The notes beneath the pieces are model-generated. The model was not told the origin of the DNA. It did not search any database and saw nothing but the letters and a program-made list of their open reading frames with translations. A DNA stretch of 32,000 nucleotides. It comes from Candidatus Saccharimonadota bacterium. GTDB taxonomy: Bacteria > Patescibacteriota > Gracilibacteria > BD1-5 > UBA6164. The translations under genes and the position numbers were made by a program. How positions within the stretch are numbered: position 1 is the first letter of the stretch; every line of letters starts with the position of its first letter. The stretch spans positions 330,001 to 362,000 of the forward strand of contig OZ245768.1 in NCBI GenBank assembly GCA_965227835.1. The letters are read 5' to 3'. Shown piece after piece: positions 1-32,000 of this stretch.

Positions 1-2
1 CT

Positions 3-428
3 GATTTTTGTGGATGAAGTAAGAGAAAGGAAAATCAGTGGAATGCTATATTAAATAATATAAATTGCTGTTTTAAGAGTATTCCTGCTTGAAAAAAATA
101 TCTTCAATGAATTGTAGAGAGATCTCATAGAACTGATGATGAAGAATTATATAGACCTTATCTTGATCGCATGAAATCTCTTCCTAATTTTTTAAACCAT
201 AGTAGTAAATATATTTATACTTATAATAATTATAGACCTTCTTTTTGAATAGGTATGAACGGTTTAAGTCCTATTGAAAAACTTAGAAGTTGTAATATAA
301 TTCTTCCTACAAAATTTAATAATTTCCCTGTCCTTATCCTAGATAATCTTGCTAAAATTGGTGGTACCTATCTAAAGGACCATTACCAGTTTAAATCTAG
401 ACCTATAAACCCGAGAAAATTTCGTTAA
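3..428 (+). CDS. IS-type DDE transposase/integrase (rve superfamily, IS481/IS3-like), C-terminal fragment; the 5' end lies outside the window
   Basis: The frame is open from the window edge to TAA 426-428. The UGA=Gly translation ...IPAGKKYLQGIVERSHRTDDEELYRPYLD...YNNYRPSFGIGMNGLSPIEKL... reproduces the conserved G-x-VER-x-HRT..EEFY ... YN..RPH..L.G..P block around the third catalytic acidic residue of rve-type transposases. Confidence 0.6.
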
Positions 429-1053
429 ATATATCTTCCTCATCAAATTCTTCTTCTTCATTTACATTTTCATCTTCACTTTCAATCTCATTCTCATCCT
501 CCAAAACTTCATCTTGCGAATCATCTCTAGAATTTGAGTTATCATTTATTTCTTCATTATTATTTGTCTCTTCCTCTCCTGTTCAAAAATCATCAGAAAA
601 TATACTTTTAAACATATCTTCTATAGTTTCATCTACAGAATCATTTATTTCCTCTTCTTCAGCTTTTTCTAAAGTATCTTTATGAATATCAGAAAAAGTT
701 CATTTCTCTTTTTTATCTGATACCTCATTTTCTTCCAAAAATTTATCCAAAGTCATTAGCTTACCATTATCTTTAACATAGCTAATTCCATTTATTTTAT
801 AAATTTTTGTCTCTTGTAATCTATGAACTTCTCAACTTCTTTTAATATATCTTTTTCATCAAATATTATAAAATTTAGGATTATCTACTTTTTTTAGCAT
901 ACCATTTTCTTTTACATATCATTCTCAATTTATATAAAAGATTTTAGCACCAATCAAATCATCACTATTCATAGTTGTTTTTATTCAAGTAGTAGCAAAA
1001 CTTGAACTTAAAGTTAAAATAAAAACTAACAAAATTGTAAATATTTTTTTCAT
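403..1053 (-). CDS. secreted hypothetical protein with a strongly acidic C-terminal tail
   Basis: ATG 1053-1051 to TAG 405-403, 217 codons. I checked it triplet by triplet and found no TAA/TAG and 8 in-frame TGA. The N-terminus MKKIFTILLVFILTLSSSFATTG looks like a signal peptide. The C-terminus is D/E-rich (...DEVLEDENEIESEDENVNEEEEFDEEDIF...). It overlaps the convergent transposase 3' end by 26 nt. Confidence 0.6.
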
Positions 1054-1265
1054 AGGACTTTATTTTTAAACATATAAAAATTCTTAAATACCTATATATT
1101 AAAACATAATTCTTTTTATTATGCAAATATTTGGCATATATTTTTTATTTTTCCAAATTTTATTAAAAATTTTTAAGAATTTATATACAATTTATCTATT
1201 TAGAAACCATTATTTAAAATGTTTATAATCAAATTTGATTTTTGTGACTATTGAAATAATATTAA

Positions 1266-1297
1266 CTCTGTTTTGAAATTTAGATTTCAAAACAGAG
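1266..1297 (+). promoter_or_regulatory. perfect 14-bp inverted repeat (ctctgttttgaaat-ttag-atttcaaaacagag) followed by TTTT; operator or attenuator/terminator-like hairpin just upstream of the SD of ORF 1332
   Basis: Read directly from the sequence. The arms are 1266-1279 and 1284-1297, and no CDS covers the site. Confidence 0.45.
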
Positions 1298-1331
1298 TTT
1301 TGTTATCCATAATAAAAAGGAGGTCAAAAAA

Positions 1332-1604
1332 GTGATAACATTCAAATCCGTTCTTTTACTAAATTCTTCTTCTTTTTCTCGTTTAATTAAAAATGGTGAA
1401 AAAGCTTCTCTACCTAGTGAAGAGTTAGAAAAATATGGGAGAAAAATATCAAAAGAAAATCCTCCTAATAATTTTTTAATAAAAGAAGCTCTAAAGAAAT
1501 TTAATAAAGGACAACATCCAAATGCCACATGCTGGCAAGTTACAGATATTTTTATGTTAAATAGGTATTTCATATACCAATCTCTAAAAAAATTATCTGC
1601 ATAA
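1332..1604 (+). CDS. hypothetical 90-aa protein (TGA-free, SD-led ORF)
   Basis: GTG start 9 nt after AAGGAGG (1316-1322). There is no in-frame TGA, and all 3 Gly codons are GGN. It is bracketed by the 1266-1297 palindrome and a strong terminator. I recognised no homology. Confidence 0.5.
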   Translation: MITFKSVLLLNSSSFSRLIKNGEKASLPSEELEKYGRKISKENPPNNFLIKEALKKFNKGQHPNATCWQVTDIFMLNRYFIYQSLKKLSA

Positions 1605-1608
1605 AAAA

Positions 1609-1639
1609 AGGGCTAATTTTATAAAATTAGCCCTTTTTC
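1609..1639. terminator. bidirectional intrinsic terminator
   Basis: 12-bp stem agggctaatttt / aaaattagccct with an A-run upstream and a T-run downstream. It lies between ORF 1332 (+) and sodB (-). Confidence 0.65.
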
Positions 1640-1671
1640 ATTTTATAGTAAACAAACTAGATAGTCTCTCT

Positions 1672-1722
1672 TCAAAAATAGAAACTTCTTACAATAGCAA
1701 AGGGCTAAAGCTCTCTGCCTAC
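1672..1722 (-). repeat. copy 1 of a ~50-nt conserved intergenic motif, in the 3' UTR of sodB
   Basis: 41 of 50 positions are identical to 14053-14102 by hand alignment (TCAAAAAKAGAAAYTTCTTACAAKAGMAAAGRGYTAAAGCTCTMTG...). It contains two small hairpins. Confidence 0.5.
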
Positions 1723-1806
1723 TAAAAATAAAAATTAACTTTTCAATTAAAATTGCATTTCAAAATAGTCTAACTTAAAAGTTAGTTCACTATATATTTA
1801 AATTCT

Positions 1807-2382
1807 TTATCCTAAATTACCAGCAACATATTCCCAGTTAACTATATTCCACAAAGCATTTATATAAGATTTTCTATCATTTCTATAATCTATATAATAT
1901 GAATGTTCCCATATATCAAAACCAAGCAAAGCATTTTTTCATTCTTTCAATAGATTTCATGCATCATCGGTATTAACTACTTCTAAATCTCATTTTGAAT
2001 TTTCAGCTAACCAAGTCCAACCAGAACCAAAATTTTTCAAAGCTTTTTCGCAAAAAGATTCTTTAAATCCATCAAAACTTCAAAAATTAGAGTTTATTTT
2101 ATCTAAAAGTATTCAGCTTGGTTCTCATCAACCATCAGGAGAAAAACAATTCCAATAAAGGTTATGGTTCCATATTTGAGCCGCATTGTTAAAAACTGCT
2201 CAATCAGAATCTTTAACTACTGACTCTAAATCATCATTATCAAAATCACTTCAAACAGTTAAGTTATTCAAATTATCTACATAAGTTTTATGGTGTTTTC
2301 AATAATGAAAATCTATAGTTTCCTTTGAAATATAAGGTTCCAAAGCATTTCTTTCATAAGGTAAATCTATTAGTTTAAACAT
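1807..2382 (-). CDS. sodB: Fe-type superoxide dismutase
   Basis: 192 codons. The translation [86 protein letters not shown] is collinear with E. coli SodB over its full length. 10 of 17 Gly codons are TGA, and each falls on a Gly that is conserved in SodB. Confidence 0.95.
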
Positions 2383-2528
2383 AGGTTTTATAGTTATATT
2401 ATAAATTCAAATCAATATTATATGAAAATAACAAAATTTAAAATAATTTTTGAAAAAAACATATTTTTATATAAAATCCTTGACAAAATTTTCTATTTAA
2501 AATCCAAACTAAAAACATCATAAATCTT

Positions 2529-3932
2529 ATGTTCAAAAAGAAAAAACTTCCCGAGAAAAAAAACTGAAATAACTATATAGTAACACTATTTTGAATTTTT
2601 ATTATTTTCCTTGTTTTTATTTTAGCAATAACTACTTTAAGTTTTGCTAAAAAAATTAACTTTTCTCAAATTTATTCCAAAAATACACAAAAATCTGATA
2701 ATTCTTTGTATACTAAAAAGAAAGACGATAAAATAAATATATTAATTTTGGGTAGATGATGAAGTAAAAACGATGCTCCAAATTTGACAGATAGTATTAT
2801 TTTAGCATCTATAAACAAGAAAAATAAATTAGTTTCTATGTTTTCAATTCCTAGAGATTTATATGTGGAATACAAAAATTGAGACTCTGGAAAAATAAAC
2901 AAACTATATGCTGTTTTTAAGTATAAATCTTGAGATTCTAAAGAATGAATAAATGCACTCAAATATAATGTGGAATTATTAACATGAGAAAGTATAGATT
3001 ATTATGTTAATATAGATTTTGCTGGTTTTATTAAACTTATTGATTCTATATGATGAATAAAAATTACATTAGAAGAAAATTTTGTGGATAATAAGTTTCC
3101 AGATGATAACTGGGGTTGGAGAACCTTTTTTATAAAAAAATGAACTTGGACTCTTGACTGAGAAACAGCTTTAAATTATGCTAGAAGTAGACACTCTACA
3201 AGTGATTTTGATAGAAGTCTTAGGCAACAACAAATTATAAAATCTATTAAAGATAAGATACTGGAATGAGGTCTTTTTTCTAAAATATCAAAAGCAAAAA
3301 AGACTTATGAGATTTTTTCTAAATACATAGACACAGATATTAAATTCAATGATATATTTGAAATAATTGAAGATGTATGAAAAAATAACTACAAAATTAT
3401 TTCCTCAAATTTAAATGACTCTTGTTTTGAATGAGATCCTTTATGTATAAAATGATGATTTCTTTATGTTCCAGAAAGAGAGTTTTATTGATGAGAATCT
3501 GTTTTATTGGTAAATTGATCGGATATAAACAATATAAACTATTATGATAATTTGAAAAAATATCTATCAATTGTTTTTGATAAAACTACCATATACGAAG
3601 AAAATATAAATATATCTGTTTTAAATTCTACAAATGTACCTCTTTTAGCTTGAAACCTTTGATTTTTACTTAGAAAATATTGATTTAACATACCTTTTAA
3701 TAAATACTCTATATCAAATATAAGAGGAAATACATTTGATACAAGCTTTATAAACTACAAAGAAGAAATAAAAGACTCTCCTACTATATCTTTCCTAAAG
3801 GAAAATCTCATATGATTTGATTTCTTTGAAAAACAAGACTTAGAATATAGCCTAGATAAAAATGCATTAATAGAAATAATTATTTGAGAAAACTACCCTG
3901 AACTTATTTATGAAATAGAAAATAATCTTTAA
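2529..3932 (+). CDS. LytR-CpsA-Psr (LCP) family cell-envelope glycopolymer transferase with a LytR_C-like tail
   Basis: 468 codons, checked for TAA/TAG. It has an N-terminal TM helix. Recognisable motifs are INILILGRGGSKNDAPNLTDSIILASIN...SIPRDLYV...GKINKLYA...IDYYVNIDFAGFIKLIDSIGGIKI...LDGETALNYARSRHSTSDFDRSLRQQQII. Confidence 0.9.
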
Positions 3933-4089
3933 AAGGATTTATATTTTTTACTAGAAATTAAAAAATTCTTCAGCCTTTCTTTAATTTCACAGCTATTTCC
4001 AACACCGTTACATCTTCCTAACACTTTTATTTCCTCTAAATTATTTGAACTGTAGGGGACACTTATTTAAATTCAAACATTAAAAAGCT

Positions 4090-7029
4090 ATGTTTAAAAA
4101 AAGAAAAATATTAAATAGAAAAAGAACATTTTCTTCTAAAAAATATTATAACAAAAGAAGTAAGAAACCATTTAGAATATTCAAGTGGTTATTGTTTCTT
4201 TTTGTATCTTTTGTTCTTTTTTCTTTTATCTTATCAGCAATATTATACAAAAAATATATAGAACCATTACCACCCGTAGAAGAAATAAAAAATATGGATA
4301 TAGCACAAACTTCCATAATTTATGACAAGTATTGAGATGAACTTTATAAAATATTTAAAGAAAACAGAACATATATAGATTATAAAGACATAAACAAAAA
4401 TATAATAAATGCTCTAGTTGCTTGAGAAGATCAAAGATTTTGGACTACACCATGATTTGATCTAATTTGAATAATTAGAGCGACTCTCAACTGATTAATA
4501 AGCTGAGATTTTAGATGAACATCTTGATTGTCTCAACAATTAATGAAAGTAACATATTTGACAAATGAAAGAACTTTAGAAAGAAAAATAAAAGAATTTT
4601 ATTTGTCATGGAAACTAAATAAAGTATTTGATAAACAAAAAATAATAGAACTATACCTAAACAAGATATTTTTTTGATCCAATGCATACTGAATAGAACA
4701 AGCAGCCAAAACATTTTTTTGAGTAAGTGCATCAGACTTATGAATACTGCAATCAAGTGTACTAGCTTCTCTACCCAAAGCTCCTTCATGACTTTCTCCA
4801 TATATGCACAAAGATAGACTTATGGGATACCCTTTCATTTTCAATATAAATCAACAAGAAGATAAAACTAAAATACTAAACCAAAAAGACATAGAAGAAA
4901 ACAAAATATTTCTATACAAACTTATAAAATTTATAGAAAATCTAGAAATAAAAAAAGTAAACAATCTAGCACTTATATGCAATATTGATAAAAGTCAGCT
5001 AAAACCATGAAGCTTTAGAGTTGACTCTGATTCTTGCTCTAGTATGTGATTTGAAGATTTACTAGGTTTTCTTAACTCCATAAGAATAAAAGATTGAGAT
5101 TATTTTATGGAATATCAAACATGAAGAAAAGACTATATACTTGGAAGAATGCTTGAAGATGAATATATAGATTTTGATAATTACAAAAAAGCTATAATTG
5201 ATAGCTTTGGCTTTGAATTCCAGAAATACAGAACAAACATTAAAAATCCACATTTTGTAATGTATATAAAGGAATATTTAGAAAAAAAATATGGCAAAGA
5301 AATTATAGAACAATGAGGTTTTAGAATATACACTACTCTAGATCCAGATTTACAAGAAAAGGCAGAAGAGATAGTTGAAAAATACTGAGAAATAAATGAG
5401 ACAAAATTTTGAGCTAGAAATGCAGCTCTCATAAGTTTAGACAATGAAACTTGATGAGTATTGGCAATGGTTTGATGAAGAGATTATTTTGATGAAGAAA
5501 ATGATTGAAATAACAATATGACAACTTCTAGACTACAACCATGAAGTACATTTAAACCATTTGTATATTGATTGGCTATAGAAAATAACAATATATGATC
5601 AGCTACACCTATATATGATCTACAAACTGAATTTCCATGAGATTATATTCCAAACAATTTTGATGGTGAATTTCAATGAAAAATGACTGTAAGCTCAGCT
5701 CTTAATAATTCTAGAAATATACCTGCCATAAAGATGTTTTATTTAGCATGATGAGAGGAAAAAATAATATCTTTTATGGAAAAACTAGGAGTAAAAACAC
5801 TTAGAGAATTCAAAGAAGAATACAAAGAAAAATATCCATGAAGAATTTATGTATATGCTGCTCCTATGGCACTTTGAACTGGTCTTATGACTCCTCTAGA
5901 GCTAGCTAGTGCTTATTCTACATTTGCCAATATGTGAATAAGGAAAGAAGTAAATCCAATAATAAGAATAGTTGATAGAAAATGAAATGTAATAGAAGAT
6001 ATAGAAAGACAAAAAGATGAAAAATCTGAAGATACAGTTATAGAACCTTCTCTAGCATATATTATAAACTCTATATTAAGTGATGAAAAATCAAGACCAG
6101 AGTTTTGGAACAACTATCTTAGTATACCTTGAAGGAAACTTGCATCAAAAACTTGAACTTCAACCAAACAATATACACAAGGCACAGAAAAGATAATAGC
6201 CCCTAGAAACCTCTGGACAGCTTGATATACTCCTCAAATTACAACCGTTAGTTGGGTTTGAAATACAAACTGAGAAGAGTTGTTCTTAAACTGAAACTGA
6301 CTTGAAGCAGCTTGACCTATTATGAAAGATTTTATGGAATATGCCCATGAATGAAAGAAAGTATCATCTTGGTCTAGACCTCTTTGAGTTGAAAATTTAA
6401 AAATTTCTTCTATATCTTGACTTCTACCTTGAGAATGATTTCCCTCCAATTTTCTAACAGAATCAAATTTTATAAATCCTCCTGTATCTTTTGATAATAG
6501 TTTAAAATTTGTAGAGGTGGATAGACTTTGTTTTTGAAAAGTCACAAAAAATACCCCAGTAGAAGCTATAAGGAGATGATATTTAGTTAATTTCCGTTCT
6601 ATAAATCCAGATAATCCTATGTGGGAAGAGCCTGTTTTGCAATGGGTAAATGATTGAGAATACAAAGAAAAATATTCAAAATTTTGAAATGTCATTACTT
6701 ATTACAGTTGAAAAGTTTGTTCTAGAAACTGAAAAGTAAATATAGTTACAAAAACTTCAATAGAGGATTCTAAACTTACAATAGGGAGAAATGACATAAA
6801 AGTATGATATGTAGCTGGTAGAAATATAAGAAAAATGGATATATATTTATGAAATAAGCTTTTAAAAAGTATTGATAATATAAATACATCTCAAAAGTGA
6901 TTTGATGTTGCTTTGTTTGTACCTTTTAATTTACTTTGAACAAAAGCCAATTTAAAAATTAGACTGGTTGATTCTCAATATTATTACTATGATAAGGATA
7001 TATATGTTGATGTAGTTAGTAGAGGTTAG
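4090..7029 (+). CDS. ponA: class A penicillin-binding protein (bifunctional glycosyltransferase/transpeptidase, PBP1A family)
   Basis: 980 codons, and every line was checked for TAA/TAG. GT51 motifs are EDQRFWTTPGFDLIGIIRA, SQQL and RKIKEFYLSWKL..K..IIELYLNKIFFGSNAYGIEQAAKTFFG. Transpeptidase motifs are RLQPGSTFKPFVY (SxxK), SRN and KTGTS. Confidence 0.95.
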
Positions 7030-7062
7030 TTTTAAAATTTGTTTTTTGGAATATTTTAAACG

Positions 7063-7092
7063 AAGACTTATTGTCTTATAATAAGTCTTTTT
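7063..7092 (+). terminator. intrinsic terminator after the PBP gene
   Basis: Stem aagacttat / ataagtctt followed by TTT. Confidence 0.6.
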
Positions 7093-7313
7093 AATATTCT
7101 TTTATTATAATTAAAAAAGAAAGTTAAAAACTTGCATTTATGTATTATTTAATTATAATTTACATTAAATTTAGTAGTTATGATTATTCATAATTCTAAG
7201 TTTTTATCGTTCTTTAAAACAACTCGAAAAATCACTTTAATAAATTTAGTTTTTGTACATTCATTTTACAATCTAGATTTATTTAAAATTGATTTCACAC
7301 ATTAATATCATAA

Positions 7314-8360
7314 ATGAACTTTAGGAGATTTTTTATGTTAAATAAAGTACTGAATAAACTGGATATATTATCATTATATTTTATAATGTTTTATATACTA
7401 TTTCTCATACTAAAATCATTTGAAGAAGTCATAATTCCATATGATTCTTTGATAGATAATGTCTTTAAAATGCTTTTTGTTATAGAAGTTTCTATTAGGG
7501 TTTTCATTCTTAAAAAATCCTTTTTTAAAGATAGAATCAATTTATTAGATTCACTTTTGTTGGTAATTTCTTTTATTCCCTCTTTTGAAATGCTTCGTGT
7601 AACAAGGCTATTTACATATTTTTTAAGAAAGCCTGAGATGAAAAAGATGTTAATGGCATTTCAGAAAGGTATGAAAGAAATTAAATACTGGACCCTTATC
7701 ATAGTTAGTGTATCAATTGTTTTTTCACTATTTTTGGAAAAACAGTTAGGTTACAAATACCCAGAACTTTGGGGTAACTTCTTTTTATCTATCCAAAACA
7801 TTATAGTAACTCCATTTTCTCTTAATGAGGAAAGGTTCTTCTTATCTGTGACTGATTCAAAAATTATTACAGGATTATTTGTAATCTACTTTGGTTTATT
7901 TATAGGATCTATAGTAGGTATGATTAATACAGTTGTAATTTCCCAACGAAATAATATAGATAACGAGGAACTTGAAAAAAATTTACTAAATAGTTTTCCA
8001 GAGGGATCTTATAGCCATGAGCAATACCATTCATCATTAAGGCAGTTATCTAATCTTAATGTTCAAGAACTTTTATCAAAAAGTGGCATAAGATATATGT
8101 TGAATGAAGAAGGCCCTTGGTCAGAATATAAAAGAATAGTTGAGAATAAAATAAGGGTTTTGCTTAATCATTGTATTCCAGTTGAATTTATATCTTCATT
8201 TCATTTTACACAACAGGATAACATAATAAGAATGAAATTAATGGGGGAAGAAATAGAAGATTCTATACCTATTAGGTTGAATATTGCTGAAAAAACCTCA
8301 TTAATTAATGCATTTAAACAATATGTTATTCTGAGATATGGAGAAGAAGCCTTGACCTAA
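7314..8360 (+). CDS. 6TM ion-transport (voltage-gated-channel-like) family protein with a soluble C-terminal domain; TGA-free, SD-led ORF
   Basis: 348-codon ORF with no in-frame TGA; all 13 Gly codons are GGN. The likely true start is ATG 7335, which sits 7 nt after AGGAG (7323-7327). The hydrophobic segments include an S3-like INLLDSLLLVISFIP and an S4-like LRVTRLFTYFLRK, followed by two further TM segments around a short re-entrant stretch. The family call comes from motif pattern only. Confidence 0.6.
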   Translation: MNFRRFFMLNKVLNKLDILSLYFIMFYILFLILKSFEEVIIPYDSLIDNVFKMLFVIEVSIRVFILKKSFFKDRINLLDSLLLVISFIPSFEMLRVTRLFTYFLRKPEMKKMLMAFQKGMKEIKYWTLIIVSVSIVFSLFLEKQLGYKYPELWGNFFLSIQNIIVTPFSLNEERFFLSVTDSKIITGLFVIYFGLFIGSIVGMINTVVISQRNNIDNEELEKNLLNSFPEGSYSHEQYHSSLRQLSNLNVQELLSKSGIRYMLNEEGPWSEYKRIVENKIRVLLNHCIPVEFISSFHFTQQDNIIRMKLMGEEIEDSIPIRLNIAEKTSLINAFKQYVILRYGEEALT

Positions 8361-8440
8361 AATAAGAAAGTGTGAAATTTTCGAGTTGTTAAATTTTTTT
8401 AAGTAAAAGTAGCATTTTATCTTGGAAACAATTATAACTC

Positions 8441-8466
8441 GTGTGAAAAAATTTCACACTTTTTTA
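8441..8466 (+). terminator. intrinsic terminator after the channel-like ORF
   Basis: Stem gtgtgaaa / tttcacac with loop aaa, followed by TTTTTT. Confidence 0.65.
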
Positions 8467-8643
8467 TTTTTTTAAAATTAAATATATATTTTTTGTATAC
8501 CTATATTTATGCACATTATGTATTATATACTCCATGTGTTTTCGAATTATTATTTTTGACTTTATTTTATAAAAAATATACTCTTAACTTGTTTGAGGTA
8601 GAACCTTGAAAAATTTATTTTATTTTTTAAATTTTTATAAATT

Positions 8644-9252
8644 ATGGAAGAAGTAATTTTTGAACAAGCTAAAATTGATAACACAGCACCTAGTTGGAAA
8701 ATGTCTTGCTATGATCCTAAAAAATGAGAAGACTGAAGTATTAGTAGCGATGATTTGAAAGGAAAATGGTATGTTTTAGTTTTTTATCCTGCTGATTTTA
8801 CTTTTGTATGTCCTACTGAAATGAAGGATTTAGCTGATCATAAATCTGTTTTTGATAAAATGGATGTGGAAGTATTATCTGTTTCTACAGACTCTGTTTT
8901 TTCTCATAAAGCTTGGTTAAAAACTGAAAAACTAATGGAAAATTTTGAATATAAAATGCTTTCAGATAGCACACTTGAAGCAAGTGATATTTATAATATA
9001 CTTGATGAAAATACCTGAATGGCTTGAAGAGGTACCTTTATAGTAGATCCAGATTGAATACTTAGATGAATTGAAGTTACTTCATGAGCTCAAGGTAGAA
9101 ACTCTGAAGAGCTAATTAGAAAAATAGAAGGTTTACAATATATGAGAGAAAATCCTTCAGTTGCATGTCCTGCAAAATGGTCTAATTGATCAAAAACTTT
9201 GACTCCTGATATAAAAATATCATGAGAAGTATATGAAGCTTTGAACAAATAA
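8644..9252 (+). CDS. ahpC: typical 2-Cys peroxiredoxin (AhpC/Prx1 type)
   Basis: 203 codons. Motifs are KGKWYVLVFYPADFTFVCPTE (peroxidatic Cys), SVSTDSVFSHKAW, RGTFIVDPDGILR and VACPAKW (resolving Cys). Confidence 0.9.
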
Positions 9253-9279
9253 ATTGTACAAAATTTACTTTTTATAAAT

Positions 9280-9645
9280 AAAAAAATGTCCCTTAATCGG
9301 TCAGCTGAAGCTTAACGATTAAGGGACAAGGACTAAAAGGTTTTTTGTTAATTTCATCCTGGGCACTCGCACAGGATTTACACTAACCTGAACCTACAAG
9401 CCAAACACAAAGATAACTTTGCATTTTATTCTCCTTTTTTTAAGGGTGGGGTTGATTATTCACAGTGGACACTTCGCCATTTTTTTACAGGTGTTTTAGG
9501 AATAATCGTTATTAACAAGGATAGTAGCCATATTGGCGAGGCTACAATCATTATATGGTCAAGTTAAAGGTTAGACGACCATATAGTTCCCATCCATATA
9601 CATATCCATGGAGACTCAATAAAAGCAATACTTCTTTTAAGTCTT
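9280..9645 (-). ncRNA. unclassified structured RNA candidate (~360 nt) with its own promoter and terminator
   Basis: The region is visibly more G+C-rich than its flanks and holds no long ORF in any frame. Several 6-12 bp hairpins are present, for example tatatggtc/gaccatata at 9553-9586, gtagcc/ggctac at 9524-9545 and atcctg/caggat at 9355-9378. The predicted 5' end GACUUAAAAG can pair with CUUUUAGUC just before the terminator. I could not establish its identity. Confidence 0.5.
9288..9327 (-). terminator. strong intrinsic terminator of the RNA candidate (also downstream of ahpC)
   Basis: 12-bp stem gtcccttaatcg / cgattaagggac. An A7 run on the + strand gives U7 on the minus-strand transcript. 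Confidence 0.7.
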
Positions 9646-9650
9646 AAAAA

Positions 9651-9678
9651 ATTATATTTATTTTTATTTCAATGTCAA
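9651..9678 (-). promoter_or_regulatory. consensus sigma70-type promoter driving the RNA candidate
   Basis: The minus strand reads TTGACA (9678-9673), a 16-nt spacer, then TATAAT (9656-9651). It lies 20 nt downstream of the lipoprotein ORF stop. Confidence 0.55.
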
Positions 9679-9696
9679 AATTTTTTTTCAAGTTTT

Positions 9697-10095
9697 TTAA
9701 CTATCTTCTATTTTGACTAACTCACTGCATGACATTTCTCCCTTAAACTCTTGGGAAAGTTCAAAGAATTTTCTTAAAAATTCTATAATCCTTTCAATTC
9801 CTCTATCATTTTTGAGTGAAATATCTTTTTCTATTCTTATTGTCTGATTTGTATCTGCTGTGACTGTATCTTCATTTACTATCAAAGGTAAAGTTTCAAC
9901 TTCTTTGGTTTTTTTGTTATATCCTTCTATGTTGCTTCTAGATACATCTTCTATATGTTCTGAAAAACCACATAATTCTTGATAGTTGTATATTACCCCA
10001 ACTTCTCCTTGATATATTACAGGGTTACTTCCACAAGCAGAAAGTAAAGTCAAAGCTGAAACAACCAAAAAAGAGCTTCTAAAAAATTTAAACAT
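9697..10095 (-). CDS. small putative lipoprotein (TGA-free, SD-led ORF)
   Basis: 132 codons. The signal peptide plus lipobox is MFKFFRSSFLVVSALTLLSAC-G. AAGGAG lies 8 nt upstream of the ATG. All 7 Gly codons are GGN and none is TGA. Confidence 0.6.
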   Translation of the reverse strand: MFKFFRSSFLVVSALTLLSACGSNPVIYQGEVGVIYNYQELCGFSEHIEDVSRSNIEGYNKKTKEVETLPLIVNEDTVTADTNQTIRIEKDISLKNDRGIERIIEFLRKFFELSQEFKGEMSCSELVKIEDS

Positions 10096-10126
10096 AATAA
10101 ATCTCCTTTTTTCAAAAAATTTTAAG

Positions 10127-10155
10127 AAACCTAGGATATGAAATATCCTAGGTTT
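10127..10155. terminator. hairpin terminator between pheS and the lipoprotein ORF
   Basis: 13-bp stem aaacctaggatat / atatcctaggttt with U-rich flanks. Confidence 0.5.
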
Positions 10156-10269
10156 TAGATTATAATAAAATTGAGTAAAGTCAAACTTTTTTGATTTTTT
10201 TTGATTTAACTTTTGTTTATATCTATTAAAAGATTATTCTTTCATAGATTTTAATTTTTCAGTCTTTCA

Positions 10270-11321
<1,052 letters not shown>

Positions 11322-11337
<16 letters not shown>

Positions 11338-11525
11338 TTTCATTTTTTTACAGACATAATATATTTATTTGTTTTTTCTAAGTCACAATTCTTTAAAAAC
11401 TCTTCTTCTTTTCTAATATTATGAATTATAGAAACACAATAATCTATATTTTCGTCAAAAGATAGAGAATCATAATTTATTGTTTCAGGTATTGCCAAAT
11501 AAAAAAGAATTCCTAGAGAAATCAT
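11322..11525 (-). CDS. small hypothetical protein (67 aa under table 25)
   Basis: The ORF MISLGILFYLAIPE...SVKK has a standard-code stop of TGA (11342-11340). Under table 25 it reads on as GKWKEN to TAG 11324-11322, overlapping the pheS start. There is no homology and no SD. Confidence 0.3.
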
Positions 11526-11809
11526 ATTTTTTAAAAATTTTATTTAATTTTTTAATAGGAATTTAATCCTTAGTAAAAGCATACTAATGTATTTTTTTTA
11601 TTTTGCAAAATATAAATAAAAAATATAATCTATCCGTTTTATATTGATTTAAGTAGAAAATAAAAAGGTTTTTAGTTTTTTATAAATAAAATTTTTCGTT
11701 TAGCTATTCTGAACCAAAAATTTTTGACTAAGAATTGGTAAAAAAGAATTGTTTATATTTTCTTTCTTAAATCTATTTTTATAGTTTTTACTTTTTAAAC
11801 CAAAAATTT

Positions 11810-13774
11810 ATGATAAATACAAAAAAAGCATTTTCTTTTATAGAGTTGCTTATAGTTCTTAGTATAATAGTAATACTTGCTGTTATTTGAATGAATATGT
11901 TTGATGATAATAAAAGAAAAGCAAGTAATGCAAAAATAGAAACTGGAGTAGAAACTATAAAAAATAGTCTTTTTGTTTATATGGAAGAAAATAAAAAGCT
12001 TCCAAACCCGGGTTGAAACAACAATTATTTTGAGGTTGATTCATCGTATTCTTACTCTTGAAGTTCGCAATCTTTTTGAGTTTATGGTTCTTTTACACAA
12101 GATAGCCTAAGCAAAAAATATTTAGATACACTTCCTCTTGATCCTATTTCAAATCATTATTTTTCATATGGTAAAACTCTTGATAATACTTATTTTGAGA
12201 TAGCTTCTGTTTTGAGACTTGAAGAAGAATCTCAAACTAAGCTTGATTGAAACTATCCTTGAGAATACGGACCAATAAGTCTTATAAGAGAATATAACTG
12301 ACCTTTTTTTGTATCTGATTGAAGCAAAGAGCATTTACCTTATAATCCAGATGAACATATAATAACAGCAAAAATAGGAGATATACAGTGAATAGTTTCT
12401 ATTAATGGTATTGAAGTTTCATGAACTAAGCATTTAAAAACATGAGATCAGATAATATCATCAAGCTCTTGAAGTGCCAATATATATTTTTCAGATTGAA
12501 GTGTTTCTTATTTGGAAGAAAATTCTAACTTAGTTTTATCAGAAATGTCTTACAAAAACAGTGAAGATAATCTACTTACAAAAATTTCTTTATATCTAGG
12601 TAAATGATCCCTTTTCACAAAAGCTACATCCCTTAATTCTTGATCTGATTTTGAAATATATACTGCTGATACTACTGCTGCTGTAAGATGAACTATTTTT
12701 AACGTTAGTGTTAATGATAATAATGAAGGTACTTTGATTGAAGTTTTAGAATGAAGTGTAGAAGTATATGAGGCTCCAGAAATAGAGTTAGAAGATGATG
12801 TAGAGAATAATTCTAAGCCAAAAAAATTAGAAATAAAAAATTCTAGAGGGAATATAAAAGCTTGAAAAAAAGTAACACTTGAAAAAGAAAGTAATGATAA
12901 TTCGGGAGAAATTAATGTAGATGATATTGATGAAAGTAAAGAAGAAGAATTTAAAGAAAAATTAAATAAGGATAAGGAGAAAAACTCTAGGAATTTGGCA
13001 ATAGGTAAGAGTGAAGATGAGATAAATGAAGGTAATTGTAAATTGAATTTTGAAGGATTAGGATGTGTGGATGATGAAAACTCACTTATTGATTCTTGAT
13101 GGGAATTGTATTGATATGCTCCTTATAATGAAGCTTGAGATTTAAGTATGTACAGTGAGGATTGAAAATTTAAGATTGATAATCAATTAACTACAAATTC
13201 ATTATATTTATCAAATAAATGTAATAATCTTTCTAGTGAAACAACAAATGTCTTCTGTGATGTAAAAGATTCTAACATAAAATGAGTTTATATAGGTTGA
13301 AATGATAGTTTTATAAAATATGAAAATTTAAACCTTAATTGAGACTTTTTGATAGAAATGAATGTTAGATGAGATTCTTTGAAAGGATTAGAGGTTAAAT
13401 ATTTTCTTGATAGTAATGTTTTTAAGTTTTTTAGGAAAACAATTTCTTCAGAAAGTCATTTATTATTTAATAGTTCAGGGAAAATCTTAAAATCAATTTC
13501 AAATACTACTGATATTACCAATGATCAATTTTATAAATTAAAAATAACTCGTGAAAATACTGAATCTGAATTAACTTTAGAATATGAAGGATGAAATGTT
13601 TTATTAGTATGATATACTGATGATGATAATAATAAAAATAAAATCGGAACGGGAAGTATTTCAGATTTATATATTTGAAATAGAAAGGTTTGATCTAGTA
13701 ATAAAAATTGAAAATATCCAATCAATAGTATAATTGATTATGTAAAAATATATAAAAAATTGGATAGTGAGTAG
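11810..13774 (+). CDS. large type IV pilin-like (prepilin N-terminal methylation motif) protein with FecR-like and LamG/ConA-like modules
   Basis: 655 codons. The N-terminus MINTKKA-FSFIELLIVLSIIVILAVIG is a class III signal with the conserved Glu5. The middle region GDQIISSSSGSANIYFSDGSVSYLEENSNLVL...AAVRGTIFNVSV...IEVLEGSVEVY is FecR-like. The C-terminus GDFLIEMNVRG...FYKLKITRE...LYIGNR...IDYVKIY is LamG-like. Domain calls rest on motif pattern. Confidence 0.8.
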
Positions 13775-13785
13775 ATCTTAATCTA

Positions 13786-13925
13786 ACCTATAACCTCACC
13801 TTAGCATAAACCCTCATCCTAACCCGTAAAGCCCTCACCCTAATCCTTTCCAGCGCAACCTCACCCTAACCCTCTCCTTTGGAGGAGAGGGGAGAGAACA
13901 GTAGGTAGGTAGGACATGAGGGATA
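13786..13925. repeat. G+C-rich intergenic element: four degenerate CCTCAYCYTAAYCC repeats ending in an 8-bp GC hairpin
   Basis: Repeat cores start at 13794, 13812, 13833 and 13859. The hairpin is ccctctcc (13870-13877) / ggagaggg (13884-13891). The composition contrasts sharply with the AT-rich surroundings. Confidence 0.55.
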
Positions 13926-14021
13926 TAGAAAAGATATATAGGCATATATAATGGTGATTATTTTATTATAAACTAATTTACAAATTACTATACTATATAT
14001 TTATAAATAACATACAAAACT

Positions 14022-14051
14022 AAAAGCTCCTAGGTACACCTAGGAGCTTTT
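14022..14051. terminator. bidirectional intrinsic terminator between the convergent pilin-like and adhesin-like genes
   Basis: 14-bp palindrome aaaagctcctaggt / acctaggagctttt. Confidence 0.7.
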
Positions 14052-14052
14052 A

Positions 14053-14102
14053 TCAAAAAGAGAAATTTCTTACAAGAGAAAAGAGTTAAAGCTCTATGTG
14101 AC
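14053..14102 (-). repeat. copy 2 of the ~50-nt conserved intergenic motif, in the 3' UTR of the adhesin-like gene
   Basis: 41/50 identity with 1672-1722. It has the same position relative to a minus-strand stop codon and a bidirectional terminator. Confidence 0.5.
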
Positions 14103-14156
14103 TTCAAAAAATATATTTTTCAGTCTCTACTAAACTTGTGGAATTCTTTTTATATT

Positions 14157-17100
14157 CTAATCATCATTATCATAAATTTGAATAATTTGTACCCCGTTTG
14201 ATGATGCAGAATCTGTTATTTCAGCTGTTATATACCGTCAACTTGTCCATCCTATATCAGGTGTAAAAGTTATATCTTTTAGAGTATTTCATGTTCCTGT
14301 AGATTGACTAAATATTCATAAAAGAGGGTTATTATCAGTATGATAAACATTTGAATATTTAAGTTCCCAAGTTACTTTTGATAAATCATCATCAGCTATA
14401 TCCAATCATATATTTGTCAGCTCACTACCTATTTCAAGATGACCATCTACAGTAATTCATGAAATTACTGGATCTGTATTTGTAGTAATTTCTCTTTCTA
14501 GGGTTGTTTTCTCCATTTCTCCATTTTCTCAATTCATTGAATCTACCAATATATATAACACATAAGTTACACCTGAGCTTAATCAAGTTTTAGTAATACT
14601 AGCACAGGTAGCAGAAGAAAAAGGTATATAATCTAAATCAGTAGGACTTACTCATTTTTCAAGTATAGCATAACTACAGCTTTGTAGAGATGGATTATCA
14701 CTATCTAGAGAAGCAGTAGCAGTAAAAGTGATACTATTATTATCAGAACTTACATTAGTTAGAGTAATAGTAGGGACATCATTTTCCAATATTTCAAAAC
14801 TATGTTCTAGAGTTTTAGAGTTTTCTGGGTTTTCTCATCAAATAGTTCAAGTTAAAGTAGCTTCGAATTTATAATTTCCTTTAGTTAAATTAAATTGTTT
14901 TAAATCAAAATCTGAAGAAACAGAGCTTTGTATATTTCAAGAATGATTTCAATTATAGATTGCATTTCAGTTATTATCATAAACTACCCAGCTATAAGTC
15001 CAAGTTCAGTCGTTATCTATTCAAGTAATAGAAAGTATTTGAGAATCCTCACTAACTCAAAATTGATTTTCACCAGAAATACTTCAAGAAATAGGAGAAT
15101 CATCATCTAAATCAGTAACAGTACATGTTATTTTTATTTGTTCATTAGCTTTCTTACCCAAAGAATCAACAACTTCAAAATAAGCTTCAAAACTTGTTGT
15201 TTGATCTAAACTAGGGAAACTACAAACTAATTCTCAAGTTACAGAATCAAAAGTCATATTATCTGGTAAATTTCAAACAGGGGTAAAGCTAATAGAATGA
15301 TTTTCAGGATCTGACACATAATCATTTAAATTTATAGATTGATCATTTGATCATTCATCTCAAGTTAAAGTTATATCTGAGTTACTAATTTCGGGAGCAT
15401 TGTTGATTTGAGTACTTATTTCTTGATTTATTATAGTATATTCTGTATTTCAAGTTATACCATTTTTTGATTTTACTCTTGTGTAAATCACATAGTTAGT
15501 ACCTGAATTTAATCAAGTTTTAGTAATACTATCACAAGTAGCAGAAGAGAATGCAGTATAATCTGAATCACTAGGATTTATTCAACTCTCTACTACTGCA
15601 TATTCACAAGTTTGCAATGAAGAGTTATCATTATCACTATCTATAGAAGCATTAGCAGTAAAAGAGATACTATTAATATCAGAACTTACATTAGTTAGAG
15701 TAATAGTAGGGACATCATTTTCTAATATTTCAAAACTATGTTCTAAAGTTTTAGAGTTTTCTGGGTTTTCTCATCAAATAGTTCAAGTTAAAACAGCTTC
15801 GAATTTATAATTTCCTTTAGTTAAATTAAATTGTTTTAAATCAAAATCTGAAGAAACAGAGCTTTGTATACTTCAAGAATGATTTCAACTATAGACTGCA
15901 TTTCAACTATTATCATAGATTTTCCAGCTATAAGTCCAAGTTCAGTCGTTATCTATTCAAGTAATAGAAAGTATTTGAGAATCCTCACTAACTCAAAATT
16001 GATTTTCACCAGAAATACTTCAAGAAATAGGAGAATCATCATCTAAATCAGTAACAGTACATGTTATTTTTATTTGTTCATTAGCTTTCTTACCCAAAGA
16101 ATCAACAACTTCAAAATAAGCTTCAAAACTTGTTGTTTGATCTAAATTAGGGAAACTACAAACTAATTCTCAAGTTACAGAATCAAAAGTCATATTACTA
16201 GGTAGACTTCAAACTAAATTAAAGCTAATAGAATGATTTTCAGGATCTGACACATAGTCATTTAAATTTATTGATTGGTTCTCTGATCATTCATCTCAAG
16301 TTAAAGTTATTTCTGAATTACTTACTTCGGGAGCATTGTTTGTATTTGTAGTAATTTCTCTTTCTAGGGTTGTTTTTTCCATTTCTCCACTTTCTCAATT
16401 TACTGAATCTACCGATATATATAACACATAAGTTACACCTGAACTTAATCAAGTTTTAGTAATACTATCACAGGTAGCAGAAGAAAAAGGTATATAATCT
16501 AAATCAGTAGGACTTACTCATTTTTCAAGTATAGCATAACTACAGCTTTGCATTGAGGGATTATCACTATCTAGAGAAGCAGTGGCAGTAAAAGAGATAC
16601 TATTATTATCAGAACTTACATTAGTTAATGTAATAGTAGGGACATCATTTTCTAATATTTCAAAACTATGTTCTAAAGTTTTAGAGTTTTCTGGGTTTTC
16701 TCATCAAATAGTTCAAGTTAAAACAGCTTCGAATTTATAATTTCCTTTAGTTAAATTAAATTGTTTTAAATCAAAATCTGAAGAAACAGAGCTTTGTATA
16801 CTTCAAGAATGATTTCAACTATAGACTGCATTTCAATTATTATCATAAATTACCCAGCTATAATTCCAAGTTCAGTCGTTATCTATTCAAGTAATAGAAA
16901 GTATTTGAGAATCCTCACTAACTCAAAATTGATTTTCACCAGAAATACTTCAAGAAATAGGAGAATCATCATCTAAATCAGTAACAGTGCATGTTATTTT
17001 TATTTGTTCATTAGCTTCTTTTCACTCAGAATCTGCTACTTTGAAATAAATTTCATAGCTAGTTGTTTTATCTAAACTAGGATAAATACATGTTACTATT

Positions 17101-17435
17101 CATGTTTTTTCATCAAAAGTCATATTATCTGGTAAATTTCAAACAGGGGTAAAGCTAATAGAATGATTTTCAGGATCTGACACGTAATCATTTAAATTTA
17201 TAGATTGATCATTTGATCACTCTTCTCAAGTTAAAGTTATCTCGGGAGTACTAATTTTAGGAGCATTATTTGATACATTATTTGAAGAATTTTCAGAGCC
17301 TCCTCCTCATCAAGATTCGCAAGAAGCTAGTATTAAAGATAATACTGATACTACAATACTTCCTCTAAAGCTAGGAATTTTTTTACTTTTTAACTTTTTA
17401 TCACCATTGATATATCCTATATTTTCTCTTATCAT
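14157..17435 (-). CDS. large surface lipoprotein, adhesin-like, with three tandem ~311-aa repeats (Ig/cadherin-like + PKD-like + FN3-like modules)
   Basis: 1093 codons. Both ends were translated and the length is divisible by 3. The N-terminus is ...SIVVSVLSLILASC-ESGGGGGS (lipobox). Repeats contain INLNDYVSDPENHSISF...LP.NMTFD..TG (putative-Ig type), DDDSPISGSISG...GIDNDGTW.YSW, and an FN3-like segment. The C-terminus ends ...VQIIQIYDNDD. Confidence 0.85.
14476..17270 (-). repeat. three tandem in-frame DNA repeats of 930-936 bp inside the adhesin-like gene
   Basis: Antisense shadow ORFs recur at 14928, 15864 and 16794, giving periods of 936 and 930 nt. Stretches longer than 100 nt are identical in all three copies, and other segments occur as two alternative variants. 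Confidence 0.9.
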
Positions 17436-17524
17436 TTTTATATGTTTTTTATTAAAATTAAATTGTTAGCTATTTATAATAAATAATACTTTGATGTCAA
17501 ATTTACTTTTTACTTTTTCTAAAT

Positions 17525-18490
<966 letters not shown>

Positions 18491-18526
18491 ATTTATTTTT
18501 TAAAATTTAAAATTTGCATTATATTT

Positions 18527-18546
18527 CAAAAGGCTAAAGCCCTTTG
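18527..18546 (-). repeat. partial third copy (hairpin core only) of the intergenic motif, in the trpS leader
   Basis: caaaaggctaaagccctttg matches the core caaagggctaaagctctctg at 17 of 20 positions. Confidence 0.35.
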
Positions 18547-18948
18547 TTGAAGGGAAGTTTTAAGTGTTTAATAGTAAATTCTTTATTTTATCAAGTATTA
18601 AAGAATTTTTCAGTCTTTTCTTAATTATATTGATGTTCACTTATTTCAAATATTATTAGTGTCGTTCATTTTATGTATCAGTATCATCTATATTTTTTAA
18701 TAAATGTTAATTTTCTATGTTTTCATTAAATATTATAGCCAAGAGAATATGTAAATTAATATAAATTCCATATATTTCCACTTTTAAATAATATTATTTT
18801 AGTTAAATCTTATTATAGAGATGTATATTCTTTATCAAAGTACTCAAGTATTTTTTTTACATCAATAAATAGAAAATCTAAATCCTCAAATTCTAAATAC
18901 CCTCTAGATGATACTAATATTTATCCTTATTAATTCTTCAATCTCCCA

Positions 18949-19629
18949 TTAAATCATTACTTTAGCTTCTTCTAAAAAATAATTAGTTTTGCAGTTTGGA
19001 CATGATAAATAGTATCTATAATAATAACTCTTATTTTTAGTATTTATCTTTTTTGGGTAAAGCTTTATAACTTCACTAGAACATTTTCTGCATTTATCTC
19101 ATGGTTTTTTAATTTTTGTTTTACTTGTTTTTTCTTGAAATTTTTCTTCAATTTTAACTTTTTTATCCCTTTTTAAAATTCATGTATTTTTCATTATTTG
19201 ATTTGTAACCAACTCATCACATCTTTCATTTTGTTTATGTCAATTGTGTCATTTTATCCAATTAAAACTAACTTCATGTTTTTCTATCAAATATAATAAC
19301 TTTTCCCGTAAGTCATGGTTTAGAGCTTTTTTTGATCTATTTATCATCCAACCTTGAGATTCCCATTTTTTAGCCCGTCAGTTTTTAATCCCCAAGACTA
19401 CATAGCTTGAATCTGTAAATATTTCTACCCTAGATTTTATTTTAAGTTTTTCAAGTCATTTAATTATTCAAGTTAGCTCCATTCTATTGTTTGTGGTATT
19501 TTCTTCATATCAAGAAAACTCTTTTTTTATTTCTCCGTATTCTAAGATTATACCATATCATCCTTTTCAAGGATTTGGTCTTGCTCAACCATCTGAGTAT
19601 AATTTTACTTCTGGTAGTTTATTACTCAT
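18949..19629 (-). CDS. rnhA: ribonuclease HI with a C-terminal Lys-rich linker and 4-Cys zinc ribbon
   Basis: 227 codons. RNase H motifs are LYSDGGARPNPGKGGYG...TNNRMELTGIIKGLE...IFTDSSYV...WIKGHNGHKQNERCDELV. These are followed by ...CRKCSS-x26-CPNC.... Confidence 0.9.
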
Positions 19630-19653
19630 TTTTATTTTTAAATAAAAATATAT

Positions 19654-20979
19654 TTAAATGTTCATAGTTTTTTCCATTTCAACAAATTTTTGATTATCTT
19701 TTCTAAACATAAGTTCTACATTTCATATTGGTCCATTTCTATTTTTCCTAATTAATATATCTGTTATTCATTTTCTCTCGGTAAATTCATCATAATATTC
19801 TTCTCTGTAAAGCATCATAACTATATCAGCATCTTGTTCTATAGCACCAGATTCTCTTAGATCTGACATTACAGGTCTCTTGTCTGGTCTTGTTTCTAGC
19901 TGTCTTGATAGTTGAGATAGTGCTATAACTGGTACATTTAGTTCACGAGCTAATGCTTTTATTCCTCTTGATATCTCTGATATTTCTTGGACTCTATTAA
20001 GTGAGCTTCAAGCACTCATAAGTTGTAAATAATCAATTATAACTAGATCAAGCCCAGACTCTATTTTTAATCTTCTACATTTTGATTTTAGCTCAATTAA
20101 ATTTCATCAAGCAGTGTCATCCATATATATATTTGCTTCACTAAGTTTTTCCATAGCTTCTCAAATTTTCATAAATTCTTCATCATCTAATTCTCATTTA
20201 GCTAGTTTCCAAGAGTTTATGGACATAGCACTAGCAATCATTCTATCTGTAAGTTGTTCTTTACTCATTTCAAGAGAAAATATAGCCACATTTTTTTTCT
20301 TAAATCATATATTTTGAGCTAGATTTAATGCAAAAGCAGTTTTACCCATAGAAGGTCTAGAAGCTATAACTAGCATATCTCATCATTTCAATCCACTTAA
20401 TTTATTATCCAAACTAGGAAAACCTGTATTTATTCTGTGGTTTTTTATCATTTCAGGGTTTTCATGAATTTCTGCAAATTCTTCATATCTTCCTGTTAGA
20501 ATTTCATTTATATGTACAAGTTTATTTTTTATAAAAATCTGGGTAACAGAGAAAAGTGATTTTTCAGCATTTTCCAAAAGAAGCTCTAGTTTTTCATCTT
20601 CACTATATCAATAAGATATTATTTCATTTCAGGTTTTTATAAGCTTTCTTAAAACAGATTTATTTTTAACTATACTTGCATATTCAAATATATTTGAACT
20701 TGTTGGTACTATTTCTGTTAATTCTGTCAGATATGTTATTCATCATATTTTTTCTAATATTTTTTTGTCAGCTAGTTTGTCTTTTACTGTTATTAAATCT
20801 ATTGGTTTATTTGATTTATATAAACCAAACATCACTTCAAATATAAGTGAGTTACTATCATCATAGAAGTCTTCATGGTTTATTAAGTCACTTATAGATA
20901 CAAATCAGTCTTTATCTATAAGTAGGCTTCATATAACAGATTGTTCAGCTTCTATACTGTGAGGTGGTATTTTTAGCAT
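19654..20979 (-). CDS. dnaB: replicative DNA helicase
   Basis: 442 codons. Motifs are [34 protein letters not shown], the Walker [15 protein letters not shown], and a RecA-like C-terminal domain. Confidence 0.95.
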
Positions 20980-21071
20980 TTTAGTTTTTTTGTAGAGTTA
21001 TAAATTATAAAATCAAAGAGTAAGGGGGTTTATAGTATTTTAATTTGAATAAAACTTTATCTATAATTTTA

Positions 21072-21157
21072 GTTGAAAGTTAAAAGTATAAAGTTAAAAG
21101 TTGAAAGTTGAAAGTATAAAGTTAGAAAGTTAAAGGTATAAGGTTAAAAGGTTAAAA
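21072..21157. repeat. heptanucleotide microsatellite, 12 units of GTTRAAA / GTATAAA
   Basis: It parses as gttgaaa gttaaaa gtataaa gttaaaa gttgaaa gttgaaa gtataaa gttagaaa gttaaag gtataag gttaaaag gttaaaa. It is intergenic, between the TPR gene stop and the dnaB start. Confidence 0.85.
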
Positions 21158-21374
21158 TAACTTTACTTCCAACTCCTTTTTTAGAGGATTATAATTTTTC
21201 AGTGTATCTAATTTCTGTCAAAATTACTTTTTAATATCAAGTTTTTCTTTTATATTTCTAAGTAATATTTGTTCTTCTATTTCAAAAATTTTAGGTAAAA
21301 AATAAAAAAGTAAATTTAAATTTAGCTTTTTTTGATAAGAAAATGTGAATAAAAAATGTTAAAAATTTATGCTT

Positions 21375-22196
21375 TTACAAATTAGCTTCTAAGTATTTTA
21401 TTTTTTCTGATACTTGGGAGTTATAAGGCTGTAATTCTATAATTTTTTTGTATGTTGATAAAGCCTCTTTTACTTCTCATAGGTTTTCATGACAAAATCA
21501 TTTCATTTTCAGCTTTTCTGTATTTCTAGGGAATTGTTTTAAAAACAATTTCGTATAAAAGAGAGATTTTTTATAGTCTTTGATTTCATAGTTTAGGTCC
21601 GATAAATATTCCATTATTTCTATGTCTCAGCTTCTTTTTTCATATCATTTGGTATATATATAAATAGATTCTTCATATCTACCTTGTATTGCTAGATTGT
21701 ATCAAAGTTTTTTTAGTATTTCAAAGTTGTTTTTAAATGCTGATAAAAGATCATTGTATATGTATTCTGCTTTTTTGTACTCTTTTTCTTCTTCATATAT
21801 AGAAGCTAGTTCTAAGTTTAAATCTTTGTTTAACTTATCAATTGCTAATCATTCAATTATCAATGATTTGGAACTATTGTAATATCATTTTGTTTTGTTT
21901 ACTTTAGCTCTCTTTATTATTTCTTGTATTTTTTTTGAGTCTTCTAAATTTGTGGTATTTTTTTCTTCGTCGTTACTCTTTTTTTTACTTTCATCATCTT
22001 TTTTTAAATTTTTCTTTTTTTCTTCTTTATTTTTTATTTGTTCGATTTTTTCCTTTAAATTTTTGTTTGAAGGGGATATGAGATTTTTTATACTTCTAAA
22101 TATTAAATATATTTTTTCATATAAATAATATCATATGTATCATAGAGATAGAAAAAATATTATTATTTCTATTTTTAAAAAAAATGTGTTATCCAT
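21375..22196 (-). CDS. membrane-anchored TPR-repeat protein with a Lys/Glu-rich linker
   Basis: 274 codons. An N-terminal TM segment MDNTFFLKIEIIIFFLSLGYIGYYLY is followed by a K/E-rich stretch and then TPR-like repeats (...ASIYEEEKEYKKAEYIYNDLL...LGYNLAIQGRYEESIYIY...EVKEALSTYKKIIELQP...). Confidence 0.75.
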
Positions 22197-22421
22197 AACT
22201 TTTCTATAATTAAAGTCTTTAATTTAAGTGCTGAAAAATTCAGGTTTATTAAAAAATAATTTTTTTTGCCAATTTTAATCAAAATTCTTCAACTTATCAT
22301 TCAAAAATGATAGTTATTTTTATCTAAAAGGCAAAATTAATATTTAGGGGTTTTGCAATATTCATATTCATTTAAAAATATTTGTTTAAAATTTTTATGA
22401 AGTAATTTTACAAAAATTTCT

Positions 22422-23501
22422 TTATTTGATTGTATATTTTCAAGATGAGTTTTTGTATATAACTCATGATATTTCCATCATAGATATTTTGTTGCTGATT
22501 TCTGTTATACCTATATTTATTTTTTTATTTATATCGTCTATATTTAAATCTTCTAATAGTAGTAAATCATATATTTCTTTTTCTCATTTTTCCAACTTTA
22601 ATTCCTTTTCACTATTTTTATTTTCACTTGTGTGTTGATTTGATATATTGTACTCTTCTAATATATCTTTATCTGTTATAACCAGTTTAGCCTCTCATTT
22701 TTTTATAAGACTATTTGTTCATAGGCTTCATATTTTAAATATATCTCATGGGATACAAAATATATCTTTTCACATTTCAAGAGCTAGATTTGCCGTAATT
22801 AAAGTTCATGATTTTTCTTTTGCTTCTACTATGAGTATTCACTTGGATATTCAGGCTATTATTTCATTTCTTATAGGAAAATTATGTGGATTTCAAATCT
22901 CTCAAATAGGAAATATAGATATTACTGCTCATCAAGAGTTTACTATCCTATCAAAAAGTTTTTTGTTTGATGCGGGATAATCTATATCTATTCAGGTTCA
23001 TATTATACTTATAGTTTTTTTGTTATTTTTCAGCGTTTCAATATGTGCTTTTGAATCACATCATGAAGCTCATCCAGAAACTATAGAGAAATAGTTTGAA
23101 ACTCAAGGTATTATTTTCTCTAAAATCTTTTCTCAATAAAAAGACATATTTCTAGAGCCTATAACTGCTATTTTTGGAGAATTATCTATATATCATCTCA
23201 AATAAAATAAAAAAGGAGGGTTAGATATATTTTTCAAGTTATCTGGGTAGTTTTTATCAAAAATAGTAATTATTTTTACTTTTCTTTCTTTTAGTATAGA
23301 TTTTAGGTTTTCCAAATTGATTTTTTTGTATTTTTCTAAAATACTTTCTATTTGTTTTTCTTTAAAATCTTCTTTTTTCAAAAATTTTTGATTTATTGAG
23401 TTAAATACCTCTTTATAATTTTCTTTATTTTTAAATATTTTATGTAGTTTTCTTTGAGATATTCATATATGGTGTAGTCAAACTAAATATATTTCTTCCA
23501 T
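22422..23501 (-). CDS. dprA: DNA processing protein A (natural transformation)
   Basis: 360 codons. Motifs are YPDNLKNISNPPFLFYLRG, IAVIGSRNMSFYG, VSGGASGCDSKAH, IIGTGIDIDYP, NFPIRNEIIAGISKGILIVEA..KSGTLITANLALEMGKDIF, and a C-terminal winged-helix-like tail. Confidence 0.9.
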
Positions 23502-23644
23502 TTGTGTTTTTATGGATATAAATTGTATATATTTTATATTATTTTTATTTTGTATTTTGCAAAGTTATTTAGATATTTTGATTTGATTTTTATAAAAAAT
23601 ATGTTATAATAACATTAAAGTTTTACAAAATAATAATTTATAAT

Positions 23645-25291
23645 ATGAGCAATAAACCTTACAGTGATATAATGATTGTAGAAAATCAACTAGATCAAAG
23701 ATCTTATTTATCAGATGTTATTTATGATATTTCTGATGAATTTCCTCATCTTGCTATGAATTCCAAAGATGCCATAAATCAACTAGATTTAATCGTGTCA
23801 AAAAATAGAGGTATTGTAAAAGTGCTTACTGATTTGCATATGTGAGATACTTGAGAAGATTGAAACAATGGAGATTTTTTAATACAAAAAATTTCTGAAA
23901 ATAAAGACTTAAATGAAAAAATACATCTTGCTATACTTAGTTGAAGTATATCTGAAGATGCAATTTTAGAAGTGATTAAAAGGAATTATTGAAAACTAAC
24001 TATAGATTGGATACCTAAAAGTCTTATGTTTGAAAGAAATAAATTTAGAGATAGAATTCTTGAATTTTTAAGTAGTGAGCATAAACCTCTTAAAGAATGA
24101 ACTTCAGAAATTATTTTATCAATCAAAGAACAACTTACAGAAATAACTGATATATCTATAAAATTAGAGCCTTTGTTTTGGAAATTAAAAAGAATTATAT
24201 ATCAAATGAGTGTAGAAGATCCTTTGTGTATAGAATTAAAAAGTATCATTGATAGTATTGATATTAAATCAGTCTCTTGAAGAGAAGTACATGAATTTAA
24301 AAATACCCTATCTAATTTTATTTTAAGAAATAGTGAAGCCCTTGATTGAAAAATAGTTGAGTCTTTGCATGAAATAAGACTTAGTTTAAAAACTATATCA
24401 GATTCAGAGATTTTGAAACAAGCTTTTATATCAGATTTATTACCTTCTCATCAAGATATGTTCAAAGAAAAATTTAGCTGACTTTTTGTTTCTGCTTCAA
24501 ATATGGCTAATATACAGACTCTACTTATAGAGATAATAAACAATATGCAAAAATATTGATATGATCACAGTATAGAAGTATGAGAAAAAAATATAGTATT
24601 TAGGAATAAAATTAAAGATTTTGATGGGACAAATAATTCTGAATGATATGGAATAAATATGATGAAGGATATGTGTAGTGAGGATTCAAACTTATCAATA
24701 GATTATAATATTTCAAATGAAGGTATTTTTGAATTAAAATTTTCTTTTCCTTTTTTTAGAGAAAATAATGAATCAGATGAATCATCGAATGAAAATCAAG
24801 GACTTCAAGAATCAAAAGAGTATCAATGAAATGAATTTGAAAAGATATATTTTTTTGATCATGATTTTTGATCGAGAGTCAATTTAGAAAAAGTAAGAAA
24901 AGTATTTAATTGTTTTCCAAAAGATAGAATACAAGAAAGTAATATTGACATAATAGAAAAACCTTTCAATCTAACTGATAATATTCAAGAGCACAGTCTT
25001 TTTATAACACATAACTTCAGTTATTCTTGAAGTTCATCTGAAATGTATGTTTATAATTTATTAATCAGTTTAATAGAAAATCCTAATCTAAAAATTCTAG
25101 TTTTGTCAGGTATTTCATGCTTTGATAAATGTATTTCAAATGCAAATATTTTTATGGCTTTTCTTAGATTAACTTCTTCTTACCCTGAATCATCAAAATC
25201 CTATGATTTTGATGAGGTTAAATCAATTATCAAAAATAGAATATTTTATTCCAATTCTATGGATGATATTCCTGAAGAACTAAAAAGTTAG
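23645..25291 (+). CDS. two-component hybrid protein: N-terminal receiver (REC) domain plus histidine-kinase-like ATPase (GHKL) domain
   Basis: 549 codons. The REC pattern is IMIVEN...KVLTDLHMGDTGEDG...LAILSGS...DWIPKS. The GHKL N-box is LLIEIINNMQKYG, the G1-like box is KDFDGTNN and the G2-like box is EGYGINMMKDM, followed by GIFELKFSFPF. A possible second receiver-like fold lies at the C-terminus (KILVLSG...). No convincing H-box was seen. Confidence 0.65.
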
Positions 25292-25409
25292 AAAATAACT
25301 TTTTAATTAATCACCCAATTTTTTGAATCTTATAAGTTTGGGTATAGAAAAATCAATCCATATATCTTTTTTTGAGCTATATTTAGCTTTCCATTATAAC
25401 CATAAATTT

Positions 25410-28400
25410 ATGAAACTAAACCAAAAAAAACAATATTGAGAAAATTGGCTAGAACGTTTATACTGAGACTCACCATATAGCTTATATAAATTAATAAGTC
25501 AAACAAAAAAATATGCAAAATACAATATTACTGGTGATTTTTCGTGAGAATCATCAGAAGATTTATATGAAAAAAATTTAAAAGCAAAAGAAATAATAGA
25601 TAGTAAAATTCAAAAAATAAGAGATAATATTTCAGATATATGGAGGCCCTATGAGCTTATATTGGATAAGTCAGGAGAGAAAATTCATTTATTTCTCCCT
25701 TTGAAACTAGTAAAGATTATAGAAAAATATAGGCATTTTATACAAAAGCATCCAAATTTATTAGATACCTTGATAAACCCTCAAAACTATAGTGAATATG
25801 ATGTTTTGGAAATTATTATGCAATTACCAGAAAATGATCCAGAAGTAAAAAGGTTTCATTACTCTTGTATGAAATATGGTTTCACAAATAATTTAATTAC
25901 AGAAATAATTGATACCCCTGTTTTTGAGGTAAGTTCTTATTTTTGAAGATTTATACCAAAACCCCAACATTTTTCTGATGATATTAATATGAAAAATGTT
26001 AATGAAAATACAGTTAGATTATATACAAATGGTGTTGAAGACATTAAAAATGCTTTTTTAGATAGATTTTGAACTAAAAAAGAATTTTGATATGGTAGGT
26101 CAGCTTGGGATGAAGATTCAATTTATTATCTTAATTCAGCCCTTTCAAACCCTTATACAAATGTAGAAGATATAAGAGCTCAACAACTACTTTTTGAACA
26201 CTTCAATATTCCACAATTATCAAATTATTCAAATATTCTTTCTCAAGTTGAAAAGTATGTAGAAAATTTTCGAAAACTTCTATATCCTGCAAAAATTTGA
26301 CTTTGTTTTCATAATTATGAAGGGTATAGTGTTTTTGATATGTATCATGATAATATTACCATATATAAACCATATAATTATTCTTCTTTACTTGATTATG
26401 AAGGGGATGGAGATCCTGATTGAGTAAATGAATACTTGATTAAAAGATATGGAGATAATGTAAATATAAAACAAGTACTTTTAGATGGTTTATCTGATTT
26501 AAAAAATGCAAAAGAATTATTAGAATTATTTTTTGAAAAATTAGAGATTATATGATCTCCAATTTTGACTGATTTAAAATTAGAATCAAGAAAATTTTTT
26601 AAATATTACGATCACAGATTTCTATTTAGACCAAGATTATGGAAGTGATGAACTACAGTAATACATGATGATGATTATTTTTGTCGTAATTTAGAGTCAC
26701 CCATCCCTAATTTTATCAAAGAGTTTGAAAATTTTCAAACAAACCTTAAAGCACTTAATGCTATGTTTAAATTTTTAAATCTTGTACAAAAAGAATGATG
26801 GTCAAAAATAACTTTTGATAATTCAAAACCCACATGATATAAAAATGCATGGCATTTAAAATTTGATAAATCAAATCATACCCTTTGAAGTATTTCTCAC
26901 ACTAGTGAAATTACTATATTTGCTGGTTCAAATGCTTCGGGAAAATCTTTTTCTTGATTAAAGAGAGATGCTTATATACGTATGGCTATGCAATCTTTTT
27001 GATATGCTCCATGTGATTCATGAAACCTAAATACTCCTATTTCATCTATACTTTTTTTAGATAGACCCTATACAAAGTCCATCAAAAAACATCACTTTGG
27101 ATATAACGAAGTTAAAACTTTGTATGATCCAAGTGCATTTATGCAAGAGGCAAAATCTATAGCAGATTCTCTTAAATTTCTAACTAGTAAAAGTGTAGTA
27201 TATATGGATGAAGTATTTACTACCACTAGCCCAGAAGATCAAGCAGCTTTATTGCTATGACTTATAGAATATTTAAAAGAGAAATGAGCAGAAATAATAC
27301 TTGCAACTCATAACGAGTATGTTTTGAAATATTTTGATTCAATGAATAATAAATTTAAGGCTAATATAATGCATTTTTGAACTAAGAAATGAAATTCTTG
27401 AATAGAAAATACTTATAAGCTAGAATTTGGTAGTTCAGATTCAAACTTTTTAAGTGTATGCTATCAATATCAAGCACCTATATGTTTAACAGAAACAGCA
27501 CAAAGATATTTAGAGTGAACATGGAAACTTTCAGAACAAAGAAACTTATTAACTAGACCTGTATTGGAATATACTCAAAAGGAACGAGAGAAAATGAAGC
27601 AAATTTCAATTTCAATCATGCATTTATTTCAAGAAGCAGACTCAAAAAGTATCCTGAAACTTTATTCTCAAGATGACAGTATTCAATCTTGGATGAATTT
27701 TGAAAGTCTATATTTAAACAAAAATAATATATTAAATATTAGAAACAATAAAAAACCAAACCATAATATGTTTGATGAAATGATGAATGACACAAGATAT
27801 TATTCTCTTCTTACAAAACTTCTCCTTAATACATCATTTAATTCTAGTCAAGAAACCCTAGAAAGACAAACTATGTTTTCAGAACTACAAAAGATTTCAA
27901 AAAAAGATTATATAACAATATTTAATTCTTTAGAGTTTTTATGAGGCTTTGATTCTTCTCTTGAAACTCTTGAAGAAATAGATAATGATGTATGAATTAA
28001 TAGATATTTACCTAAATATTCAAATATAAAAACTACTGATTCTAACCTATCATGATGAAAAAAAATACCCACCATGGATATTAGTTTGTGAAATTTATGA
28101 GAGATTCAAAATTGTATTGAACTTAATACTCTTATTTTTTGAGAAAAAGCTCCAGAATCATCTCATATAACAAGTCTTTTAAATGTACTTTTTAAAATTC
28201 AATCATATAAAAGTCTAGATTTAGAATATATATATAATGGAGAGGATAAACAATATTATAAGATTCCATGAGCTATCTTACCACATTTATTAAAAATAAT
28301 TCCTCAAAGATATATACCTAAAGATACCAGCAAAGAAAGAATAAAAGAACAAAGGAAATCTATAGAAAACTTAAAAAAGGATTTAATATCACAATGAATT

Positions 28401-29768
28401 CTAGAAAAAAATGAATTTCTTACAGATAATGAATTAAAAGAGTTATTTTATCAAAATTTTGTACCTAGGGAAATATTAAGGAAATTATTTATGGATATTA
28501 TTCCAGAAGATAAATCATATGAGATAATAGTAAATCTTATGGATGATTTTGAAACAAAACTAAAAGAATATATAGATTCTCTTCCTATTATACCATGGCA
28601 AAAAATTATCACAAATCAAGATAAAAGAGTAAAAGAATTTATATTTAAAATACAATTTAAAAAAATAAAAAAAGCTAAAGAGAAAACTAATGAACTAAAT
28701 AAATTATCAAGAAAAAATCCTTGGTTATCATTGTATTATGTTAGTGAATTTCCAAAGGAATTAAAATTACTTGAGAAAAGATTTGAACATATAGATTCTG
28801 TATATATAAGTCAATCATTTAATACTTTAAATGATATTTCTATTAGGATACAAAATTGAGATTTTGAATATCTAAAATATTCACCTTTGAAAGAAAATAC
28901 TTGATGAGAATATTCTACTCTTTCACGTTTATGAAAAGCTAAAACTACTTATATAACACATAACGATATAGATTCTAAAAATAATTTGAAATCTACGGGT
29001 CAGATTAGTATAGAAACGCTTTGATTAAAAAGTATATTATATTGGTCAAGAGTTATTAAATGATTTTGATTTTGAAAAGTTCGTTTTTCTTCCAAAAATC
29101 AAGTTAAATTTGATAGATTATCTCATTTAAGTCTACTATGAGATAAAACTGTAGCAAATGATGTTCATATTTGATGATTAAGTGGTCAATTAAGAGTACT
29201 AACCTGACCTAACGGTTCAGGAAAAACTTTTCATAAACAGTCAATTATATTAGGTATAATGTCTGCAATGAGTACTTGATTTGTTCCAGCAAAAAATTCT
29301 CGTTTACCTTTGTTTGAAAGAGTATCATACCTTGATAGAGTTGTAGAAGATAGTAAGCAATGATTTAGTGCTTGAACAAAAGAGATACAATACTGGAAGG
29401 AAATATGGCAAGATATAGATTATTCTACTGTGCCTTTTATGTGATTTGATGAGATGTTTTCCACTACTTCTCCTAAATATCAAGAGGCTTTTACAGTTAG
29501 TGTAATGGATTTTTTATATAAAAAATGAGTGTTAGGAGTTATCTCCACACATAATCATGATGCTATTGGTGTACTTAAAAATCAAAACGGTATTTTTCCT
29601 CCATACTATTTTGAATACCATATAAAGGGGGGTAAACTTACTTATGAAAGAACTATTACTAAGTGACATGCTACTTCACATTGAATTGATATAGCTCGTA
29701 AGATGTGATTAAATAATACTATTATTGATAAGGCTATAAAATATAGAAATATTATAAATAGGAATTAG
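25410..29768 (+). CDS. 1452-aa protein with two tandem MutS-family (domain V type) ABC ATPase modules
   Basis: A single frame runs from ATG 25410 to TAG 29766-29768. Most of that frame was read triplet by triplet and no TAA/TAG was seen. The three track ORFs 25662, 27564 and 28491 share this frame and are separated only by TGA. Module 1 has Walker A GSNASGKS (26925-26948), SAFMQE, Walker B VVYMDEVFTTTS (27195-) and ATHN. Module 2 has Walker A GPNGSGKT (29205-29228), Walker B FMGFDEMFSTTS (29436-), STHN and KGHATSHGIDIARKMGL. Confidence 0.8.
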
Positions 29769-29931
29769 AATCAAAAATTCTTTTTGCTTTTTAACAAATA
29801 AACATTAATATCAAAAACTGGAAATATACTTTTATAATTTTTACTTTTTGTTTTTTCAATTTTATACAATTTAAGTCAAAAGGGAAAGGATAAAATACTT
29901 ATTCCGTTTTTTTATTTTTTAAGTTTTTTTG

Positions 29932-30216
29932 ATGGAAACTAATAAACTATTTGTTTGAGGTTTATCTTGGGGACTAGCTTGGCAAGATCTAAAAGATGCT
30001 TTTTCAAAACACTGAGAAGTTGTATTTGCAAGAGTAGTTACTGATAGGGAAACTTGAAGATCTAGAGGTTTTTGATTCGTAGAATTCTCTTCTGTTGAAG
30101 ATGCAGTTAAAGCAAAAGAAGCTATGGACTGAACAGAACTTGATTGAAGAAGTATCAAAGTTGATTTCGCTCAAGATAAAAGAGAAGAAACACAAGAACA
30201 AAAAGAAGAAAGTTAG
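29932..30216 (+). CDS. RRM-type RNA-binding protein
   Basis: 95 codons. RNP-2 is LFVGGL and RNP-1 is RGFGFVEF: METNKLFVGGLSWGLAWQDLKDAFSKHGEV...TGRSRGFGFVEFSSVEDA.... Confidence 0.9.
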
Positions 30217-30240
30217 AAATATTCTAAATTGTCTTCTAAA

Positions 30241-30277
30241 AAAACCAAAAGATTTGAAAATCCTTTTGGTTTTTTTG
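30241..30277 (+). terminator. intrinsic terminator after the RRM gene
   Basis: Stem ccaaaag / cttttgg extended by A:T pairs, followed by a T7 run. Confidence 0.65.
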
Positions 30278-30335
30278 TGTTTTAAAAATAATTATGTTAA
30301 AATTCATTATATAAATTATTTGATTATAAAAAACT

Positions 30336-31445
30336 ATGACAAGTAAAGAATTAATAAACTATGTCCTTGATTATTCATCAAAAAAGAAATATCCAGATAT
30401 ACATATAAATACCAATAAAAAAATAAAAATTAGAAATGAATCAGGTTTTATAGTAGATTTGGATAAAATAGAAGTAGAATCCAAAGAAGTTTCAATTCCA
30501 GAAATAAATCTAGAAACTGTTAAATCCATAATAAAAGTTTTAGTTTGAGAAGACTGATATGAAAAATTTCAAACAAATAAAGAACTAGATTCTTCATATG
30601 TAATAAATTCATGAGAAAGATTTAGAGTGAACTGCTATATTGATTCTGCTTGATATTCCATAGCTCTTAGAATAATACCAAATAAAATACCAGATTTAGA
30701 CGAACTTGGTTTATGAGATCAAATAAAAAAAATGTGTGATTCTCAAAAAGGTTTGATTTTAGTTACTTGACCCACTTGATCTGGTAAATCTACAAACTTA
30801 GCCTCAATGATAGACTATATAAACAAAACCCAAAATAAACATATTATCACAATAGAAGATCCAGTTGAATTTTCTTTCAAAGATAATAAATCTTTAATAA
30901 ACCAAAGAGAAGTTTGAAATCATACAAAAAGTTTTGCCAATGCAATTAGAGCAAGTCTTAGAGAAGATCCAGATGTAATAATGATATGAGAAATGAGAGA
31001 TCCAGAAACCATAAAAGCAGCTATAACCCTAGCCGAAACGGGACATTTAGTACTATCTACTCTTCATACAAATGATTCTGTTCAAACTGTTGATAGAATA
31101 GTTGATGTCTTCCCTGAATCTTCACAAAAACAAATAAGAATGCAACTTGCTATGAGTTTATCATGAATAATTTCACAAAGATTAGTATCTAGGAAAGACA
31201 AAGAAGGTAGAATTGCAGCTAGAGAAATACTTATAACAAATGATGCTGTAAAAAATTTGATAATTTCAGGAAAAACTCATCAACTCTATTCAGTTTTGGA
31301 AGTTTCTAAAGCCGAATGAATGGTTCTTATGGATAAATATTTAATTGCTCTTTTCAAAAAAGAAATTATAAGCAAAGATTCTTTGATTTCATATTCCAGA
31401 GATAAAGAAGCTATAGAAATGATGTTTAAAGATAACCTTGGCTAG
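30336..31445 (+). CDS. pilT: type IV pilus retraction ATPase
   Basis: 370 codons. Motifs are the Walker [24 protein letters not shown], the Asp box, the Walker [22 protein letters not shown] and the PilT-type [11 protein letters not shown]. Confidence 0.95.
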
Positions 31446-31466
31446 ATATTTTTAATAAATACAATT

Positions 31467-32000
31467 ATGATTGATATAAATTTTTTCAAAAATTCCTGAT
31501 TCTTTGAAAAAAAGACTCTAAAAAAATGAGAGTATCTTTTTTGCGAATGAGAAGTGGATGAAAATATATATATAATAATAACTTGAGAACTTTTAATTGA
31601 AAAATTTACTAATCAAAATAAAGATGAAGCAAAAGTTTTAGCTAGTTTGAAAAAAGATGATGTTTTTTGAGAAGCAAGTCTCAACAACAACTTACCCAAA
31701 CAAGTAAGTATAAAAGCCAATAAAAAAACAGATATAATATATATAAATGCAATTTCGGGATTAAGGGATTTTTCTTCTAAATACCCAAATGAATCTTTTG
31801 ATTTATTAAAATATATAATACATTTATCAAATAATAGATTAAATGAATCAAATTCTTTGATAACAGCAAGTTACAAAATTAGTTCACTTATATCAAATAT
31901 AAATGATTTTAGTTTTAAAACTATTTTTCAATTAATTGAGGAAACAAAAATATTAACAGGTGTAAAAGATATAATATTTCTTGAAGAAAACCAAGTATTA
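31467..32000 (+). CDS. cyclic-nucleotide-binding domain protein (Crp/Fnr-like N-terminus), 3' end outside the window
   Basis: The frame stays open to the window edge (178 codons). The cNMP-binding pattern is KKGEYLFCEGEVDENIYIIITGELLI...DDVFGEASL....VSIKA...T.IIYI. Confidence 0.7.

What the first reader, a model, noticed from the sequence alone, without database searches (positions are those of the whole stretch)
7214..8466. A TGA-free, Shine-Dalgarno-led channel-like gene flanked by inverted repeats, part of a two-class gene dichotomy in this window
The 348-codon ORF 7314-8360 contains 13 Gly codons, all GGN and none TGA. If TGA supplies about 60% of Gly codons, as in sodB (10 of 17), zero of 13 has a probability of roughly 1e-5.

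The ORF has a good SD: AGGAG at 7323-7327, 7 nt before ATG 7335. I inspected the upstream regions of the 17 TGA-containing genes whose starts lie in the window and found no AGGAG-like SD in any of them. The only other ORFs without TGA (1332-1604 and 9697-10095) both carry AAGGAG(G) at ideal spacing. So TGA-free status and SD presence co-segregate 3 of 3 against 0 of 17.

The ORF is bracketed by an inverted repeat with a 13-bp perfect core: aacaactcgaaaa at 7218-7230 and ttttcgagttgtt at 8378-8390. Extra GTGTGAAA/TTTCACAC copies lie at 7293, 8370, 8441 and 8452. Base composition is as AT-rich as the rest of the window.

I see three possible readings. The genes may have been acquired from, or shared with, a standard-code SD-using donor such as a host, phage or plasmid. 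They may belong to a code-neutral mobile cassette. More speculatively, they may need to be translatable outside the recoded cell.
Basis: partly seen in the sequence, partly recalled or inferred. Interest (0 to 1): 0.75.

Follow-up and report, generated by a model that had tools for sequence, protein, structure and literature searches.

The report
TGA-free, Shine-Dalgarno-led accessory genes in Gracilibacteria
In a bacterium that reads the stop codon TGA as glycine, a strain-specific channel-like gene belongs to a small class of genes that avoid TGA and carry a classical ribosome-binding site, so they would read the same under the standard genetic code.

Summary
The window is Candidatus Gracilibacteria DNA (code 25). 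Nineteen ordinary genes use TGA for 71% of Gly codons and none has a Shine-Dalgarno (SD) site. ORF 7335-8360 has 0 TGA in 12 Gly codons and AGGAG 7 nt before its ATG. It encodes a divergent NavAb/BacNaV-like 6-TM protein with a degenerate selectivity filter and an orphan C-terminal domain.

The gene lies in a 1,522-bp segment (7023-8544) that is absent from a 94-96% identical relative, and its codon usage is the most atypical in the window. Its only homologue (45% identity) lies in another code-25 contig and is also TGA-free and SD-led.

Across 248 kb from 13 Gracilibacteria loci, TGA-free status and SD co-segregate: 13/2/1/178, P=2e-17. Members are mostly ORFan lipoproteins or secreted proteins in small variable islets. 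One two-gene module stays TGA-free and SD-led in three diverged genomes, which neutral decay does not explain (P~1e-4).

The 13-bp inverted repeat exists but lies inside the indel, is marginal (p~0.05) and is not a cassette border.

Best reading: a flexible pool of standard-code-compatible genes, kept that way by selection. No donor or phage was found.

The parts
7023..8544 (.). Strain-specific segment (1,522 bp) between the PBP1a stop and the Prx promoter region. In the 94-96% identical relative L002 it is replaced by 103 unrelated bp.
   Evidence: blastn of window against L002: homology ends at 7022 and resumes at 8545. The local alignment gives a sharp right junction at 8545.
7282..7311 (+). 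Promoter-like site (TTTAAA-18-TATCAT). It would put the transcript start near 7318, after ATG 7314 and before the SD.
   Evidence: Consensus scan. This is weak: the number of sites is not above the shuffle expectation.
7218..7230 (+). Left arm of the 13-bp perfect inverted repeat AACAACTCGAAAA.
   Evidence: It lies 195 bp inside the indel. Significance is about 0.05.
7293..7300 (-). GTGTGAAA copy (reads TTTCACAC on the + strand), between the promoter-like hexamers.
7323..7327 (+). Shine-Dalgarno AGGAG, 7 nt before ATG 7335.
   Evidence: The homologue P0002 has AAAGGAGG at the same place.
7335..8360 (+). CDS of 341 aa (an alternative ATG at 7314 gives 348 aa). It contains no in-frame TGA and ends in TAA. 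The protein is BacNaV-like with 6 TM helices, a shortened S4 and PFSLNE in place of the TLESW filter. The C-terminal part (about 125 aa) has no detectable relatives.
8359..8470 (+). Long imperfect 3' hairpin that includes the right IR arm (8378-8390) and GTGTGAAA at 8370.
   Evidence: RNA fold gives -40.7 kcal/mol, z=-6.6. IR pair I2 is 23 nt and 96% complementary.
8441..8469 (+). Intrinsic-terminator-like stem-loop GTGTGAAA-AAA-TTTCACAC followed by TTTTTTATTT.
   Evidence: the only terminator-like site in 6900-8800, against 0.3 expected.
8508..8537 (+). 30-nt intergenic motif TATGCACATTATGTATTATATACTC..., at the right end of the segment. It recurs elsewhere in the relative's genome.
   Evidence: blastn match to L011 1835-1864, 29 of 30.
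9697..10108 (-). Second class member: AAGGAG (10108-10103) plus a 132-aa lipoprotein gene (10095-9697; signal peptide with LSAC lipobox). It has 0 TGA in 7 Gly codons and evolves fast.
   Evidence: The orthologue in L002 has 0 of 6, an identical SD and signal peptide, and a mature part about 70% identical, while flanks are 94-96% identical at the nucleotide level.
1317..1604 (+). Third class member: AAGGAGG (1317-1323) plus a GTG-started 90-codon ORF (1332-1604). It has 0 TGA in 3 Gly codons and lies between two hairpins.
   Evidence: It is 305 of 305 nt identical in L002, but so is the neighbouring sodB. Coding status is less certain, because the antisense frame is also open.

Best explanation
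ORF 7335-8360 is a real, intact, self-contained accessory gene with its own SD and its own terminator. It encodes a divergent NavAb/BacNaV-type 6-TM channel-like membrane protein.

It sits in a 1.5-kb strain-variable segment between the core genes for PBP1a and Prx. It belongs to a minority class, about 7% of the genes sampled in 13 Gracilibacteria loci. Genes of this class would be read identically by a standard bacterial translation system and by the code-25 system: they have a canonical SD, no in-frame TGA and a TAA or TAG stop.

Most likely (inferred) these genes belong to a horizontally circulating, standard-code-compatible flexible gene pool. They would enter chromosomes as 1-3-gene islets by recombination in flanking core DNA. 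The organism encodes DprA and PilT, so uptake by transformation is plausible.

The TGA-free, SD-led state is then not only a relic of arrival but is kept by selection. In bulk genes TGA takes over about 70-80% of Gly codons and SD is absent.

Shown: the dichotomy, the presence/absence polymorphism, the atypical codon usage, BacNaV homology, and persistence of the state in diverged orthologues. Inferred: the foreign or flexible origin, the direction of the indel (gain), the mode of entry, and the reason for the constraint. Channel activity is not shown. The selectivity filter is not conserved.
For: (1) The dichotomy in the window is 3 of 3 against 0 of 19. Over 248 kb and 194 genes with at least 4 Gly codons the counts are 13 TGA-free with SD, 2 TGA-free without, 1 TGA-containing with SD (a single TGA), and 178 TGA-containing without. 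Fisher P=2.5e-17.

(2) Segment 7023-8544 is absent from the syntenic contig L002/L011, which is 94-96% identical.

(3) The target has the worst fit to the window's synonymous codon usage (-0.94 against about -0.75) and the highest GC3. Class genes have more G-ending Lys/Glu/Gln codons than bulk genes. This is the opposite of SodB, Prx, the RRM protein and PilT.

(4) Other class members also sit in variable islets. L005/L012 carries two genes between the miaB-like gene and valS that are absent in L003 and L015. L016 carries three genes after dnaB that are absent in L004 and L010. Their GC is 0.28-0.34 against 0.20-0.29 for the loci. One member is a DapD-like acyltransferase with 0 of 31 TGA.

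(5) The only homologue of the target among 1.84 billion representatives (P0002, 45% identity) has 0 of 11 TGA and AAAGGAGG. It lies between TGA-rich genes and IS remnants in another code-25 contig.

(6) The lipoprotein plus 380-aa module has 0 of 18, 0 of 21 and 0 of 18 TGA, and a conserved AAGGAGT-N5-ATG, in three genomes that are 64-78% identical in protein. Its synonymous divergence equals that of its syntenic flanks, where 13 of 62 conserved Gly sites switched between TGA and GGN. The neutral probability of no TGA is about 1e-4.

(7) Precedent: 34 of 38 predicted Gracilibacteria phages larger than 20 kb lack in-frame TGA (PMC10746230).
Against: No donor was found. There are no homologues of the target, the 380-aa protein, the 414-aa lipoprotein or the DapD-like gene in IMG/VR, INPHARED phages or PLSDB plasmids. 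The target also has none in GTDB species representatives or JGI metagenome contigs. All relatives that were found sit in code-25 contexts.

The segment holds no integrase, transposase or phage gene. Liu et al. found that integrated Gracilibacteria prophages are TGA-rich.

Without an outgroup the indel could be a deletion in L002. Overall GC of the target equals the genome's.

The loci sampled are mostly dnaB neighbourhoods, not a random genome sample, and some class members are orthologues of each other (about 9 independent families).
Confidence: 0.5

Rival explanations
1. Passive relic of a single recent transfer. The gene arrived recently from a standard-code, SD-using, AT-rich donor. It has simply not yet lost its SD or gained TGA, and no selection is involved.
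For: The gene is strain-specific and is a codon-usage outlier. TGA/GGN switching is slow at strain level: 3 of 228 conserved Gly codons between the window and L002. A TGA-free state could therefore last a long time.
Against: P0001 and P0002 are only 45% identical, yet both are TGA-free and SD-led inside code-25 genomes. No standard-code relative closer than about 30% identity exists among 1.84 billion representatives. Another class module kept the state through near-saturated synonymous divergence.
Confidence: 0.2
2. Host-internal regulon independent of UGA decoding. The class is kept TGA-free and SD-led so that it can still be translated when decoding of UGA by tRNA-Gly(UCA) is blocked or limiting. 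Examples would be phage infection, toxin activity or starvation. The channel-like protein and the lipoproteins would then act as envelope, exclusion or abortive-infection factors.
For: There is apparent purifying selection against TGA and for the SD in diverged orthologues. All known relatives sit in code-25 genomes. Members are mostly envelope proteins. The same avoidance is seen in predicted Gracilibacteria phages (PMC10746230). From my own knowledge, codon-selective translation after tRNA cleavage by VapC- or MazF-type toxins is an established principle in mycobacteria.
Against: There is no direct evidence for any state in which UGA decoding is switched off. PADLOC finds no defence family. 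The variable, islet-like distribution and raised GC look like horizontal transfer. A DapD-like enzyme does not fit an envelope or defence theme.
Confidence: 0.15
3. Highly expressed genes. A strong SD and avoidance of a slow or error-prone TGA codon mark the most abundant proteins, for example major surface lipoproteins.
For: Lipoproteins and secreted proteins can be very abundant. A thioredoxin gene in L014 is TGA-free, 0 of 6.
Against: SodB (10 of 17), Prx (9 of 13) and the RRM protein (6 of 9) use TGA freely and have no SD. Class genes have more G-ending codons, the opposite of those genes. A strain-specific ORFan is an unlikely top-expressed gene. Proteomics of a BD1-5 bacterium found 97 peptides unique to the UGA-as-Gly translation (PMC4032931).
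Confidence: 0.07
4. Genes meant to be expressed in the standard-code partner or prey cell after nucleic-acid transfer, analogous to T-DNA.
For: SD, no TGA, and Sec/lipoprotein signals or a membrane channel are what expression in a standard-code bacterium would need.
Against: No transfer apparatus, border repeats or clustering was seen. Members are scattered singly among core genes. There is no precedent between bacteria. One member is a cytoplasmic DapD-like enzyme.
Confidence: 0.03
5. Chance or artefact: a short, Gly-poor ORF, a chimeric assembly, or a non-coding ORF.
For: The ORF is Gly-poor (3.4%).
Against: P is about 4e-7 for 0 of 12. A 349-codon open frame in 25% GC DNA is not chance. There is a 45% identical homologue with conserved TM architecture. 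The same arrangements appear in independent assemblies (L005, L006 and L007; window and L002).
Confidence: 0.01

Closest known systems
Bacterial voltage-gated sodium channels (BacNaV: NavAb, NavMs, NaChBac; Pfam Ion_trans PF00520)
   Same: The protein has six TM helices in S1-S6 order. It keeps the conserved S2 Glu, S3 Asp, two S4 Arg and the PE(L)(F/W)G motif before the pore helix. A two-sequence profile hits NavAb at E=8e-9, and the AF2 model's best Foldseek matches are NavAb and NavMs.
   Different: The Pfam score (23.8) is below the gathering cut-off (25). S4 is shortened by about 9 residues and keeps only 2-3 basic positions. The TLESW selectivity filter is replaced by PFSLNE (FSLND in P0002). 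The C-terminal coiled coil is replaced by an orphan part of about 125 aa that is modelled poorly. Identity is about 20%.
[quoted passage not shown] 2023, mBio, PMC10746230)
   Same: Genes associated with code-25 hosts that lack in-frame TGA and would read the same in both codes. The authors infer an advantage in keeping that state.
   Different: Here the genes are single chromosomal genes or 1-3-gene islets with no phage hallmark genes and no match in phage collections. That paper found integrated prophages to be TGA-rich and did not report SD co-segregation.
Horizontally acquired genomic islets and phage 'morons' (self-contained gene with its own promoter and terminator between core genes; often lipoproteins or exclusion proteins). 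From my own knowledge.
   Same: Presence/absence between close strains, atypical codon usage, an autonomous unit between two terminators, and enrichment for lipoproteins and membrane proteins.
   Different: No phage context and no identifiable donor. The expression signals differ in kind (SD against no SD; one codon's use) from the resident genome, and appear to be maintained rather than ameliorated.
Integron cassettes and MITE- or IS-type elements with terminal inverted repeats
   Same: A single ORF followed by a long imperfect hairpin, with inverted repeats on both sides.
   Different: The IR arms are not at the indel ends. There is no integrase or transposase, no recurrence of the repeat in 248 kb, and no RYYYAAC/GTTRRRY core sites.

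Membership tests
BacNaV / Ion_trans (PF00520) | Significant match to the family model at the curated threshold | tested here: not met
   23.8 bits against a cut-off of 25, E=3e-5. Homology is nevertheless supported by the profile-against-PDB match at E=8e-9.
BacNaV / Ion_trans (PF00520) | Six-TM fold with a voltage-sensor-like domain (S1-S4) and a pore domain (S5-P-S6) | tested here: met
   In the AF2 model, residues 1-225 have pLDDT of about 85-93. The best Foldseek matches are NavAb and NavMs, with target-normalised TM-score 0.5-0.64. The MSA contained BacNaV sequences, so the test is partly circular.
BacNaV / Ion_trans (PF00520) | S4 with four or more basic residues at every third position | tested here: not met
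   The alignment shows a deletion of about 9 residues. Only R95 and R98 are aligned, plus R105/K106.
BacNaV / Ion_trans (PF00520) | Selectivity filter T-L-E/D-S-W | tested here: not met
   The aligned residues are PFSLNE (target) and LFSLND (P0002). The Trp is absent and the acidic residue is shifted.
BacNaV / Ion_trans (PF00520) | Ion conduction and tetramer assembly | not testable with these tools
   This needs electrophysiology or a multimer structure.
Code-11-compatible phage genes of Gracilibacteria | No in-frame TGA; termination at TAA or TAG | tested here: met
   0 TGA in 349 codons, with a TAA stop.
Code-11-compatible phage genes of Gracilibacteria | Located on a phage genome, or homologous to phage genes | tested here: not met
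   No phage genes in 7023-8544. No hits in IMG/VR, INPHARED or PHROGs.
TIR-bounded mobile cassette (IS, MITE or integron cassette) | Inverted repeats at the ends of the variable segment | tested here: not met
   The indel ends are at 7023 and 8544. The IR arms are at 7218-7230 and 8378-8390.
TIR-bounded mobile cassette (IS, MITE or integron cassette) | Repeat beyond chance, and recurring at other copies | tested here: not met
   p is about 0.05 in shuffles. There is no other copy in the window, and only one 13-mer hit in 216 kb of other loci.
TIR-bounded mobile cassette (IS, MITE or integron cassette) | Associated transposase or integrase; target-site duplication | tested here: inconclusive
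   No recombinase lies in the segment. A possible AATTA duplication cannot be told from chance in this AT-rich DNA.
Horizontally acquired islet | Presence/absence polymorphism between close relatives | tested here: met
   The segment is absent from L002/L011, which is 94-96% identical at the nucleotide level.
Horizontally acquired islet | Atypical composition or codon usage | tested here: met
   Lowest synonymous-codon log-likelihood and highest GC3 of 22 genes.
Horizontally acquired islet | Identifiable donor lineage | tested here: not met
   The only close homologue is in another code-25 contig.

The most novel reading that the evidence does not exclude
Code-25 Gracilibacteria keep, by selection, a dedicated set of code-neutral, SD-dependent genes, mostly for envelope proteins and including this channel-like protein. 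These genes remain translatable when UGA-Gly decoding is unavailable or when the message is read by a standard translation system. Possible settings are infection by TGA-free phages, attack on tRNA-Gly(UCA), or expression in the partner cell. That would be a second, code-independent expression channel inside a recoded genome.
Probability: 0.2. Interest if true: 0.85.

Novelty: new variant of a known kind. Interest (0 to 1): 0.62.

Why it matters
Codon reassignment is usually seen as a genetic firewall. After transfer, incoming genes should either fail or be absorbed into the new code.

Here a recoded lineage carries a recognisable minority of genes that stay readable under the standard code and use a different initiation signal from the rest of the genome. 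At least one module has kept that state over deep divergence.

If this reflects a shared gene pool, it gives a simple sequence marker (no TGA plus an SD) for tracing gene flow across a code boundary in uncultured episymbionts. If it reflects internal selection, it points to a physiological state in which UGA decoding is switched off.

In practice, these genes are the ones that gene callers using the wrong code still predict intact. They could also be expressed in E. coli without recoding.

Tried and rejected
- **Rfam and ARAGORN on the window:** no RNA genes found. The TGA-free ORFs are therefore not explained as known RNA genes.
- **Homologues of the target:** searched in 5.8 billion clusters, 1.84 billion representatives, GTDB genomes, JGI metagenome contigs, IMG/VR, INPHARED and PLSDB. 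Only the protein itself and P0002 were found.
- **Family libraries:** PHROGs, PADLOC, Pfam and NCBIfam give nothing for the class ORFans, apart from the marginal Ion_trans match of the target noted above, the DapD-like protein and thioredoxin.
- **Exact-pattern search for the source genome in GTDB representatives:** not found. The source contig (1,489,121 bp, NCBI/ENA) could not be fetched, so no true genome-wide scan was possible.
- **IR as cassette border:** rejected.
- **The 100% nucleotide identity of ORF 1332-1604 as a sign of special constraint:** rejected, because the neighbouring sodB is also 100% identical.
- **5' leader structure 7100-7340:** unremarkable, z=-2.4.
- **Campbell et al. 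2013:** could not be read.
Full report
**1. What the window is**

With TAA and TAG as the only stops, ORFs of at least 100 codons total 38 kb over both strands (overlaps included), against 6 kb under table 11. Code-25 translations give full-length SodB, LytR, PBP1a, Prx, PheS, TrpS, RNase H, DnaB, DprA, a MutS-like protein, an RRM protein and PilT. DnaB is 75-83% identical to proteins named Candidatus Gracilibacteria. The source is a 1,489,121-bp NCBI/ENA contig. GC is about 25%.

**2. The observation**

- Nineteen ordinary genes use TGA for 389 of 551 Gly codons (71%). None has an SD-like motif before its start.
- ORF 7314-8360 has 12 Gly codons, not 13. All are GGN. P is about 4e-7.
- AGGAG at 7323-7327 lies 7 nt before ATG 7335. 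A promoter-like site ending at 7311 would exclude ATG 7314, but this is weak evidence.
- The two other TGA-free ORFs are confirmed. One is 10095-9697, a 132-aa lipoprotein with 0 of 7 and AAGGAG. The other is 1332-1604, with a GTG start, 0 of 3 and AAGGAGG.
- The 13-bp inverted repeat and the GTGTGAAA copies exist. However, an IR of this length and G+C content arises in 5% of shuffles. Its right arm belongs to a 112-nt 3' hairpin (z=-6.6). The tip of that hairpin is an intrinsic-terminator-like stem followed by a T run.

**3. What the gene encodes**

Pfam gives Ion_trans just below threshold (23.8 against 25 bits). A full HMMER scan of 1.84 billion representatives finds one real homologue, P0002 (45% identity, E=4e-42), and then BacNaV-type channels at 22-32% identity.

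A profile built from the two sequences hits NavAb in the PDB at E=8e-9. An AF2 model has pLDDT of about 90 for residues 1-225 and is poor for 230-348. Its best Foldseek matches are NavAb and NavMs.

The alignment keeps the S2 Glu, the S3 Asp, two S4 Arg and the PExxG motif. But S4 is shortened, and the TLESW filter is replaced by PFSLNE in the target and FSLND in P0002. The gene is therefore a divergent BacNaV-like protein. It "works like a channel" only by inference. The C-terminal 125 aa have no relatives. PADLOC, PHROGs and NCBIfam are silent.

**4. Presence/absence**

The lipoprotein's only homologue (P0016) led to contig L002/L011. This contig is syntenic with the window and 94-96% identical. 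There, PBP1a and Prx are separated by 103 unrelated bp. Window 7023-8544 is missing. Homology ends at the PBP1a stop and resumes sharply at 8545.

Both IR arms, the ORF, the hairpin and the terminator lie inside this segment, so the IR is not its border. The target is also the codon-usage outlier of the window: synonymous log-likelihood is -0.94 against about -0.75, and GC3 is 0.225 against 0.10-0.19. Without an outgroup, gain and loss cannot be told apart, but these features favour gain.

**5. The homologue**

P0002 sits on a 3.5-kb JGI contig with 23.7% GC. It is flanked by a gene with 8 TGA and 0 GGN, and by IS remnants that contain TGA. P0002 itself has 0 TGA in 11 Gly codons and AAAGGAGG 8 nt before its ATG.

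**6. The class beyond the window**

I fetched dnaB neighbourhoods and related loci from other Gracilibacteria (L003-L016). I called genes with TAA and TAG as the only stops.

Counts over 248 kb and 194 genes with at least 4 Gly codons:

| | With SD | Without SD |
|---|---|---|
| TGA-free | 13 | 2 |
| TGA-containing | 1 | 178 |

The two TGA-free genes without an SD are a thioredoxin and a DnaB from a genome that uses little TGA. The single TGA-containing gene with an SD has only one TGA and lies in an islet of class genes. Fisher P=2.5e-17. Because some members are orthologues, this represents about 9 independent families.

Members are:
- lipoproteins (LSAC, LTAC, VAGC, IVGC and LSGC lipoboxes);
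- a 380-aa secreted protein;
- small ORFans;
- the channel-like pair P0001/P0002;
- one DapD-like acyltransferase with 0 of 31 TGA.

They lie in 1-3-gene islets that related genomes lack at the same place. L005/L012 can be compared with L003 and L015, and L016 with L004 and L010. Their GC is often raised (0.28-0.34). They have more G-ending codons than bulk genes, which is the opposite of SodB, Prx, the RRM protein and PilT. An IS481-like transposase fragment and a DDE transposase in these genomes do contain TGA. Native mobile elements are therefore not in the class.

**7. Relic or maintained?**

Between the window and L002, only 3 of 228 conserved Gly codons switched between TGA and GGN. A TGA-free state can therefore outlast strain-level divergence.

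The lipoprotein plus 380-aa module tells a different story. It occurs in three genomes (L012, L013, L014) with protein identity of 64-78%. A TGA-rich neighbour lies downstream in all three, and between L013 and L014 the synteny runs over several further genes. Its synonymous divergence equals that of its flanks. In those flanks, 13 of 62 conserved Gly sites switched state. In the module, 0 of 18 (+3) did, although GGT/GGA exchanges are frequent there.

A two-state model gives P of about 1e-4 for no TGA under neutrality, with a bootstrap upper bound of 1e-2. The SD (AAGGAGT-N5-ATG) is conserved while the surrounding spacer diverges. Likewise, P0001 and P0002 are far beyond synonymous saturation and both remain TGA-free.

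Either the state is under selection, or these genes are repeatedly re-imported from a pool that keeps it.

**8. Comparison with what is known**

Liu et al. 2023 (PMC10746230) reported that 34 of 38 predicted Gracilibacteria phages larger than 20 kb have no in-frame TGA. They suggested that compatibility with both codes broadens host range. They also found integrated prophages to be TGA-rich. That is the closest precedent for a TGA-free gene pool around code-25 hosts.

I found no paper describing a chromosomal, SD-linked class. The anti-SD is reported as rarely lost, and in that CPR data set was detected less often only in a Parcubacteria subgroup (PMC9297842). An SD should therefore work in this lineage. 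I could not check the 16S rRNA of this genome.

**9. Verdict**

The IR-cassette idea is rejected. The "foreign or shared, code-neutral" idea is the best available reading, with two additions: the state seems to be maintained, and no donor is visible.

The expression-level rival is disfavoured by TGA-rich, SD-less SodB, Prx and RRM genes, and by the direction of codon bias. Two readings remain open minority possibilities: a UGA-independent regulon, and expression in the partner cell.

The main limits are:
- no genome-wide scan of the source genome;
- sampling biased to dnaB neighbourhoods;
- small counts behind the neutrality test;
- no expression or functional data.

Noticed in passing
window 9285-9645 (- strand): A non-coding stretch of about 360 nt, richer in GC, between Prx and the lipoprotein gene. 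It has a TTGACA-17-TATAAT-like promoter just upstream (about 9675-9648) and a strong terminator hairpin at its end. It folds at -111 kcal/mol, z=-7.3. It is conserved in L002 and matches no Rfam family. It contains an SD plus ATG mini-ORF of 13 codons. This is a candidate for an undescribed structured RNA.
   Followed up: partly
window 13775-13930: A C-rich tract with degenerate CCTCACC / CCCTAA-like repeats, followed by GGAGGAGAGGGGAGAG, in the intergenic region after the 655-aa FecR-like gene. Unexplained.
   Followed up: no
window 1-428: A fragment of an IS481/rve-type transposase with TGA-Gly codons (4 of 9). It is absent at this position in the relative (homology to L002 starts at 388). 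Native IS elements use the recoded codon, unlike the TGA-free class.
   Followed up: partly
window 9697-10095 (- strand) vs L002 5654-6049: The lipoprotein gene evolves unusually fast. There are 38 non-synonymous and 20 synonymous differences in 130 codons, a rough dN/dS of 0.6 against 0.08 for PBP1a. The SD and signal peptide are identical.
   Followed up: yes
window 8508-8537 and L011 1835-1864: A 30-nt intergenic motif TATGCACATTATGTATTATATACTC(C/T)ATG is shared (29 of 30) between the right end of the strain-specific segment and an unrelated intergenic region of the relative. It could be a promoter or operator, or a recombination microhomology.
   Followed up: partly
window 8441-8459, 8370-8377, 7293-7300: GTGTGAAA / TTTCACAC half-sites resemble CRP/FNR-type TGTGA...TCACA boxes, with N7 spacing in the terminator palindrome. 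One half-site lies between the promoter-like hexamers of the target. A cNMP-binding Crp-like gene starts at 31467.
   Followed up: no
window 14157-17435 (- strand): A 1,093-aa surface protein built of three tandem repeats of about 310 aa (about 930 bp). The repeat region aligns in several registers with L002.
   Followed up: no
L016 11576-13861: An islet of three SD-led genes directly after dnaB: a 414-aa lipoprotein (0 of 31 TGA), a 125-aa protein (0 of 6) and a 133-aa protein (1 of 8). It is absent from related loci L004 and L010. The one-TGA member may show the start of assimilation.
   Followed up: partly
L013 17492-18556 (- strand); L014 12783-13094: A DapD-like hexapeptide acyltransferase (0 of 31 TGA, GGAG, GC 0.34) and a thioredoxin (0 of 6 TGA, no SD) sit in Gracilibacteria genomes with 21-23% GC. 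Recognisable enzymes can therefore also be TGA-free.
   Followed up: partly
L008 (JGI 3300010216, 1.19-Mb contig): A Gracilibacteria genome with 34% GC uses TGA for only 27% of Gly codons, and its dnaB has none. TGA use scales with AT content across the lineage.
   Followed up: no
P0017 vs window 19654-20979: The public protein for this genome's DnaB carries Trp at all 16 TGA positions. The protein collection therefore holds this genome's product translated with TGA read as Trp, as in code 4, rather than as Gly (code 25).
   Followed up: yes

What the first reader, a model, noticed from the sequence alone, without database searches (positions are those of the whole stretch)
25410..29768. Single-chain tandem MutS: one 1452-aa ORF with two complete MutS-type ATPase modules and no recognisable mismatch-binding or nuclease domain
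Under table 25 one uninterrupted frame encodes two consecutive modules of roughly 700 aa each. Each has a helical region followed by a full MutS domain-V-like ABC ATPase.
- Module 1: ...AWHLKF..-ITIFAGSNASGKS-...SAFMQE...VVYMDEVFTTTSPEDQ...ILATHN...YKLEFGSS.
- Module 2: ...LSHLSLL..-RVLTGPNGSGKT-...FMGFDEMFSTTSPKYQ...VISTHN...LTYERTITKGHATSHGIDIARKMGL.

Walker A and Walker B look intact in both modules. MutS proteins are known to act as homo- or heterodimers whose ATPase domains pair. A covalent fusion of two diverged copies would be an intramolecular pseudo-dimer.

I see no MutS domain I (mismatch-binding) motif at the N-terminus and no Smr or HNH nuclease at the C-terminus, so it is neither MutS1 nor MutS2. 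The gene is 118 nt downstream of, and co-oriented with, a REC/HATPase gene. It sits between dprA and pilT. That context suggests a signal-controlled DNA-transaction or DNA-surveillance machine, for example acting on incoming DNA, rather than canonical mismatch repair.
Basis: partly seen in the sequence, partly recalled or inferred. Interest (0 to 1): 0.78.

Follow-up and report, generated by a model that had tools for sequence, protein, structure and literature searches.

The report
Single-chain double MutS ATPase family
This gene really does encode one long protein made of two MutS-type (DNA-repair-family) ATPase units joined in a single chain; it belongs to a widespread but unnamed and unstudied family in ultra-small "CPR" bacteria, and probably works as an ATP-driven DNA clamp in recombination or repair rather than in classic mismatch repair.

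Summary
Under genetic code 25 (TGA = Gly), 25410-29768 is one 1452-aa ORF. It matches Pfam MutS_V twice above threshold, at aa 503-700 and 1263-1445. Both modules keep Walker A, Walker B, the S-x-F signature, the H-loop and the C-terminal HTH.

It is neither an artefact nor a singleton. An exhaustive search found 140 cluster representatives at E<=1e-10, and 109 of the best 149 are at least 1000 aa. They are collinear over the whole length. They come from standard-code CPR lineages (Roizman-, Levy-, Saccharibacteria, Peribacteraceae), from other TGA-recoded genomes, and from a Margulisiibacteriota MAG. Databases call them "hypothetical protein", or once "mutS".

The two ATPase modules are each other's closest relatives and lie far from MutS1 and MutS2. 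This points to an ancient internal duplication and a separate MutS subfamily. AlphaFold gives a confident single-chain fold (pTM 0.86) whose best PDB matches are all MutS/MSH chains.

There is no domain I, clamp domain IV, Smr or other nuclease. The REC/HATPase call for the upstream gene is not supported, and that neighbour is not conserved. DNA replication, recombination or repair genes flank family members in 11 of 17 contexts.

Function remains inferred: a single-chain MutS-like DNA clamp or sensor. This is a new variant of a known kind.

The parts
25410..29768 (+). Whole gene: 1452-aa tandem MutS-like protein (code 25, 52 TGA = Gly, stop included)
   Evidence: The same protein, translated with table 4, is in the public collection on a 1,489,121-bp contig (P0001).
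25410..26144 (+). N-terminal region, aa 1-245. Poorly conserved, partly lineage-specific extension, no known domain.
   Evidence: No Pfam hit. Mostly gaps or unaligned against homologues.
26145..26915 (+). Module 1 helical core/lever region, aa 246-502. Begins with the conserved P..(D)I..RQ motif (aa 248-262).
   Evidence: P248, R258 and Q259 are nearly invariant. hhalign of this region against the module-2 helical region gives prob 91%, E 9e-7. Against the start of MutS1 domain III it gives prob 52%, E 1.4e-4.
26916..27509 (+). Module 1 ATPase (MutS domain V), aa 503-700. Motifs: Walker A GSNASGKS (26925-26948), signature PSAFMQE (27129-27152), Walker B VVYMDE (27195-27212), H-loop ATHN (27300-27317), HTH (27429-27515). 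Has a 13-aa target-specific insertion before the signature.
   Evidence: Pfam 48.1 bits, E 1.8e-12. G511, K512, D600, E601 and H634 are invariant in 37 homologues. Coordinates.
27510..27809 (+). Inter-module linker, aa 701-800, with conserved ERE..K and S.D.(D)F motifs (R726, K730, S753, D755)
27810..29195 (+). Module 2 helical core/lever region, aa 801-1262. Has the invariant E-R-Q (aa 818-820, 'ETLERQTMFSEL') and the DSVY motif (aa 1129-1132). Contains target-specific insertions.
   Evidence: R819 and S1130 are invariant; E818 and Q820 are nearly invariant. Long paired helices in the AlphaFold models. Weak collinear hhalign match to MutS1 domains III-IV, E 0.022.
29196..29744 (+). Module 2 ATPase (MutS domain V), aa 1263-1445. 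Motifs: Walker A GPNGSGKT (29205-29228, first G encoded by TGA), signature FSAGTKE (29364-29387), Walker B FMGFDE (29436-29453), H-loop STHNH (29541-29561), HTH (29664-29744).
   Evidence: Pfam 51.5 bits, E 1.6e-13. G1271, K1272, D1347, H1381 and H1383 are invariant. Best PDB sequence match is MutS2 8qpp_W, E 1e-8.
23645..25291 (+). Upstream co-oriented 548-aa gene of unknown function. NOT part of the conserved unit; listed because the finding invoked it.
   Evidence: No Pfam or PDB match. Weak REC-like N-terminus only. No homologue beside other family members.

Best explanation
What it is
- The gene encodes a member of a distinct, previously undescribed subfamily of the MutS superfamily.
- Two diverged MutS units are fused in one polypeptide. 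Each unit is a helical core/lever region that starts with the MutS domain-III-type 'I..ERQ..l..L' helix, followed by a complete ABC-type domain V ATPase with its C-terminal HTH.
- The units arose from an ancient internal duplication.

How it most likely works
- Shown: both modules exist, are homologous to each other and to MutS, and keep every catalytic motif. The architecture is conserved across many CPR lineages.
- Inferred: the two ATPase domains pair within the chain, as the two subunits of MutS or MSH dimers do. This would give two composite ATP sites, each completed by the partner's S-x-F signature. The paired helical levers would then form an ATP-gated clamp.
- The protein has no mismatch-recognition domain I, no structured clamp domain IV and no nuclease. 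It would therefore act as a sensor, clamp or remodeller, not a cutter.
- Its most likely substrate is DNA: recombination or repair intermediates, possibly including DNA taken up by competence. It would work with separately encoded partners.
For: Two modules and their relationship
- Two MutS_V matches above the Pfam threshold.
- Profile-profile comparison of module-1 and module-2 ATPases: prob 100%, E 3.5e-68. Each against MutS1 and MutS2 domain V: prob 99.8-99.9%, E 1e-28 to 1e-31.
- Mean phmmer bit scores between ATPase domains: M1-M2 61; M1 or M2 against MutS1 32-37; against MutS2 27-34; MutS1-MutS2 64. The modules are each other's nearest relatives and the family sits outside MutS1 and MutS2.

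Catalytic motifs
- Invariant across 37-65 homologues: both Walker A G-K, D-E of Walker B in module 1 (in module 2 the D is invariant and the E nearly so), and both H-loop His. The signature Ser and the HTH Ser/Ala are nearly invariant.

The fusion is real
- Collinear full-length alignment.
- 140 representatives at E<=1e-10; 109 of the best 149 are at least 1000 aa, most matched in two stretches.
- Intact ORFs in standard-code genomes of Roizmanbacteria, Levybacteria and Saccharibacteria, Peribacteraceae and Margulisiibacteriota.

Structure
- AlphaFold2 of homologue P0012 (1149 aa): pLDDT 89.1, pTM 0.86. Target aa 253-1452: pLDDT 76.5, pTM 0.77, with both ATPase lobes above 90.
- All top Foldseek PDB hits are MutS, MSH2, MSH3 or MSH6 chains, prob 1.0, E down to 1e-14, with 550-950 aligned columns. 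This is far more than domain V alone.

Helical regions
- Module 1 against module 2: prob 91%. Module 1 against the start of MutS1 domain III: E 1.4e-4. Pfam MutS_III is detected in 2 of 37 members.

DNA context
- Within +-3 genes of family members: DprA (window; L003), TopA (L003, L032), DnaE (L001), UvrA (L014), RuvB (L018/L020), RecA (L019), AlkZ-like (L026), RecG (L028), RecJ (L029), GyrA (L033).
- That is 11 of 17 informative, non-redundant contexts.
- Binomial P is about 1e-4 to 1e-2 if 4-7% of genes belong to this class (the background fraction is my assumption).
- The window also has DnaB and RNase H four and five genes upstream.
Against: - No experiment bears on this family.
- The intramolecular ATPase pairing was not verified. 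The tool returns no coordinates or PAE, so it rests on pTM and on what is known of MutS and ABC dimers.
- No conserved partner gene or operon was found. The neighbourhood enrichment is post hoc and rests on an assumed background.
- MutS-type ATPases also have non-DNA roles. MutS2 rescues collided ribosomes, and MutS2 on the ribosome is the best PDB sequence hit. KamC is a B12-enzyme reactivase and is a weak NCBIfam hit of both modules.
- One family member is fused to a B12-binding radical SAM plus methyltransferase.
- Some contexts contain translation genes: EF-P in L029 and Pth in L028.
- In the models the lever tips are short or disordered, with no structured clamp domain. DNA encirclement is therefore not evident.
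Confidence: 0.6

Rival explanations
1. Artefact: two adjacent MutS-like genes were merged by misassembly, a sequencing error or the wrong genetic code, so the fusion does not exist.
For: The ORF exists only if TGA is read as sense. One metagenomic homologue (L031) is called as two overlapping ORFs, M1 at 91-2334 and M2 at 2282-3550.
Against: - TGA = Gly is supported independently by conserved Gly columns, codon usage and the RRM RNP1 motif.
- About 100 representatives from standard-code genomes carry the same collinear fusion as an uninterrupted table-11 ORF.
- The linker itself contains conserved motifs.
- The L031 split, with a 53-nt overlap, looks like a frameshift.
Confidence: 0.02
2. It is simply the organism's canonical mismatch-repair MutS (MutS1) or MutS2, highly diverged. 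One relative is auto-annotated this way.
For: P0135, a recoded relative, is named 'DNA mismatch repair protein mutS' in NCBI and UniRef. Domain V is clearly MutS-type.
Against: - NCBIfam equivalog scores are 29-64 bits against cut-offs of 400 (mutS2), 480 and 641.7 (mutS1).
- No domains I, II or IV, and no Smr or KOW.
- Two ATPase modules, not one.
- ATPase similarity to MutS1 and MutS2 is lower than MutS1-MutS2 similarity.
- Gracilibacteria and Absconditabacteria are reported to have ordinary MutS and MutL. Saccharibacteria, which also carry this family (L003), are reported to lack them (PMC8406219).
Confidence: 0.03
3. A MutS-fold ATPase that does not act on DNA. It could be a ribosome-collision or translation quality-control factor like MutS2/RqcU, or an ATP-driven chaperone or reactivase for another enzyme, like KamC for B12-dependent lysine 5,6-aminomutase.
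For: - The best PDB sequence match of module 2 is ribosome-bound B. subtilis MutS2 (8qpp, 7qv3).
- KamC is a weak hit of both modules, 29 and 56 bits.
- P0036 is a genuine 3368-aa ORF that fuses B12-binding, radical SAM and methyltransferase domains to the tandem MutS.
- L026 has a radical SAM plus methyltransferase gene 5.5 kb upstream.
- EF-P and Pth are neighbours in L029 and L028.
Against: - It lacks the KOW and Smr domains that tie MutS2 to ribosomes.
- KamC scores are far below the cut-off of 300 and no better than the MutS1 or MutS2 scores.
- The radical SAM fusion is a single lineage with no homologous neighbour elsewhere.
- DNA-metabolism neighbours predominate.
Confidence: 0.22
4. 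Component of an anti-phage or anti-plasmid defence system: an ABC-type sensor ATPase that surveys foreign DNA and sits in a defence island.
For: - A Shedu SduA gene lies immediately downstream in L019, and an MvaI/BcnI restriction-modification pair is near the family gene in L001.
- An anti-Pycsar-like or metallo-beta-lactamase gene lies upstream in L033.
- Weak PADLOC mads_8 hit, E 3e-4, 18 bits.
Against: - No significant PADLOC match and no associated effector or nuclease.
- The flanks are mostly housekeeping genes: dnaE, topA, recA, ruvB, uvrA, gltX, glmS, efp.
- The family is conserved across whole CPR lineages and is not patchy.
- It is absent from 2.9 million viral contigs. The only hit there is a single-domain MutS in a giant-virus MAG.
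Confidence: 0.05

Closest known systems
MutS2 (Smr-containing MutS paralogue; anti-recombination / ribosome-rescue factor RqcU)
   Same: - Lacks mismatch-binding domains I and II.
- Built from a helical core/lever plus a domain V ATPase.
- Best PDB sequence match for module 2, E 1e-8, and best NCBIfam hit, 64 bits.
   Different: - MutS2 is a homodimer of single-module chains with C-terminal KOW and Smr domains.
- Here two modules sit in one chain and there is no Smr or KOW.
- The score is far below the equivalog cut-off of 400.
- ATPase similarity (27-34 bits) is lower than MutS1-MutS2 similarity (64 bits).
MutS1 / eukaryotic MSH heterodimers (MSH2-MSH6, MSH2-MSH3, MSH4-MSH5)
   Same: - Top structural matches.
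- Same logic as the MSH heterodimers: two diverged paralogous subunits forming an asymmetric pair with two non-equivalent ATP sites.
- MSH4-MSH5 also lacks domain I.
   Different: - MSH pairs are separate polypeptides with domains I-V. Here the two are covalently fused, with shortened helical regions and no domains I, II or IV.
- No evidence of a MutL partner.
MutS4A/MutS4B and MutS3A/MutS3B (Lin, Nei & Ma 2007, PMC2190696)
   Same: - Uncharacterised prokaryotic MutS subfamilies that contain essentially the ATPase (MutSac) domain, with or without the core domain.
- They occur as paralogue pairs. MutS4A and MutS4B are adjacent genes whose stop and start codons overlap, so they are one step from a fusion.
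   Different: - Those are two genes, in different taxa: a few bacteria, Thermoplasma and Ferroplasma.
- Here there is one ORF and a conserved linker.
- I had no MutS3 or MutS4 reference sequences, so membership could not be tested. In the exhaustive search the nearest non-family hits I identified were MutS2 proteins.
Single-chain tandem ABC ATPases (UvrA, ABC-F/ABCE1, full-length ABC transporters). Analogy from general knowledge.
   Same: Two ABC-type nucleotide-binding domains fused in one chain and pairing intramolecularly, which allows asymmetric sites.
   Different: These are different ABC clades. None has the MutS core/lever or the domain V HTH. The resemblance concerns architecture, not family membership.
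KamC (NCBIfam NF052383, lysine 5,6-aminomutase reactivase ATPase)
   Same: A MutS-domain-V-like ATPase with a non-DNA role. It gives weak hits to both modules.
   Different: Scores are 29 and 56 bits against a cut-off of 300. KamC has a single module. There is no aminomutase context here.

Membership tests
MutS superfamily (Pfam PF00488 MutS_V) | Domain V ABC-type ATPase matching the profile above the gathering threshold | tested here: met
   Two matches, 48.1 and 51.5 bits against a cut-off of 30.2, each covering profile positions 2-183 of 188. 37 of 37 homologues match.
MutS superfamily | Catalytic motifs: Walker A GxxxxGK[ST], S-x-F-x-x-E signature, Walker B hhhhDE, H-loop (T)H, C-terminal HTH | tested here: met
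   Present in both modules of the target. Invariant or nearly invariant across 37-65 homologues.
MutS superfamily | Helical core (domain III) preceding domain V | tested here: inconclusive
   - Pfam MutS_III is found in only 2 of 37 members and not in the target.
- hhalign against the start of MutS1 domain III: prob 52%, E 1.4e-4 for module 1; E 0.022 for module 2. Module 1 against module 2: prob 91%.
- Foldseek alignments of 550-950 columns to MutS/MSH chains support a MutS-like helical part.
MutS1 (mismatch-repair MutS; TIGR01070 / NF003810) | N-terminal mismatch-binding domain I (PF01624, Phe-x-Glu), connector domain II and clamp domain IV; equivalog score | tested here: not met
   No PF01624, PF05188 or PF05190 match. 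Scores of 28.9-48.8 bits against cut-offs of 641.7 and 480.
MutS2 (TIGR01069) | C-terminal Smr (and KOW) domain; equivalog score | tested here: not met
   The protein ends about 7 aa after the domain V HTH. No Smr match. Scores of 37.9 and 64 bits against a cut-off of 400. The real MutS2 hits in the search (P0145, P0150-P0155) carry the HGxG Smr tail.
MutS3 / MutS4 / MutS5 / MutS7 / MutS8 subfamilies | Phylogenetic placement of domain V within the named clade | not tested
Only their descriptions were read (PMC2190696; PMC11275761).
Intramolecular pseudo-dimer (single-chain MutS dimer) | The two ATPase lobes contact each other head to tail within one chain, forming two composite ATP sites | tested here: inconclusive
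   Whole-chain pTM of 0.86 and 0.77 implies a defined inter-module arrangement. Both signature motifs and both HTH elements are conserved.
Known anti-phage defence systems (PADLOC-DB 2.0) | Significant match to a defence-system protein model | tested here: not met
   Only mads_8 at 18 bits and mads_3 at 13 bits.
   No Pfam hit at E<=10 on three fragments. A 17-bit REC-like NCBIfam hit only. No homologue near other family members.

The most novel reading that the evidence does not exclude
The tandem MutS is a CPR-wide, single-chain MutS clamp that polices recombination of DNA taken up through the competence and type-IV-pilus machinery (DprA/RecA pathway). In lineages such as Saccharibacteria, which lack MutS and MutL, it would be the only MutS-type fidelity or anti-recombination factor. 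That would make it a previously unrecognised DNA-surveillance pathway specific to episymbiotic ultra-small bacteria.
Probability: 0.15. Interest if true: 0.85.

Novelty: new variant of a known kind. Interest (0 to 1): 0.62.

Why it matters
- It adds a distinct, deep-branching subfamily to the MutS superfamily. As far as I could find, it is the first in which the obligate dimer is encoded as one chain with two diverged, apparently active ATPase sites. This is a natural single-chain analogue of MSH heterodimers and could be useful for dissecting asymmetric ATPase cycles.
- The family is conserved across many CPR lineages, whose genomes are tiny and whose lifestyle depends on DNA uptake and recombination. 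A conserved gene of 1150-1500 aa is therefore likely to matter there, yet it is annotated as "hypothetical protein" or, misleadingly, as "DNA mismatch repair protein MutS".
- It illustrates that in code-25 genomes such genes are invisible or shattered under table 11 (53 stops) and carry Trp in place of Gly when public pipelines use table 4.

Tried and rejected
- The search for homologous proteins with the protein and with a 37-sequence profile returned only the self-hit and canonical MutS1. The word index misses the family. The exhaustive phmmer search was needed.
I used substrings of the table-4 copy P0001, with Trp at the 52 Gly positions. This probably lowers the quality of the target's model.
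- The search for related loci with the broad alignment failed. With the narrow one it found 4 genome, 17 metagenome and no true viral loci. The source genome was not among them.
- The promoter/terminator scan between the upstream gene and the target was uninformative: 40 sites against 39.9 expected.
- The search for a conserved neighbour found none. The window's 548-aa protein, RRM and TPR genes have no counterparts beside other members. A pilT-like fragment lies next to the closest recoded relative L022, but on the opposite strand.
- Domain fusions in giant relatives (P0036, P0037, P0043) gave only one interpretable fusion, radical SAM/B12/methyltransferase, with no echo elsewhere.
- Literature searches for tandem or fused MutS, new MutS subfamilies, and MutS in CPR found no description.
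- TRF did not report the roughly 1-kb repeats in 14157-17435 because its maximum period is 500.

Full report
**1.

Window 25410-29768(+) is a single frame of 1452 sense codons if TGA is read as sense. Under table 11 it has 53 stops. From base composition, an ORF of this length free of TAA and TAG has a probability of about 1e-45.

The window is 25.6% G+C, and nearly every long ORF carries in-frame TGA. All 18 genes end in TAA or TAG. TGA (375 codons) outnumbers GGN (171).

TGA means Gly, not Trp:
- It encodes the first Gly of the module-2 P-loop (T[G]PNGSGKT) and Gly residues in the RNP1 motif (RGFGF) of a neighbouring RRM gene.
- At the 52 TGA positions of the target, nine standard-code homologues have Gly in 32% of aligned residues (background 5.7%) and Trp in 1.7%.
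- Gly is 9/9 at five positions.

This is code 25. As far as I know, that code is found only in Absconditabacteria (SR1) and Gracilibacteria.

The public collection holds the same protein translated with table 4, with Trp at those 52 sites. It sits on a 1,489,121-bp contig.

**2. Two MutS modules**

Pfam MutS_V matches aa 503-700 (48.1 bits) and aa 1263-1445 (51.5 bits). The cut-off is 30.2, and each match covers essentially the whole profile. The halves align to each other (23% identity, E 2e-12). Module 2 aligns to MutS2 and Taq MutS in the PDB (E 1e-8 to 1e-7).

Both modules have:
- Walker A (GSNASGKS / GPNGSGKT)
- the S-x-F-x-x-E signature (PSAFMQE / FSAGTKE)
- Walker B (YMDE / GFDE)
- the H-loop (ATHN / STHNH)
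- the C-terminal helix-turn-helix that mediates dimer contacts in MutS

Nothing else is recognisable. There is no domain I, II or IV, and no Smr, HNH or KOW. NCBIfam scores for mutS1, mutS2 and KamC are 29-64 bits against cut-offs of 300-642. PADLOC gives nothing significant.

**3. It is a family, not an accident**

An exhaustive phmmer search of 1.84 billion cluster representatives used the last 1200 aa as query. It gave 374 hits at E<=1e-3, 140 at E<=1e-10 and 71 at E<=1e-30. Of the best 149 non-self representatives, 109 are at least 1000 aa: 98 are between 1000 and 1700 aa and 11 are larger. Most are matched in two stretches that correspond to module 1 and module 2.

The alignment is collinear from the 'P..I..RQ' helix before module 1 to the C-terminus. 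Conserved motifs also occur in the linker (ERE..K, S.D.DF) and in the second helical region (EILERQxMF, DSVYLHQ.AN).

Invariant residues across 37-65 members:
- both P-loop G-K pairs
- D600 and E601 of module 1's Walker B; in module 2, D1347 is invariant and E1348 nearly so
- both H-loop histidines

Most members come from standard-code genomes, where the gene is an uninterrupted table-11 ORF:
- Roizmanbacteria L001, 1175 aa
- Levybacteria L002, 1191 aa
- Saccharibacteria L003, 1260 aa
- a MAG labelled Burkholderiales, L004
- 17 metagenome loci

Others are Trp-rich table-4 translations of further recoded genomes: P0021, P0060, P0092, P0099, P0115 and P0135.

The names given by sources are:
- "hypothetical protein" (Margulisiibacteriota MFA4905074.1; ACD EKD28818.1; Peribacteraceae MDD5041279.1; IMG)
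- [quoted passage not shown], once (EKE30215.1)

The fusion is therefore real and ancient. The only split I saw (L031, two ORFs overlapping by 53 nt) looks like a frameshift. No member was found in 2.9 million viral contigs.

**4. Relationship to known MutS proteins**

Mean pairwise phmmer scores between roughly 245-aa ATPase segments:

| Comparison | Mean bits |
|---|---|
| M1-M1 | 110 |
| M2-M2 | 122 |
| M1-M2 | 61 |
| M1-MutS1 | 37 |
| M1-MutS2 | 27 |
| M2-MutS1 | 32 |
| M2-MutS2 | 34 |
| MutS1-MutS2 | 64 |

Profile-profile comparison gives M1 against M2 E 3.5e-68. Either module against MutS1 or MutS2 gives E 1e-28 to 1e-31.

The two modules are therefore paralogues from a duplication at or before the base of the family. 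The family is further from MutS1 and MutS2 than those two are from each other.

The helical regions are much more diverged:
- Module-1 against module-2 helical profiles match over the ERQ helix (prob 91%).
- Module 1 matches the start of MutS1 domain III, at the conserved 'PL.d...I..R...v..l' helix (E 1.4e-4).
- Module 2 matches domains III-IV weakly but collinearly (E 0.022).
- Pfam MutS_III is detected in 2 of 37 members.

The nearest published precedent is the set of uncharacterised MutS3A/B and MutS4A/B paralogue pairs. MutS4A and MutS4B are adjacent genes with overlapping stop and start codons (PMC2190696). I could not test whether this family is a fused descendant of those, because no reference sequences were available.

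Literature searches found no description of a tandem or fused MutS.

**5. Structure**

AlphaFold2 was run on the 1149-aa homologue P0012 with a 60-sequence family alignment. It gave mean pLDDT 89.1 and pTM 0.86. The order of elements is:
- a helical region with a long helical hairpin (H188-214 / H262-298)
- ATPase 1 (about 300-520)
- a partly ordered linker
- a larger helical region with long paired helices (H792-831, 835-855, 882-896, 903-924) whose tip is disordered
- ATPase 2 (about 925-1149)

The target (aa 253-1452, Trp-for-Gly version) gave pLDDT 76.5 and pTM 0.77. Both ATPase lobes are above 90, and confidence is low in the lineage-specific insertions.

For both models, every top Foldseek PDB hit is a MutS, MSH2, MSH3 or MSH6 chain (prob 1.0, E down to 1e-14). 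Alignments span 550-950 columns, well beyond domain V.

A pTM this high for a two-module chain implies a fixed arrangement between the modules. I infer that this arrangement is the canonical head-to-tail ATPase dimer. The inference rests on conservation of both signature motifs and both HTH elements, and on how all MutS and ABC ATPases work. I could not measure it, because no coordinates were accessible.

**6. Context and function**

In the window the gene follows a 548-aa gene by 118 nt. That gene has:
- no Pfam match, even at E<=10 on fragments
- no PDB sequence match
- only a 17-bit REC-like resemblance at its N-terminus
- no homologue beside family members elsewhere

The "REC/HATPase, signal-controlled" idea is therefore unsupported.

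Further upstream, on the other strand, lie dprA, a TPR gene, dnaB and RNase H. Downstream lie an RRM gene, pilT and a cNMP-binding gene.

Across 17 informative, non-redundant contexts there is no fixed partner. In 11 of them, a DNA replication, recombination or repair gene lies within three genes:
- DprA (window; L003)
- TopA (L003, L032)
- DnaE (L001)
- UvrA (L014)
- RuvB (L018/L020)
- RecA (L019)
- AlkZ-like (L026)
- RecG (L028)
- RecJ (L029)
- GyrA (L033)

If 4-7% of genes belong to that class (my assumption), the binomial P is 1e-4 to 1e-2. This is suggestive, but it is post hoc.

Counter-signals:
- EF-P and Pth are neighbours in two loci.
- Shedu and restriction-modification genes are neighbours in two loci.
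- One 3368-aa protein fuses a B12-binding radical SAM plus methyltransferase to the tandem MutS.
- There is a weak KamC resemblance.

Saccharibacteria are reported to lack MutS and MutL, whereas Gracilibacteria and Absconditabacteria have them (PMC8406219). The family occurs in both groups, so it is not simply a replacement for MutS1.

**7. Verdict**

- Shown: a real, intact, code-25 gene for a single-chain double MutS. It belongs to a large, conserved, unnamed family centred on CPR bacteria, with two conserved and apparently competent ATP sites and no mismatch-binding or nuclease domain.
- Inferred: intramolecular pseudo-dimer geometry, and a role as an ATP-gated clamp or sensor on DNA recombination or repair intermediates.
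- Rivals: a non-DNA role of the MutS2 or KamC type remains open at about 0.2. The artefact, canonical-MutS and defence readings are essentially excluded.
- Classification: a new variant (subfamily and architecture) of a known kind. It is of moderate-to-good interest, mainly as an unexplored conserved CPR gene and as a natural single-chain MutS.

Noticed in passing
whole window (e.g. 25410-29768; 29932-30216): The genome uses genetic code 25. TGA is the majority glycine codon (375 TGA against 171 GGN in 18 genes) and all stops are TAA or TAG. The public copy of the target protein was translated with table 4, putting Trp at 52 Gly positions.
   Followed up: yes
window 29932-30216 (+): A 94-aa stand-alone RRM_1 (eukaryote-type RNA recognition motif) gene, E 5e-25, lies between the tandem MutS and pilT. 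Its RNP1 glycines are encoded by TGA.
   Followed up: partly
window 14157-17435 (-): A 1092-aa predicted secreted or lipoprotein-like protein built of three near-identical repeats of about 330 aa (visible in the translation). TRF misses it because the period exceeds 500.
   Followed up: no
window 11810-13774 (+) and 30336-31445 (+): A 654-aa protein with a type-IV-prepilin-like N-terminus (FSFIELLIVLSIIVILA) and a FecR domain, plus a PilT retraction ATPase and dprA nearby. These are competence and type-IV-pilus components scattered around the locus.
   Followed up: partly
window 23645-25291 (+): A 548-aa gene upstream of the target has no detectable family in Pfam, PDB or PADLOC. It has only a 17-bit REC-like N-terminus, and its motifs vaguely recall a GHKL ATPase. 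It is an orphan in the searches run here.
   Followed up: partly
L033/L034 4001-14107 (protein P0036): A genuine 3368-aa standard-code ORF fuses B12-binding, radical SAM and methyltransferase domains and about 900 aa of unknown sequence to a tandem MutS. L026 has a radical SAM plus methyltransferase gene 5.5 kb upstream of its tandem MutS. Together with the weak KamC (B12-enzyme reactivase) resemblance, this might hint at a non-DNA role.
   Followed up: partly
L031 91-2334 and 2282-3550: Module 1 and module 2 of a family member are called as two ORFs overlapping by 53 nt. This is either a frameshift error or a natural split version.
   Followed up: no
L019 8792-10045; L001 8595-10168: A Shedu SduA gene lies directly downstream of one family member, and an MvaI/BcnI restriction-modification pair is near another. 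A GyrA gene with an intein lies two genes upstream in L034.
   Followed up: no
L022 3850-4257 (-): The closest TGA-recoded relative (P0021) also has a pilT-like gene next to its tandem MutS (E 3.6e-30 to the window's PilT), but on the opposite strand. This may be residual synteny within the recoded lineages.
   Followed up: no
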